From: an uncultured Spirochaetota bacterium
GTDB lineage: Bacteria > Spirochaetota > UBA4802 > UBA5550
Direction of reading: 5' to 3'
Length of the DNA stretch: 64,000 bases
Assembly: GCA_963827275.1 (NCBI GenBank)
Contig: CAWHAA010000008.1
Span: 384,001 to 448,000, forward strand
Shown: piece after piece, positions 1-64,000 of the stretch
Position numbering within the stretch: the first letter of the stretch is position 1
Layout: every line of letters begins with the position of its first letter
Notes under the pieces: model-generated
Seen by the model: the letters and a program-made list of their open reading frames with translations, nothing else
Told to the model about the DNA's origin: nothing
The model's database searches: none
Program-made: the position numbers and the translations under genes

Positions 1-2
1 AG

Positions 3-311
3 TTTGCTCCCTTCTTCTATCGTATATACGCCCTTGAACACCAGGGTTTCCATGTTGAGTGAGAGGACTACCACGGCGCGGTAATTTGAATAAAAGCTGA
101 ATGTGTACCCGTAGTTCCCCGAATACTTGAGGGCCCAGGTCCCGACGACGCTCTTGAATGAAAGCGGGATGTTCGCGTCATTGTTTCCGGCCGCACGTTC
201 CGCCGGTGCCGCTTCCGCCGGGCCCGGGCCCGGGAAGGGCAGGGCCGTGAAATGCGCCGGCGATGATGATAATAGAAGCAGCACGCTGAGTGTAACGATC
301 ATTCTTTTCAT
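3..311 (-). CDS. Secreted hypothetical protein, N-terminal part (runs off window start)
   Basis: ATG at 311; reads MKRMIVTLSVLLLLSSSPAHFTA...VGTWALKYSGNYGYTFSFYSNYRAVVVLSLN with a signal-peptide-like N-terminus; open to the window edge; not in the ORF track. Confidence 0.65.
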   Translation of the reverse strand, partial: MKRMIVTLSVLLLLSSSPAHFTALPFPGPGPAEAAPAERAAGNNDANIPLSFKSVVGTWALKYSGNYGYTFSFYSNYRAVVVLSLNMETLVFKGVYTIEEGSK

Positions 312-405
312 GCACGGATTATGGCAAGCGTTGCTGCCCATTGTAAAGAAAAATTCCGGTGCTTTCATGAAAAACGGCAATTTATAAAAAAATGTCAACA
401 TTCAC

Positions 406-434
406 TTGACGCATTGCCGCATGCTTTATATATT
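406..434 (+). promoter_or_regulatory. sigma70 promoter of tmRNA
   Basis: TTGACG(406-411)-N17-TATATT(429-434), 9 nt upstream of the tmRNA 5' end. Confidence 0.75.
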
Positions 435-443
435 ATACGCGCA

Positions 444-796
444 GGGGACGATTATGGTTTCGACTGCAATAGTGGTTTTACAGCTGCATGCCGAGTGTGC
501 TGTCAACTCGTAAAAAATGGCAGATCTAACGTAAGTGCAAACGATAATTTTGCATTGGCAGCTTAATTAACTGTCACGCTTTCAGGCCGCTTGCTCCTCT
601 GGGGCAACTGAAAGTGTCATAAACAGAGGATAGCCTGATTCCACGGATCCCGGGATAAGGGCGAAACAACAGGGAACTCGGATATTTCTAACGGCGCCGA
701 CTCCCGGTGGAATATCTTAAAATAAATGAGACGGACAAGCATGTAGAGGCTGTACGGCTGGATTGTAGGACGCGGGTTCGACTCCCGCCGTCTCCA
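444..796 (+). ncRNA. ssrA: tmRNA; tag peptide ANDNFALAA* at 537-566
   Basis: 5' GGGGACG pairs with 3' CGTCTCC(A) including G3:U; T-arm GCGGGTTCGACTCCCGC; internal tag ends ALAA-stop; CCA not encoded. Confidence 0.97.
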
Positions 797-805
797 AAGA
801 TTTTC

Positions 806-1435
806 TCACTTTTCCTTCAGATACCCAAGCTTGAACATCCGCTCGAGGAGCCTGTTGCTGATCTGGTCAAGGAGGTCCTCGCGCAGGATGCCCTTGTCTA
901 TTTCAAACGCTTCAAAAGTGTCGACCTGGCGGTCCATGTACACCACCTGGTATTTCCCGTCCACGATAACTATCATCGAGTTGAAATCGGAAAACTGGAG
1001 CTCGGACGAGAACCCCCCGTCCACTTCGTATATGAGGAAGCTGTCAAGGCCGTTTTCGGTCTTGATTTTTTCAAATTCGTCCCTGTTCGTTCTGAAATAC
1101 CCGTTTATGATCCCCATGGTCTGGTAGTACTGGAAGTCTTTTTCAATTGAAAACTGGAGAAAGCGGTCGGAATCGGCCTTCGCGGTGTTCAGGCCCTTGC
1201 TGGTTTCGACCAGTAATTTCAGGTTATTTACTTTTTTATACGGATCAAGCCACTGCTCCATGTTTTTATGGAAGAGCTTTAATGCGACGGGGGTGTTGTG
1301 GGTTACCCGTATGATGATCCCGGTATTTTTAAGTTTTTTCAGGGCTGAGCCGTTCTTTATCTCGTTTTTGACATGGAATTCACTGCATGAAGCGAGAAGG
1401 CAGGTAAAAAGCAGCACAGGCATAAGTTTCTTCAT
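806..1435 (-). CDS. Hypothetical lipoprotein
   Basis: MKKLMPVLLFTCLLASC lipobox; GAGGTG RBS. Confidence 0.8.
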   Translation of the reverse strand: MKKLMPVLLFTCLLASCSEFHVKNEIKNGSALKKLKNTGIIIRVTHNTPVALKLFHKNMEQWLDPYKKVNNLKLLVETSKGLNTAKADSDRFLQFSIEKDFQYYQTMGIINGYFRTNRDEFEKIKTENGLDSFLIYEVDGGFSSELQFSDFNSMIVIVDGKYQVVYMDRQVDTFEAFEIDKGILREDLLDQISNRLLERMFKLGYLKEK

Positions 1436-1506
1436 GGATCACCTCGAAAATCGGAATTTGCACGCGCTGGAGATATAAATAAGGGAAAGCTGATACGGAG
1501 TCAAGA

Positions 1507-2325
1507 TTAAATTGAGCTCAGGAAGGTCCTTCCGGCATCGGTAACGGTTATGCTCACGGGCGCGAGCTCGGGACCGGTTGAATAACGGATCATGCCGAAA
1601 TGCCTGAGCCAGGTAAAGAAATAAAAGTCGATAAATGATATCGCCATAAGATCATTCCGCACGCTGAAGCCGGTCATATCGAAAAAATCATTCGCTATGT
1701 CATTCATCCTGACCGCGCCATAATGTCGGAGGGCCAGATCTTTCAAAACATGCCTGCTTGTTTTCAGGTCCCGCGCTGATTCGGGGTCCGATGGGAAAAT
1801 ATCTTCCCAGCTGGCAAGGTCCCAGAACGAGCTGAAGAGACGGTGAAACATGGCGCGGCTGGATAGTGCGGCACCCGCGACTGACGCGGCGGCGCCCTTT
1901 TTCCTGAGAATTCCGCCCACCGTCAGGAGGTTGAGGCATTGCTTGATATAGATGATGAGGAGCCCGTCATCGCCGATTTCATCCGCAAGGCCGGATTCAT
2001 GGGCCTTCTGCATACAGCGGGTGTAGAAGCTTTTTTTGAACCGCCCCTGCGCGGTAAGAGGGCATTTCCCGGAAGAAACGGCATCCACCAGCAAAAAGGC
2101 AAGACGCACGGCGAAGCAGCCATCCACGGCGACGGATGGCGGGTTCTCCTGCGCATTGTTCAGGTACCCGTAGTAGCTGTTGATGGTTTTGAGTATCTGC
2201 GCTGCGGCCCGGTTATCAGCGGGGACGTCTTCGCCCCGGAGACATTTTTTGATGCCTGCCGGTTGAATAGACGAATATTCATCAAGGATCTGAAGTTTTG
2301 ATTTATTATCGCGGTTAATAGTCAT
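1507..2325 (-). CDS. Hypothetical protein (possible winged-helix-like C-terminus)
   Basis: 272-aa ORF; WLRHFGMI...ITVTDAGRTFL C-terminal pattern. Confidence 0.6.
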   Translation of the reverse strand: MTINRDNKSKLQILDEYSSIQPAGIKKCLRGEDVPADNRAAAQILKTINSYYGYLNNAQENPPSVAVDGCFAVRLAFLLVDAVSSGKCPLTAQGRFKKSFYTRCMQKAHESGLADEIGDDGLLIIYIKQCLNLLTVGGILRKKGAAASVAGAALSSRAMFHRLFSSFWDLASWEDIFPSDPESARDLKTSRHVLKDLALRHYGAVRMNDIANDFFDMTGFSVRNDLMAISFIDFYFFTWLRHFGMIRYSTGPELAPVSITVTDAGRTFLSSI

Positions 2326-2617
2326 CGTTATGGTTAATTAATGTTAGTATATATCAAAGAACCGGCGGAAAATTACTGTCATTAATTGTTTTAACTTCTA
2401 ATTTAGTACTAAATTATTTTTTCATCTATCAATCTGATTGATCTCTTCTGAATAAACCAGAATACAAAAGGAGAGAAAATTTTTCTTTAATATAATGAAC
2501 ATCTAAATTAAAATTAATTTAAAGTCAAGATAAATCCACTTTTTTATAAAAAATTTTATTTTTTCATCACGATGCGTTTTTTGATGACGGGACGCATTGA
2601 ATTAATCATCAGGCTGA

Positions 2618-3193
2618 TCATCCAATCGTCGCCGAAATTTCTTTATGAAATTCTTTCATCTCCTCGGCGGTCATGGGTATGCTGACCGTGCCGCCGCCAG
2701 GATGCGGGAAGGAGAGTGCGTATCCGCCGCCCTCGCGGCTCACGGCGTATTTTTTTTTGCCCGGCATCTGTACGCCGGGGGCGAGCCAGTCGTCCGCGTT
2801 GAACTCGGCGATCTGGATCAGTACGCCGAACGCGTCACGGGGGTGGATGAAGAGCTCTTTCCAGAAATCGCCGTATTCATGATAGCCGAAGCAGGGGACC
2901 CCGCTGCGTTCGAGGAGCGCCGCCGCTTTTTTTATATCCGGCGTCTGCATGGTGATATGGTGCACGCCGCCCTCCTTTTTCTCAAGGAACCCATCAAGGA
3001 AGCTGCCGGCGCCGGTCGCGGTCAGGAGCTCGAGCCTGCTCAGGTCTCCCAGTGACAGGTTCTGCCAGATATATTTCATCCGGTCGTCCCTGCTGCTTGA
3101 ACCGGGGATGGCGCCGAGGAGTTCGGTAAAAAAGCGGTATGCCCGGTCATAGTCCCGTACGGCAATAGCGATGTGGTCGATGCGCTGGATCAT
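2618..3193 (-). CDS. VOC-family protein (methylmalonyl-CoA epimerase-like)
   Basis: IDHIAIAV, ELL, GVHHI, FIHPRDAFGVLIQ motifs; AAGGAG RBS favours ATG 3193. Confidence 0.85.
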   Translation of the reverse strand: MIQRIDHIAIAVRDYDRAYRFFTELLGAIPGSSSRDDRMKYIWQNLSLGDLSRLELLTATGAGSFLDGFLEKKEGGVHHITMQTPDIKKAAALLERSGVPCFGYHEYGDFWKELFIHPRDAFGVLIQIAEFNADDWLAPGVQMPGKKKYAVSREGGGYALSFPHPGGGTVSIPMTAEEMKEFHKEISATIG

Positions 3194-3332
3194 GTGCATG
3201 CTCCTTGTATAAATATCAGCATGGTATAGTCGAAAAATTCACGGATAGCAATAGTTTTTTAACATTTTCCCGATAAAAAATACTTGAATAATATATTATT
3301 TGTATCAATACGGATTGCTTGAGAGGTACGCT

Positions 3333-3530
3333 ATGAAGGCCCTGGCGGCATTAATGATAGGCATGATGGTGGTCTGTGCGGGGGCGGGTTGTAAAAAAAA
3401 GCCCGCGATGAACAGCGTCGATCTGGACCAGATCAATGCCGATGATTCGAACAATTACCGGTATATTTTCAGGGAAACAATACAGGAAGAGAAAGAGCGC
3501 GACAGGAAAAATGACAGGAAGCAGTTTTAG
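3333..3530 (+). CDS. Small lipoprotein
   Basis: MKALAALMIGMMVVCAGAGC-KKK lipobox; GAGAGG RBS. Confidence 0.6.
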   Translation: MKALAALMIGMMVVCAGAGCKKKPAMNSVDLDQINADDSNNYRYIFRETIQEEKERDRKNDRKQF

Positions 3531-3615
3531 CCCCTGCCGTTTTTCGCCGACGGTGATACAGCGCCGCTCCAGGCAGGCAGTGAACATTTAATTGAAGTAC
3601 GAGGAGACATTCGTG

Positions 3616-4758
3616 ATGAAAAACAGGATAAAAATCATCCTTCCATTCGCGGTTTTGACCGTTTTTTTCGTCCTGCACCAGTTTTCATGCTTTAAATCAA
3701 GCGATTCCCCCCTCTTCGGCGACATCGGGCAGTCGCCGCTCCGCAAGGAGGCGGAATCGGCGCAGGCCGTGGAGATACAGAATACCTTCAGGAAGATATT
3801 TAACCTCTACAAGGACCGGGTCGTCTTCATCACCACGGAGCAGACGGTGCGCGTCCGGCAGAACCCGTTTTTCGATGATCCGTTCATGAGGGAATTTTTC
3901 GGCGGCGGGGCCGCCACGGCGCCGCGCACGGAGAAACGGCGGGGGCTTGGCTCCGGCTTTATCATTTCCGAGGACGGGTACGTGTGCACCAATCACCACG
4001 TGGTGGCCGGCGTCGACTCCGTCACGGTGGGCATCAACGAGAAGAACTACAAGGCAACGGTGGTCGGCTCGGACGAGCGGACTGACCTTGCCCTGCTGAA
4101 AATAAACACGCCGAACAAGCTGAAGCCGGCCTATCTCGGCGACTCCGACAAGGTGCAGGTGGGCGACTGGGCGGTTGCCATCGGCAATCCCTTCGGCCTT
4201 GACCGCACCTTCACCGTCGGGGTGGTCAGCGCCATCGGCCGCAGGGACATCGACATGATGGGCGGCTCGCACATCCAGACCGACGCGTCGATCAATCCCG
4301 GCAATAGCGGGGGGCCCCTCATCAATATTTACGGCGAGGTGATCGGCATCAACCGTATGATCTATTCCCAGAGCGGCGGCGACATGGGCATCGGTTTTGC
4401 CATCCCGATGAATACCGCGCGCTCCATACTCGAACAGCTCAAGACCAATAAGAAGATCAAGCGCGGCTTCATCGGCGTGAGCATCGCGCTCATCACCGAG
4501 GAATACGCCCGCGAGCTGGGGCTTGCAACCAACGAAGGCGCGTTCATCGGCGAGGTGATCCAGGGCGGCCCGGGCGAGCGGGGAGGGCTCAGGGTCGGCG
4601 ACATCATACTGAAGATTAACGATAAGGAGATCGCCACCTACAAGGACCTCCTCAAGATCGTGAGCGAAACGCCCGTCGGCCAGACCCTGAAGCTGACCGT
4701 GTGGCGCCAGCGCAAGCTGATCAATCTGTACGTCAAGGTGAGCGAGCGGCCCGAGTGA
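3616..4758 (+). CDS. htrA: HtrA/DegP-family serine protease, single PDZ domain
   Basis: GSGFII, TNHHV, DLALLK, INPGNSGGPL catalytic motifs; C-terminal PDZ. Confidence 0.93.
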   Translation: MKNRIKIILPFAVLTVFFVLHQFSCFKSSDSPLFGDIGQSPLRKEAESAQAVEIQNTFRKIFNLYKDRVVFITTEQTVRVRQNPFFDDPFMREFFGGGAATAPRTEKRRGLGSGFIISEDGYVCTNHHVVAGVDSVTVGINEKNYKATVVGSDERTDLALLKINTPNKLKPAYLGDSDKVQVGDWAVAIGNPFGLDRTFTVGVVSAIGRRDIDMMGGSHIQTDASINPGNSGGPLINIYGEVIGINRMIYSQSGGDMGIGFAIPMNTARSILEQLKTNKKIKRGFIGVSIALITEEYARELGLATNEGAFIGEVIQGGPGERGGLRVGDIILKINDKEIATYKDLLKIVSETPVGQTLKLTVWRQRKLINLYVKVSERPE

Positions 4759-4772
4759 GCGCCGTGCGGACG

Positions 4773-5147
4773 CTACAGGCCGCGCGCCTCGAGCTCGCCC
4801 TCTTCGAACCCGAAGTAATGGCCCAGCTCGTGGATGATGGTTATCCGAATCTCCTCCCGGAGCCCGGCCTCGGTGTCGCACAACTCCATGAGCGGCACCC
4901 GGAAGAGGGTGATCGTGTCCGCCACGGTCTCCATGTCGCCGACGCGACGGTCCGTGAGCGAGACCCCTTCGTAAAGGCCGAGCAGGTCATCGGCGCCGGT
5001 ACGGCCCCGTTCCGAGGGGGAGGGACGGTCAGCGGCGACGATCGTGACCTTTTCGGCCATGGCGCGAAGCTCCGGAGGAAGGGCCTTCAGTACTCTCCGG
5101 TTCTCCTCGCGGACCAGCCGCTCGAATTTGTCATGTGCGATGCGCAT
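4773..5147 (-). CDS. Minimal zincin metallopeptidase (Zincin_1 family)
   Basis: LLGLYEG and ITIIHELGHYFG motifs; TTGACT(5182-5177)-N16-TATAGT(5160-5155) suggests a near-leaderless transcript. Confidence 0.88.
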   Translation of the reverse strand: MRIAHDKFERLVREENRRVLKALPPELRAMAEKVTIVAADRPSPSERGRTGADDLLGLYEGVSLTDRRVGDMETVADTITLFRVPLMELCDTEAGLREEIRITIIHELGHYFGFEEGELEARGL

Positions 5148-5191
5148 GGCCGGTACTATATCTTCTATTAATTTTTAGTCAAGTCGGTTTG

Positions 5192-5326
5192 GGGGGTTCG
5201 GGAGCAATCCCGCTCGGCCGCCTCGTATAATCCCGATTTTATTTTTACTATTAATGAATCGGGATTGACTCGGCGGCGGCAGCGACCTCCATGTCGCCTG
5301 CTCGCCGGGATCACTCCCGAACCCCC
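5192..5326. other. Long structured inverted-repeat element (ncRNA or REP/MITE-like), unassigned
   Basis: 13-bp perfect arms 5192-5204/5314-5326 plus nested stems 5207-5212/5306-5311 and 5229-5238/5257-5266. Confidence 0.6.
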
Positions 5327-5362
5327 TTTTATTTAGGAACATAAGATACCAGGAGAAGGCAC

Positions 5363-6247
5363 ATGGCAATAAATAAAAAAGCTTCGAGTATCACTGCCCT
5401 GGTCGTGGAGGGGGGTGGGATGCGCGGCATCTTCTGCGCCGGCGTCCTGGACGTTTTTCTGGAGAACAGGTTCGATCCCTTCGACCTTTACCTCGGCGTG
5501 TCCGCGGGCGCCTGTAACCTTGCCTCGCACCTTGCCGGCCAGCACGGGAGAAACTACCGGATCTACACGAACATGATGACCAGGCCCGAATTCATCAGCA
5601 TGAAAAAATTCATCGCCGGGGGCCACTACATGGACCTCGATTACCTCTGGAACGCGATCGATATCGAGGACCCGCTCGATGTTCCCGCGATTGTTAAAAG
5701 AAAAAAGGGCGATTTCACCGTAGTGGGCACCGACGTGGCGACCGGCGCTGCCGTTTACCTGAAACCGCGGGCAGATAACTGCTCAGCGGCGCTCAAAGCC
5801 TCGAGTGCGGTCCCCCTCCTCTATCGCGGTTCTCTCGAAATAGACGCGACGCACCTGGTCGATGGCGGCGTGGCCGATCCGATACCTGCGCGGGCGGCAT
5901 ACCTCCGCGGCGCGCGGATACTGGTCGTGATGCGTACGCGGCCGCCCTGGTTCCGCAAGCAGAAGGGGCTCGAAAATTATCTTTCCTCCTTCGCGACCAG
6001 GAAGTGGCCGCGGCTTTCGGCAGCTATCAGGGAACAGGCCGCCACCTATGGCAGGTGCATGGACTTCATTGAAACCCCGCCTGCCGGTGTAACGGTGATC
6101 CAGATCGCGCCCGAAATGCCCCTCCGTAGCGGCAGGACTACCCAGGACCCGGAACTGCTTAATGAGGACTATGAACTCGGCAGGCGGCACGGGGAAGAAT
6201 TCATCAATCGGTGGTATAAAAAGAAGCAAATTCACAGGTGTTTTTAG
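5363..6247 (+). CDS. Patatin-like phospholipase
   Basis: EGGGMRG, GVSAG, DGG motifs. Confidence 0.92.
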   Translation: MAINKKASSITALVVEGGGMRGIFCAGVLDVFLENRFDPFDLYLGVSAGACNLASHLAGQHGRNYRIYTNMMTRPEFISMKKFIAGGHYMDLDYLWNAIDIEDPLDVPAIVKRKKGDFTVVGTDVATGAAVYLKPRADNCSAALKASSAVPLLYRGSLEIDATHLVDGGVADPIPARAAYLRGARILVVMRTRPPWFRKQKGLENYLSSFATRKWPRLSAAIREQAATYGRCMDFIETPPAGVTVIQIAPEMPLRSGRTTQDPELLNEDYELGRRHGEEFINRWYKKKQIHRCF

Positions 6248-6290
6248 ACAATAATAGTGTATATGCATAATATTTTGTTGACTGTGCTTG

Positions 6291-6308
6291 CCAGTTTACG
6301 TTAACTGG
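6291..6308. promoter_or_regulatory. Palindromic candidate operator upstream of the acyl-CoA synthetase-MerR pair
   Basis: CCAGTTTACGTTAACTGG, 16/18 self-complementary; TTGACT at 6278-6283. Confidence 0.5.
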
Positions 6309-6343
6309 TAATAGGGGGCTATATTTTTCCCGGGAGGACCATC

Positions 6344-7984
6344 ATGACACAATTTGTGCCTATCACTATCGGCGGCCTTGTCCGCCAGACGGCAAAAAAC
6401 CATCCTGATACAATGGCGATGATATATCCGGAATCCGGGGTCAGAGCAACCTACGCGCAATTCCTTGACATGACCGTCGCGACCGCAAAGGGCTTCATGG
6501 CGCTCGGGGTCAAGCGGGGCGACCATGTGTCAGTATGGACCACCAACCTGCCGGAGTGGCTCTATCTCCAGTTCGGTCTCGGCATGATCGGGGCAGTGCT
6601 GGTGACCGTGAACACCAATTATAAATCGCACGAGATTGAATACATCCTCGGGCATTCCGATTCTACGACGCTGGTCCTGATGGAAGAGTACCGCGACACG
6701 AATTATTATGATACCGCCCGGTCCGTTATCCATGGCCTCGATTCGACGCTGCCGGGTGAAACGAAATCGGGAAATCTTCCCGGGCTGAAAAACATCGTGT
6801 ACATAGGAAAGCGTGACCGGATACCCGGCATGTTTTCATTCGACGACGTCCTCAGGCTCGGCGCGAATATATCAGACGATGAATTACTCGAGCGCGAGCG
6901 GTCGCTCGATGTCCACGATACGGTCAACATGCAGTATACGTCCGGGACGACCGGCTTCCCCAAGGGGGTCATGCTGACCCACTACAATATCGTAAACAAC
7001 GCCCGCATGGTGGGCGACGTGATGGGACTGGGGAGCGAGGACCGGCTCCTGATCCATGTCCCCTTCTTCCACTGCTTCGGCTGCGTGATGAGCACCCTCA
7101 ACGCCGTGTACCACGGGGCGACCATGGTGGTGCTGGAGTCGTTCGACCCGCTGAAGGCGCTTAAAGCGGTCCATGACGAGCGGTGCACGGCGATCAACGG
7201 CGTTCCCACGATGTTCATCGCGATGCTGGCGCATGCCGACTTCGGCCGGTATGACATGACGTCGCTGCGGACCGGGATCATGGCGGGGGCGCCCTGCCCG
7301 GTCGAGGCGATGAACAATGTTCGTGAAAAGATGCACTGCACGGAGATCGTCATCGCCTTCGGGCAGACCGAGAGCTCGCCGGTCATGACCATGACGCGCC
7401 GTGACGACCCGGTCGAGCTCAGGGTGGCCACGGTCGGCAGGCTCCTGCCGGACATCGAGGGAAAGATAGTGGACCCGGACAGCGGCGAAGATCTCCCGCC
7501 CCGCACCCAGGGCGAGATCGTCACCAGGAGCGCATGCGTGATGAAGGGCTACTACAAGATGGATGACGCCACGAAGGCCGCGATCGACGGCGACGGCTGG
7601 CTCCACACCGGAGACCTGGGGGACGTGGATGAGCACGGCTACTTCAGGGTGACCGGCCGCATGAAGGACATGATCATCCGCGGCGGCGAAAACATATACC
7701 CGCGCGAGATAGAGGAATTTCTCATTACCCATCCGAAGGTGCTTGACGTGCAGGTCGTGGGCGTGCCTGATAATAAGTACGGGGAGCAGGTGCTGGCGGC
7801 CATACGGCTGAGAGAAGGCGTGTCCGCCACCGCGGAGGAGTTGACCGCCTTTTGCGCGGGGAAGATCGCCCGCCACAAGGTGCCCCGCTACTGGGAATTC
7901 ATGAAGGAATTTCCGATGACCGCCAGCGGTAAAATCCAGAAGTACAAGCTCCGCGAGCAGTTCATGGAAAAGATCGGGGCGTAG
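6344..7984 (+). CDS. AMP-forming acyl-CoA synthetase
   Basis: YTSGTTGFPKG, FGQTE, GWLHTGD, PMTASGK motifs. Confidence 0.93.
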   Translation: MTQFVPITIGGLVRQTAKNHPDTMAMIYPESGVRATYAQFLDMTVATAKGFMALGVKRGDHVSVWTTNLPEWLYLQFGLGMIGAVLVTVNTNYKSHEIEYILGHSDSTTLVLMEEYRDTNYYDTARSVIHGLDSTLPGETKSGNLPGLKNIVYIGKRDRIPGMFSFDDVLRLGANISDDELLERERSLDVHDTVNMQYTSGTTGFPKGVMLTHYNIVNNARMVGDVMGLGSEDRLLIHVPFFHCFGCVMSTLNAVYHGATMVVLESFDPLKALKAVHDERCTAINGVPTMFIAMLAHADFGRYDMTSLRTGIMAGAPCPVEAMNNVREKMHCTEIVIAFGQTESSPVMTMTRRDDPVELRVATVGRLLPDIEGKIVDPDSGEDLPPRTQGEIVTRSACVMKGYYKMDDATKAAIDGDGWLHTGDLGDVDEHGYFRVTGRMKDMIIRGGENIYPREIEEFLITHPKVLDVQVVGVPDNKYGEQVLAAIRLREGVSATAEELTAFCAGKIARHKVPRYWEFMKEFPMTASGKIQKYKLREQFMEKIGA

Positions 7985-8014
7985 CACGGCGCGTCCGGAA
8001 CACGGGGGTGATAT

Positions 8015-8407
8015 ATGAACGGCGCGGACGGAGCAAAAATATACCAGATAGGCGAGGTCGCCAGGCTGGTCGACATCAGCCAGCGCACCGTGCGGTACTA
8101 CGAGGAGATCGGGCTCATGAACTCGGTGCGGCGCATGGAGGGGGGGAAGCGCATCTACACCGACGACGACGTGCGGCGCCTGAAGCTCATCAAGCGCCTG
8201 AAGGTGCTGGGCCTCACCCTGTCGGACATGCACGAGCTGGAGGCCAACTGGACGACATGCCGCTCGAACGACGTGGTGCTCAGGCGGCTCCTGGAGATCC
8301 TCGACTCCCACCTGTCGCGGATCGAGGACCGCATTACCGACCTGGAGATACTCAAAAACGAGATCGCGGAATACAAGGTGCGGATCAACGCGAAGCTCAC
8401 CGAATGA
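8015..8407 (+). CDS. MerR-family transcriptional regulator
   Basis: YQIGEVA...RTVRYYEEIGL...KRIY HTH and C-terminal coiled coil. Confidence 0.92.
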   Translation: MNGADGAKIYQIGEVARLVDISQRTVRYYEEIGLMNSVRRMEGGKRIYTDDDVRRLKLIKRLKVLGLTLSDMHELEANWTTCRSNDVVLRRLLEILDSHLSRIEDRITDLEILKNEIAEYKVRINAKLTE

Positions 8408-8521
8408 AAAGAAGATCGTCCTCGCATCCGGATTGAAACGTGAAGGATCGCGTCTCCCGCTCCCGGCGGTCAAGCCGCCAGCCAGGGGAATGGGTGGACG
8501 ATTTTCCCCTCTAAAATTTTA

Positions 8522-8549
8522 TTGACACTATGTACAATGTCGATAGAAT
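8522..8549 (+). promoter_or_regulatory. sigma70-like promoter overlapped by an imperfect inverted repeat
   Basis: TTGACA(8522-27)-N16-TAGAAT(8544-49); TATTGACA...TGTCGATA arms. Confidence 0.5.
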
Positions 8550-8567
8550 ACCTTCAGAGGGCGGTAT

Positions 8568-11255
8568 ATGAAACAGGGTTCCCCATCATCGCGCGGACCG
8601 GCGCCGGCGGTCGTCGTTTTTCTCCTTCTCGTCAGCGCGCCCTTTTTTGCCCGTGACGCGTATTCCATCGGCCTGTCCGCCGCGGGGGGGCCGGCACGGC
8701 CGGACACCGCGTCAGTCAAAGCACCCGCCCCGGCTGCCGTGCGTGATATCCCTGAGGATTATGATGACGATTACATCGGAAACTCCTGGTCTGCCGTCCT
8801 GACGGTAAGCAATAACGGCTCTGTCGAGGTGGTGGAGACATACGATGTCACCACGGCCCGCTGGCAGCGCGGAATCCGCCGTGCCATGGGCGGCCTGTAC
8901 AATACGTTGTTGATATACGACGTGTCCTGCACGCAGGGATATGCCGCCCATGCCTTCAGCGAAGCCGCCGGCCACCGGTTTACCTTCGGTTATTATGATG
9001 TAAAGGCGCCCGGCCGCCAGCTCTTTACCCTGAAGTATCACGCGGCCGGCATGGTCGTGCCCGCCGGCAAGGGGGCGCGCCTGCAATGGCGATGGAGCGC
9101 CGGCAAAAATAAAACGATACAGAGCGTTAAAGTGGTGCTCCCCCAGGGCGCCCCGCCCCTTAACGCCAGGGCGGTTGAAATTTCGGGACAGTCAGGATAC
9201 GTATGCCGTGAAAAAGAGCTGCAAACCGCGGTAGCGGCGAACACCATCACCATCCCGGTGAACCGCACCATCACGGACACGCTTGACCTCGCGGTGGACC
9301 TACCGGCCGGCATGATCGATATAAAGGCAATGCGGGAATATCTTGACCAGATCACTGATAAGAAACAGGTCCCATCGCTCCTGGAGTACTGGACCGCTGC
9401 GACGATACGCGACGACATGACCGTTGACCGCAGGGACATCTACCGGACCGCGCCGGATAACGCGATCAGGCGCATGACCATGCGGTACAACGGCCGTTTC
9501 GACACCGCCCTCCTGAACGAGGGGACCGGTCCCTGCACCTTGAAATTCGTGAAGAACCGTCTCTATCTTTTTGGGTTCGATAAAAGGGCGTGCGGCGACG
9601 GGGATTACACCGATGGCTCTGTCTGCATCCCGTTCGGGCAGGCGGGAGAGGACCGGGCGGACCTTCGGTATTCCATGTGGGGCAATTACAACCCGGGAAA
9701 CCGGTTGTTCTTTGACCTGCGTCTCCCCCCGGCGGATGCGAAGAGGACCGACCGCGTCCGCTTTCTGATCACCGTTCCCCCGTTCGTTCAAAAGGAGCAG
9801 GTGCGGGTCACCCTCTTTCTCGTCCGCGGCTTCACCGGGGGCGTGCAGCTCCGCGAGGCGTCATATACAGGCACCTGGAAGGGGGACACCCTCGTCGGCG
9901 AGTATTCCCCGAGCCTGTACGACGAGCAGTATCTTGTTGCCCGGGTATTTCTTCCCGCCGCGGGCTTCAGCGAGCCGGGAATTGTGAAGAAGATGGGGAT
10001 ATACCTCTCCTATTCGTGGTTCTTTTACCGGTCCCTGTTCCTCGCCGCGCTCGTTCTGATTGTGCTGCTGCTGGCAGGGGTCCCCGCGTTGATCTGGCTG
10101 CTTAAAATGAAGAAGACCTCGGTCCTGGCGGCCGCTGCGGTATCAGTGAAAACCACCGTCGATGAAAAGACCGTCAGCGCCGTGCGCGCTGAGGACCCCG
10201 CTTTTTCACCCGGGGCATTCCTCGACCGCGCCAGGATCATCGCCGGGAACATACAGGCGGCCTGGTCGAACGGCGACATGGCCCCGGTCCGCAACCTTGT
10301 TTCGCAGGGGGTCTTTAACCGGTTCAGGCTAAGGCTCAGGCTCATGCGCGAGCAGGAAAAGGTCGAAAACCTCCTGGGCGCGTTCACGGTCCGGAGCATC
10401 AGCCTGGTATCGTCCTCCGTTTCGCGCGACTACCGGACCCTCCATGTGCATGTCAACGCGAGCGCCCTGGACGTCGTGGTCCCGGTCGCCATGACGGCCG
10501 AAGAGAAAAAGCGCGCGCTCGAGCGGGCGAAGAAATCATATTTTACAGAGGTCTATTCATTCACCAGGAAACGCGGCGCTGTTACCGATGCGTCAAAGAG
10601 CCTCCTCGCGGCCCAGTGCCCCTCGTGCGGCGGCGCGGCAGGTTCCCCCGGCGGCTCGAACAGGTGCAACAGCTGCGGCGCGGTCTATAACTCGGGCGAG
10701 TTCGACTGGGTCCTCACCGGGATCGCGCAGGGCGGCGAGTGGAAGAGCGGCCCGTCGAGGGACGTACCGGGGCTTGCCGCAATGGAAACGGAGGGCCTGC
10801 GGATCGACCGCGGTGTGATAGAGGACCGCGCGGCATTTCTCTTCTGGCAATGGGTGGCGGGGCAGGCGGCCGGGAGCGCGGCGCCCCTTGCGCATGACGC
10901 CACGGACAGGGTCCTTAACGCCTTCAAGCCCGCAACGGGCTACTTCTCGGAGACCGCGGTCAGCTCTGTTGATGTCCAGGAGGTCTCCGTCGCCGGGAGC
11001 GGCGCGCGGGCGACCGTACGCGTCCTCTGGAGCGCCGCCCTGTCCCAGGGCAGGGTGCCCGAGCACCGCGAGCATAGATTGACGCTTCTCCTTCCCTCGC
11101 TGACGAACCCGCCGCGCGGCTTTGCTGACCACGGCTGCGGTTCCTGCGGCGCGCCGCTCCCTGAAAGCGACACGCGGACCTGCCCTTCATGCGGGAGCGC
11201 TCTCCAGTCGAAGAACAGCGACTGGCTGCTGGATGATATTTCTGAAAAGAAGTAG
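8568..11255 (+). CDS. Membrane protein: DUF2207-like ectodomain(s), TM helix, Tim44-like domain(s) with zinc ribbons
   Basis: Signal peptide; LTVSNNGSVEVVETY; DPAFSPGAFLDRA...IQAAWS; EVYSFTRK; CPSC..CNSC and CGSC..CPSC. Confidence 0.75.
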   Translation: MKQGSPSSRGPAPAVVVFLLLVSAPFFARDAYSIGLSAAGGPARPDTASVKAPAPAAVRDIPEDYDDDYIGNSWSAVLTVSNNGSVEVVETYDVTTARWQRGIRRAMGGLYNTLLIYDVSCTQGYAAHAFSEAAGHRFTFGYYDVKAPGRQLFTLKYHAAGMVVPAGKGARLQWRWSAGKNKTIQSVKVVLPQGAPPLNARAVEISGQSGYVCREKELQTAVAANTITIPVNRTITDTLDLAVDLPAGMIDIKAMREYLDQITDKKQVPSLLEYWTAATIRDDMTVDRRDIYRTAPDNAIRRMTMRYNGRFDTALLNEGTGPCTLKFVKNRLYLFGFDKRACGDGDYTDGSVCIPFGQAGEDRADLRYSMWGNYNPGNRLFFDLRLPPADAKRTDRVRFLITVPPFVQKEQVRVTLFLVRGFTGGVQLREASYTGTWKGDTLVGEYSPSLYDEQYLVARVFLPAAGFSEPGIVKKMGIYLSYSWFFYRSLFLAALVLIVLLLAGVPALIWLLKMKKTSVLAAAAVSVKTTVDEKTVSAVRAEDPAFSPGAFLDRARIIAGNIQAAWSNGDMAPVRNLVSQGVFNRFRLRLRLMREQEKVENLLGAFTVRSISLVSSSVSRDYRTLHVHVNASALDVVVPVAMTAEEKKRALERAKKSYFTEVYSFTRKRGAVTDASKSLLAAQCPSCGGAAGSPGGSNRCNSCGAVYNSGEFDWVLTGIAQGGEWKSGPSRDVPGLAAMETEGLRIDRGVIEDRAAFLFWQWVAGQAAGSAAPLAHDATDRVLNAFKPATGYFSETAVSSVDVQEVSVAGSGARATVRVLWSAALSQGRVPEHREHRLTLLLPSLTNPPRGFADHGCGSCGAPLPESDTRTCPSCGSALQSKNSDWLLDDISEKK

Positions 11256-11282
11256 CTTCCGCGGGGGGTGTCCCGGCCCTTG

Positions 11283-12437
11283 TTACCCGATACCGTGCAG
11301 GGGGAACACGTTGCGCTTCAGATAGGCGACCGTGTCCTGTGCGAACTCAAGGCACCGTTCTTTCAGGTGCCCCGTTACCACGTAGGGAGCGTCGCGCAAC
11401 GAGCCGGAGAGCGTCTCGGGACCGTACATCATGCCGCCGATGAGGCCGGCGTAGGCGTCGGATGGCTCCAGTCCGCAGAGCGCGGCCCAGGCCAGGGTCC
11501 AGAGCGCGGCGGTCTTGTACACGTTGTATCCGCCGCCCCCGGCCATCAGGATTTTCGGCGAGAGGCCCACGATGGACCTGACCGCCCGCTCATACCCGAT
11601 GCTGGTGAGGTTCAGGTGGCCCAGCAGGTCCTCCCGGTGCGAGTCTCCTCCGACCAGGGCGACCGTGATGTCCGGTTTGAACGCATTGATGAGCGGCGGC
11701 ACCACCGAATCGAACGCGAGGTGAAAGACCTCGTCGTCGCTTCCTTCCATGAGTGGTATATTGACCGTATACCCGCGACCCGCTCCTTCGCCGATGTCCT
11801 CGACAAAGCCGGCCCAGGGGTAGATGGTCATGCCTGATTCGTGGATGGAGATGCAGAGCACGTCGTCGCGCGCTGCGAACGCGTCGCGCACGCCGTTGCC
11901 GAAGTGGACATCGATGTCGATATAGGCGACCCGTTTGCCCCGGCGCGCCAGCTCCGTGATGGCGATTGCCAGGTCGTTCACATAGCAGAAGCCCTCGGCG
12001 TGGTCCGCGCCGGCGTGGTGGAACCCGCCCAGGGGATTGAACACGGCCCGGGCCTCGCCGTCGGCCAGCATCACCGCGCCCCGGTACGTGCCGCCTGATG
12101 CGCCGATGGTGTATTCCCACAGGCCCGGGAACACCGGGCAGTCCTCGGTGCCGAGGCCGGCCTCGAGCATCTGCATGGTAAAGCCGCCGCGCTCCGAATC
12201 TTTCAGGAGGTTGATGTATTTTTTTTCATGGAACGAATAGAGCGCCTCATCGGGAAGGACCGGCGGCTCCATGACAAGCTGGTTTTTTTCATAGAGGAGG
12301 GAATAGCGCGAGAGGAGGTCCATCATCTGTTTCGCCCTCGCCGGCTTGAAGGGGTGCCCGGGGCCGAAATCGATGCCCGCGAGACGGTCTGAATAGACGA
12401 GTACGTTCCGTGCGCCGTTGTCGGTTGATTCAGACAT
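11283..12437 (-). CDS. acuC: Histone-deacetylase family protein (AcuC-like)
   Basis: HPFKP, GGFHHA, GFCYVND, DIDVH, GGGGY motifs. Confidence 0.88.
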   Translation of the reverse strand: MSESTDNGARNVLVYSDRLAGIDFGPGHPFKPARAKQMMDLLSRYSLLYEKNQLVMEPPVLPDEALYSFHEKKYINLLKDSERGGFTMQMLEAGLGTEDCPVFPGLWEYTIGASGGTYRGAVMLADGEARAVFNPLGGFHHAGADHAEGFCYVNDLAIAITELARRGKRVAYIDIDVHFGNGVRDAFAARDDVLCISIHESGMTIYPWAGFVEDIGEGAGRGYTVNIPLMEGSDDEVFHLAFDSVVPPLINAFKPDITVALVGGDSHREDLLGHLNLTSIGYERAVRSIVGLSPKILMAGGGGYNVYKTAALWTLAWAALCGLEPSDAYAGLIGGMMYGPETLSGSLRDAPYVVTGHLKERCLEFAQDTVAYLKRNVFPLHGIG

Positions 12438-12513
12438 GATCCGTCACCGGGGACATGGTCGTGCAGGGCGGGATAAAAATCAAATACAAATTATGGCCGC
12501 GCCGCACCGGCGG

Positions 12514-14154
12514 CTACGGGGCCTTCTCCGCCGTTATGACAGGCTCAACTGAGGTAAGATCATACCGCGCTCGCGCGGTCGCATCGAACTCCACCATGTC
12601 CCACGAACGCCGGTCCTGCCCCGTGACCTCGAGAAACCGCTCGAAGCCGAGCCACCGGTAATACGACACGGTCATGGCGTCCTCCCGAAGCTCAACATCG
12701 GTGAAGCCCCAGGAGAGCTCGCCGTACACATGGTACCGGCCGGCCGTATTTTCACGGTCCGCCGCGGCCGGCGCACCGGGCCCGTTGATCCACCCGGCCC
12801 AGCGGCGGGCGCGGCGGTCCATGATGTAGGAGTCGAGGTGCGAGCCTCCCGTGCCCGCCACCAGGTAGAGGGGGCCGGGGTCCGCCCGGAAGAGGTCGAA
12901 GTTGTGGTCGTGGCCGGAGATCACCAGGTCGACGCCGCGGGAGCGGAATAAATCGAAGTACTGGGCCGCGAGCAGCTCGCTGGTGCCGTAGTCGCCCGTG
13001 GAGAGGACGGGGATGTGCAGCACGACGATGAGCCACTTCACTGACGCGCTCCGCGCCAGCTCTTCCCGCGCCCACCGGTACTGCGCGCTCCCCGTTGTAA
13101 GCACCGGCCCGTCCAGCGTCCTCCCGGGCCCGTCGAAGGGATGGAGGACGATGAGGCGCGCGTCGCCGTAATCGACAGAATGGTAATCCGGCTGCCCGAA
13201 GAAATAACGGAAATTGCTCCCGCCGTCCGAAAGGTATTCGTGGTTTCCCGGCGCGTACAGGCCGGGGACGGCATCGGCGCGGCCGTCGGCGGAAAAATAT
13301 TCGCGCCATCCGTCCAGGTCGTCCCCGGTGCGGACCATGTCGCCGGCGTGGACCCTGAAGTCCGGGACCGTGCGCATGGCATCGTAGCGCGCGTGCGCGG
13401 CGCGCGTCACCTCGGTGAAGTAGGAACGGGCCGAGCCGCCCCGCCTCGTGTTGCCGGAATCGGCAAGGGCCATGAAGCGGACGGTTGTGCCGCTGCCGCG
13501 CGGCGGCGCGGTGCGGAAGGAGCGGACCCTCCCGTCCAGCGCCGGCACCAGGTAGTAGTAGCGCGTTGAGGGCGCAAGGCCGGTCAGGTGGAATTCATGC
13601 CGCCTGCCGTCGCCCGCCGCCTCGGTGATCTTCGTCATGCGCTCCGGCTGGGGCACGGCGCCGAAAAGGATTTCGGCCGGCGCCATGCCGGCGGGATCAA
13701 AATACCAGACCACGGCGCCGGTCGACGCGTCTGCGCGCCGGTCACGGAAGGGGCCGAACTGGAGCACCGGGCCGATACGTTCCCTGAACCGCTCCGGCGC
13801 GGACGGTTCGCCGGCCGCGGAGCGCGACCACCGGTCCCTGAAAAATGTGATCGCCAGAATGCAGAAGAGGACCGTTATCGCGGGGGTAAGGATTGTTATA
13901 ACCGGCGGCGTCCAGGGATGCAGCCCCCTGAGCGCCCGGTATGCCGCGATGACTGCCCGGGCGCATAATAGGCCGGCCAGTAGCAGCGGTACGCCGATAA
14001 GAATCACGGGATAATCATAGTATGACGTTTTGAAAAATATGTCGATTATTTCGATCCCGGTCGCACTGATGCCGAATATGAGGATTGAAATGACCGCGGC
14101 GGCGGCGGCAAGGGGGATACAGGCAGGCAGAAAAGCCCGGGCTGCTTTTATCAT
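12514..14154 (-). CDS. Membrane-anchored purple-acid-phosphatase-like metallophosphoesterase
   Basis: N-terminal TM helices; LTGLAPSTRYYY FN3-like; ADSG, AGD, GNHE, SGHDH motifs; start uncertain. Confidence 0.85.
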   Translation of the reverse strand: MIKAARAFLPACIPLAAAAAVISILIFGISATGIEIIDIFFKTSYYDYPVILIGVPLLLAGLLCARAVIAAYRALRGLHPWTPPVITILTPAITVLFCILAITFFRDRWSRSAAGEPSAPERFRERIGPVLQFGPFRDRRADASTGAVVWYFDPAGMAPAEILFGAVPQPERMTKITEAAGDGRRHEFHLTGLAPSTRYYYLVPALDGRVRSFRTAPPRGSGTTVRFMALADSGNTRRGGSARSYFTEVTRAAHARYDAMRTVPDFRVHAGDMVRTGDDLDGWREYFSADGRADAVPGLYAPGNHEYLSDGGSNFRYFFGQPDYHSVDYGDARLIVLHPFDGPGRTLDGPVLTTGSAQYRWAREELARSASVKWLIVVLHIPVLSTGDYGTSELLAAQYFDLFRSRGVDLVISGHDHNFDLFRADPGPLYLVAGTGGSHLDSYIMDRRARRWAGWINGPGAPAAADRENTAGRYHVYGELSWGFTDVELREDAMTVSYYRWLGFERFLEVTGQDRRSWDMVEFDATARARYDLTSVEPVITAEKAP

Positions 14155-14361
14155 ACCAGTATGTTCCATTGACGGGGAGGGGGCCTCCACCGGGAATTAT
14201 AAGGAATTGGGCGCCACGCGGGGGACTAAATCAAGAAAAAATTTTCATATCCAAAAAATATTTGATTTATTGGTGCTGAATTAATTATTGGTGCATGTTG
14301 GCTCCATGGGTAACCGGTGCATCCTGCAGGTGCATACGTATATTATAAAGAGGAATGTCGT

Positions 14362-14568
14362 ATGGACGACACGGTTAAAAAGTGGTTATATTATCTGGGT
14401 ATTGTCGCGGCGATATATGTTTTTTTCTATTATATCCTGCCGCTCCTGATCTCGCTTTTTGCCTTTATCCTGAAGGCGGTTTTTTTCATCTTCATGTGGG
14501 CGGCGGTGGCCTTCGTGGTCATTTTGCTCATAACACATATCGTGAAGATGGTCAGGAAGGAAATATAG
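14362..14568 (+). CDS. Small membrane protein
   Basis: 68 aa, strongly hydrophobic; AGAGGA RBS. Confidence 0.65.
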   Translation: MDDTVKKWLYYLGIVAAIYVFFYYILPLLISLFAFILKAVFFIFMWAAVAFVVILLITHIVKMVRKEI

Positions 14569-14643
14569 GGCCCCGGCCGGATAATTATTTGTGTTGATTT
14601 TGACGGCCATGCCGTTTTAAATGTGCCTTCAGGACCTTATTTC

Positions 14644-16993
14644 ATGGAAAAGCTGGATTTACATAAAATAGAAAAGATCGCCCTGGGCGTTTTCATGGGG
14701 TTCTGCGTCCTCGGCGGGCTCATGTTCGGCTACGTCACGGCGGAGATCAAGAACTACTCCGGGATTGACAACCTGAAGGCGTTCCAGCCGAGCATCCCGA
14801 CGCGGCTCTACGACGTGAACGGGGACGTCATCACCGAGCTGTACCGGCAGCGGCGCTATCCCGTATCCTTCGAGGACCTTCCCCCCTGCCTGATCAACGC
14901 GTTTCTTTCCGCGGAGGACCAGGGCTTTTTCGACCACTTCGGCATCGACCCGCCGGCGATTTTCCGCGCCATGGGGAAGAACATCATCGCATCGATCAAG
15001 TCATTCAGGCCGGTGATTGCGCAGGGCGGCTCCACCATCACCCAGCAGCTGGCCAAACGTCTCTTCACCTCGGGTGAGCGGACCTTCGCCCGCAAGGCGC
15101 TGGAGGCGGTCCTCGCGCTCCAGATCGAAAAGCGCTTCACGAAAGAAGAGATCCTCGAGATGTATTTCAACCAGATCTATTTCGGCCACGGGTGCCACGG
15201 CATCGCGGCGGCATCGGAGTTTTTTTTCAAGAAAAAGTTCAAACGCCTTACCGCGATCGAGAGCTCTGTCCTTGCCGGCCTCCCGTCCCGTCCCAATGGC
15301 CTGTCGCCGCTCAAGTACCCGCGGCGCGCCGCGGCGAAGAACAGGGACATACTGAACCGGATGGTCGGCGAGGGCTACCTCGGCAAAGAAAAGGCGGACC
15401 GGCTCTACCGCGAGTTCTGGCCCGCCTTCTTCGATTCAATAATCATGGATTATCCGACAAAGACCGCCCGGTCGAATACCAGGGACCGTGCGCCGTTTTT
15501 TACCGATTACGTGCGTCAGATCCTGATCACCCGGTTCGGCGAGGAGATGGTCTACAACGACGGCCTGAGCGTGCATACCACGCTTGACCTGCGGGAGCAG
15601 AAGATGGGTGAGACCGTTCTGAAAGAAACGCTGAAGAAGCAGAACACGGTGTTCGTCACGGACAATCAGAACAAGAGCACCGGCCGTGGAGACGGGCATG
15701 ATCGACTCCTATCGACGGCCTGCGGATGATCTTTCCCCTCCCCTCCGCGTCCCTCGTCTTCGACGGCGAGAGCGCCTTCAAGCAGATGATGTCGGATGAG
15801 CTCCTCGATGCGCTCGAGATGCTCTCCTTTTTCAGCGAGACGCCCGGCTGCAGCAGGGCGCTCGAGGCGTACCATTCGCAGCTCACCGGCCTTTCGTCGG
15901 TCATGAACGTGGAGGGCGCGATCATCGCCATCGAGCCCTTCAGCGGGTATATACGGACGATGGTGGGCGGATCGAAGTTCGAGGTGCAGAACCAGTATAA
16001 CCGCGCCGTGCAGGCAAAGCGCCAGCCCGGCTCCTCCTTCAAGCCCTTCGTGTACGGCGCGGCGATCGAGAACAGGCTGGTGACCACGGAGACCTATCTT
16101 CCCTGACGCGCCGATCCTGGACATAGACGCCATCGGCAATTCCTGGACCCCGGGCAACTACGAGGGCGAGTATCCGCGGCATGGTCCCGGTGAGCAACGC
16201 CCTGTCGGCTTCCATCAATGTCATCTCGATCAGGCTCTACGACCTCCTGGGGCCCGACAGGATCATAGATTTTGCGTCGAAGATGACCAAGGTGCCCCCG
16301 ACGGATTTCGGCGCGAACCCGACCCTGGCGCTGGGGACCTCTGAGCTCACGCCCTTCGAGATGGCCACCGGCTTCGCCGTGTACGCAAACCGCGGCAAGG
16401 ACGTGATACCCTTTGCCGTCCGCTACGTCGTGGACCGCGACGGAAACGAGATAGCGAATATAGAGGGCGAGGTGGGCGAGATCCTCGCGCGCAAGTCGAA
16501 GAACGGCACGATCCAGGTCATCTCCGAAGACGTCGCGTGGATCATGACGCAGATGATGGCGAGGGTCGTCGACAGCGGGACCGCGACCGAGGGTATCCGC
16601 ATCAAGGGCGGCTATACCAAAAAGGGAGCGGGCAAGACCGGGACCACGTCCAACTGGTCCGACGCCTGGTTCTGCGGCTTTACACCGGACATTGCCGCCG
16701 TTGTCTGGGTGGGCTACGACCAGTCGTTCATGTCGCTGGGCAAGCACCAGGCCGCCTCGGAAGTTGCCGCGCCGGTCTGGGGCAAGTTCATGAACGGTTT
16801 TTACCGAGAACGGCCCGACCCGGAATTCGGTCCGAAGCCGCCCGGGGTTGTCCAGTACGGGACCGGATGGGGGCTCGAGGGGGCAAAGACCCAGTATTAT
16901 GATACCGAGGGCGGTGATGTCATGAAATCGGTGCTTGAGCGCTACATGGAGATTGAAGGCATGATTGAGGAGAAAAAGCCGCTGCAACAATAG
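14644..16993 (+). CDS. mrcA: Class A penicillin-binding protein (PBP1A) interrupted by about four +1 frameshifts (likely sequence errors)
   Basis: EDQGFFDH, GGSTITQQ in ORF1; GSSFKPF in ORF2; SIN and GKTGTT in ORF3; frames rejoin after removing bases at ~15683, ~15713, ~16102, ~16174. Confidence 0.85.
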
Positions 16994-17214
16994 GAAGAAG
17001 GCTTGAAAAAAGGCATTTTTGTCAATTTTTTTCACTCCGCGCCTGTTTTCCGCAGAATTATTGTTGAAATTCTGAAATTTTTGTGCTATGAATCGGCTTT
17101 CATTAGCCAGAACGAGGGAATGCTTGCATCAGGGCCCAGGGGATCGGGACGGAGCGGTTCCACGTTATGGACTTATATTTTTATAATTTTTCGGGTGAGG
17201 TCGAGGGATTCCAT

Positions 17215-17710
17215 ATGTTCAAGGTCGGTGACAATATTGTTTACCCCATGCATGGGTTGGGAAGAATAGAAGCCATCGAAAAAAAAGTCATTTTAGGCAA
17301 GAGAAGCGAATATTATATTATAACAATCCTGAACAGCGGCATGAAGGTGATGATACCCGGTGAAGAACGCTGAACAGATAGGAATACGGAGCATCATACC
17401 GAAAAAAGACGTCAAGAAGGTCCTGGCGGTCCTGTCCAAGAATGAGATAAGTTCGGTCGACGACTGGAAAGAACGATACCAGAACAATATCGACAAAGTC
17501 AAAAGCGGTTCCATCTATGAAGTATCGGAAGTGGCGCGCGACCTGTTCCGCAGGGGACGCGACAAAGAGCTTTCCATCATGGAACGGAAGCTTTATGAAA
17601 ATGCGTACCAGCTGGTGACGCATGAAGTTGCCCTGTCAAAAAATATCGACCTTGAGGAAGCCGGTAACCTGGTTTCCGAAGCCCTCTCGTCCCATCATTC
17701 GAAAAAGTAG
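17215..17710 (+). CDS. carD: CarD/CdnL-family RNAP-interacting factor with one +1 frameshift at ~17357
   Basis: [18 protein letters not shown]...MKVMIP then [13 protein letters not shown]...W...[12 protein letters not shown]. Confidence 0.88.
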
Positions 17711-17835
17711 GGGAGCCGCAAGAGGTCCCCTGTTACGTCACCGATTCAAGCGGCGCGTTTCCCGTCGTGCGCCCCGTCGGCGTCATGGCGCCGCGTCGCA
17801 TCTGTCGAACCAGATCTTACTACAAGGAGCGGATC

Positions 17836-18834
17836 ATGATTATTTTTTTACGGGTTATATTCATCGTTATTTCAATGGTATTATCTTCATTATATTTTGT
17901 CGACCAGGCCTTTTACATCATCCTGGCGGCGGCCGCGGTGTCCGGCGTCGTTGCGCTTCTCGTCCTGATTCTCATAGAATATGTGCTGCATACGTTCTCG
18001 GCGCGGATGTTCGCCGCGGCGATCATCGGCCTTATCATCGGCTTTACCCTCGGGCATCTGGTGAACCTGGCGTACAGCGCGCTGAACATCACCGTTCTTG
18101 ACCAGTATTCGCACATCATCACGCCGCTCATCTACCACCTGTCAGGCTTCATCGTGATGATGTTTTTCGTCATCAACTACGAGGAGATCACCTTCCTGGA
18201 CAAGATCGTCTCCTCGGACCTTCAGAACGCCGACGAGAAGATGTCGTACAAGATACTTGACACGAGCGTCATCATCGACGGCAGGATCGCCGACCTCTGC
18301 GACACCGGCTTCATCGATGGCATCCTTGTCATTCCGAACTTCGTGCTCAACGAACTCCAGATGATCGCCGACTCGGCCGACTCGATCAAAAGGAACCGCG
18401 GGCGCCGCGGGCTCGACATCCTGAACAAGATGCAGAAGGACCAGTCGATCATGGTGAAGATCACCGACATGGATTTCGCCGACATCAACGAGGTGGACGC
18501 GAAGCTCGTGAAGCTGGCCAAGATCATGAACGCCAAGGTCATCACCAACGACTTCAATTTGAACAAGGTCGCCGAGTTCCACGGCGTGCCGGTCCTGAAC
18601 ATCAACCAGCTCACCAACGCCCTGAAACCGGTGGTGCTGCCCGGCGAGGAGATGCGGGTCGCCCTCATCAAGGAGGGGAAGGACCACAGCCAGGCAATCG
18701 GGTACCTCGACGACGGGACCATGGTGGTGGTGGAGAACGGTCGCCGGCGGCTCAACGAGGAGGTGGATGTCACCGTGACCTCGGTGCTGCAGACGACCGC
18801 CGGACGGATGATCTTCACCAGGCTGAAAGACTGA
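17836..18834 (+). CDS. Membrane PIN/TRAM-domain protein (YacL-like)
   Basis: [46 protein letters not shown]. Confidence 0.93.
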
Positions 18835-18852
18835 CGGAGCGACGGTCCCGCC

Positions 18853-20130
18853 ATGCGATTGATCAACGAAGTGACCGTCATCATAAAAAAGCAGGGATTT
18901 CCCGGCTTTATCGACGAGCTGTACAAGCGGGAGTGCAGCATTCTCGAGCTCCAGCACGTCGAGGAGGCGGGGGACGGCGACCTCTACACCCTCAGGATCG
19001 CCGGCAACAGCCTGAAGCGGTTCGATGAATTCATAACCATCATAAGCGGCGCGGGCGACCGGTTCAAGGTCATCTCCGTAAAAAACGTGATCGAGGAACA
19101 GGCGGTGGGGGGCCTCATCTCGGTCTGCGGCAGGGCCCCCCTCGACAACAGCACCGACTTCGACACCTCGGTGCTGGGTGCGTCCGACTTTATCCGCGAG
19201 AGGGTCGCGAAAGAGGACGGCGTACGCTACACCAGCATCTCCCGGAACGTCGCGCTGGTCGCCGGCGTCAAGGCGGGCGGCGAGGCGGAGCGGGGCCGCC
19301 TGCTGGGCCGCTTCGCGGACGCCGAGAAGGACGCGGTCATCCTCAACCGGTTTTCCGGGCTCAACGGATATCCGCTGGTGGTCCGCTTCGAACACCCGGA
19401 AGACGTCAACACCGTGCTGAAGAAGATCGACGCGAATTTTTCGGCCCTGCGGCTCACGCGTATCGAGGAAGCGACGGTCATGATCCACGACCTCATCGTG
19501 TCCGGCGCGGGCGTCCCGGTCATTTCCTTCGAGTTCGACGAGGTGCCGCTTTTTCTCCTTACCCTGATTGTCAAGACAATGCTCAAGTACCGCCTGAAGG
19601 CGGAGGAGACCACGGTCGGCTTCATCGGGATCGACCTGAGCGCGGTGCGGCTCACCCAGGTCCTGGACAAAATCGGCTTCAGGAGGGTCCTCGGCTCCGA
19701 CAACAGCGAAAAGGCGATGCTGGACATGGAGAACCAGGGAGGGCTGGCCACCACGGCGGAGAACATCTTCGGCAACGCCGACATCACGATCATCATGAAG
19801 ACAGGCTTCGACCGGGAGGAGTTCGGTAAGATCAGGCCCGGCCAGTTCGTGATTTCGTTCATGGATGACGAGGACCCGGACATGGACCTCGTATCGGGCA
19901 AGGGCGTGCGCGAGCTCATCAGGCGGAACCCGGTGCACGTCGCCGCGATTTCCCCCGGCCTCGTGCGCGGCGTAATCGATGCGCGGATCAAGAACATCAC
20001 CGACGCGAAGCTCGTGGAGTACGCGAAAAAGCTGGTCGGCTTTTTATCCGACGCCTACGAATTCCCTCCTCTCTTCAGCGATATACATGACCGGGTTTAC
20101 AAGGTCATACTGTCCGGGGCCGGCAAGTAG
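18853..20130 (+). CDS. ACT-like domain plus malic-enzyme-fold protein lacking catalytic motifs
   Basis: Colinear with the NAD(P)-malic enzyme layout (RYT..RNVALV, AVILNRFSGL, PGLVRGVIDAR), but the K, ED, DD and GAGAAG motifs are replaced. Confidence 0.7.
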   Translation: MRLINEVTVIIKKQGFPGFIDELYKRECSILELQHVEEAGDGDLYTLRIAGNSLKRFDEFITIISGAGDRFKVISVKNVIEEQAVGGLISVCGRAPLDNSTDFDTSVLGASDFIRERVAKEDGVRYTSISRNVALVAGVKAGGEAERGRLLGRFADAEKDAVILNRFSGLNGYPLVVRFEHPEDVNTVLKKIDANFSALRLTRIEEATVMIHDLIVSGAGVPVISFEFDEVPLFLLTLIVKTMLKYRLKAEETTVGFIGIDLSAVRLTQVLDKIGFRRVLGSDNSEKAMLDMENQGGLATTAENIFGNADITIIMKTGFDREEFGKIRPGQFVISFMDDEDPDMDLVSGKGVRELIRRNPVHVAAISPGLVRGVIDARIKNITDAKLVEYAKKLVGFLSDAYEFPPLFSDIHDRVYKVILSGAGK

Positions 20131-20200
20131 CCGCCCCGACCAGGGGCCCGGGTAACGACGGCATACATGAACATCGCAGGTGCGATCAGTATAACGACAC

Positions 20201-20938
20201 ATGAAAAAGATGCTATCACATATCATCCTGCCCGTATTGCTTGCGCTGTCATGGCTCCCTGCCGCGGCAGCTGAAGGCGCAGGTTCCGCGCCGCTGGGGC
20301 AAGCGGCGGGCGGCCTGTCTGGCGAGCCTGCAGCGGGCGCGCTTCGAAAGGATGCAGCCGGTAAAAAACTTGATGCCTCTTTGCCGCGCAGGATGAAATG
20401 CCGGTTCATTGACCCGAAAAGCAGGGAATACGTGGTCCTGCTGGCCGGGTACGGCGGCCTGTTCCCGATAACGGACTATGGCCTTCTGTACCGGCCGGCG
20501 AACCTTGTCTCGGTCACGGCCGGAATTTATTATATCAATTTCATGGGATTTTCGCCAGAGCTCCATTTCCGTCATGCGCCGATGAAAAGCAACAAGGATC
20601 CGCTCAGGTATTCATCCCGCATTACCCTCAACCAGGTGTTTCCCGCGATCGTATACCGCCACGCCATCCCCCTCAGGCGCAACGTGCTCACGATATACGG
20701 CCGGATCTGGGACGGTATCACCATCCTGGACTTTGATTCCCGGGACCCGTATATTCCGGTATTCAAAAGGAAGATACGTGAAACGATCAATACCTTCGGG
20801 TTCTCGGTCGGGTGTTACTATGACGCGTGGAAGGGGCTGCTGGTGGGAATTGACATGGGCTATGGCATCGTCTTTACTGCCGGGACGCTTCTGCAATCGA
20901 TTACTTTTACAGTAACTGCCGGCGTACGGATATTTTAA
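20201..20938 (+). CDS. Putative outer-membrane beta-barrel protein
   Basis: Signal peptide; amphipathic strands; C-terminal GVRIF. Confidence 0.6.
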   Translation: MKKMLSHIILPVLLALSWLPAAAAEGAGSAPLGQAAGGLSGEPAAGALRKDAAGKKLDASLPRRMKCRFIDPKSREYVVLLAGYGGLFPITDYGLLYRPANLVSVTAGIYYINFMGFSPELHFRHAPMKSNKDPLRYSSRITLNQVFPAIVYRHAIPLRRNVLTIYGRIWDGITILDFDSRDPYIPVFKRKIRETINTFGFSVGCYYDAWKGLLVGIDMGYGIVFTAGTLLQSITFTVTAGVRIF

Positions 20939-21016
20939 CATAGTAAAAAATAGACAATAAAGGCGTGAAATAATGATAAGTTAAATATAATAACCCATGT
21001 GGGTGGGTTTATATAT

Positions 21017-21045
21017 TTGACTTTTATGAGAATAATATTTACATT
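21017..21045 (+). promoter_or_regulatory. sigma70 promoter in AT-rich region upstream of the OM barrel-lig pair
   Basis: TTGACT(21017-22)-N17-TACATT(21040-45). Confidence 0.6.
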
Positions 21046-21151
21046 CATTACATATTTATAAGACATTCAGATTAAATAATGATTGATAATTACACGATTA
21101 GTATATAAATACAATTTATTCATATCAACTATATACCTGCAGGAAAAAATT

Positions 21152-21982
21152 ATGGATACGAATTGCGGCTGTGGAAACAGAGTAAACCACAGGTTCTCTC
21201 CCCTCCCTAAATACTGTATAACAGCATTAATTATCATCTTTTACTGTGTGAGCTCACACGCGGCAACGGTTGTCCTGAAATCCGGCGCCACCATCAAGGG
21301 CAAGCTCATAGACAGGAATGACGAACAGATTACATTGCAGGACGCTGACACGAAGCAGATGAGGGTCATCAAGTCCATCTTCATCCTCAACATCACCCTT
21401 GACCTCGACGAGCAGAAAATTGATCAAAAAAAACAGAAGCAGGCGCGTCAGGCCGCTGTTGAAAGCAAAGATATCCTCAGCGTGATACAGCCTGAAATCG
21501 GCCTGCTTCCCGGCATCGCCCTGCCGGTCGGCAGGATCGCGGACAGGATCAAGATCGGGGGCGGGTTCAACGTCTTCAGCGACGTCGGCATGCCGGGGAT
21601 GCCCGATATCTTCAAGCTCCGTCTCGGCCTGTCGTTCGGGTTCTACTACCACACCACGTCGGGCACGGACTACGCCTCCGCCATCATGCACCTGCCGCTG
21701 AACGCGTACGCGAAATTCCAGTTCATCGCGCCGTACGGGCTGAAGCCGTATATCAAGCTGGGCGGCGGCATCACGCCCGTGATGTCCGGCAGCGCAACCG
21801 ATGTCGCGCCGGGCTTCATCGCCGCGGTCGGTCTCGGCTACACCCACGACAAGCTCCCGTACCTGGAGTTCTTTTTCGAGGCCGGGTTCATGATGGTCTT
21901 CGAGAGTATTCGCGGCGATTATCTGACAATCAACCTGGGAGCGGCGTACCGGTTCGGCGTACCGGGGCCGTCCGTGAAGTAA
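21152..21982 (+). CDS. OM beta-barrel protein with Leptospira LA_0442/LA_0875-like N-terminal domain
   Basis: ATVVLKSGATIKGKLI N-domain; KPYIKLGGG and INLGAAYRF barrel strands. Confidence 0.65.
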   Translation: MDTNCGCGNRVNHRFSPLPKYCITALIIIFYCVSSHAATVVLKSGATIKGKLIDRNDEQITLQDADTKQMRVIKSIFILNITLDLDEQKIDQKKQKQARQAAVESKDILSVIQPEIGLLPGIALPVGRIADRIKIGGGFNVFSDVGMPGMPDIFKLRLGLSFGFYYHTTSGTDYASAIMHLPLNAYAKFQFIAPYGLKPYIKLGGGITPVMSGSATDVAPGFIAAVGLGYTHDKLPYLEFFFEAGFMMVFESIRGDYLTINLGAAYRFGVPGPSVK

Positions 21983-22052
21983 CGAGGAAACATGCAGCAA
22001 ACAGTTTGAGCCGGGTGCAGCAACAGTCCCGCCCGGCGCCAAGGAGCGATAT

Positions 22053-25000
22053 ATGAAACACACCACTTCTGCCATCTCAATGAAACATATCACGAAACAG
22101 CTGGCGCTGTTTCGGAAAACCATACTCGCCGGCTTCATGGCCGCGGCAATGGCCGTGTCCATGGCGGGCTGTAACGGGAAGATATACGCCGCGCTGTTCG
22201 AGGACAACATGATGCAATATCTTGTTCTCATGGTGGCCCATGGGCAGCAGATTGCGTCAATAGCGATAACACCCGGCGCGACAAGCACGCCGAGCGGCGT
22301 GCCCGTGGATTACAATATCACCGCGACCCTGAACAACGGGAACACGCGGGCACTCACCCAGGACGAATACCAGAGCGTTGTGTGGACCTGGGATGTGTCA
22401 GGGACGACCACACCCCTGGATATTGACAGCGTTGACATCGACAACATCGGCATCAACAGCCTTCCACGCGCCACGGCGATCAAGGCGGATTACCTCGGCG
22501 CCGACCAGCAGGTGGCCCTCACCGCGACGATAGGCGGCGTCTCATCGGCGACCACCCTCACGATAAATGACGCGGACCTTGTCTCGATCAGCGTCACTCC
22601 GGGCGCGGCGAGCATCACCCGCCTTGCGACACAGCAGTTCACGGCGAACGGGACCTACACGGACGGCAGCACACACGATATTACCGATATCGTGGACTGG
22701 GTTTCTGATGACAATACCGTCGCCACGGTGGACGCTTTCGGAAAGGCCACAGGCCAGTACAGCGGGGTTGGGACGGATACGGCGACCATAACCGCGACCG
22801 ATACCCCTTCCTCGATATACGGCGCCGCGACCCTTGATGTTACCGCGCCTACCTTGAGCAGCGTGTCTGTTTCACCGATTACGACGACAATCGCCGCCGG
22901 GACCTATGTGCAGTTCAGGGCAACGGCGATATACACGAACAACACCACCCAGGATGTGACTGATGCGGCGACCTGGACGATCGTCAATGACGGTTCCGCC
23001 AATGCGACCCTGCCGGGCACTCCCAAAGGGCAGGCGTACGGCAGCAGCGCCGGCACGGATACGGTGCGGGCTACCTTTGACGGGGTCAACGGCGATGCGA
23101 CGATAACCGTGACCGCCGCGACGATGCAGTATCTGGTCATCAGCGCAGCCGGCAACAAGACCTCAATAGCCGCGGGCACAAAGCTGCAGTTCACCGCGAC
23201 CGGCGTGTTCAGTGACAACAGCACGCAGGACCTGACGAATGACCCGCTCATCTCCTGGGGCACAACTGATGACACCAAGGCCGATTATATCCCGGGCGAT
23301 GCCTCGGGATTGATCACCGGCATCGCGGCCGGTGCCACGGTCGTGAGCGCATCGATTGGCGCGATTGATTCGCAGGACTACGATCTTGCCGTTACGGCGG
23401 CCAACCTGCTGTCAATCCTGATCTCGCCGAGGGACCCGCTCGCTTACGTCATAGCCTACGGGACCACCCAGCAATTTACCGTCACGGGATCGTTCAGCGA
23501 CTCGACGACGCAGGACCTGACCACGCAGGTGGACTGGCTGTCGAGCGACGGGACCGTCGCCAGCATAAATGCCAACGGTCTCGCGACCACCACGACCACT
23601 ATCGGGACCACGGTAATCACCGCCAACTACCCCAAGGGAGGGGCGGTGGAACAGACTGATTTTACCAACCTCCAGGTAATATCCATGCCGCTGACGGCGA
23701 TTACCATTTCACCGTCGAGCAAGAGCACCTACGTGGGCGATACCTTCCAGTACACGGCCATGGGAACCTTTTCCGACGGATCGAATACCTATAATATTGA
23801 CATCACCAACCTGGTGCTCTGGGAGTCGGACGATACAAACCTCGACATCAGCAATTCCACCGGCAGCTACGGGCTTGCCACGGCGCTCTCCCAGGGAGAC
23901 GGGGGGGCGACCGTTACTGCGAGTCGGGGCCTTGTGACCAGTAATGCTTCAGCCGTGACCATTGCCGCGACGGATACCACCGCGCCGACCATGGTGAGCG
24001 CGCAGCTCCTTACCGGCAACCGGGTGAAGGTCACCTTCTCCGAGCCGATGGATTTTACGACGGCGACGAATGCGGCAAACTATATCGTGGCCACGACATC
24101 CACGGTGACGGGCGTATGTGCGGACAATTCGAACTTCGGCACCACGCCGAGCATCACCGTAGATTCGGTGGCGTTCTTCACCCAGTCGGTGTATATTCTG
24201 CAGCTGGGCGGCGGCACCAGCAATACCCAGTACACAGTCATAGGGGACAAGGCTGATCTGAGGGACGTGGCCGGGACCCCCAACACGCTGGGGTGCCTCA
24301 ACACCGCCACCTTCACCGGCATCGACACGGTGAAGCCGTATCTGGTGAGCGTGGTCAACAGCGAGCCGACGAAGGTCATCGTCAAGTATTCGGAGCCGAT
24401 GACAACGGGCGGCGGAACAACAGCGGCGGACAATATGAGCAACTATACGCTCGCCGAAGACCCGTCGGATGGAAATGACACAAACAACGTATTGATAACA
24501 TCGATCACCATGATTGATGAATCAACCTTTATGCTCAATCTTGACAAGTCCGCGCAGAGTATCCAGTACAAAATCACGGTTGCGGTCGGGGTCACCGACC
24601 TGGCGCCCATACCGAATACCATGGGCTCTCCGCGGGTCCTTACCTTCCGGGGGAACGAGCAGCTCAAGGTCGTTTCCGCGATGGCGACTGACCTGAACCA
24701 CGTGCAGGTGACATTCAGCAAGCCGGTACTCTCGGGCAACGATGTGGAAGACAGCGCAGAATGCAATGATGCGACTGAATGCCACGGCAAATACAAGCTC
24801 TACCCGCGCACCGGCTCAGGGACGGACGCGCTGCTGGGGAATATTACCTCCGCTGTGCGCGGCAGCGGCAACGAGACCAATACGGTCATTCTGACCCATG
24901 CGAACGCACAGGAAGGGTTCTCCTACACGGTGGTGGCGGCGAACGGGATCATCGGCGACGGGTTTGATAACACGACCGTGAGCATCAAGGCTGAAGCCGG

Positions 25001-26450
25001 TACGACTGACTACCTGCAGGCGTCTCCCAAGGACCGCGCCACCTTCGCCGGTCTCGGGGACGTGATCGATGAAATTACTGACGGTGAATACTTCACCGAT
25101 CCGTTCGCCGATGGCTCTACCTTCACGTGGTCTTTTGTGTACGCCGGGAGGGTGTACCTCGGCACGAATGATTATAACACTGCCGCGTTCAGGTTCGACG
25201 CGGACGGCGGCAACTCGGTGCTGACGACCTTCGACTTCAGCGCGGGGACCTGCTCTATCGCGGACGGATTCGGCTACGGCACCATCGGCGTATCGCCGTT
25301 CTGCGGCATGAACAGTGGACCGAACGCGGAAGTGGGCGTCGTGGGCTTCAATTCGGGTGTTATAACGATCAGCGGAACCGATTATGACGTTCTTATGACC
25401 GGCCCTCTGAAAGACGGTGTCTCTCACGGCTATTTCACCCAGGACGTCGATACTCAGCTCGACTGGCGGCAGTTCCCCTTCGCTGGTACGGGCGGCGGTA
25501 ACACGGACAGCATCCAGACTGCATACGCGTATGGCGCAAACATGTACTTTGCCGCTTCTTCCGACCAGAGCCCTCAGGCGCCGGTCGTGTGCAGGGTCCC
25601 CTTCCTTTCGGCGACCGACGGAGTCCTGAACATGGATACACCGGTTGACATGTCCCTGCGAAGCCTTGACTACCTCGGCAAGAACGCCGGCGACTATGAC
25701 AACTATAAGGGGACAGCGGAAGTCGTGGGAATCGACGCATTCATCAGTTTTAACAGCTATCTGTATGCCGCGAACAATGGCGGCGTGGTGTATTCATCGG
25801 ATTACCTGTCGATGTCGGGTGAGGTTCGATCACATCCGGATGCCTTCAGGCCTGATGACGATGATGTACCAGAGCCGACATCGAGCGAGGAGACCCTGGT
25901 CCTGCCGGCAGCGCCCGCCGGACTGGGGAAGCTATCGCCGGGTGAGCACGGTGTGCCCAGACTGATTGAATACAACGGCAAGCTCTACATGGCGCGGAAC
26001 GTGGCGTACACATCCGCCCGCAATACGGTTATCCGGGGCGAACTGTGGAAATGCTCGCCGGCAACGAGCGGCGGCGCCACCACGTGCGAGCCGGACGACT
26101 GGGAACGGATCATAACGGGAGTGGAGACAGATCTGCCGGATTCTAATGTCGGGGATGTCAATGTAACCGGGAACGCCATCAGTCTGCTCCAGAACAACGG
26201 CTCGACCAGGCTCTACGTCGGATTTGACCATCCGAGCGGCGTTACCGTATGGCGGGTCGCGTCAACGGATCCCGGTCCAACGACCGGCACCATGGCATCG
26301 GTATGGACACAGGCGGGGAATCTCGGCCTCGACAACAGCCACGTAAAGCTGTACTCGTCCGCAACAATCAACGACGGGACGTATGACTATATCTACCTGA
26401 CCGCCGGAGATGATGCGAACGCCATCAGGGTATACCGTCAGAGGGAATAG
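22053..26450 (+). CDS. LigB/LigC-like Ig-repeat surface lipoprotein
   Basis: Lipobox SMAGC; six Big_2 repeats (SIxxTP...QFTAxGxxxD...W); DTxxP..VxxSEPM repeats; EQLK..FSKP, AAN...GDGFDN, LQASPKDR, DPFADGS C-terminal motifs recalled from LigB. Confidence 0.85.
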   Translation: MKHTTSAISMKHITKQLALFRKTILAGFMAAAMAVSMAGCNGKIYAALFEDNMMQYLVLMVAHGQQIASIAITPGATSTPSGVPVDYNITATLNNGNTRALTQDEYQSVVWTWDVSGTTTPLDIDSVDIDNIGINSLPRATAIKADYLGADQQVALTATIGGVSSATTLTINDADLVSISVTPGAASITRLATQQFTANGTYTDGSTHDITDIVDWVSDDNTVATVDAFGKATGQYSGVGTDTATITATDTPSSIYGAATLDVTAPTLSSVSVSPITTTIAAGTYVQFRATAIYTNNTTQDVTDAATWTIVNDGSANATLPGTPKGQAYGSSAGTDTVRATFDGVNGDATITVTAATMQYLVISAAGNKTSIAAGTKLQFTATGVFSDNSTQDLTNDPLISWGTTDDTKADYIPGDASGLITGIAAGATVVSASIGAIDSQDYDLAVTAANLLSILISPRDPLAYVIAYGTTQQFTVTGSFSDSTTQDLTTQVDWLSSDGTVASINANGLATTTTTIGTTVITANYPKGGAVEQTDFTNLQVISMPLTAITISPSSKSTYVGDTFQYTAMGTFSDGSNTYNIDITNLVLWESDDTNLDISNSTGSYGLATALSQGDGGATVTASRGLVTSNASAVTIAATDTTAPTMVSAQLLTGNRVKVTFSEPMDFTTATNAANYIVATTSTVTGVCADNSNFGTTPSITVDSVAFFTQSVYILQLGGGTSNTQYTVIGDKADLRDVAGTPNTLGCLNTATFTGIDTVKPYLVSVVNSEPTKVIVKYSEPMTTGGGTTAADNMSNYTLAEDPSDGNDTNNVLITSITMIDESTFMLNLDKSAQSIQYKITVAVGVTDLAPIPNTMGSPRVLTFRGNEQLKVVSAMATDLNHVQVTFSKPVLSGNDVEDSAECNDATECHGKYKLYPRTGSGTDALLGNITSAVRGSGNETNTVILTHANAQEGFSYTVVAANGIIGDGFDNTTVSIKAEAGTTDYLQASPKDRATFAGLGDVIDEITDGEYFTDPFADGSTFTWSFVYAGRVYLGTNDYNTAAFRFDADGGNSVLTTFDFSAGTCSIADGFGYGTIGVSPFCGMNSGPNAEVGVVGFNSGVITISGTDYDVLMTGPLKDGVSHGYFTQDVDTQLDWRQFPFAGTGGGNTDSIQTAYAYGANMYFAASSDQSPQAPVVCRVPFLSATDGVLNMDTPVDMSLRSLDYLGKNAGDYDNYKGTAEVVGIDAFISFNSYLYAANNGGVVYSSDYLSMSGEVRSHPDAFRPDDDDVPEPTSSEETLVLPAAPAGLGKLSPGEHGVPRLIEYNGKLYMARNVAYTSARNTVIRGELWKCSPATSGGATTCEPDDWERIITGVETDLPDSNVGDVNVTGNAISLLQNNGSTRLYVGFDHPSGVTVWRVASTDPGPTTGTMASVWTQAGNLGLDNSHVKLYSSATINDGTYDYIYLTAGDDANAIRVYRQRE

Positions 26451-26472
26451 CTGATAATTGAAGAAAAGAAAT

Positions 26473-26509
26473 AAAAAGCCCCGTCGCTGAAAGCGGCGGG
26501 GCTTTTTTT
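26473..26509. terminator. Bidirectional intrinsic terminator
   Basis: AAAAA-GCCCCGTCGCT-GAA-AGCGGCGGGGC-TTTTTTT between convergent genes. Confidence 0.9.
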
Positions 26510-26522
26510 GTAGCGTGTGTTC

Positions 26523-27368
26523 CTATTTCGCGCCGGATTTCCTCCCGCCCTCAATAAACCTCACCGTCCTGTCAAACCCGCTTATAAAGGGCAGTGAGTT
26601 ATATGTCGCGTATTTCTTTTTAAGAAGGGCAAGCTTTTCCCTGCTGCCGACGGCGTCCTTCATTGAAACGAAATATTCCTTCATGACGGCGAGCGCGTTT
26701 TTATCCGACATCGGGCCGTGTCCCGGCACGAGCGTCTTTATGTCATAGAGCGTCCCCAGCCGGTCGAGCGCCGCGAGCCACAGGTCCACCGAGGTGCCGA
26801 ATTTTTCGGAAAGGGCCGGGTGCGTGCCGAGGAACACCAGGTCCCCGGTCACGAGGAGCCCGCGCGTTTCCAGGTACACGACAGTGTCGTTCATGGTGTG
26901 GGCCCTGCCCATGTTGCGGACGCGGACCGTTTCGCCCCCGATCCGGAGCGTTGTTTCTTCCCCCGGCTTCAGCATGACGTCAGGGGCGCGGCTGCCGCTC
27001 GAATCGCTCTCCCACTGTTCCCTGTCGTATGCCCCCGCGATGATTGTCGCGTTCGGGTACAGGTCATTGCCGGCGGAGTGGTCGGAGTGGGAATGGGTGT
27101 CCACGATGGTGATGCCCGCGGCCTTCACGCTCTCCTTTAAATTTTTCGCCGCGCTCCCCATCTTCGTGTCCACGACAAGGGCCGTTGTCCCATCTTCCGA
27201 CGTGAGCACGATCGAGTTTCCCCCTCCGCCGAGATGCACGGTCAGGTACGGATCCACTATGACGGTCTCGACCGCCATGAAGTGGCGGTACCCGTTCCAT
27301 ATATAGATCCCGGCGGCGGCGACAAAGACCAGAACGAATGAACCGCTGATAAGAAGTGCTTTTTTCAT
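26523..27368 (-). CDS. MBL-fold metallo-hydrolase with N-terminal anchor
   Basis: THSHSDH, AHT, TGDL, VPGHG; GAGGAG RBS. Confidence 0.88.
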   Translation of the reverse strand: MKKALLISGSFVLVFVAAAGIYIWNGYRHFMAVETVIVDPYLTVHLGGGGNSIVLTSEDGTTALVVDTKMGSAAKNLKESVKAAGITIVDTHSHSDHSAGNDLYPNATIIAGAYDREQWESDSSGSRAPDVMLKPGEETTLRIGGETVRVRNMGRAHTMNDTVVYLETRGLLVTGDLVFLGTHPALSEKFGTSVDLWLAALDRLGTLYDIKTLVPGHGPMSDKNALAVMKEYFVSMKDAVGSREKLALLKKKYATYNSLPFISGFDRTVRFIEGGRKSGAK

Positions 27369-27613
27369 AGTTCCTCCTCGGATATGAGCTGCGTGGCAGG
27401 ACAGGGGCCCCTGTGACCGATATTCTGCTTCTCCGGGCAGCTGTCTGTCAACAATGTTTCCCCGGGACAGGTCCGGAACGGTGAAAACCATGAGATAGCC
27501 GCGTCATGAAGCAATTCGTGAAAAAATATATTATTTTTAGCACTTCACGGATCGCGCGACACTTCATGAATATACGGGTTTTACATTTTGAATTTTATTT
27601 TTTTGGAGGAATT

Positions 27614-29284
27614 ATGAGAAAGCTATATGTATGTATTGTTGCCGGTATGCTCATGCTGCAGGCCGGCTGCTATAATGTGTTTACGAAGGACGGGGAGAAA
27701 AATGCCGCGCAGGAAACGGCAACCGTGCTCCTGGCAGCCGGCGGGTTGACGGCCGTCGCGCCGCAGGTGTCGGTTGCCGGCGCGAGGGACAACTGGGTGA
27801 TCAAAAGCGGTTTTCTTACCGGCACCGCCACGGGCGGCCCGGCGGTTGCCGCGGTCCAGGTTTCGCTTAACGGGGGGCCGTACGAGGCAGCGGAGGGCAC
27901 GGCGGAATGGCGCTACCGTCTGCCGGTCGGGGCACCGGTAGGCGCCATAGGTGTCCGCGCGGTAAATGCGGATTCTGAAACTGTCGCCGAAGCGGCCCAT
28001 GCCGCGCGCAGGGGCGTCAACTGCGATGTCAACGGCGACGGGTACCAGGACATGGCCGTGGGCGCGCCCGGCTATAACGGCAAGCAGGGCCGCGTGTATG
28101 TGTATCACGGGGGACCGTCCGGGATCGGGACCTCTCCTTCGAAGGTCCTTACGGGAGCAAACGTTTCAGATTATTTCGGGGTATCGCTGGCGCTGGGCGA
28201 CGTCAACGGCGACGGCTATGCCGATTGCGTTGTCGGGGCAAGCGGCTGTAATTCAAAAACCGGCCGCTTTTATATATATTTCGGGAGCGCTGATGGGATC
28301 GATTCTATAAATTCGCCGGCGTCGCAGTACCGGGACGGTGACGCTGCGGCTGAAAGCTTCGGCGGACCGATGGCCCTCGGCGACGTTAACGGCGACGGCT
28401 ACGAGGACGTGGCGCTGGGCGCTCCGCAGTACAGTACAAACTACGGCCGCGCCTACGTATATCACGGAAGCTCTTCGGGTATTGCGGCCTCTGCGGCGCG
28501 CGTCCTGACCGGAAGTTCCGGCAGCTCATTTGGCGGCAAGCTGGTCATCGGCGACACCAATGGCGACGGCTATGCGGACCTCGCGGTTGCCGCTCCGACC
28601 ACGGCGCGGGGCACGGTGTATGTGTATCATGGCGGCGCTTCCGGGATCGGCGCGGCCGCTTCGGTTTCCCTTGCCGGTGAAAATTCCGGTGACGCCTTCG
28701 GGTTTACCCTGACTATCGGCGACAGCAACGGCGACGGGTGTGCCGAGCTTGTTGCGGCCGCCCCATATTTCAGCAGCGCCTCCGGCCGCGTGTATATCTA
28801 CAGCGGGGGTCCTACCGGCATTGACAGCATTTCAGCGCCGGTGCACATCGATGCAGAGGGGGCGAGTAACTTTCTCGGGACCGCCATGACGATGGACGAT
28901 GTCAACGGTGACGGGTATTGCGACCTGGCGGTAGATGCCGCGGGGTATGATTCGATGGCGGGCCGGGTGTACGTGCACCACGGATCGGACACGGGATTGA
29001 CTGTGACCCCGTCACGGGTCCTGACCGGTGCGGCGGCCAATGCATGGTTCGGATACTCCGTTGCTCTGGGTGACATCAATGGCGACGGCTATGCCGATCT
29101 TGCGTCCGGCACGCCCACTCCTGACACGAATACGGGCTTTGTTGAAATATTTCACGGGAGTTCCGCTGGTATCGGTTCTTCCTCATCGCGGACCCTGACC
29201 GGAGCAGGGGAAAATTATTTCTTCGGATATTCGGTCTCTATGGGCAATATTGAAAGTGATGACTGGTGGGCTATTGCGTATTGA
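27614..29284 (+). CDS. FG-GAP (integrin-alpha-like) seven-repeat lipoprotein
   Basis: Lipobox LQAGC; seven DxNGDG repeats with GAP and GRVYVYHG; GGAGG RBS. Confidence 0.9.
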   Translation: MRKLYVCIVAGMLMLQAGCYNVFTKDGEKNAAQETATVLLAAGGLTAVAPQVSVAGARDNWVIKSGFLTGTATGGPAVAAVQVSLNGGPYEAAEGTAEWRYRLPVGAPVGAIGVRAVNADSETVAEAAHAARRGVNCDVNGDGYQDMAVGAPGYNGKQGRVYVYHGGPSGIGTSPSKVLTGANVSDYFGVSLALGDVNGDGYADCVVGASGCNSKTGRFYIYFGSADGIDSINSPASQYRDGDAAAESFGGPMALGDVNGDGYEDVALGAPQYSTNYGRAYVYHGSSSGIAASAARVLTGSSGSSFGGKLVIGDTNGDGYADLAVAAPTTARGTVYVYHGGASGIGAAASVSLAGENSGDAFGFTLTIGDSNGDGCAELVAAAPYFSSASGRVYIYSGGPTGIDSISAPVHIDAEGASNFLGTAMTMDDVNGDGYCDLAVDAAGYDSMAGRVYVHHGSDTGLTVTPSRVLTGAAANAWFGYSVALGDINGDGYADLASGTPTPDTNTGFVEIFHGSSAGIGSSSSRTLTGAGENYFFGYSVSMGNIESDDWWAIAY

Positions 29285-29484
29285 TTTATTCCGGGGACCG
29301 CTCAATTGATGTTCGTCAACCGGGGCCCCTCCTTTTCCAGCGGGAGGGGTCCTTCGTTTGATGCACGGCACTGGCGATGGCGTGAGGGAAATGGCGGACT
29401 GGAACGTACGGCTACGTCGCTTCGATGCCAGTTATAAGCATGTCATCTTCCCGGTCCGCCCCGTGCCGCAGGGAAGCGGACCGG

Positions 29485-31737
29485 CTACGCCTTCTCAAGG
29501 GGCGTGTACTTTTCCAGGAAGGTTTTGCTCGATCTGCCGAAGAGGATGGTGAGCTTCAGGTTGTCGCCCGAGCCCTCGATGCTCAGGACGCGGCCCACGC
29601 CGTATTTCGGGTGCAGCACGCTGTCCCTGACCCTGAATTTCGATTCGCCCGGGCCGACAGAGGGCGCATCGGCCGCCGGCACTTCTTCCGTCCCGGCAGC
29701 GGCGCTCTCTGCGATGTCATAATGCGATTCGTTGTAGATCTTTTTTTCAGGAAAAAAGCCGCGCCGCGCGTTCCCCTGCTGGTACCCGGTAGAGATAAAT
29801 TCCTTCGCCGTCACGAGCTCGGCCGGTATCTCGAAGATGAACCGCGACGGCTCCTTGTGGTAGATCTCGTTGAAGGTCCGGCGCAGTTCCGCGCAGGTGA
29901 TGTAGACGCGCTCCATCGCCCTCGTGATGCCCACGTAGCAGAGGCGCCGCTCCTCCTCGATCCCCTCCTCGGTGTCTGATGAGAGCTTGTGGGGAAAGAT
30001 GTCTTCCTCCATGCCGGTCAGAAACACCACAGGGAACTCCAGCCCCTTGGCGTTGTGGACCGTCATGAGGGTCACCTGGCTTGCGCGTGAGCCGGGGTCG
30101 TCATCCGGGTTTTCCTCGGTCGTGTAGAGCGATATGTCCTGCAAAAACTGGTCGAGGGTCGCCCCGGGGTCTGACTGCTCGTAGTCGTATACGCTGTTGA
30201 CGAACTCGCTGATGTTTTCCACGCGCGAGCGGGCCTCCACGCTGTCTTCCTCCTCCAGGCTCTTCACGTACCCGGACTCCTCTATGACCCTGTTGACGAA
30301 ACCGGAGAGCTTGTTTCCCGGGAGGGCGCGGGCCGCTTCCTGGCATTTCAGGATAACGTTCCTGAATTCCATGAGCCCCTTCGGGGGCTTGTCGCCGAGG
30401 AGCCCGTCGTGGATCACCGTCCATTCGGACACGCCGGCGTTGCGGGCGGCCTCGCGGACGCGGTCGAGCGCGACCCTGCCGATGCCGCGCGCGGGCGTGT
30501 TGATGATCCTGAGCATGGAGACCAGGTCGAGGGGGTTGGCGATGAATTTCAGATAGGCGAGGACGTCCTTGATCTCCTTGCGGTCGTAGAATTTCATGCC
30601 GCCGACGACGCGGTACGGGAGGTCCTCCTTCCTCAGGCGGTCCTCAAACACGCGGGACTGCGCGTTGGTGCGGTAGAAGATCGCGAAATCGCGTCCCGAG
30701 AGCCCCTCGCGGTGCTTCAGCGAGATGATGGTGTTCACCACGAACTCGGCCTCGCCGTATTCGTTGTTGGCGCGGCACCAGACCACCGGCTCCCCGTCGC
30801 CCTTGTGCGAGCGTATCTCCTTTATCTTGCGGTTCACGTTGTTCCGTATCACCGCGGAGGCGGCGTCAAGTATCGGCCGCGTGGAGCGGTAGTTCGTGTC
30901 CAGGGTGACAACCGCCGCGCCCGGGTAGTCCTTCTCGAAGTTCAGGATGTTGCGGATGTCCGCGCCGCGCCAGGAGTAGATCGACTGGTCATCGTCCCCG
31001 ACCACGCAGATGTTCTTCCCGGCCGCCGCGAGATGCTTTGCGATCAGGTATTGCGCGTAGTTGGTGTCCTGGTACTCGTCGATCATGAAATAGGTCCACT
31101 GCCGCTGCAGCTTTTCCAGGGCACCGGTCCCTGAGCGGAGGAGGTGGACGGTCTTGATCAGCAGATCGTTGAAGTCGAGCGCGTTGTTCGCCGCGAGGCG
31201 TTTGTGGTACTCGTCGTAGATCTCATGGAAATCGTATGAGAAGTTTTTCTGGAGGAGGAGTGCCGGGTCGGCGCCGTCGATCAGCTCGGCCCGGTCCTTC
31301 ACTTCGGATATTTTTGACGCGATCGATTCCGGCCTGATCTTTTTCGGGTCAAGCCGCATCTGCAGCAATATCTCCTTGATGAGCGACGCCTGGTCCGACG
31401 TGTCGTAGATGGAAAAGGACGACGGTATGCCGATCGCATCGCCGTACCTGCGGAGAATGTAGACGGAGGCGGCGTGAAAGGTCTTGATGAAAACGCTCGA
31501 CCCCTGGGGCCCGATGAGCTTCACGATCCGGTTTTTCATCTCCTCGGTCGCCTTGTTGGTGAAGGTGACGGCGAAGATCCCCGAGGGGGGCACGAGCTTT
31601 TCCCCGACCAGGCGGGCGATGCGGTGGGTGATGACCCTCGTCTTGCCCGACCCCGCCCCCGCCAGGATGAGGAGGGGCCCCCCGGTATGGAGTACCGCTT
31701 TTTTCTGGCTGTCGTTAAGGGAATCGAGGATGGACAT
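29485..31737 (-). CDS. pcrA: ATP-dependent DNA helicase UvrD/PcrA
   Basis: AGAGSGKT, DEYQD, VGDDDQSIYSWRGA, KGLEF, EERRLCYVGITRA; C-terminal Tudor-like HPKYGVG. Confidence 0.95.
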   Translation of the reverse strand: MSILDSLNDSQKKAVLHTGGPLLILAGAGSGKTRVITHRIARLVGEKLVPPSGIFAVTFTNKATEEMKNRIVKLIGPQGSSVFIKTFHAASVYILRRYGDAIGIPSSFSIYDTSDQASLIKEILLQMRLDPKKIRPESIASKISEVKDRAELIDGADPALLLQKNFSYDFHEIYDEYHKRLAANNALDFNDLLIKTVHLLRSGTGALEKLQRQWTYFMIDEYQDTNYAQYLIAKHLAAAGKNICVVGDDDQSIYSWRGADIRNILNFEKDYPGAAVVTLDTNYRSTRPILDAASAVIRNNVNRKIKEIRSHKGDGEPVVWCRANNEYGEAEFVVNTIISLKHREGLSGRDFAIFYRTNAQSRVFEDRLRKEDLPYRVVGGMKFYDRKEIKDVLAYLKFIANPLDLVSMLRIINTPARGIGRVALDRVREAARNAGVSEWTVIHDGLLGDKPPKGLMEFRNVILKCQEAARALPGNKLSGFVNRVIEESGYVKSLEEEDSVEARSRVENISEFVNSVYDYEQSDPGATLDQFLQDISLYTTEENPDDDPGSRASQVTLMTVHNAKGLEFPVVFLTGMEEDIFPHKLSSDTEEGIEEERRLCYVGITRAMERVYITCAELRRTFNEIYHKEPSRFIFEIPAELVTAKEFISTGYQQGNARRGFFPEKKIYNESHYDIAESAAAGTEEVPAADAPSVGPGESKFRVRDSVLHPKYGVGRVLSIEGSGDNLKLTILFGRSSKTFLEKYTPLEKA

Positions 31738-32035
31738 TGCAGTTCCTTTGCCGGACGGAGGCCCGTATGGTCTAATTGCCCTACGATCCTTCTTCCCCCC
31801 CGTAGAGGCAAGAAGAAAAAACCGCCGCCGCGTTTTTTTATGGTATGCCCGCGCCGCGCCCGGCAGCGCGCCGGGAAAGGCGTAAAACCGGTAAAAGAAG
31901 CGGTTTTTATCGGCACATGGTAGTAACGTACGGCAAAGCAAATTAATAAAAAAATTTTGTTTACTGTTTGACAAAGTGTTCCGTCATTAATCTGGATGAG
32001 AGAGTGCCCTATCCGCATTGCGCGCAGGTGAAACA

Positions 32036-32935
32036 ATGGCTGAAATAATACTGGTGGTTGATGATTCAAGGATCGACACGGCCTTTTTGACCAGGATGCT
32101 CGCTGACTACGTGGTCGTGAGCGCGGCCAGCGGCGCGGAGATGTGGCGGGCCCTTGAGAAAGGGTCGCCCTCGATCATTCTCATGGACGTGGTGCTGCCT
32201 GACGTTGACGGCTTCGAGCTCGCGAAGAAGCTGTCGGGCATTGACAGGTTCGCCGATATCCCCATCGTATTCATCACCTCGAAGGACGCCGGCAGGGATG
32301 TGGAGCGCGGCTTCGATTCAGGCGGCGTGGATTATATAAAGAAGCCCTTTAACGAGATCGAGCTCCAGGCGCGCATCAGGTCGGCGCTCCAGAGGAACCG
32401 CCAGGAGCGGGAGCTGCGGGAGAAGACCGTCACGGACCCCCTGACCGGCGTGCACAACCGCCGCTATTTTTTCGAGACCCTGGATACCATCATCGAGCAC
32501 GCGCGCCGGAACCCCGGTCACCGCTTTTCCATCGCCATGCTGGACATCGACCATTTCAAGGCCATAAACGACGCGCTGGGCCACCAGGCGGGCGATTTCA
32601 TCCTGAAGCAGATAGCGGACGTTCTGAAGAAGAGCATCAGGCCGTATGACCTGCTGGCGCGCTACGGCGGGGAGGAATTCATCATCCTTTTCAAGGATTG
32701 CAACAGGAGCGAGTCGGGGGAGATCCTCCGGAGGATCAAAGACACTGTCTCGCAGGCTGAATACAGCTTCAATGATACGTCCCTTCACGTCACGTTCAGC
32801 AGCGGGATTGCCGACCTGGGCGACATCCACTCCGAGACGGCCACGGCGGAGGAGCTGGTGAGGATCTCCGACGAGCGCCTCTACCGCGCCAAGGAGGGCG
32901 GGCGGAACAGGATCGTCATCGATTCCGGGGTATAA
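32036..32935 (+). CDS. Response regulator receiver-GGDEF diguanylate cyclase
   Basis: VVDD...MD..P, KPF; DPLTG..NRR, DIDHFK, RPYD I-site, RYGGEEF. Confidence 0.93.
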   Translation: MAEIILVVDDSRIDTAFLTRMLADYVVVSAASGAEMWRALEKGSPSIILMDVVLPDVDGFELAKKLSGIDRFADIPIVFITSKDAGRDVERGFDSGGVDYIKKPFNEIELQARIRSALQRNRQERELREKTVTDPLTGVHNRRYFFETLDTIIEHARRNPGHRFSIAMLDIDHFKAINDALGHQAGDFILKQIADVLKKSIRPYDLLARYGGEEFIILFKDCNRSESGEILRRIKDTVSQAEYSFNDTSLHVTFSSGIADLGDIHSETATAEELVRISDERLYRAKEGGRNRIVIDSGV

Positions 32936-33067
32936 CCCCCGGCGGGACGGTCCGCGTACCTTCAGCCGTGCCCCCGGGGGCGCATAAAAAAAGCTTGAAA
33001 TCTAAATCGGTATATCCCATATTGGCTGAGAATAGGATACGGTTTTGATATGATGTCGCGCGATACG

Positions 33068-33093
33068 AGAGAGTGGTCAACCCACTCTCTTTT
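33068..33093 (+). promoter_or_regulatory. rimP leader hairpin/attenuator
   Basis: AGAGAGTGG-TCAAC-CCACTCTCT-TTT upstream of rimP, resembling the conserved rimP leader; TTGAAA-N17-CATATT promoter at 32995-33023. Confidence 0.7.
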
Positions 33094-33183
33094 ACTATGG
33101 GTCCGGGATCAAAACCCCGGCGGCGAGGGGGTCCTCGCGGGAGTTCCCGGTACCGCATTACATCGAGAGTATCAGTTAACAAC

Positions 33184-33624
33184 GTGCAGTTAAAAGAAAG
33201 AATTTCAGATCTCGTCCAGGAGACCGCCGCCCGGCTCGGTTACATGGTTTACGAATCATCGATCCTTTTTAAAGGTGAGAATTCCCAGATTCACGTGAAA
33301 ATCGACAGCCTTGCGGGGATCTCGCACAATGACTGCGAGAATTTTTCCAGGGAGCTGTCGGCACGCCTTGACAGCGACGATATCCTCCCGAATTATTCAC
33401 TGGAAGTGTCATCGCCGGGACTGAACCGGCTGCTGCGCAGTGGAGAGGAATTCAGACGTTTCGCAGGGGCTCCCGTCAAAGTCGTGTACGACGAGGGGGC
33501 CGAGCGCAGAGTGGCCAAGGGGACCGTCGCATCGGCGGATGACGCCGCGGTGACGGTTGCCACCGAAAAGGGAGCGATTGCAATATCATACAAAGCCATT
33601 ACCAGCGCTAATCTTGATTATTAA
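33184..33624 (+). CDS. rimP: Ribosome maturation factor RimP
   Basis: DCENFSRELS, YSLEVSSPGLNR; position before nusA; GTG start inferred. Confidence 0.9.
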   Translation: MQLKERISDLVQETAARLGYMVYESSILFKGENSQIHVKIDSLAGISHNDCENFSRELSARLDSDDILPNYSLEVSSPGLNRLLRSGEEFRRFAGAPVKVVYDEGAERRVAKGTVASADDAAVTVATEKGAIAISYKAITSANLDY

Positions 33625-33638
33625 AGGGTGCAGGAGCC

Positions 33639-35054
33639 ATGAGCAAGAATTTTTTTGAGGCATTACATGAGATAGCCACCGACAAGGGCATTCCGCGGGA
33701 ATATATCGAGCAGATCGTCGAATCGGCGATGCTGTCCGCGTTCAAAAAGCAGTACGGGATGATCGATAACGTGCGGGTCGTCTTCGACCGCGACAGGAAC
33801 AGCGTGAAGGTCGTCTCAAAGAAGATGGTGGTCAAGACCGTCAGGAACAGGGCGGAGGAGATATCCAGGGACGAGGCGGAGAAGATCGCGCCGGACGCGC
33901 AGCCGGGGGACGAAATCGATGTCGAGGAAGACCCCCTCGAATCCTTCGGACGGATCGCCGCCCAGACCGCCAAGCAGGTCATTATACAGAAGATAAAGGA
34001 AGCAGAGAAGAACATCATATACGACGAGTTTGCCGACAAGGAAGGCGACCTTATCAACGGGTTCCTCCAGCGGAAGACCAAGGACGCGATCTATATCGAC
34101 CTCGGCCGGACGGAAGGGATCCTTCCCGCCCGGGAGCAGTCGCCGCTCGAACACTACAAGATCGGCGACCGGGTCAAGGCGCTGATCCTGGCGGTGCAGA
34201 AAAATTCCAAGGGGCCGAGCATCATCCTCTCCCGGACGCACCCCCGGTTCGTCGAGAAGCTTTTTGAGATGGAGATCCCCGAGATATACGACGGCGTCGT
34301 GCGGATCGTCAACATCGTCCGGGAGCCGGGCATGCGCACCAAGGTCGCCGTCACCAGCGAGCGGGACGACGTTGATTCCGTCGGCGCCTGCGTCGGCATG
34401 AAGGGGATTCGCATCCAGTCCATCGTGCGCGAGATGGAGGGGGAAAAGATCGACGTGGTCGAGCATTTCGACGACCGGAAGATCATGGCCGCCAACTCCC
34501 TCACGCCGGCGAAGGTGGTCGAGATCGTGGAGAAATCCGACGGCGGCGTCATCGCGGTCGTTGACAACGACCAGAAGCACCTGGCGCTCGGCAAGGCGGG
34601 GCACAACGTGCGCCTCGCGTCCAGGCTCTGCGGCTTCGATATCGACATCAAGACGGAGGACCAGTACCGGGAGTTCCTCTCGTCCAGCGAATCGCGGGCC
34701 ATCGTGGAGCAGCTCTTCTCGACCTCCAACGCTGATGAAACGCCGCTGTCGGAGCTGCCCGGCCTTGAAGCGCGGACCATCAAGCTCCTTGAAAACGGCG
34801 GCGTGTTCTCCGTCGAGGACCTCGTTGAGAAATCACTGGAAGAGCTCATGGCGATAGACGGCATTGGCGAAAAGACAGCGAAGAAGATAATGGAGATAAT
34901 AGAAGAAAGCGTCGATTTCGACGAAACCGAAGAAGAGAAAGAGGAACCAGGAGAGGAGCAGAAGGAGGACGCAGGCACGGAAAAAAGTTCGGAAGAAGGC
35001 ACTGCTGAGACGGGAGAGGCCACGGACGCGGACGGGTCGGAAAAAGGTGAATGA
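33639..35054 (+). CDS. nusA: Transcription termination factor NusA
   Basis: FGRIAAQTAKQVI, S1, KH (REPG.RTKVAV, VGACVG), acidic tail. Confidence 0.97.
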   Translation: MSKNFFEALHEIATDKGIPREYIEQIVESAMLSAFKKQYGMIDNVRVVFDRDRNSVKVVSKKMVVKTVRNRAEEISRDEAEKIAPDAQPGDEIDVEEDPLESFGRIAAQTAKQVIIQKIKEAEKNIIYDEFADKEGDLINGFLQRKTKDAIYIDLGRTEGILPAREQSPLEHYKIGDRVKALILAVQKNSKGPSIILSRTHPRFVEKLFEMEIPEIYDGVVRIVNIVREPGMRTKVAVTSERDDVDSVGACVGMKGIRIQSIVREMEGEKIDVVEHFDDRKIMAANSLTPAKVVEIVEKSDGGVIAVVDNDQKHLALGKAGHNVRLASRLCGFDIDIKTEDQYREFLSSSESRAIVEQLFSTSNADETPLSELPGLEARTIKLLENGGVFSVEDLVEKSLEELMAIDGIGEKTAKKIMEIIEESVDFDETEEEKEEPGEEQKEDAGTEKSSEEGTAETGEATDADGSEKGE

Positions 35055-35138
35055 TCCGTCAGCGGCACGGGACGCCCGGCGAGCGCGAGAGGGGGTTCGG
35101 TCCCTCGTAATTAAAAGGTAAGGATGACAGACTGATAC

Positions 35139-37631
35139 ATGAAAGCCATTGAAATCGCAAGAAGAAATCATATCTCCATGGAAGATATGATGGAAGTGTG
35201 CCGGGAGCTTGAAATAGCATGCGAGACCGAGGACTCCGATCTCCAGGAAAAGAACATATTTCTCATTGAGAAGAAAATAGAGGCTATCAAGAAGCGCAAG
35301 GCCCAGCAGATCGAGGACAGCAAGAAGGGAAAGAAGATCAAGCTGAAGCGAAAGGTGCAGGTCCACAAGGAAGGGAAGGAAGGCGAAGCGGCCGAAGAGC
35401 CGAAGAAAGCCGAGGCCGACCACCCGACACCGGAACGGACCGGTGCGCCGGCCGCGCGTACCCCGCAGAGACGGGAAGGCGCAACGGAGCGGCCGCGCCG
35501 TCCGGGTGAAGGCCCGCACCGTCCGGGTGAGGGAGCGCGCCGTCCGGGCGAAGGCCCGCGCCGTCCTGGCGAAGGCCCGCGCCGTCCTGGTGAAGGCCCG
35601 CGCCGTCCTGGCGAAGGCCCGCGCCGTCCGGGCGAAGGCCCGCGCCGTCCTGGCGAAGGCCCGCGCCGTCCGGGCGAAGGCCCGCGCCGTCCGGGCGAAG
35701 GCCCGAGAAAAGAAGGGGAAAAGCCCACTGCCGCTATCGGCGATGGAAAAGATAAGAAAAGAAAGAAAACCAAAGAGAAAGAAAAGGACAAAAGAAAATA
35801 TAAGAAGGAACAGGAAGAAAAAGAGATAACCCTCCGGAAGAAGTCCGCGGAAGAGAGAAAGCGCGAAGCGGCCGCCCCGGACGAGATACACATCACGGAA
35901 AATATATCGGTCGGCGACCTGGCGAAGAAACTGAACATCAAGGCCGCGGACGTCATCGCCAAGCTGATGAACCTGGGCGTCATGGTGACGATCAACCAGG
36001 TCATCGACGCGGAGACCGCCGAGATCCTCTCTGCGGAATACGGCACCAACGTCAAGGTGGTTTCTCTGTATGATGAGACCGTCATCAAGCACGTCGAGGA
36101 GGACCTCCCGCAGGATTACGTGCACCGTCCGCCCGTCGTCACGGTCATGGGGCATGTCGACCACGGTAAGACGAAGCTGCTGGACGCGATACGCTCGACC
36201 AATATCATTGACAAGGAATTCGGCGGGATAACCCAGCATATCGGCGCCTACAGCGTGGTGATCCCCGGCAACAAGAAGATCACCTTCCTCGATACACCGG
36301 GCCACGAGGCCTTTACCACCATGCGGGCCCGCGGGGCAAAGGTGACCGATATTGTCGTCCTCGTGGTGGCGGCCAATGACGGCGTCATGCCGCAGACCAT
36401 CGAGGCCATCAACCACGCGAAGGACGCCGGCGTCCCCATTATCGTGGCGATAAACAAGGTTGACCTCCCCGAGGCGAACCCTGATAAGGTAAAGCACGAG
36501 CTCGCGAAGTACGATCTGGTGCAGGAATCATGGGGCGGTACAACGCTCTTCGCGGAGATAAGCGCGAAGTTCAATAAGAACATAGACACGCTGCTGGAGC
36601 TCATCCTCATCCAGGCGGAGATGCTGGAGCTGAAAGCGAACCCGAAGGTCGTCGCCAAGGGCACGGTCATCGAGTCGAAGCTCGACATGGGCCGCGGCGC
36701 CGTGTCCACGGTCCTGATACAGAACGGGACGCTCCATGTGGGCGATCCCTTCGTAATCGGCGTCTTCTCGGGGAAAGTGCGCGCCATGTTCGATGATCAC
36801 GGCAAGCCCCTGGAAGAGGCGGGGCCGTCCGTCCCGGTCGAGGTGCTCGGTATATCGGGCGTTCCGTCGGCCGGCGATCCCTTTGAAGGGGTCGATTCGG
36901 ACAAGACCGCGAAGCAGATATCCCAGAAGCGTCTCGAGTTCAAGAGGGCGGAATCGGCCAAGAAGGTGAAGAAGGTGACCCTGGAGTCCCTGAACGAGAT
37001 GATACGCGAGGGCGAGGTACAGGAGCTCCGCATCATCGTCAAGGCGGACGTCGACGGCTCGAGCCAGGCCCTGAAGGAATCACTGGAAAAATTATCGATC
37101 GGCGAGGTGCGGGTCAAGGTCATCCACACCGGCACCGGCGGCATCAACGAGTCGGACGTCATGCTGGCATCGGCCTCGAACGCCGTTATCATCGGGTACC
37201 ACGTGCGTCCCACCGGCAAGGTTTCGGAGATTGCGGAGCATGAAAACGTATCGATAAAATTCTTCAATGTCATATTCGAGGTCACCGACTCGATCAAGCT
37301 GGCAATGGAGGGAATGCTCAGACCGGAGATCAGGGAAGAGATTCTCGGGGCCGGCGAGGTGAAACAGGTGTTCAAGATATCCAAGATAGGGACCATCGCC
37401 GGGTCCATGCTCACCTCCGGAAAGATCGACCGGAGCTGCAAGGTGCGCCTGATCCGCGACAGCGTCGTCATTTTTGACGGCGCCCTCAAGTCGCTCAAGC
37501 GCTTCAAGGACGATGTGTCCGAGGTGACCGTGACCCAGGAGTTCGGTTTCGGCCTGGAGGGCTTCAACGACGTCAAGGAAGGCGACACCTTCGAGGCCTA
37601 CAAGCTGGTGGAAATTGCCAAAACGATATGA
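35139..37631 (+). CDS. infB: Translation initiation factor IF-2
   Basis: [21 protein letters not shown]. Confidence 0.98.
35496..35705 (+). repeat. Ten tandem 21-bp units encoding (R/H)RPGEG(P/A) in the IF-2 N-terminal linker
   Basis: CGCCGTCC(G/T)GG(C/T)GAAGGCCCG x10 = 210 bp. Confidence 0.95.
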
Positions 37632-37771
37632 TGCGCCGTTAGATGCAACTGCGGGAATGAGGCAGTCCATATATACGCTGTCCGCCATGTGTCCGCCCGG
37701 CTCGCACAGTATGCGCGACAGCGTGTGCCGGGATGCCCTCGCTTCTATCATCTGAAAGCATTGGAAATACC

Positions 37772-38185
37772 ATGGGTTACAGAAAAGAAAAATTGGAAGA
37801 GCAGATCCGGAGAATAGTCTCCGAGCTCTTGATACGCGAGATAAAGGACCCGAGGATCGGGTTCGCGACCATCACCGGCGTGGAGCTGGCCAAGGATTAC
37901 TCGACGGCCAGGATCGGTGTATCGGTGCTCGGGGAGCCGCGCGATCTGAGGAAAACCTTCGAAGGGATCCAGTCGGCGACCCCCTTCATACAGCACCGGG
38001 TGGGAAAGAGCCTGAGCATCAGAATCACCCCGAAGATATCATTCTACCTTGATTCATCAATCGCGGAAGGGACGCGGATGGTAAATATTCTGAATACCCT
38101 CGAGGAAGCGGAGAGGGGATCGGAACATGAGGGCGCCCGCGGCGATGACGAGGAGCGTCCTGACGATGAACCGGCCGATGAGTAG
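37772..38185 (+). CDS. rbfA: Ribosome-binding factor A
   Basis: IKDPRIGFATITGV, ITPKISFYLD; operon position. Confidence 0.93.
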   Translation: MGYRKEKLEEQIRRIVSELLIREIKDPRIGFATITGVELAKDYSTARIGVSVLGEPRDLRKTFEGIQSATPFIQHRVGKSLSIRITPKISFYLDSSIAEGTRMVNILNTLEEAERGSEHEGARGDDEERPDDEPADE

Positions 38186-39149
38186 GCGCCGCCGGCGCGC
38201 CGCCGGGAGCGCACCCGTGTCCGCACTGGCGGACGCGATACTGCTTGTCGATAAGCCGGAGGGGAAGACCTCCTACGAGACGGTCAGCGCGGTGTGCCGC
38301 CTGACCGGCGCGACGCGGACCGGACACGCCGGTACGCTGGACCGGTTTGCGTCCGGGCTTCTTGTCGCCTGCAACGGCCGGTCGACCCGGCTGGCGCGGT
38401 ACCTCCTTGAGGAGGACAAGACCTATACCGGGACGGTGAAGCTCGGCGTGAGCACCGATACCGATGACCGCGAGGGCGCGGTCACCGACGTGCGCCCCGT
38501 GACGGGGATCACCCTGGAATCGGTGCAGCATGCGGCGCGGGAATTCACCGGGGAGCTCATGCAGACGCCGCCGCGCTACTCTGCCCTGAAGATCAACGGC
38601 AGGAGGGCGTCGGACCGGGTCCGGAGCGGCGAGGAGGTCGTGCTTTCGCCGCGGAGGGTGACGGTCTACGATTTCGAGATATGCGGCATGGACCCGGACG
38701 GGGTCCGTTTTTCATTCCGCGTCCGCTGCTCCAAGGGGACCTATGTCCGCTCCCTGGCGCGTGACATGGGCGCCATGCTGGGGACCGGGGCGCACCTCGA
38801 GCGCCTGCGGCGCACCGGGGCGGGCCGTTTCAGCATAGAGGACGCCGTCACCCTCGATGAGCTGGCCGAGCATGTCCGGGAAGGGGGGCAACGCGTCAGC
38901 CGCAGGTTTATCGTCACGCCCCGGGACGCATTGGGCGATTACGGCAGGATCACTGTCACCGGCGACGCGCGGGACAGAATCCTGAACGGGGCAGGCTTTT
39001 CCCGGGAATCCGCGTTGAAAATAGTGGATAACGGGGGAAAAATATTCATTATTATGGATGAAACAGAAAATCTTATTGCAATTGCTGATGTGGATATCCA
39101 AAAATGGCTAATTAAATATTTAAATGTATTTAAAGAAGAGACTCAATAA
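38178..39149 (+). CDS. truB: tRNA pseudouridine(55) synthase
   Basis: DKPEG, GHAGTLD, PPRYSALK, CSKGTYVRSLA. Confidence 0.95.
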   Translation: MSRRRRRAAGSAPVSALADAILLVDKPEGKTSYETVSAVCRLTGATRTGHAGTLDRFASGLLVACNGRSTRLARYLLEEDKTYTGTVKLGVSTDTDDREGAVTDVRPVTGITLESVQHAAREFTGELMQTPPRYSALKINGRRASDRVRSGEEVVLSPRRVTVYDFEICGMDPDGVRFSFRVRCSKGTYVRSLARDMGAMLGTGAHLERLRRTGAGRFSIEDAVTLDELAEHVREGGQRVSRRFIVTPRDALGDYGRITVTGDARDRILNGAGFSRESALKIVDNGGKIFIIMDETENLIAIADVDIQKWLIKYLNVFKEETQ

Positions 39150-39215
39150 TAATAGGGAAGATTCGGCATCGATGCTGATCATATAACAACACTCGTAGGG
39201 AGGACAGTAGCAACA

Positions 39216-39473
39216 ATGAGTCAGAAACATGAGATTATTGAGAAATACAAAACTCATGACAAGGATACCGGTTCCCCGGAGGTGCAGATTGCCCTTCTGA
39301 CGGACCGGATCAACCAGTTGACCGAGCATTTCAAGGTCCATGCCAAGGATTTTCATTCCCGGCGCGGTCTGCTCAAACTTGTCGGGCAGAGACGGCGGCA
39401 CCTTGATTATCTGAAGAAGAAGAACCTGGAGAGCTATCGCAGCCTCATCAAGGAACTGGGCATCCGCAGATAA
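39216..39473 (+). CDS. rpsO: 30S ribosomal protein S15
   Basis: [21 protein letters not shown]. Confidence 0.98.
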
Positions 39474-39537
39474 CCGGGGGCCCGCATACAATCTCCCCGG
39501 GGATGCCACGGCATCGGCGAAGAGGGTGGAGACGTCT

Positions 39538-39611
39538 TGTGCCGGAATATAGGAGCCAGAAATCCCGATATCAGCGGATACCGCGATCTCTGACGTCTAT
39601 ATTCCGGTACA
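39538..39611 (+). promoter_or_regulatory. Long hairpin in pnp leader, candidate RNase III site
   Basis: TGTGCCGGAATATAG(39538-52) pairs with CTATATTCCGGTACA(39597-611), with further imperfect inner pairing. Confidence 0.6.
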
Positions 39612-39668
39612 CCCGTTGCCTGAGCCTGCACCCCGCGGAGAAAACAGCAACGTAACGAGGTAACAACT

Positions 39669-41741
39669 ATGACTATCGATCTAAGCGTAGACGTGGGCAG
39701 GCAAAAGCTCAATTTCAACACCGGGTACCTGGCGAAGCAGGCCGACGGGGCCGTCATGGTCTCCTACGGGGAAGTGGCCGTGTTCGCTTCCGCGGTCGTA
39801 TCCAGGGAAGTCAAGGAGGGACAGGATTTTTTCCCCCTCACGGTCGACTACCGGGAGAAGGCCTATGCCGCCGGGAAATTTCCGGGCGGATTCATCAAGA
39901 GGGAGTCGCGCCCGACCGACAAAGAGGTGCTGACGAGCCGGCTTACCGACCGGCCGATCCGGCCGCTGTTTCCGAAAGATTTCATCAACGAAGTTCAGAT
40001 CATCATTTACGTCTTTTCCGCGGACCGGAAGAACCAGCATGACATCCTTGCCATCAACGCGGCGTCCGCCGCGCTGGCCGTGTCCGGGGCACCGTTCCTC
40101 GGGCCCGTCGGCGCCGTTCGCGTCGGGAGGCTGAAGGGAGAGTGGGTGGTGAACCCCACCTTTGCCGAGGACAAGGAGAGCGACATCGACGTCGTCGTCG
40201 CGGGGACCAAAAGCGCGGTGACCATGATCGAGGGGTCGGCGAAAAACATCTCGGAGGCCGACATGATCGGCGCCGTCGAGTTCGCCCACATGCATATAAA
40301 GCGGATCTGCGAGACGCTGGAGGAGCTTGCCCGGAAGGTGAACAAGAAGCCCATCCCGTATGTCCCCTTCGTGGCTGATGAGAAGCTGAAGGAAGAGATC
40401 TCGAAGCGGTATTCATCCGACATCGAGAATTTGTCCCAATATAAAATAAAGCACGAGCGCGAGGACGCCAAGAACCAGATCATCGAGCGGGCGAAGGCGG
40501 AGCTCGCGGAGCTCTTCCCCGACACGATTGGCCAGGCGTCCGGGGTCATCGACGCGATGGACGGCGTTTTCGTCCGCCAGCGCATCCTTGACAAAGGGGA
40601 GCGTGCCGACGGCCGGGACCTGAAGACGGTACGGCCCATAGACATCCTGTCGGGGATACTGCCGCGCGCCCACGGGTCCGCCGTGTTTACCCGCGGTGAG
40701 ACCCAGAGCCTGGGCATAACGACGCTTGGATCGGTAGATGACGTCCAGCGCATGGACGACATCGAGGGAGAGGGGGAGAAGAGCTTCATGCTTCATTACC
40801 ACTTTCCGCCCTTCTCCGTCGGCGAGACGGGACGGCACGGCGGCGTGGGCCGGCGCGAGATCGGCCACGGCATGCTGGCGGAGCGGGCGCTCGAATACGC
40901 GATCCCGGACAAATCCGTGTTCCCCTATACCATACGACAGGTGTCGGAGATACTTGAATCGAACGGCTCGTCATCAATGGCGTCCGTCTGCTCCGCGTCC
41001 CTGTCGATGTTCAACGCCGGCGTGCCCCTCAAGGCCGCGGTATCGGGAATCGCCATGGGGCTCGTGATGGAGGGTGACCGGTACGCGATCCTCTCAGACA
41101 TCATCGGCCTCGAGGACCACCTGGGCGACATGGACTTCAAGGTAACGGGGACCGAAACGGGGATCACCGCGTTCCAGATGGACATCAAGATACAGGGGAT
41201 CACCCCGGAGATCATGCGGGTCGCGCTCGACCAGGCGAAGGAGGGACGACTGCACATCCTCGGGATCATGAAGCAGTTCCTGCCGCTTCCCGAGAAGAAG
41301 CTCTCTCCCTACGCGCCGCTGATCAAGACCATCATGATCAACCCGGAGAAGATCGGCGCGGTCATCGGCCCGGGCGGCAAGGTGATCAGGCAGATCATCG
41401 AGGAGACCGGCACCGACATCAATGTCGAGGACGACGGCTCGGTGACGCTCACCGGCCCGGACCAGGAGTCGGTCAAAAAAGCGGAAGATTACATCATGGG
41501 GATCACCGAAGAGGTGGAGGTCAACAAGATATACGAGGGGACGGTGCGCCGCCTCTTCGAGTTCGGCGCCATGGTTGAGATCATGCCCGGCAAGGAAGGC
41601 CTCATCCATATCTCGAAGCTGGACACCAAGCGCGTGAACAAGGTCGAGGACGTCGTGAAGATCGGCGACCGCGTCAAGGTCATGGTCATAAAAGTCGACG
41701 ACCGCGGGCGCATCGACCTGAGCAGAAAGGACGCGCTCTGA
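39669..41741 (+). CDS. pnp: Polyribonucleotide nucleotidyltransferase
   Basis: FFPLTVDY, RREIGHG, ESNGSSSMAS, GDMDFKV, KH and S1 domains. Confidence 0.98.
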   Translation: MTIDLSVDVGRQKLNFNTGYLAKQADGAVMVSYGEVAVFASAVVSREVKEGQDFFPLTVDYREKAYAAGKFPGGFIKRESRPTDKEVLTSRLTDRPIRPLFPKDFINEVQIIIYVFSADRKNQHDILAINAASAALAVSGAPFLGPVGAVRVGRLKGEWVVNPTFAEDKESDIDVVVAGTKSAVTMIEGSAKNISEADMIGAVEFAHMHIKRICETLEELARKVNKKPIPYVPFVADEKLKEEISKRYSSDIENLSQYKIKHEREDAKNQIIERAKAELAELFPDTIGQASGVIDAMDGVFVRQRILDKGERADGRDLKTVRPIDILSGILPRAHGSAVFTRGETQSLGITTLGSVDDVQRMDDIEGEGEKSFMLHYHFPPFSVGETGRHGGVGRREIGHGMLAERALEYAIPDKSVFPYTIRQVSEILESNGSSSMASVCSASLSMFNAGVPLKAAVSGIAMGLVMEGDRYAILSDIIGLEDHLGDMDFKVTGTETGITAFQMDIKIQGITPEIMRVALDQAKEGRLHILGIMKQFLPLPEKKLSPYAPLIKTIMINPEKIGAVIGPGGKVIRQIIEETGTDINVEDDGSVTLTGPDQESVKKAEDYIMGITEEVEVNKIYEGTVRRLFEFGAMVEIMPGKEGLIHISKLDTKRVNKVEDVVKIGDRVKVMVIKVDDRGRIDLSRKDAL

Positions 41742-41754
41742 TCCGACCGGACCA

Positions 41755-43019
41755 TTGATGATATACCGGCACATACAGGACAGTGGCGTATCCGTGCTCC
41801 TCGAGCCGATCGAGGGCGTCGTCTCCGTATCCGTGGGATTGTGGGTCAAGTCGGGCTCGCGGGACGAGCGCGATGACCAGTACGGATATGCCCACTTCAT
41901 CGAGCACATGCTCTTCAAGGGCACGAAGGAACACTCGGCCATGGACATCGCGAAGATCGTGGACCGGGTCGGCGGGCAGCACAACGCGGCGACGAACCGC
42001 GAGCATACCTGCTATTACATCAATGTCGTGTCCGATCACCTCGACCTCGCGGTGCGGCTCCTCGCGGAAACCTACTACGAGTCGCTCTTCGATCCCGCCG
42101 AGCTTCAAAAAGAAAAAAACGTCGTCATGGAAGAGATCAGGATGTACGAGGACGAGCCTGACGAGCTCATCCATGACGTCTTCATGGAGAGCATGCTCGA
42201 GGGCCATCCCCTGAGCCACCGCGTGCTCGGCACCCACGAGAGCATCGGCGCGACCACGCGCGAAACGCTCGTCGGTTTTTTTGAGAGCCACTACCGCAAC
42301 GACAACGCGATCCTGGCGATCGCGGGGAATTTCAACAGGGGTGATGCGGAGAAGCTCGTCGCGAAATATTTTTCGCGGCCGAGCGGCGCACGGGGGGGGT
42401 GCCGGCGCCGCCCGCGTCGGCGCGCCGCGTCGAGTACCGGCATGTCGAGAAGGGGCAGCTCGAGCAGGTCCATATCTGCCTCGGCACCGACGGCATCAGG
42501 CGCAACGACGATGACCGGTGGGGGCTCTACCTCATGAGCACGGTGCTGGGCGGGAGCATGTCCTCCCGGCTCTTCCAGAACGTGCGCGAGAAGGAAGGAA
42601 TCAGCTACTCCATATACTCGTTCCACTCGTCGTACAGCGACAGCGGAGTATTCGGCGTATACTGCGCTACCCTGCCGGAAAATTACAACCGCGCGGTCGA
42701 GCTTATCGTGAAGGAGTGCGCGGGGATCGCCGAGAACGGGATCACCGCCGAGGAGCTCCAGGACGCGAAGGACTTCATGAAGGGCAACCTCGCGCTCAGC
42801 CTTGAAAGCGTCGAGGTGCGCCTGGGGCGGCTCGCCATGGACGAGATCACGTTCCAGCGGAGCTACAGCTTCGAAGAGATCGTCGATAACATTTACCGCG
42901 TCACCGGTGATGACATAATGCGGATCTGCGGCAGGATCTTCGGCGGCAAAAAGCTTTCGGTGGTGTCTGTCGGCAACCTCGCCGGCCGCAAAATACCGCA
43001 AAAGGGCATCTCCCTCTGA
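41755..43019 (+). CDS. M16 (pitrilysin-like) peptidase, frameshifted at the G8 run 42392-42399
   Basis: HFIEHMLFKG in the first frame; LGGSMSSRLFQNVREKEG in the second; usual position after pnp. Confidence 0.85.
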
Positions 43020-43170
43020 GTTTTTTTATAAAAATCATTTTTTTTGCTTTACTTTGTATTACGCTGCATTTTTACTAAATGGTTTAGTCAATTCTTAAAA
43101 TTCCAGCGTTAACGGGCAGGCCGCGGTGAAGAGAGGCCGCCCTTACGCGCTTATGATTCGGGGTAGTGAT

Positions 43171-43599
43171 ATGGCGTCGAAAAATGATGGCATGAACAGC
43201 ACCATCGGCGAAGGCTCGGTCTTTGAAGGCAAGTTCTATATAAGCGGCTCTCTGCGCATCGACGGGAAATTCGAGGGAGAGATCAAGACCGATGAAGAGC
43301 TCGTGGTCGGCGAGACAGGGAAAGTGAGGACTGACATTGCGGCCAAATCGGTAGTCGTGGCCGGAACCGTCATCGGCAATATCATAGCCCGCAACGAAGT
43401 GCGGCTCCTCGAAACCGGCAAGATCCTCGGCGACATCACCACGCCGACCCTCCTGATACAGAAAGGCGTCGTCGCCTCCGGCACGTTCAACATCACCGGC
43501 GGGCATAAAAAGGACACGAAGAAAGTCGTGGAGGAATCCTTCAGCGGCGGTTCTTCGTCAAGCGACTCGTCAGAAGTCAGAAATATCGGTTCCCGGTAG
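43171..43599 (+). CDS. Bactofilin (polymer-forming cytoskeletal protein)
   Basis: STIGEGSVFEG...LRIDG.FEGEI...VVAGTVIGNI beta-helix repeats. Confidence 0.92.
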   Translation: MASKNDGMNSTIGEGSVFEGKFYISGSLRIDGKFEGEIKTDEELVVGETGKVRTDIAAKSVVVAGTVIGNIIARNEVRLLETGKILGDITTPTLLIQKGVVASGTFNITGGHKKDTKKVVEESFSGGSSSSDSSEVRNIGSR

Positions 43600-43777
43600 G
43601 TCCCGGAAGGGGACCTTCGGGGCGGAGGCTCCATGCCCGGCTGCGGAAATCGCGGTTTCCGGCAGGGGCTGCCGCTGCGAAAAGAGGAAATAATTTCATA
43701 ATTTTTACGATACGGCCGATTAATCTGATAGAAGGGGTTATGTTTGTTTCCGGGGGAACCGGAGCTGTCCCGGCACT

Positions 43778-44897
43778 ATGAAAAAGATATTCGCAAAGAC
43801 ATTCAAGGCTGGCAGGTTCACCATCTCGATTTTTTCAAACGAGGTGGTGATAGTCCATGTCGGCGACAAGAAGATCTTCATCAAGACCATCCGGATGAAG
43901 GTGCCCTCGATCGGCCTGTTCGGCAGGAACAACCCGCGACCCTGCGGCGCCACGGCCCAGGCTCACGCGGAGGCACCTTCTCCCCCATCTGGCAATGTCC
44001 GCGCACCGGCTCAGGCTCGCAGCGGCGCTCTCGGCCGCGATCGCGGTCATGATGGTGGCGTTTTCCCTCTACCCGGGAGGGCAGGGGGAGCCGGCCGTTC
44101 CCAGCGATGAGCTGATGAAAAAGAGCCTCCTCGAATCGAAGCAGACCGATTATTCTTCCCCGGAAAAGGCCGAGAAGCTCGTGATCAATGAGCACCGTGT
44201 CCGCCGGGGCGAGAACCTCCAGAAGATAGCGAAAAAATACGGCGTATCCGTGGAGACGATCCGGGGCACCAACAACCTGGCCACTGACAGCGTGCTCCAG
44301 CCGGACATGGTTCTGAAAATTCCGAACAAGGACGGCATCCTGTTAAAAATGCAGAAGGGCGGCGACCTGGTGTCGATCGCCCGGCGCTACCGGGTGTCGC
44401 TGAAGAAAATCATTGAAGAAAACAACATCAGGAACCCCGACTTTGTCGCGTCAAATACCGTGCTTTTTATCCCGGACGCCAAGCCGCTTAACGTCTTCTC
44501 CGGCTTCCTCTGGCCCGCGGGGGGCAGGTTCATCACCTGCGGGTACGGATGGCGGAGAAACCCGTTCGACCCGGGCCACACCGAGTTTCATTCGGGGCTG
44601 GACATCAGGTCAAACTTCCAGCCGGTCAGGGCCTCTAAATACGGGAAAGTCACCTATACCGGGTGGCTCGGCGGCTACGGCAAGACCGTGGTCATCGCGC
44701 ACCCGGGCGGGTTCAAGACGCTCTACGGCCACCTTTCCCGGATCATCGTGCGGAACGGTCAGTACGTCAAGCAGGGGCAGTACATCGCCGCCAGCGGCAA
44801 CACCGGCCGCTCCACCGGCGCGCACCTCCATTTCGAGATACTGAAGCACGGGCGGAGCATCAACCCCTATACATACTTCAAGAAGAAACGGCGTTAG
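43778..44897 (+). CDS. LysM-LysM-M23 peptidase, probably frameshifted near 43940
   Basis: Two LysM domains, HSGLD, YGHL, GAHLHFE in 43995-44897; the upstream ORF from 43778 joins it after removing one C at 43940-42. Confidence 0.8.
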
Positions 44898-45100
44898 CGA
44901 TTCATTTTATTCTTGTGGCAGGCCGACGCCCCGGAGATTCCCGGTGCGTTTTTTATTTGTCTGCCTTCCGGAATGGCAGGATTTACCCCCCTCCCGGAGG
45001 ATGGGCCGCGTTTGAGTGCCGCAATAATGATTTGACATACCCGAACTGAAGCCGTTACTATCATCCAGAACCATACATCTATTCCAGGGGAGGCTTCCGC

Positions 45101-45376
45101 ATGAAAAATATTTTCATCATGATAATCTCTTTGGTTGTCGCAGGGATGTCGCTCGCGGTCATGGCCGGCAGCGGGGGACAGGGCGACAAGTGTTTCGCGG
45201 ACACGGAATGCGAATTCAACCTCCAGTGTAAGGACGGGGCGTGCGTGAAAAAAAAGGAGTTTGATTTCGGCAGTTCGGGAAAAAGCGGGAAGCCGTGCAA
45301 CATCGACGCGGACTGCATCAATTCAGGCAAATGCGTTGAAGGGATGTTCGGGAAAAAAGTCTGTTCCGGGAATTGA
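45101..45376 (+). CDS. Small secreted Cys-rich protein with two 4-Cys modules
   Basis: Signal peptide; C-x5-C-x5-C-x4-C and C-x5-C-x5-C-x9-C; GGGGAGG RBS; TTGACA-N18-TACTAT promoter at 45032-45061. Confidence 0.75.
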   Translation: MKNIFIMIISLVVAGMSLAVMAGSGGQGDKCFADTECEFNLQCKDGACVKKKEFDFGSSGKSGKPCNIDADCINSGKCVEGMFGKKVCSGN

Positions 45377-46699
45377 TTGAATCAGGAGACCACACCGGTG
45401 CCCCACGAAGCGGTTGACATCCTTTCCCGTTATCTGCGGATAAACACCACTAACCCGCCCGGGAACGAGGAAAAGGCGGCGTGGTTTTTCGCGGAGATTT
45501 TCGAACAGGAACATATCCCATACCGGACCTATGAATCCGATCCGGGCAGGGTGTCCATCCGGGCCCATATCCCCGGCTCTGGCGTGAAGGAGCCGCTGAT
45601 ATTGCTCAACCACATGGATGTTGTTCCCGCCGGCGCGGGGGAATTCAGCTTCGATCCCTTCGGCGGCGAGGTGCGGGACGGGTACGTGTGCGGCCGGGGG
45701 GCGCTCGACATGAAGGGGATCGCCGTTATGCAGCTCATGGCGTTTCTCGCCATGAAGCGGACGGGCGTACGGCCCAACCGTGACCTGGTGTTCCTCGCGA
45801 CAGCGGACGAGGAGGCGGGCGGTCTGAAGGGCGCCGGCTTCCTCCTGGATACCTGCCCGGACGAGTTCAGGGCCGGGGTCGTGCTGAACGAGGGCGGCTA
45901 CGGCATTGCGGGCATGGTCCCCGGTAAATCCGCCATGCTGATAACGCCGGCGGAGAAGGGGCCCTGCTGGCTCAGGCTCACCCGCCGCGGGGTCCCGGGC
46001 CACGGGTCCACGCCCCATTCGCAGAATGCCCTGGAAAAAATGACGCAGGCCCTGGCGCGCCTCCTCGCAGCGGAGATGCCGGTCACCATTACCGGCGCCA
46101 CCGCCGGGTACTTCAGAGAGCTGTCATCGGAATGGCCGTTCCTTGGCCCGTTCGCAAAAGACGGGAAGCCTGAAACACTGGCGCGGCTGCTCGGGGAGAG
46201 CGGGATGCTGGCGATCCCCGCCCTGAACGCCATGGTGCGCAACACCATTAGCCTCACCATGCTTACCTCCGGGGTCAAGATAAACATGATCCCCGACCAT
46301 GCCGAGGCACTGCTCGATATCCGGCTCCTCCCCGGTCAGAAGGTCGAGGATTTCATCGCGGTCGTGAAGGAAACGCTCGCGGACGATGAAATCATGATAG
46401 AGAAAATACTGGCCTCGGAAGCGAGCGCGTCGGACACGGACACCGATGAATTTATCCTGCTGCGGGACACGCTGAAGCGCCATTTCCCCGGCTCCCTTAT
46501 GCCCCTCTCCCTGCTTTCGGGATTTTCCGACTCGCGCTTTTTCAGGGAGCGGGGGGTTCCCGTGTACGGCTTCTGTCCGCTCATGATCACCATGGACGAC
46601 CTGGCAATGATCCACGGCCTCGATGAAAAGATCTCCGTAGAGGGGCTTGTCAGGGGGTGCGAAATATATTCCGACATCGTCCGGGCGATGTGCACGTAG
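45377..46699 (+). CDS. M20/M25/M40 metallo-hydrolase
   Basis: NHMDVVP, GRGALDMKG, ADEEAGG, HGLDE. Confidence 0.92.
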   Translation: MNQETTPVPHEAVDILSRYLRINTTNPPGNEEKAAWFFAEIFEQEHIPYRTYESDPGRVSIRAHIPGSGVKEPLILLNHMDVVPAGAGEFSFDPFGGEVRDGYVCGRGALDMKGIAVMQLMAFLAMKRTGVRPNRDLVFLATADEEAGGLKGAGFLLDTCPDEFRAGVVLNEGGYGIAGMVPGKSAMLITPAEKGPCWLRLTRRGVPGHGSTPHSQNALEKMTQALARLLAAEMPVTITGATAGYFRELSSEWPFLGPFAKDGKPETLARLLGESGMLAIPALNAMVRNTISLTMLTSGVKINMIPDHAEALLDIRLLPGQKVEDFIAVVKETLADDEIMIEKILASEASASDTDTDEFILLRDTLKRHFPGSLMPLSLLSGFSDSRFFRERGVPVYGFCPLMITMDDLAMIHGLDEKISVEGLVRGCEIYSDIVRAMCT

Positions 46700-46793
46700 C
46701 GACCCGGCTGCCGCGGGTGGAAAAATTGGTTGCCCCGCGGACGCGCCTGTGATAGGCAGAGACGGCACATTATAACAGACCAAGGAGGCATGT

Positions 46794-47420
46794 ATGCTGA
46801 ACAATCCTGAAGCTACCGACCAGGCGCTGCAGATACTCCGCAGCGGCGCCCCCTTTCAATGGTACGTGATCCCGATGCTGGCGTTCGTCATGTACGTGTA
46901 TTTCAACGAGATAGCGAAGAAGAACTGGAAGGTTGTGGCGGCCGGCCTCTCGCTCTACATGGTCCACTGGTTTTACGAAATTCTGAACGCGCTGATTCAG
47001 CATGGTACCGGCCATGCCCTCTGGACCGTGCCCACCGGCACGGCCTTCCTGCTCCTTGTCGGGGTCGGCGTGGAGCTGAGCCTCATGTTCTCGATATCGG
47101 GCCTCATCTTCGCCAAGGTCCTGCCGGAGGACCCGAAGATGAAGATACTGGGGGTCAACAACCGCCTCTTCATCGCGGTGATGAACGCGGCGTTCTATTC
47201 CGTGTTCGAGATATTCCTGGCGCGCACGCCCGCGTTCGTATGGGTCTACCCCTGGTGGGGCGCGTTCCCGGTCTTTGTCACGGTATACATCCCCTTCTGG
47301 GTGGTGGCGCTCTACAGCTATGACTGGAGCCCCCGGACGCAGAAGATAGTTATCGGCACACTTTTCGGGGTGAACGCGGCCATGCTCATCGTGTTCGCCG
47401 GTATTTTGCGCTGGATTTGA
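46794..47420 (+). CDS. Multi-pass membrane protein, hypothetical
   Basis: AAGGAGG RBS; about 6-7 hydrophobic segments. Confidence 0.75.
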   Translation: MLNNPEATDQALQILRSGAPFQWYVIPMLAFVMYVYFNEIAKKNWKVVAAGLSLYMVHWFYEILNALIQHGTGHALWTVPTGTAFLLLVGVGVELSLMFSISGLIFAKVLPEDPKMKILGVNNRLFIAVMNAAFYSVFEIFLARTPAFVWVYPWWGAFPVFVTVYIPFWVVALYSYDWSPRTQKIVIGTLFGVNAAMLIVFAGILRWI

Positions 47421-47627
47421 CCCCGCGAAGAGACCCGGTAACCCGGATGGAACACATATATATCCGGGCAGCTGTCATTTGTCCGTCACGCTCCGCTGCG
47501 GGCCTGCGATGAAAAGTGGTTGCCCCCTTCGTACCGCTGATGCCCAATGGCACGGCGGCATGGCGTGCCATCGCCGTGTGTAAGCCGATCATCCCTGGGT
47601 CGATCGTACAGGGACCGGAGGTCTGCA

Positions 47628-48458
47628 ATGTCGTATCGCCCCAAATGGTGGCTTGATTTCCTTCGTATCGCCTGGCCCCTTACGGAGCTCAGCGCAAAAA
47701 TGACCCGGTGGCCCGTCATCGGGCCCGTTGTCGCGCTGCTCACCCGGCCGGTCTTTACCGGCAATAATTTCCACATCACCCATATCCCCATTAACGCCAG
47801 CATCGGCGGCGGGAAAAGCACGATGCTTCCGGAAAAGGTCCTGGAGGGGCTTATCCGGAGGTCGTCCCACCGCATCACCATCAACCGCTGTACCTGCCGC
47901 GAGTCGCACGAGTGCCGGCATTACCCGGTGGAGGACGCGTGCCTGCACCTGGGCGAGGGGACGACCCATATCCCCCCGCACCTCGCCACGCCGCGGACGG
48001 TTGACGAAGCCATCGCGCATATGCGGAAGATGATCGGCCTGGGCCTCATCCCCTTCCTCGGCCAGGTGAGGATGGACGATTTTTTCTACGGCAGGCCCAA
48101 TACCGGGCGGGCGCTCACCATATGTTTCTGCTGCCCCTGCTGCTGCACCATCTTCAGATCGGCCAGGTATTTTCCCGACGACGTCAAGGACTCGCTGGTC
48201 CGCCTCAAGGGGCTCACGGTCGCCGTCAACAACGCGCGCTGCGCGGGCGAAGGGTGCGGGGCCTGTGTCCGCGGCTGCTTCACCGGGGCCCTCTCGTTCG
48301 GCGCGGAGGGGGTTGCGTGGGACAGCGCCCTCTGCAAGGGATGCGGCCGCTGCGCCGCCGTCTGTCCGGAGAAGGCGATAACAATTGAAGTTGAAAACAT
48401 TGAACGCGCTATTGATGAAATCACGGGGCGCATGAGGGAGAGGGTCAACATCGAATAA
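47628..48458 (+). CDS. 4Fe-4S binding protein
   Basis: CTCR, ICFCCPCCC, CGACVRGC, CKGCGRCAAVCP. Confidence 0.85.
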   Translation: MSYRPKWWLDFLRIAWPLTELSAKMTRWPVIGPVVALLTRPVFTGNNFHITHIPINASIGGGKSTMLPEKVLEGLIRRSSHRITINRCTCRESHECRHYPVEDACLHLGEGTTHIPPHLATPRTVDEAIAHMRKMIGLGLIPFLGQVRMDDFFYGRPNTGRALTICFCCPCCCTIFRSARYFPDDVKDSLVRLKGLTVAVNNARCAGEGCGACVRGCFTGALSFGAEGVAWDSALCKGCGRCAAVCPEKAITIEVENIERAIDEITGRMRERVNIE

Positions 48459-48512
48459 ACCGCTGCGGGCCGCAGGTGGGCCGGCGCCCGGATCACGAGG
48501 AGGGAGTGGACA

Positions 48513-48788
48513 ATGGGATCGTCAAAAAAGTTCTGGATAACTCTCGAGGCGGGGGCGATTGCGCTCTTCCTCGTGGGGATAGGGCTCGGCTGGTACCTCT
48601 TCCCGGAAGGGGGCCTCAAGGCATGGAGCATCTTCATCGGTCTGGTCGCTTTGCACGTGGCCGAGACCCCCGTGGGGCTCAGGGTCGGCAGGGAGAAGGA
48701 CCTTTCGATCCGGCGGACGCTCATCAAGACCTGGGCCTTCGGGTTCACCTGGTGGCTCCCCGTGAAAAAAGGGATACTGGAAAAATAA
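48513..48788 (+). CDS. Small membrane protein
   Basis: Hydrophobic helices; LHVAE and FGFTWWLP. Confidence 0.7.
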   Translation: MGSSKKFWITLEAGAIALFLVGIGLGWYLFPEGGLKAWSIFIGLVALHVAETPVGLRVGREKDLSIRRTLIKTWAFGFTWWLPVKKGILEK

Positions 48789-48792
48789 GGCC

Positions 48793-49650
48793 ATGAAAAA
48801 TATTCTGCGCTACGGCCCGACGCGGCGGATGGTAAAGGTGATGATCGCGCTCTCGTGGCCGATCATCCGGTACGGCAAGTCCTGGAGCAACAAGCCCTTT
48901 CTGAAGCACATCATCAACCCCTTCTTCATGAGGCCGTACAACGAGCTGAGCTCGGTGCCCGTGACGGTGCCGGTGAACGCGGAGCTCCGGCCCCCCGAAA
49001 GTGTCCCGGTGCCGCTTCGGGTGCTTGAACGGCTCGTGACGGACATCGAGGACCGCTTCATCCTGAACGAATGCATCTGCCGCGGCCATGACCGGTGCGT
49101 CAATCATCCGCGGGACCTGGGATGCCTCGCCCTGGGCCCGGCCATCGACCGCATGCACCCGAGCCATGGCAGGCGCGCGAGCGCCGGGGAAGCGGTGGCG
49201 CACGTGCGGCGGGCGGTGAAGGAAGGCCTCGTGCCGAACCTCGCGCACGTGTGGATCGATCCCCTGGCCTTCGGCCTGACGAAATTTCAGAAGCTGATGT
49301 TCATCTGCTTCTGCGACGACTGCTGCTGCCTCTACCGGAAATACATGACCGACCGCGGTCCCAATCTCGACAGGGCCTATAAAAGGCTTCCCGGCATCTC
49401 CATGCGGGTGGATGCGTCGCTCTGCGACGGCTGCGGCGATTGCGCCGGCTCCTGCTTTCTCGGCGTGATACGGATGGAGAACGGCATCGCCGTTACCGGC
49501 GGGGCCTGTGCCGGCTGCGGCAAGTGCGTCGGGGCATGTGCGAAGGGCGCCCGCGCCCTTGTCATCCCCGGCGAGGAGGAGCTCTACCGGACCGTCATCG
49601 CGCGCGTGCGCGAGATGTCCGACGTCGAGGTCAAGGCCGGCCGCTCATAG
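48793..49650 (+). CDS. 4Fe-4S binding protein (paralog of 47628..48458)
   Basis: CICR, ICFCDDCCC, CDGCGDCAGSC, CAGCGKCVGAC. Confidence 0.85.
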   Translation: MKNILRYGPTRRMVKVMIALSWPIIRYGKSWSNKPFLKHIINPFFMRPYNELSSVPVTVPVNAELRPPESVPVPLRVLERLVTDIEDRFILNECICRGHDRCVNHPRDLGCLALGPAIDRMHPSHGRRASAGEAVAHVRRAVKEGLVPNLAHVWIDPLAFGLTKFQKLMFICFCDDCCCLYRKYMTDRGPNLDRAYKRLPGISMRVDASLCDGCGDCAGSCFLGVIRMENGIAVTGGACAGCGKCVGACAKGARALVIPGEEELYRTVIARVREMSDVEVKAGRS

Positions 49651-49939
49651 CGTTCAGGGTGACGATGGTCGCGCCCCAGTTTGGCCCGTCGTTGCCGAAG
49701 CCCGCCACGTCCGGGTGCTTCCGCAGCAGTTCCCGGACCTCGCGTTTTTTGGCCGACATTCCCTTTCCATGGACCAGCCGTATGCTCTTCAGGCCCTTCG
49801 CGACGCCCTGCCGGATGAACTCGTTGACCACCGCGGCCGTTTCCCCCGGCTCGAAGAAATGGAGATCGCATTCATACCCGAAGTCTATCCGGCGGTAATC
49901 ATCGGCGGATTCCCCGTCGTTTTCCCTGCTCACGGCCAT
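49631..49939 (-). CDS. Smr/MutS-C domain protein
   Basis: DLH, IRLVHGKG, NWGATIV motifs. Confidence 0.85.
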   Translation of the reverse strand: MAVSRENDGESADDYRRIDFGYECDLHFFEPGETAAVVNEFIRQGVAKGLKSIRLVHGKGMSAKKREVRELLRKHPDVAGFGNDGPNWGATIVTLNAMSGRP

Positions 49940-49974
49940 GCCCCTTTCTGCATCAGCATCTGAGTCCTCTGCTG

Positions 49975-50793
49975 CTAATGGGCCGCGGCCCTGCGCTGCC
50001 TGATCCGCTGTCTGATTTTTTGTTTCCGGACCTGCTTCCTGCCGATGTTCCTGTCGGCGCGCCGCTTCTTGATCTGCTTGATCCGCGCTTCGAACTGGCC
50101 GCGCAAATTTTTGTCGAGGCGCTTGAACCCGCGCGAATCCCTTAACTTTTCGAACCGGTCTTCCAGACCCTCGAGGTCACGTTCCCTCAGCGCCGTAACG
50201 GCCATCTTCCTCCGCTTGGCGAGTATCTCGCGGACAGCGCCCCGGTTCAGTGTGATGGAGTGGCCCTCCTTTATATATTCCCGCAGGTCGCGCCTGACCG
50301 CGCCATCGGCGACCGGGTGCACCATGATCTCGCCGGTCAGGACGTCCACCCGCGACCCGTCGCCTTCCGCCGAGACCCGGAAGCTGGTCCCCCGCACCGA
50401 GGCGACCTGCGTGTTCGTTCTGACCTGGTAGGTTTCGCCTTTCACGAGCTTGGCAAGCATCACCAGTACGCTCCCGGCCGACAGGTCGAGGTCGGCATCA
50501 TCGGCGTGTTTCGCAAGCATGGCCACGGCCACCTTCGAGCGCTCCTGCACGCGGACCAGGCCACTGTCCCCGAACGATATGTCGGCCATGGCGCCCCTGC
50601 CGGTGAGTATGGTCTCCCCGCCTGACAGCGGCATGTCGGGGGCGGCGGCCGACGTCTTTCCGGCAGTGACGATTTTCACGTCGCCCACGACCATTGCCAC
50701 CGTGTAGCGGGCCTCGCCGCGGGCCTGCGCCGCAGCCATGATAAGGAGCGGCAGTGTGATCAGCAGCGTGAAACCATTTTTCATCCGTCTCAT
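49975..50793 (-). CDS. FecR-domain secreted protein
   Basis: Signal peptide; G.V...G.TI.TG; VRTNTQVASVRGTSF; basic tail. Confidence 0.82.
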   Translation of the reverse strand: MRRMKNGFTLLITLPLLIMAAAQARGEARYTVAMVVGDVKIVTAGKTSAAAPDMPLSGGETILTGRGAMADISFGDSGLVRVQERSKVAVAMLAKHADDADLDLSAGSVLVMLAKLVKGETYQVRTNTQVASVRGTSFRVSAEGDGSRVDVLTGEIMVHPVADGAVRRDLREYIKEGHSITLNRGAVREILAKRRKMAVTALRERDLEGLEDRFEKLRDSRGFKRLDKNLRGQFEARIKQIKKRRADRNIGRKQVRKQKIRQRIRQRRAAAH

Positions 50794-50830
50794 GTCAGTT
50801 GTCCTCCCGGCGATAAAATTGTACGGCGTA

Positions 50831-51955
50831 TCAGTAGGTGAACATCGCGCTGATGCTGACCCCGTGGTTCCAGAAGGATGTGCCGAGGCTCGAAAGCTGC
50901 ATGAAGGGATTGGCGTTCCCTCTTCTGCGCAGTATCGCCAGCGACAGGACTTCCATGATCTTTCGTTTCGTCGGGTCCATTTTCGGGGCCATGTAGTACT
51001 CCGGCGCGTATGAAGATGATATCAACACCCAGTCAAAAAGATTGAAGGTCACGCCAATGTCGCCGCCGGCGATGATGTAGTCTTCCTTGTCCTTCCCGGC
51101 GGTAATCCCCGCCTGGAGCGCGAAGTATCGGCACGGCTCGGAATAGAGCCCCAGCCTTCCCGTGTGCGTGTAATAGCGGGTATGGTGGTACTGGTAGTCC
51201 TCCGGAACATACTCGAAAATACTTTCACTGTACTGGTATTTCGCGTCAATGCTCGTGGTCTCGTGGACGAACCAGCTGAGCTCGGGGTACACGGTCAGGT
51301 CCTCGAAGCGGGTGAGGCGCCGTTTTGTGAAGTACTGGTGGCGGACCCAGAGGCCGAGCGCGGTATATGACTGCAGCATTGTCATGGTCCTGTCCAGCCG
51401 GTCGTCGGACTTGAAATGGTACTCGGTCCTGCTTTTTGCCGCCGTGGCCCCTATGGTCACCACGTCGAAATCAAGGAGGAAGCCGGCGATCCCCTCATGC
51501 GAGCGGTAATAGTGCGTTTTGTCACCCGTTGAATAATAATATTCGCCGAAGAGCTCGATCGTCCGGTGCGGCATGAGCGAAAGCGCGAGCTTCGGCTGCG
51601 TGAAGTTCACGGTCTCGAATTCGCCCTCACCGTCGGTGATCTGGTAATCCTGGAAGCGGGACACGCCCGCGGTGAAGCGCACGTACGTGTGCTTCAGGTA
51701 GAGGTTGGCGAACGGCTGATAGTAGAAGCTCTTCGATGAAACGCCGTCCGAGTAGCTGCCCTGGACGCCGGCGTCGAAGCCGAATATGTCCGAACCGGGC
51801 TTTTCGACCGGCCTGTCCTGAAGGGCGGGCCGGTCACCGGTGCCGGCCGTGTCATTGTCCCCGGCACGGGCCGACTGCGCCGGCGCAACCCAGATCATTA
51901 TGGTGAACACCGCGCCCAGGGCCCCGCCCAGGCGCACACATTCCCGGACCGTCAT
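50831..51955 (-). CDS. Putative outer-membrane beta-barrel protein
   Basis: Signal peptide; Tyr/Phe-rich alternating strands; C-terminal SAMFTY. Confidence 0.6.
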   Translation of the reverse strand: MTVRECVRLGGALGAVFTIMIWVAPAQSARAGDNDTAGTGDRPALQDRPVEKPGSDIFGFDAGVQGSYSDGVSSKSFYYQPFANLYLKHTYVRFTAGVSRFQDYQITDGEGEFETVNFTQPKLALSLMPHRTIELFGEYYYSTGDKTHYYRSHEGIAGFLLDFDVVTIGATAAKSRTEYHFKSDDRLDRTMTMLQSYTALGLWVRHQYFTKRRLTRFEDLTVYPELSWFVHETTSIDAKYQYSESIFEYVPEDYQYHHTRYYTHTGRLGLYSEPCRYFALQAGITAGKDKEDYIIAGGDIGVTFNLFDWVLISSSYAPEYYMAPKMDPTKRKIMEVLSLAILRRRGNANPFMQLSSLGTSFWNHGVSISAMFTY

Positions 51956-52224
51956 TTTTTTCCTCCCTTCGTGTTACCATGCTGACTGCCCTGTAGCCGG
52001 CCGTTACAACAGGAGTAGTGCAGAATATCGAATTTTTCAATCCATTTTTTCCGGCCGTCGGGCCAACATGCTACAGCTTCCCCGCGGCATGTCCGGGAAA
52101 AAATGAATTGACTCATTTCAGCCCGGGCCTTTTCTTAATACCGATATAACTGCGCATGCGCGCCTCCCGGGCCCCGATATCCCGCCCGCGGCCGCCGCCA
52201 TAATCACGCACCGGAGCGATTCAC

Positions 52225-54303
52225 ATGCTTACAGACGCGAATTTTCTGCTTGAGCTGGGGACCGAGGAGATACCCGCCGGTTACCTGCCGCCCGCGATCG
52301 AGGCGATAAAAAAAGCCTTCACCGACAGCCTGACCGCCGGCCGCATCGGCTTCGACCGGGTCGAGGCGTACGCGACGCCGCGCCGCACCGCAGTGCTCAT
52401 AACCGGGCTTGCGGCGGCGCAGCGCGAGGAAGAGGTGGAGCTGAAGGGCCCGTCGGTGAAGGCGGCGTACGATGCGGCCGGGAAGCCGACGAAAGCGCTT
52501 GAAGGCTTCATCAAGGGCAACGGGATCACGGCAGAGGACGTCTTCTCGAAAGAATCGGAGAAGGGCGCCTACCTGTTCGCAAAAAAGAGGCTCGATGCGA
52601 AGAAGACCGCAGACCTGCTCCCCGGGATCATCTCGCAGATCGTCGGCGCCGTCCCCTATCCAAAGAGGATGCGGTGGAGCGACAAGTCCGTCACCTTCCC
52701 GCGGCCGATCCGGTATTTCCTGATCCTGTTCAACGACAGGGTCGTTCCCTTCGAGATTGACGGCATCGCATCATCAAACAGGACGCGCGGGCACTACATC
52801 CAGCATAACGAGATGGTGGAAGTCGCTTCGATAAAGCAATACGGCGATATTTTAAAGAAGAACGGCGTCGTCATCGACCAGGACGAGCGGCGCGCGATGA
52901 TACGGAAAGAGCTGGCCGCGGCCGCGCAGAAGGCGGGCGGGAGGCTCCTCGAGGACGAGCCGCTCCTGGACACGGTGACCTACCTGGTGGAGCAGCCGGC
53001 GGTCTGCGCGTGCACGTTTGACCGCCAGTTCCTGAAGCTCCCCGACATCGTCCTCATCGCGGAGATGCGCGAGCACCAGAAATACTTTTCCGTGGTGGAC
53101 GGCAGCGGGAAGCTTACCGACACCTTCCTCGTCGTATCGAACAACCCGCCGACGGCGAACGTCAGGGCGGGGAACGAGCGCGTCATCACGGCGCGCTTCA
53201 ACGACGCGCGCTTCTTCTACGACGAGGACCGGAAGGTGAAGCTCGCCGACCGGGTCGAGTCGCTGAAGAGCGTGATGTTCCACAAGGAGCTGGGCTCCAT
53301 CCACGACAAGGTCGGGCGGATGCAGGCGATCGCCGATCATATCGGGGAGGCGCTCAAGCTCGACGGCGCCCTCAGGAAAAAAATTTCGCGCGCCGTGGCG
53401 CTGTGCAAGACGGACCTGATGACCGCGGTGGTGTTCGAGTTTCCCTCCCTGCAGGGGAAGATCGGCAGGGTCTACGCCCTCGAGGACGGCGAGGACGCCG
53501 ACGTGGCGGACGCCATGGAAGACCACTACAAGCCGCGCTTCAGCGGCGAGCCGCTGCCGGCCGGCATGACGTCAGTCGTCGTCTCCCTCGCGGAAAAGCT
53601 CGACAATATCTTCGGCTCCTTTTCCGTGGGCAACATCCCCAAGGGCTCGGCCGACCCGTACGCGCTGCGGCGACAGTCGAACGCCATCGTCGAGCTCCTT
53701 ATCAAGAATGAAATCAACCTGGAGATGAACGGCCTTCTCGGTTCCGTGGCGAAAAACTACCGCGGCGGGGAGGGCCTGGTCGGCAAGATCGTCGAGTTCA
53801 TCGCCGTGCGGGCGAAGACGATCTTTTCCGAAAGCGGCCTCTCGCACGACGAGATCGACGCCTGCCTCTCCACCGGCCTCTCCGATTTCCTGGAGCTCTT
53901 CCGCCGCGCGAAGAGCATCAGCGATTTCAGGAAGAACGAAAAGTTCTCGCAGATGCTCTTAAGCTTCAAGCGGATGAACAACATCGTGTCCGCGTTCCGG
54001 AAAGAGAACAGGGACTACCCGCTCTCGACCGATCCCTCCCTGTTCGGCTGCGAGGAGGAGAAGGAGCTGCACCGCTTTTTCGACTCCCGCGCTGACGCCA
54101 TTGACCGGTGCATAGCCGGCAGCAATTACCTGGAGCTCTTCGGGCTCCTCATCGAGGGCAAGCCGATCATCGATAATTTCTTCGACACGGTCCTGGTCAT
54201 GGACAAGGACGTCAAACTGCGGGACAACAGGCTCGCGACGCTCGAGGGGATCCTGAAGCATTTTACCTCCCTGATGGATTTCTCGAAGATCGAGGACCGG
54301 TGA
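52225..54303 (+). CDS. glyS: Glycine--tRNA ligase beta subunit
   Basis: LLELGTEEIP, ATPRR, EHQKYF, EFPSLQG, GSADPYALRR. Confidence 0.96.
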   Translation: MLTDANFLLELGTEEIPAGYLPPAIEAIKKAFTDSLTAGRIGFDRVEAYATPRRTAVLITGLAAAQREEEVELKGPSVKAAYDAAGKPTKALEGFIKGNGITAEDVFSKESEKGAYLFAKKRLDAKKTADLLPGIISQIVGAVPYPKRMRWSDKSVTFPRPIRYFLILFNDRVVPFEIDGIASSNRTRGHYIQHNEMVEVASIKQYGDILKKNGVVIDQDERRAMIRKELAAAAQKAGGRLLEDEPLLDTVTYLVEQPAVCACTFDRQFLKLPDIVLIAEMREHQKYFSVVDGSGKLTDTFLVVSNNPPTANVRAGNERVITARFNDARFFYDEDRKVKLADRVESLKSVMFHKELGSIHDKVGRMQAIADHIGEALKLDGALRKKISRAVALCKTDLMTAVVFEFPSLQGKIGRVYALEDGEDADVADAMEDHYKPRFSGEPLPAGMTSVVVSLAEKLDNIFGSFSVGNIPKGSADPYALRRQSNAIVELLIKNEINLEMNGLLGSVAKNYRGGEGLVGKIVEFIAVRAKTIFSESGLSHDEIDACLSTGLSDFLELFRRAKSISDFRKNEKFSQMLLSFKRMNNIVSAFRKENRDYPLSTDPSLFGCEEEKELHRFFDSRADAIDRCIAGSNYLELFGLLIEGKPIIDNFFDTVLVMDKDVKLRDNRLATLEGILKHFTSLMDFSKIEDR

Positions 54304-54324
54304 GGACCGGACCGGGGATGGGCC

Positions 54325-55002
54325 ATGTTTGATCCTGACGCGAAGAAGACGGTATTCACCTATATAAAGGCGTTCGTATACCTCGCCAGGTCGTTTTTCC
54401 ATTACCACCTCTCGTTCAAGAAGAAGTTCGTCCGTATCGGCGGCCATCCGGACGTCTGGGGGATCTGGAACGTCGTGGTGTACGGCCCCAACATCAGCAT
54501 CGGCTCCGGAGTGATCATCGTCGCCGCGGACGGCCACCGCACGAACATCTCGTCGATCAAGATGGGCGGCATCGAGGGGCGCATCGACATCGGGAACAAT
54601 GTGCTCGTCATGAACGGGGTGCGGATCAGCTCCGCCAGCTCCATCACCATCGGCGACGGGTGCATGCTGGCCAATTTCTGCTACCTCACCGATTCCGACT
54701 GGCACGATATCCACGACCGGACCAGCGCGCCCGGGGCGTGCGCGCCCATCGTGCTCGAACGGGGCGCGTGGATCGGCGATTCCGCGATCGTGTGCAAGGG
54801 CGTGCGCGTGGGCGAGAATTCGATCGTGGGGGCCGGCGCCGTGGTCACCAGGGACGTGCCCCCCAATGCGGTCGTTGCCGGCAATCCGGCGCGCGTGGTC
54901 AAGAAGCTTGACCCGGAAAAGATCATCCTCATGGGCGAGTGGGAGAAGAAGCGGCTGCTGCGGCAGGAACCGATAACTATCATGCGCAGGGAGCGCCGAT
55001 GA
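54325..55002 (+). CDS. Hexapeptide-repeat acyltransferase
   Basis: TDSDWH, AWIG, VGAGAVVTRDVP...AGNPARVVK. Confidence 0.9.
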   Translation: MFDPDAKKTVFTYIKAFVYLARSFFHYHLSFKKKFVRIGGHPDVWGIWNVVVYGPNISIGSGVIIVAADGHRTNISSIKMGGIEGRIDIGNNVLVMNGVRISSASSITIGDGCMLANFCYLTDSDWHDIHDRTSAPGACAPIVLERGAWIGDSAIVCKGVRVGENSIVGAGAVVTRDVPPNAVVAGNPARVVKKLDPEKIILMGEWEKKRLLRQEPITIMRRERR

Positions 55003-56237
55003 ACTCGGAACGTCCCCTCACCATATGCCTCCTCTGCTACCGGGGGAACCCCTACTCGGGCGGCCAGGGGATCTACCTCAAGTACATAGCCGACGAGATG
55101 GTGCGCCAGGGCCACGAGGTCCACGCGATCGTGGGGCCGCCCTATCCCTTTCCCATGAAGGGCGTCACGCTGCACAAAATCCACAACAACCAGTATTTCG
55201 TCCGGAAAAAGTTCGACATCATCGAGCGTGGCGATCCGTTCGGCATATTCAGGCCGCTCAATTTCTACGAGTACCTTGCCAGCCGCACCGGCGCCTTTTC
55301 GGAGATCAGCACCTTCGGGTGGCGCGCCTATATGCTGCTCCGCGAGCTCCACGCGCGGCACGGCTTCGACGTGATACACGACAACCAGTCGGTCGGCTAC
55401 GGCCTCCTGATGATGAAGGCCTTCGGCGTGCCGGTGGTGGCCACCATCCACCATCCCCTCTCGATCGACCTCGTCAACGTGCTCGAGCGGACGCAGAAGT
55501 TCAAAAACAAGCTCAAGACCGCGATGTTCTACCCCACGATGATGCAGTCCATCGTGTCGAAGCGGCTTGACCACATCATCACCGTGTCCGAGGACTCGAA
55601 GAGAATGATCAACCGCGACTTCGGCGTGCCGATGGAGAAGCAGACGGTGGTGTACAACGGCATTGACCGGAGCGTGTTCAGGCCGCTGACCGGCGTGAAG
55701 AAAAAAACAGGAAAGATCATCTTCGTCGGCAACGTGGAGGACGGCAAGAAGGGCTTTGTCTATTTATTGAAGGCGATGCCGCTCATAGACCGCCGGGTCA
55801 GGCTCACCGTGGTGGACGGCGGCGCGCCGCACCACAAGGTGACCGACCGGCTGATGGCCTCGCTCGGCCTGGAGGGCCGTGTCGAGTTCACCGGCAAAAT
55901 GACGACCGGGGATCTGGTGCGGCACTACGGCGAGTCGGAGATCGCGATCGTGCCGTCCGTGTACGAAGGGTTCGGGCTCCCGGCCGCGGAGGCGATGTCG
56001 TGCGGCGTGCCGGTCGTGTCGAGCGACGGCGGCGCGCTCCCGGAGGTGGTGGGCGGCGCCGGCATCGTGGCACCCGCACGCGACCACGAGGCGATCGCGA
56101 AGGCGGTGAACACCCTTTTCGCCGACCGCGCCCTCATGAAGGAGATGGGGCAGGCCGGCATCGAGCGGGTGAAGGAGCACTTCAACTGGGAAAAGGCGGT
56201 GCGGGAGATAGTCGCGGTGTACCGGCGGTTTATCTGA
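54999..56237 (+). CDS. Glycosyltransferase family 4
   Basis: SGGQG, EGFGLPAAEAMSCGVPVV; ATGA overlap with the acyltransferase. Confidence 0.92.
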   Translation: MNSERPLTICLLCYRGNPYSGGQGIYLKYIADEMVRQGHEVHAIVGPPYPFPMKGVTLHKIHNNQYFVRKKFDIIERGDPFGIFRPLNFYEYLASRTGAFSEISTFGWRAYMLLRELHARHGFDVIHDNQSVGYGLLMMKAFGVPVVATIHHPLSIDLVNVLERTQKFKNKLKTAMFYPTMMQSIVSKRLDHIITVSEDSKRMINRDFGVPMEKQTVVYNGIDRSVFRPLTGVKKKTGKIIFVGNVEDGKKGFVYLLKAMPLIDRRVRLTVVDGGAPHHKVTDRLMASLGLEGRVEFTGKMTTGDLVRHYGESEIAIVPSVYEGFGLPAAEAMSCGVPVVSSDGGALPEVVGGAGIVAPARDHEAIAKAVNTLFADRALMKEMGQAGIERVKEHFNWEKAVREIVAVYRRFI

Positions 56238-56676
56238 GAGATCCCGGCATGGATTCGACATAGGCCTTTATCTCGTCCCGCACGCGGCGATAGTGGACCA
56301 TTGCCTCCTCCTCCGATGCCGCGTGTTTCGCCAGCTCCGGCGGATCGTCGAACCCGCGGTGAATGAATTTTGCGTTGCCGCGGAAAAAGGGGCAGGTTTC
56401 CGACTCGCCGCCGCACAGCGTGACGACGTAATCCAGTCTCATACCGCCGAATTCATCATCATGCTTCGATCGCTGTCCCGATATATCGATCCCGATTTCG
56501 GCCATGGCCCTGACGGCCAGCGGGTCGAGGCCCGCCGGCCTGCTGCCGGCAGAATACGCCTCGATGATATCGCCCTTCAGGGACCGGGCCAGCCCTTCGG
56601 CCATCTGGCTGCGGCAGGAATTCCCGGTGCAGAGGAAGAGTATTTTCAGCTTTTTATCAGTCATGTGAAGAATCAT
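56230..56676 (-). CDS. arsC: Arsenate reductase (LMW-PTP type)
   Basis: [24 protein letters not shown]. Confidence 0.93.
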
Positions 56677-57719
56677 CCACCGAAATAGTTCTTTTTAAAA
56701 TACAGCGCCACGTTCACCAGGCCGATCATGACGGGCACCTCGACCAGCGGGCCGATGACCGCGGCGAAGGCGGCGCCGGAATTGATGCCGAAGACCGCCA
56801 CTGCCACGGCGATGGCAAGCTCAAAGTTGTTGCTCGCGGCGGTGAATGAAAGGGTCGTCGCAACCGGGTACCCGGCGCCTATCTTTTTACTCATGTAGAA
56901 GCTTACCAGGAACATCACGACAAAATAGATGAGCAGCGGAATGGCGATCCGCACGACATCGAGCGGGATCTTTACGATGTACTCGCCCTTCAGGCTGAAC
57001 ATGACCAGGATTGTAAATAAAAGCGCGATGAGCGTGATGGGACTGATTTTCGGGATGAATTTTGTCTGGTACCATTCCTTGTTTTTCAGCTTGATGAGCG
57101 CGAACCGGGTTATGATGCCGGCAATGAAGGGTATGCCCAGGTAGATAAAAACGCTCTTTGCGATCTGCCCTATGGTGATGTCCACAACGCTGCCCGTGAG
57201 CCCGAAGAGCGGCGGCAGCACGGTGATGAAAAACCACGCATACACGCTGAAGAACAGCACCTGGAAGATGCTGTTGAAGGCTACGAGACCGGCCGCGTAT
57301 TCAGTGTCGCCCTTGGCAAGGTCATTCCACACGATCACCATGGCGATGCAGCGCGCCAGACCTATCATGATGAGGCCCACCATGTATTCGGGATAACCGC
57401 TCAGGAAGGTGATGGCGAGAAAAAACATGAGCACCGGCCCGACAAGCCAGTTCTGAATAAGGGAAAGCCCGAGCACCTTCCAGTTTTTAAACACGTCGCC
57501 GAGTTCTTCATATTTAACTTTCGCCAGCGGCGGGTACATCATGAGGATAAGGCCGATCGCGATCGGTATGTTCGTGGTTCCGGACTGGAACTGGTTCCAG
57601 AAGGCGGCTGTTTCCGGAATGAAGTATCCCAGGGCCACGCCGATTGCCATGGCGGCGAAGATCCAGATAGTGAGAAAGCGGTCGATGAATGATAATTTAC
57701 TTGTTATTCCTTCGCTCAT
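56673..57719 (-). CDS. acr3: ACR3-family arsenite efflux transporter
   Basis: [38 protein letters not shown]. Confidence 0.95.
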
Positions 57720-57733
57720 TGCTTTTCTCCATG

Positions 57734-58432
57734 CTATGTAAGTTGTATCCCGAAAATATAGACCATGCAAAAATATATTCCCACGAGTATAAAGAGAGCG
57801 CCGGTGCCGCGGCGCGCCCACAATTCCATTCGCGACACCATGTTGAAAGCATTCGACAGGTAGTTGGCCCCGAAGGCCAGGATGAGCCCGAAGACCAGTA
57901 TCGGAAGCGCGGTGCCCGCGCCGTAGAGCAGGGGAAGGAGGAGAGGGGAGGCGTTGCGCACCGCGAGCGGGAGGAGGCTGCCGAAAAAGAGCGCGGCCGA
58001 CACCGGGCAGAACGCCAGGGCAAAGACGACCCCCATGATAAAGGAAGCGGCAAAAATATTTTTTTCAGCCAGCCGTCCGAGTCTTGATGAGTCGGTCCCC
58101 CTGCCGGCAGGGAGCCGCAGCAGGCCGAGGAGGAACATCCCGGCAATGATGAGGACCGGACCGAGGATCCTGTTCATGTAGCGCTGTAAAAAATTTGACA
58201 CGGAGGGGATAGAGAGCAGGCTTGTTACAAGAAGGGCGGCAAGGGCCGCATAGGCCGCCATCCTTCCCAGGAGATAGAGCAGCGAGCTGATGACGGCGGT
58301 CCGTTTTTTTGCGGCGTTTTTGCCGATGTACGACACCGCCGCGATGTTCGTCGCCAGCGGGCAGGGGCTGACGGACGTCAGAACGCCGAGCCACAGGGCG
58401 GCGATAATTCCGGTGGTCAATTCTCCGCTCAT
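57734..58432 (-). CDS. arsG: ArsG-family permease (CcdA/DsbD-like)
   Basis: [28 protein letters not shown]. Confidence 0.8.
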
Positions 58433-58935
58433 ATCTGTTTTAAAAATCCGGCAATTTCATTTTTTATATAAGCGGTGAAAGACGGTTCGTCCCGGACCAG
58501 CTCCCATATCCTGTCCAGGTTTTTCCACCGGACCCGCGTGCCTTTTTCCGTATCGACGATAACAACCGACTTGGTAAAAAGCCTGAAGTCATCCACGAAA
58601 TGCCTGTTTTCGAGAAGCTCAATATTGACGGGGCTCCATGTTATCCTTTTTGAGGCAAGTTCCGCGGAAAAATTATCCCGAACTGCTGATGCGGTCAGGG
58701 CCTCTATTTTACGGCAGGTCGGGCACCGTGCGGTCGTGTGAAAATAATAGACCGTCAGGGCGCGCTCCTGTGCCGGGACGCCGGTGTCCGGCGTGGATTG
58801 GCCCGATGCCGGCGACACGCCCGCTGCGGCCGTTTCGTTCTTTGCGGAATTCCGCACCTCGGTTGCGACCAGGTAGATGGCGCTTGCCGCAACGAAAATC
58901 GATAATACTATGGTGGTGATTCTTCTTGCTTTCAT
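58429..58935 (-). CDS. arsF: ArsF-family exported CxxC protein
   Basis: N-terminal anchor; VYYFHTTARCPTC; WKNLDRIW. Confidence 0.78.
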   Translation of the reverse strand: MKARRITTIVLSIFVAASAIYLVATEVRNSAKNETAAAGVSPASGQSTPDTGVPAQERALTVYYFHTTARCPTCRKIEALTASAVRDNFSAELASKRITWSPVNIELLENRHFVDDFRLFTKSVVIVDTEKGTRVRWKNLDRIWELVRDEPSFTAYIKNEIAGFLKQI

Positions 58936-58965
58936 CAGAATATCCTTATTAATATGTTCTGCGCA

Positions 58966-59373
58966 TCAACAGGTCCCGGCGCACGGACCGCCCGCCTGCC
59001 CCGCGCCGGGAGACGGCTCTTCCATATGCACGATACGGTCACATAGTGAATTGACGATCTCATCTGTCGGCGTCGTCTTTCCCTTTTCAATGCCGAAATC
59101 GGTCAGGACATACGATGCCGGCGATACCCCTATGCGCTCCAGTGTCTTTTTCGCGCACATGGTCCCGCACCCGTCTATAGTGATGTTGAGTTCCGCCCCG
59201 CGCGCGGATTCAACGAATCCTGACAGGTCAGCACCGATACCCGCGAGGCAGGTCATGCGCGCGAAGCCCGCGTCGCGGAGCTTGCGCGACACCCGGTCCG
59301 CGATCTGGCCCACGTCGGCAGAGCCCGAGCATGAGTATAGCAGTTTTACGCCGCCGGAGCAACAATCAGCCAT
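58966..59373 (-). CDS. DGC-domain putative zinc-binding protein
   Basis: SCSG, MTCLAG, IDGC...CAKK. Confidence 0.85.
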   Translation of the reverse strand: MADCCSGGVKLLYSCSGSADVGQIADRVSRKLRDAGFARMTCLAGIGADLSGFVESARGAELNITIDGCGTMCAKKTLERIGVSPASYVLTDFGIEKGKTTPTDEIVNSLCDRIVHMEEPSPGAGQAGGPCAGTC

Positions 59374-59384
59374 GCTGCGACCTC

Positions 59385-59615
59385 CTATGATATAAGTTTT
59401 TTTATCTCTTCAAGGGAGGGTATCTTTCCCGCCACCTTGACCACGCCATCCTTGACCAGCGCCGGTGTGATCATGACGCCATAGTTGGTAATAGCGGTAA
59501 TGTCTTTGACATGATTGATCTGTGCGTCCACGCCCATCTCATCCACGGCCTGGCGCGTCAGCTCTTCAAGCTTCTGGCATTTGGCGCAGCCGCTGCCCAG
59601 TATCTCAAGTAACAT
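59385..59615 (-). CDS. Small thioredoxin-like redox-active disulfide protein (MTH895/ArsE-like)
   Basis: ILGSGCAKC, YGVMITPALV. Confidence 0.88.
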   Translation of the reverse strand: MLLEILGSGCAKCQKLEELTRQAVDEMGVDAQINHVKDITAITNYGVMITPALVKDGVVKVAGKIPSLEEIKKLIS

Positions 59616-59637
59616 GGGGTATCTCCTTTGTGTATAT

Positions 59638-60936
59638 TTAAAATAAAGAGCCGAAAATCATCCCTGACAGTGTCGCCATGATAACAACCAGTACCACGTA
59701 TACAGCGGTCTTTTGCCACCCGATAACGCTTTTAATGACCAGCATGCTCGGGAGCGAAAGTGCTGGACCGGCCAGCAAAAGCGCAAGCGCAGGGCCCTTG
59801 CCCATGCCGCTCCCGATAAGGCCCTGCACGATGGGCACCTCGGTGAGAGTGGCGAAGTACATGAATGCGCCGGATATTGCCGCGAAAAAATTAGCCCACA
59901 GGGAGTTGCCACCCACAGCCCAGGCGACCCATTCGTTTGGAATTACACCCTCTTTGCCAACGCGTCCAAGCAGAAAGCCCGCGATAAGCACACCGAAGAG
60001 AAGGAGGGGCAATATCTGCTTGGCGAAATCCCACGTCGAGACGAACCATCCTCCGGTTTCTCCTTTATCGGTGCTGGTGATGACCGAAAGGCCGATAGCG
60101 CCAGCGGAGAAAGCGAGGATGGGTTGTGACGGGATCGCGATCGAAAGAGCGACAACCGGCACGGCGGCCAGAAGCACCTTCCACCACTTCAACTCGAACC
60201 ACACGACCAGCACGACGGCGAAGAGTGCCGCTGATGCGCCGGTGATGATCCATTTGAGATTATATATTTCATACCAGAATCCGCTGGTTTCAACCGGCTT
60301 TCCCCAGTTGGCGAATACCAGGATTGCGATCATTGAAGCGAAGTAGATGATATTTTTCCAGAGCGCCCGCTTCACCTCCGGCTCCGGCATGTTCATGGCG
60401 GCCCTGGCTTTTTCAACTTCTTCCTTTCGATAAATAAAGTGCATGGCAAGGCCGATAACAACGCTGAAAACTACCGCCCCGACAGCACGCGCGATTCCTA
60501 TTTCAATTCCCAGGATCCTTGCCGTAAGTACTATGGCTAAAACGTTAATGGCTGGACCTGAATAGAGAAAGGCCGTGGCCGGCCCGAGTCCCGCTCCCAT
60601 CCGGTAGATACCGGAGAAGAGGGGGAGGACCGTACAGGAACAGACCGCGAGAATAGTTCCGGAAACGGACGACACGCCGTACGCAATGGCTTTGTTCGCC
60701 GTTGGGCCAAGGTATTTCATGACCGACTCCTGGCTTACAAAGACGGCAATAGCTCCGGCGATGAAAAAGGCCGGCACCAGGCAGAGGAGGACGTGCTCCT
60801 GCGCGTACCACTTGACAAGGTAGAGCGCCTCGAATACGGCGTTATCGAAGCGGGGGACCCCCACCGGCAGGTAAAACAGAAGCAAAAATGTTCCCGCTAT
60901 CCACAGCAATGGTTTCCATTCAGTCTTCCAGATCAT
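59638..60936 (-). CDS. arsP: ArsP/DUF318 permease
   Basis: LAVCSCTVLP, FLYSGPAIN, MYFATLTEVPI, LLLAGPALSLP. Confidence 0.85.
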   Translation of the reverse strand: MIWKTEWKPLLWIAGTFLLLFYLPVGVPRFDNAVFEALYLVKWYAQEHVLLCLVPAFFIAGAIAVFVSQESVMKYLGPTANKAIAYGVSSVSGTILAVCSCTVLPLFSGIYRMGAGLGPATAFLYSGPAINVLAIVLTARILGIEIGIARAVGAVVFSVVIGLAMHFIYRKEEVEKARAAMNMPEPEVKRALWKNIIYFASMIAILVFANWGKPVETSGFWYEIYNLKWIITGASAALFAVVLVVWFELKWWKVLLAAVPVVALSIAIPSQPILAFSAGAIGLSVITSTDKGETGGWFVSTWDFAKQILPLLLFGVLIAGFLLGRVGKEGVIPNEWVAWAVGGNSLWANFFAAISGAFMYFATLTEVPIVQGLIGSGMGKGPALALLLAGPALSLPSMLVIKSVIGWQKTAVYVVLVVIMATLSGMIFGSLF

Positions 60937-60972
60937 TGTCACTGTCTCCACTGTGTCATTATTGATGAAGTG

Positions 60973-61326
60973 CTAACGGCCGGCTGTCGATATTTTTATC
61001 CCGCAGCACTGCGCTATGTTCATCTGCTTTTCCACGTTCGTTTTCAGGACTGTCTCGATGCAGCCGATGAAGTCGAGCACGCAGGGACAGCAGAGCGTAT
61101 AGTAGATGCTGGTGCCGCGCTTTTCGTCGAGGACCAGGCCGACGTTTTTCAGCACGCTCAGGTGCTTGGACACGGTGGAGACGTCCGAGCCGATCATGTC
61201 GGTGAGCTCGTTCACGCACCGTTCCGCCTTGTGCAGCTCCTCGATGATGAAGAGACGCGTGGGGTGTCCCATTGCCTTGAGTATGTTCGCCCTGGCCTCG
61301 TATTGCGGGTGCAGTTTCTGTTCCAT
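60973..61326 (-). CDS. arsR: ArsR/SmtB-family repressor
   Basis: KAMGHPTRL, STVSKHLSVLKNVGLV wHTH; Cys-rich C-terminus. Confidence 0.93.
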   Translation of the reverse strand: MEQKLHPQYEARANILKAMGHPTRLFIIEELHKAERCVNELTDMIGSDVSTVSKHLSVLKNVGLVLDEKRGTSIYYTLCCPCVLDFIGCIETVLKTNVEKQMNIAQCCGIKISTAGR

Positions 61327-61339
61327 TGTTCGCGCTCCT

Positions 61340-61642
61340 TCAGCAGCAACTGGTTGATTGCCCGCCGGCCGGGCCGCCGCAGTCGCAGGACGGCTCGCTA
61401 CCGGTCAGCATGCCCTTGATGATCGCCGCGGCGCAGCCCACGCCCGAGCCGACCGTGAGCGCGCCGAACTCGCAGTTCAGGGCGCAGGCGCCGCATTCCA
61501 TGCAGAGGTCTTTGTCGGTGATATGCGCTTTCCCCTCCCGCATCTCGAATACCGCGTGCGGGCACACCTCGGTGCAGCGGCGGCACCCGGTGCATTTTTC
61601 CCGGTCGTACGCGAGCGTGGCCACGTTTTTCAGATATTTCAT
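61340..61642 (-). CDS. hgcB: Mercury methylation ferredoxin HgcB
   Basis: CTGCRRCTEVCPH, CMECGACALNC, GVGCAAA, terminal CC; ATGA overlap with hgcA. Confidence 0.95.
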   Translation of the reverse strand: MKYLKNVATLAYDREKCTGCRRCTEVCPHAVFEMREGKAHITDKDLCMECGACALNCEFGALTVGSGVGCAAAIIKGMLTGSEPSCDCGGPAGGQSTSCC

Positions 61643-62832
61643 ATGAGCCCCCATGATTCCAGTTTATAGAGTATGACGAGGACTATCGTTGTCGCCAGCC
61701 CGGCGATGTATATCGGCAGCCAGAGCTTCAGCTCTTTTTTGACCCCGCTTATGGTGGTGAAGGTGGTCGCGCCGGTGAACTGGAGCGCCAGGTACGAGGA
61801 GAGGAGCGGGAAGAGAACCAGCGCTGCCGTTTTTAACAACAGGGAGTTCCCGCCGAGCGGTGTCGCGAGCACCAGGGGTGCGACTGCGGCGGCCCCGGCA
61901 ACGAGCCCCTTCACCGCAAATGAACGGAACGGGATGAAGGGGAGGAGCGCCGGCGTGACAAAGGCACCCGCCAGGACGCCTGTCATGCAGAGGAGAATAA
62001 CGGGCCAGCCCTCTGACCAGGCGCTGTTCCATAAAATGCCTTCAGGCTGTATCCCGAATATCACGAGGATGATCAGCGCCGCGAGGGGAAATTTCCTGAA
62101 GGCCTGGTTCAGCTCGATCGGGACAAGGACCAGGCGGTCACCCAGGGTGAACCGGATCGTCCTCATCGCAGGAGTGGCGCTGCATCCCGCCCTGATATAT
62201 TCCGGGATGTCGTTCGCGTCCACGGGCCCGAAGCGCACGCTGAAACCGGTCTTCTTTTTAACCTCCGCGGCATTGACCCCGGTGGCGCCGAGCTGGGGCA
62301 CGATGAGGCGCCGGTGCCCGACCAGCTGTGCCAGGTTCAGCCCGAGAACGCGCTTCACGAGCTCCCCGGTGCCGAAGGTGCCTTTGCCGGCAGCGCACCA
62401 GACGTTGATCCCCTTCGTATCGAGGACCAGTATCCAGCCGTTCATGCCCGCGAGCGAGCGGCGGAGCATATCAAATGAAAGCTTGTAGTTTGCCGACACG
62501 AAAATATCGGACCCCGCGTCCGGTGCGCCCACCGCGTACAGCCCGGGCCGTACCGCATAGTGCTCCCTGAATGCGCTGATGCGGGAGCGGAACCGGCCCC
62601 ATCGGTCGGATCTGGTCCACCCTGCTGCGACGACCGGCACCAGCCCGGAAGATGTGTTCAGGACACCGGTAACCCAGGGCTCCTTGCCCTGGGTAATATC
62701 CGATAATGACTGGAGCGCCCGGAGGTTCACCCGGGGCCCGCGTGCCAGTACGCCCTGATTTTTTTGCCCGCCGCAGCAGGACTGTTGCGGCGTATTCTCT
62801 GCCGGTTTTGCATACATTTCTAGAGGTTTCAT
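61639..62832 (-). CDS. hgcA: Mercury methylation corrinoid protein HgcA
   Basis: Cap helix NVWCAAGK (62383-62406); PGLYAVG, SANYKLSFD, PQLGATG; C-terminal TM domain with FTGATTFT. Confidence 0.97.
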   Translation of the reverse strand: MKPLEMYAKPAENTPQQSCCGGQKNQGVLARGPRVNLRALQSLSDITQGKEPWVTGVLNTSSGLVPVVAAGWTRSDRWGRFRSRISAFREHYAVRPGLYAVGAPDAGSDIFVSANYKLSFDMLRRSLAGMNGWILVLDTKGINVWCAAGKGTFGTGELVKRVLGLNLAQLVGHRRLIVPQLGATGVNAAEVKKKTGFSVRFGPVDANDIPEYIRAGCSATPAMRTIRFTLGDRLVLVPIELNQAFRKFPLAALIILVIFGIQPEGILWNSAWSEGWPVILLCMTGVLAGAFVTPALLPFIPFRSFAVKGLVAGAAAVAPLVLATPLGGNSLLLKTAALVLFPLLSSYLALQFTGATTFTTISGVKKELKLWLPIYIAGLATTIVLVILYKLESWGLI

Positions 62833-62856
62833 ACTACTACACTTTAATCATTGTAT

Positions 62857-62892
62857 ATTTGGCAATATAGCCAATTAACCAATGAATGTCAA
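62857..62892 (-). promoter_or_regulatory. sigma70 promoter of the hgc-ars operon with overlapping ArsR-type operator
   Basis: TTGACA(62892-87)-N17-TATATT(62869-64); inverted repeat TTGGC(62859-63)-N6-GCCAA(62870-74) brackets the -10 box. Confidence 0.75.
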
Positions 62893-63055
62893 GAATCATT
62901 TTTCCCAGCAAGAAAATTTTAAAGCAAGGATTACCGGTTATTGTAACATCGTCAGGTGCGGATTGATGGACATGGAATACGCCTGCGCTGAAGAGGGTAT
63001 GCCGCATGGCGTGCGCACTATGCCGGCACGGCGCATCATCCCGGCATCCGGCCTG

Positions 63056-64000
63056 TCATGCGGGGGACTCTCCTTCAGATTTCTGATACCGGTCTGCTTC
63101 CTGTCCGCCCCTGTTGTCCCGCCGGTACCGCTCGGGCGTGGTCCCCATGTAGCGGGGAAACAGGCGGTTGAAGGTCCGGATGCTGTCGAACCCGACCGAT
63201 GACGCGATGGTCATGACGCTCTCTTCATCGCGCACCAGTTTGTCCGCGGCTTCACGCATGCGGAGCTCGTTTATGTAATCACCCAGTTTTTTGCCGGTGT
63301 ATTTTTTAAAAAGACGGCTCAGGCTGTCGGGATGCACCTCAGCCTGGCCGGCAAGAAATGAACGGGAGAGATGAGCCGTATAGTTGTCGTTGATGTAGTC
63401 AGCCACCTGTAAAATTCTCGTGCGCGGATTGGCCGCTCCCTGGTCGGCGCCGCCCCGTCTCTTCCGCGCGGCCGCGACCATCTTCAGTTTTTCACCGAGC
63501 AGGGCGTTCTCTATGACGAAGCTCTCAAGGCTGTTGTTGAGGTCTTCCACCTCGTCCATCATCCGTATGAACCGGATGGTAAGCACCAGCGCGCTGCCGA
63601 TGAAAAACACGGCGGCCGCGTAGGGGAATATCATGTACTGGAAAGCGATACCCCAGCGGGCCATGTCATTGCCGGTCAGCTTGAGGAAGAATATGCCCCC
63701 GTCATGGAGGGCCCCCATGATGGCGATGATGCCGAAAAAGCTGAAGATTTTCGCGTAGGGGTGTTTTTTTATCAGGGCGGATACGTGGCAGGAGATGTTG
63801 TACATGCCCACGAGACAGGCAAGGGCGGTCAGCACGGAACCGGAGTTCCGTACGATTCCGCCCCGTGTCTCTTCGGTGATGAAAAAAAAGATGAACAGGG
63901 CCACCACTGCGAGATAGGTCCAGAGCGCCACCTCGATTTTTTTTCTGGCCAGCCCGTAAACGCGGTGCAGGAAAATGGGGTGCACGGCCGTGATCGCGAC
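63056..64000 (-). CDS. Membrane-anchored AraC-family regulator, C-terminal part (runs off window end)
   Basis: TM helices, coiled coil, HPDSLSRLFKKYTG...VGFDSIRTFNRLF...TPERYR. Confidence 0.88.
   Translation of the reverse strand, partial: VAITAVHPIFLHRVYGLARKKIEVALWTYLAVVALFIFFFITEETRGGIVRNSGSVLTALACLVGMYNISCHVSALIKKHPYAKIFSFFGIIAIMGALHDGGIFFLKLTGNDMARWGIAFQYMIFPYAAAVFFIGSALVLTIRFIRMMDEVEDLNNSLESFVIENALLGEKLKMVAAARKRRGGADQGAANPRTRILQVADYINDNYTAHLSRSFLAGQAEVHPDSLSRLFKKYTGKKLGDYINELRMREAADKLVRDEESVMTIASSVGFDSIRTFNRLFPRYMGTTPERYRRDNRGGQEADRYQKSEGESPA

Follow-up and report, generated by a model that had tools for sequence, protein, structure and literature searches.

Gene content of the hgcAB-ars cluster

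The window is the whole 64,000-nucleotide stretch of DNA that was analysed. Ten open reading frames lie on its minus strand in the order hgcA-hgcB-arsR-arsP-arsE-like-DGC-arsF-arsG-acr3-arsC; including the promoter, they occupy positions 56230..62892. Successive gaps are -4, 13, 36, 22, 11, 30, -4, 14 and -4 bp. Gene order, strand and all nine gaps had been given in an initial annotation of this DNA; recomputed, they are identical. The genes are listed below, with model scores against cut-offs.

61639..62832, minus strand: hgcA, 397 aa; NF040863, 394 bits against 275
61340..61642, minus strand: hgcB, 2[4Fe-4S] ferredoxin, 100 aa; NF040864, 128 against 99
60973..61326, minus strand: arsR, ArsR/SmtB repressor, 117 aa; NF033788, 80.5 against 55
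59638..60936, minus strand: ArsP-family permease, 432 aa; PF03773 (ArsP_1), 224 against 32
59385..59615, minus strand: MTH895/ArsE-type small thioredoxin, 76 aa; TIGR00412, 101.8 against 62
58966..59373, minus strand: DGC-domain protein, 135 aa; PF08859, 93.6 against 27
58429..58935, minus strand: ArsF-family protein, 168 aa; NF040494, 112.7 against 60
57734..58432, minus strand: ArsG-family (CcdA/DsbD-like) membrane protein, 232 aa; NF040495, 269 against 200; PF13386
56673..57719, minus strand: Acr3 arsenite efflux permease, 348 aa; TIGR00832, 457 against 283
56230..56676, minus strand: ArsC-like low-molecular-weight reductase, 148 aa; TIGR02691, 127 against 174, below cut-off

ArsE/ArsF/ArsG, ArsP, Acr3 and ArsC are described as organoarsenical or arsenite determinants (review PMC9144182). 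In an HMM search with HgcA/HgcB and Ars models, HgcA, HgcB, ArsR/SmtB, ArsE-type, ArsF, ArsG and Acr3 exceed their cut-offs; Acr3 supplies the arsenite pump of an ars operon. The family labels of the initial annotation hold for eight genes by curated models or Pfam and are weaker for the other two. ArsP is labelled by Pfam only, with both NCBIfam matches under cut-off, and the label does not imply a substrate. ArsC falls below its cut-off; the protein contains a CX5R motif (CTGNSCR), Cys88 and Cys95, and the arsC stop overlaps a convergent glycosyltransferase gene by 8 bp. None of arsM, arsH, arsA and arsD is among the ten genes of the cluster.

The cobalt-binding cysteine of HgcA lies within an N(V/I)WCA(A/G)GK motif. 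The corrinoid domain encoded here has NVWCAAGK at residues 143-150; the protein also has the five C-terminal membrane helices typical of the family, as predicted from hydropathy peaks at 250-388, and, where the family has an N-terminal CC or CU motif, Cys19-Cys20, and its MKP/MKS start is conserved in most relatives. HgcA scores 186 against the HgcAB-like fusion model NF043039, under the cut-off of 285. Cys93 of HgcA is reported to be essential (PMC11588087). HgcB, encoded directly behind hgcA with a 4-bp overlap, contains CxxCxxCxxxC motifs at 17 and, ending in CE and not CP, at 47, together with Cys70, near the family's Cys at about 73, and a C-terminal Cys99-Cys100. Both proteins have the features of the mercury methylation families; methylation itself is a prediction from sequence. 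The spirochaete origin claimed for the DNA holds as far as tested: its GlyS beta shares 78% identity with the protein from a genome labelled Spirochaetota.

Predicted promoter and palindrome before hgcA

ArsR repressors bind palindromes that overlap their own promoter. Before hgcA, a sigma-70-type promoter, TTGACA-17-TATATT (11/12 consensus), is predicted at 62892..62864; its -10 box coincides with the centre of a palindrome, which was absent from the initial annotation.

62887..62892, minus strand: -35 hexamer TTGACA, from a promoter scan; 16 related loci have TTGAC or TTGAT in this position
62864..62869, minus strand: -10 hexamer TATATT, on which the palindrome is centred
62857..62876, no strand assigned: 20-bp core of the palindrome; motif and co-occurrence predict it to be the operator for the downstream ArsR

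An imperfect dyad surrounds the core (62848-62885, 15/19 pairs). The palindrome and the -35 box precede hgcA in 16/16 related loci with the order hgcA-hgcB-arsR; in each of them the palindrome stays close to consensus, amid surrounding DNA that has diverged. No palindrome precedes hgcA in L116, a same-genus locus without a downstream arsR.

Fifty loci of this ArsR subfamily were surveyed in relatives, a site being counted at a score of at least 15 bits just upstream of arsR. Such a site is found in 30/32 loci without a preceding hgcB and in 0/18 with one. For the reciprocal test, a palindromic motif was trained on the 32 stand-alone arsR upstream regions only. This motif scores 19.5-31.3 bits before hgcA in all 16 loci with a downstream arsR (16/16), against at most 7.5 bits in 91 other hgcA loci. 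Its top match in the 4.13 Mb source genome is the palindrome before hgcA (28.3 bits); the next match (21.8 bits) falls inside an ORF, and the genome-wide scan reveals no convincing further regulon members. No internal operator above 9 bits was found in a motif scan of the gene cluster. When metagenomes were scanned with nothing but the promoter-palindrome pattern, 119 stretches were returned; the first gene is arsR-like in 91, arsE-like in 10, arsP in one, hgcA in 4 and another gene in 12, and one stretch is too short.

ArsR exceeds the cut-off of its family model, and a palindromic operator on its operon's promoter is assigned to it by co-occurrence only. It is very likely that this ArsR binds the palindrome before hgcA; ArArsR is described as binding a palindrome that overlaps its own promoter (PMC11868830). 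The promoter-proximal position of hgcAB, claimed in the initial annotation, is borne out on stronger grounds than that annotation could offer, as the predicted operator sits on the hgcA promoter itself.

We propose that hgcAB sit between a palindrome-bearing promoter and arsR with its arsenic-resistance cargo. The downstream ArsR, bound to the palindrome, would repress a single transcript beginning at hgcA; trivalent arsenic bound by ArsR would release this transcript. The probability of this reading as a whole is put at about 0.6. Since the 20-bp site, the 117-residue repressor and the promoter are defined, repression of hgcA and the identity of the inducer are testable in an E. coli reporter without culture. 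The motif also provides a DNA-level test for other genomes, by which hgcAB genuinely controlled by ArsR can be told apart from hgcAB that merely lie close by.

Retention in the genus and published hgcAB-ars loci

A synteny survey of hgcA neighbourhoods finds the order hgcA-hgcB-arsR in 15/16 same-genus genomes. The "complete" operon of the initial annotation is not a fixed unit: the conserved core is only operator-hgcA-hgcB-arsR, and the cargo behind it differs between genomes. Among the 15 same-genus loci, acr3 is present in 10 and arsC in 8, and two end at contig ends; acr3 is also found in L141 and L176. The same-genus loci L117, L120 and L121 have no acr3 or arsC within 10 kb downstream.

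In a quick tree of 106 rows, from which frameshifted, short and duplicate rows were excluded, the HgcA proteins encoded in this arrangement group together as a single clade (16 rows, SH-aLRT 99). The four operator-hgcA cases from the metagenome scan look like the same clade, L293 being judged from a 99-residue fragment whose best matches are clade members. No independent second origin was found in the metagenome scan or in 23 further same-phylum hgcA loci. The operator stands directly before hgcA in 0/23 of the latter, and their best motif scores, 28.8 (L336) and 17.8 (L334), come from sites close to acr3, some 1.2 kb upstream. A 100% arsC match in L187 was left out of use. Since all instances derive from one event, the 16 loci show retention and not repeated recruitment. 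The operator lies before arsR when arsR stands alone but before hgcA when hgcAB intervene, which points to a single insertion of hgcAB between the ArsR operator-promoter and arsR as the most likely origin. In the genus ancestor, an operator-arsR-arsP-arsE-DGC operon would have received them at its head, and they would then have been kept.

The presence of hgcAB beside acr3, arsC and arsR is already known in print, Spirochaetes included. In MAGs, hgcAB are flanked by acr3, arsC, arsM or arsR; among these accounts, one reports arsR downstream of hgcB, and in a lake the presence of arsR was associated with lower hgcA expression (PMC7438021; 10.1101/2020.02.03.933291; PMC11984097). What McDaniel et al. 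(2020), Gionfriddo et al. (2020) and Peterson et al. (2025) describe of these neighbourhoods is co-location with arsR, acr3 and arsC only; the spirochaete locus shares this and adds the predicted operator, the probable insertion between operator and arsR, and genus-wide conservation. No paper describing this operator or insertion was found in a literature search whose scope excluded most subscription journals and RegPrecise-type motif collections.

In Pseudodesulfovibrio mercurii ND132, hgcAB are likewise tied to an ArsR-family repressor gene (Gionfriddo et al., 10.1101/2022.10.17.512643). That study reports that arsenic raises the transcripts of arsR2, hgcA and hgcB, which lie in the order arsR2-hgcA-hgcB; arsR2 encodes a four-cysteine site (Cys47, 49, 86, 88) and is described with no ars genes alongside, and the account, as far as it is drawn on here, names no operator. 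The spirochaete arsR, unlike ND132 arsR2, lies downstream of hgcB and belongs to another subfamily with another cysteine set; its locus has no upstream arsR with a CxC...CxC site. An arsR of that type lies upstream of hgcA in L116 and several family members. The spirochaete arsR heads arsP-arsE-DGC, the order of a separate arsenic-induced operon C of ND132 (arsR5-arsP-arsE-DGC, ArsR5 being DND132_2311; 10.1101/2022.10.17.512643), a likeness of gene order alone. Published arsenic links, as far as these sources describe them, comprise co-location and one organism whose regulator has no adjoining ars genes.

The locus bears on both the control and the purpose of hgcAB. As to purpose, hgcAB may have settled behind a convenient leaky, autoregulated promoter, being arsenic-regulated with no role in arsenic handling; this is a serious contender, somewhat short of even odds, and is compatible with the proposed ArsR circuit. 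It accords with the single insertion and with the lack of the operator at the 91 other hgcA loci, yet hgcAB have retained the head position in 15/16 same-genus genomes in spite of free rearrangement of the cargo behind arsR. The HgcA of L116 comes from another lineage, and the arsR operon of that genome keeps its own operator; against this reading, acr3 or arsC matches occur in the available flanks of 18/80 hgcAB loci, other phyla included. The ND132 report points both ways: it describes no production of methylarsenicals, but greater As(V) sensitivity after hgcAB deletion (10.1101/2022.10.17.512643).

A native job of HgcAB in arsenic chemistry is distinctly unlikely. By this account the ArsR regulon would recruit B12-dependent methyl-transfer proteins to methylate, demethylate or reduce arsenic species, ArsP and Acr3 would export the product, and methylmercury would be a side product formed when arsenic opens the operon. 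Besides HgcAB, the recruits would include an MtrA-like corrinoid protein: 4 relatives encode it within this operon, and in 4 metagenome loci its gene comes second after the same operator.

Proposed inducing signal and transcript

Returning to the proposed ArsR circuit, the favoured signal, with reasonable probability, would be As(III) or methyl-As(III), acting through conserved ArsR cysteines. The protein has Cys37, 79, 80, 82, 89, 107 and 108. Among 50 relatives the best conserved are Cys82 (49), Cys89 (47) and Cys108 (47); Cys37 is replaced by Ser/Thr in 9. The As(III)/MAs(III)-sensing ArsRs described in PMC11868830 share with it the ArsR/SmtB family, several conserved cysteines and a palindrome overlapping the promoter. 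R773 ArsR (type 1) has an As(III) triad, Cys32-x-Cys34-xx-Cys37, within its DNA-binding domain; AfArsR (type 2) has a C-terminal Cys-Cys and a third Cys six residues on, and CgArsR (type 3) an N-terminal Cys-Cys. For MAs(III)/As(III) sensing, SpArsR has the C-terminal pair alone and ArArsR a helix-3 Cys with two beta-wing Cys (PMC11868830).

None of the type 1, 2 and 3 sites is found as such in the spirochaete ArsR. Of the type 1 triad there is only Cys37, in RCVNEL; Cys107-Cys108, a C-terminal pair in common with AfArsR and SpArsR, is followed by no later Cys, and there is no N-terminal pair. Cys37, Cys79/80/82 and Cys107/108 fall in regions comparable to the SpArsR/ArArsR sites, going by the published descriptions. 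Relatives with solved structures are all distant (best E ~1e-10) and include no characterised close homologue. Of 1524 plasmid records, the 25 listed contain none either (~36% identity), and the best 120 database matches have automatic names only.

Because the palindrome before hgcA is the predicted site of the cluster's own repressor, arsenic likely switches hgcAB on. The earlier claim of arsenic induction is put too strongly: arsenic as the inducer is deduced from the cargo, and ArsR is without a canonical As(III) site. The further claim, that arsenic directly induces Hg methylation, does not follow, since in ND132 with arsenic-raised hgcA transcripts methylmercury is reported to have risen in only one condition and fallen in others (10.1101/2022.10.17.512643). 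The proposed circuit makes no claim of higher methylmercury output on induction. If arsenic is the inducer, expression of the methylation genes in the genus would follow its exposure to arsenic; if, in addition, transcription is what limits output, an assumption that the ND132 data call into doubt, this would bear on methylmercury prediction at co-contaminated sites.

The same circuit could respond to a different thiol-reactive signal (antimony or some other soft metal, organomercury, reactive sulfur species or methyl-cycle stress), with acr3 and arsC as optional cargo. This is rather unlikely. The non-canonical cysteine set would suit it, as would the cargo, much of which is thiol-redox machinery: the subfamily usually carries arsP and small thioredoxins, some loci have a TauE, rhodanese, VKOR/DsbA or CoA-disulfide reductase-like gene, and sulfur and redox genes lie behind arsR in L117, L121, L122 and L124. 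The recurrence of acr3 and arsC across the genus, and of acr3 in L141 and L176, argues for arsenic instead. In ND132, arsR2, and likewise operon C with its arsR5, are reported to respond to adenosine dialdehyde too; yet the operon of like order is arsenic-induced, and hgcA is described as not induced by Hg (10.1101/2022.10.17.512643).

From hgcA to arsR the genes likely form one transcript, judging by sequence, and this transcript probably continues to arsC. The initial annotation saw no terminator; nine hairpins are in fact listed on the minus strand in the cluster, but all nine lie inside coding sequence. A scan of both strands of 55800-63300 gave 20 hairpins against 7.9 +/- 3.0 in shuffles, and the perfect stem of the arsG hairpin is not retained in 7 relatives compared. 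It had also been argued that there is no room for a promoter between hgcB and arsR; the 13-bp gap leaves a promoter inside hgcB possible, and the scan found none there.

Two transcription units, with hgcAB under their own promoter, a second ars promoter hidden in hgcB and a palindrome that is vestigial or serves another regulator, are very improbable. Terminator-like hairpins inside hgcA and an AraC-type regulator gene upstream of hgcA on the same strand would be in keeping with them, but the upstream neighbours of hgcA vary between genomes, the palindrome persists amid diverging flanks, and arsR behind hgcB lacks the operator that stand-alone arsR has. A misassembly that joined separate hgcAB and ars contigs, conceivable in an assembly of 11 contigs that is 92% complete and 3.9% contaminated, is ruled out by 15 further genomes of the genus with the same order and by contigs from four other public DNA runs that bridge the junctions, one covering 59246-63600, although the best-matching run may be the source sample. 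The 24 runs listed with DNA of the locus include no RNA runs and have no bearing on expression. Near-identical DNA of the genus occurs in sediment, manure, freshwater and bioreactor runs.

Gene identities, assembly and predicted promoter

Ten open reading frames, all on the minus strand, occupy 62832 to 56230. Their order, hgcA-hgcB-arsR-arsP-arsE-like-DGC-arsF-arsG-acr3-arsC, and all nine gaps (-4, 13, 36, 22, 11, 30, -4, 14 and -4 bp) exactly match the initial annotation. HgcA, HgcB, ArsR/SmtB, the ArsE-type thioredoxin, DGC, ArsF, ArsG and Acr3 score above curated HMM cut-offs, which upholds eight of the labels. The other two are less firm: the permease is assigned to ArsP by Pfam only, and ArsC scores under its cut-off, yet contains CX5R, Cys88 and Cys95. 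HgcA contains NVWCAAGK, an N-terminal Cys-Cys and five hydrophobic segments; HgcB ends in Cys-Cys and contains Cys70 and a pair of ferredoxin motifs. These features agree with those named in the accessible text of PMC11588087 and 10.1101/2022.07.06.499078.

In the source genome (G000; 4.13 Mb, 11 contigs), tblastn detects one copy each of nine cluster genes; for arsC it also gives a paralogue, 39% identical, at G000:C5:542068-542493, and elsewhere only weak ferredoxin and ArsR-family matches are found. The paralogue sits between PhoH-like and PstC-like genes (labelled by sequence reading). The stop codons of arsC and a convergent GT4 glycosyltransferase gene overlap at 56230-56237, leaving no intergenic space for a terminator.

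A chimeric assembly was checked for; the joints are bridged by Logan contigs from four DNA runs in four studies. The pieces listed cover 59246-63600 (a single piece), 60757-61624, 61265-62403, 57484-59122 and 55605-56702, none of them covering the whole stretch. For the GlyS beta subunit, identity is 78% with a Spirochaetota-labelled genome, and 62% and 58% with two more spirochaete-labelled genomes; of the remaining two genomes compared, one gives a 34% match and the other no match.

A promoter, TTGACA-17-TATATT, lies at 62892..62864. Among three promoter-like sites on the minus strand of 55800-63300, the hgcA-proximal one alone exceeds 9 of 12. All nine terminator-like hairpins on this strand fall within genes. 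The hairpin scan total of 20 exceeds that in shuffles (7.9 +/- 3.0), probably due to T-rich codons of membrane proteins, and the perfect stem of the arsG hairpin is not conserved across seven relatives. The predicted hgcA leader (62833-62857) is about 25 bases long and, in contrast to most downstream genes, has no clear Shine-Dalgarno sequence; HgcA translation could therefore stay low.

A predicted ArsR operator ahead of hgcA

Alignment of the sequence upstream of hgcA shows, in the window and in 16/16 loci with this gene order, that the -35 box is conserved and that the -10 box lies at the centre of a palindrome; neither feature is seen in L116, a locus from the same genus. Four tests connect the palindrome with this ArsR. 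In the first, the motif also lies ahead of paralogous arsR genes that have no hgcAB before them, in loci L139 (37.6 bits), L052 (31.1), L121 (25.7), L136 (22.4), L062 (21.7) and L117 (20.5). This ArsR subfamily is present in 53 of 61 related genomes. The subfamily survey took in 50 of the 57 places listed and counted sites scoring 15 bits or more (p < 0.01 against shuffles). With no hgcB in front of arsR, a site lies 19-58 bp upstream in 30/32 loci; with hgcB in front, a site precedes arsR in 0/18.

As a control for circularity, only the 32 stand-alone arsR upstream regions were used to derive a palindromic motif de novo. Its top match in the whole genome is 62857-62876 in the window (28.3 bits); the runner-up (21.8 bits) is within an ORF. 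Before hgcA it scores 19.5-31.3 bits in all 16 loci with a downstream arsR, and at most 7.5 bits in 91 other hgcA loci. A metagenome scan using the promoter-palindrome pattern alone gave at least 119 stretches; among those listed, the first gene is arsR-like in 91, arsE-like in 10, hgcA in four, arsP in one and another gene in 12, and one is too short.

On the simplest interpretation, hgcAB entered an autoregulated operon between its operator-promoter and its arsR gene, and this would place them under the predicted control of that repressor. The window carries a single operator site. In some other operons the operator is also found before arsP (L139 near 11327, L136 near 1733, L056 near 6418).

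Linkage of hgcAB to ars genes is already published. ArsR genes adjoining hgcAB, some with ars genes, are described for Deltaproteobacteria, Nitrospira, Spirochaetes, Ignavibacteriae and Bacteroidetes in the accessible part of Gionfriddo et al. (bioRxiv 10.1101/2022.10.17.512643), and arsR and arsB downstream of hgcB in that of 10.1101/2020.02.03.933291. Among the 80 closest HgcA loci, 18 have acr3 or arsC matches in the examined flanks; these belong to Spirochaetota, Nitrospirota and Bacteroidota. The predicted operator and head-of-operon insertion appear to be new, being described nowhere in the literature searched, a collection with few subscription journals that included the accessible parts of PMC7438021, PMC11984097, PMC10349881, PMC12953829 and PMC9144182. 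They make regulation of hgcAB directly testable.

Conservation and cargo among relatives

An hgcA match is found in 16/16 same-genus genomes searched (one frameshifted), and the order hgcA-hgcB-arsR in 15/16, with ArsR identity of 78-92%. Only L116 departs from this: its arsR is of another type and lies upstream. L141, from another family of the same order, shares the arrangement; the 18 remaining loci examined from the family or order lack it. A quick-method HgcA tree built on 106 distinct rows groups all 16 that have a downstream arsR into a single clade (SH-aLRT 99) and places L116 elsewhere; the arrangement thus appears to have originated once and been kept, and the loci are not independent recruitments.

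The cargo after arsR differs between genomes. L119 and L112 have the ten-gene order intact, and L118 has it with two genes broken; L111 and L126 have insertions. In L122 acr3 directly follows arsR, and in L120 nothing but a radical SAM gene comes after arsR. In L117 and L121, Crp, FmdE and TauE genes precede a second arsR operon; L114 and L115 stop at contig ends. Downstream acr3 occurs in 10/15 and arsC in 8/15 same-genus loci.

Frameshifts in DGC and acr3 (L118), arsP (L124, L126) and hgcA (L126) reflect assembly error or decay. L194 (G007:C75:23700-27000, in another genome) is an apparently decayed extra hgcA-hgcB-arsR, with hgcA fragmented and arsR broken; that genome also has an intact copy. 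A 367-aa radical SAM/SPASM protein, under the TIGR04317 cut-off, is encoded by the last gene of the operon in five relatives (L111:2104-3204 (-), L120, L122, L125, L126). In L141 (11149-13868), acr3 is followed by a MacB/LolCDE-type ABC transporter with a LolA-like protein.

Inducing signal and consequences for methylmercury

This ArsR contains seven cysteines, at positions 37, 79, 80, 82, 89, 107 and 108. In 50 loci of relatives, Cys82 is retained in 49, Cys89 and Cys108 in 47 each and Cys37 in 41; of the 120 best database homologues, 119 have Cys37 and 119 have Cys82. The protein lacks all three classical As(III) triads defined in the accessible text of PMC11868830 and is possibly of the SpArsR or ArArsR type described there.

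The signal is probably trivalent arsenic. The cargo includes acr3 and arsC, and the like-ordered arsR5-arsP-arsE-DGC operon of Pseudodesulfovibrio mercurii ND132 is arsenic-induced (bioRxiv 10.1101/2022.10.17.512643, accessible part). However, the cargo also includes thiol-redox and sulfur genes, and the same source reports that the arsR5 operon responds to adenosine dialdehyde too.

In L116, L127, L128, L132, L133, L134, L142 and L145, the gene directly upstream of hgcA encodes a different ArsR, whose CxC motifs lie in helix 3 and at the wing. By the descriptions accessible, it resembles ND132 ArsR2 and ArArsR in cysteine pattern. Two ArsR subfamilies are thus tied to hgcAB inside one order.

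The initial annotation further proposed that arsenic directly induces Hg methylation. Its gene-order observation stands, and the operator and insertion evidence supports its regulatory interpretation in part; induction of methylmercury is unsupported even if the regulation holds, because transcript and methylmercury do not consistently match in ND132. According to the accessible part of 10.1101/2022.10.17.512643, hgcA transcripts rise with arsenic, but more transcript and more methylation coincide only when washed cells are treated with As(V). Less methylmercury is made by washed cells given As(III) and by cultures with As(V); As(III) cultures produce more without a qPCR rise. The same text reports that no methylarsenicals were detected, and that deletion of hgcAB increases sensitivity to As(V), not to As(III).

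It is unlikely that the native role of HgcAB is arsenic chemistry with methylmercury as a side product; this reading is kept mainly because an MtrA-like corrinoid protein (about 226 aa; NF002126, 188 vs 161) is encoded in these operons:

L111:3669-4346, minus strand, MtrA-like corrinoid gene (NF002126)

The protein is not found in the window's genome. Its gene is inside the operon in L111, L113, L125 and L126, and also occurs at the hgcAB/ars loci L031 and L033. In metagenome loci L211, L217, L231 and L260 it is second behind the same operator, and the gene next to the operator encodes a small CxC protein (about 85 aa).
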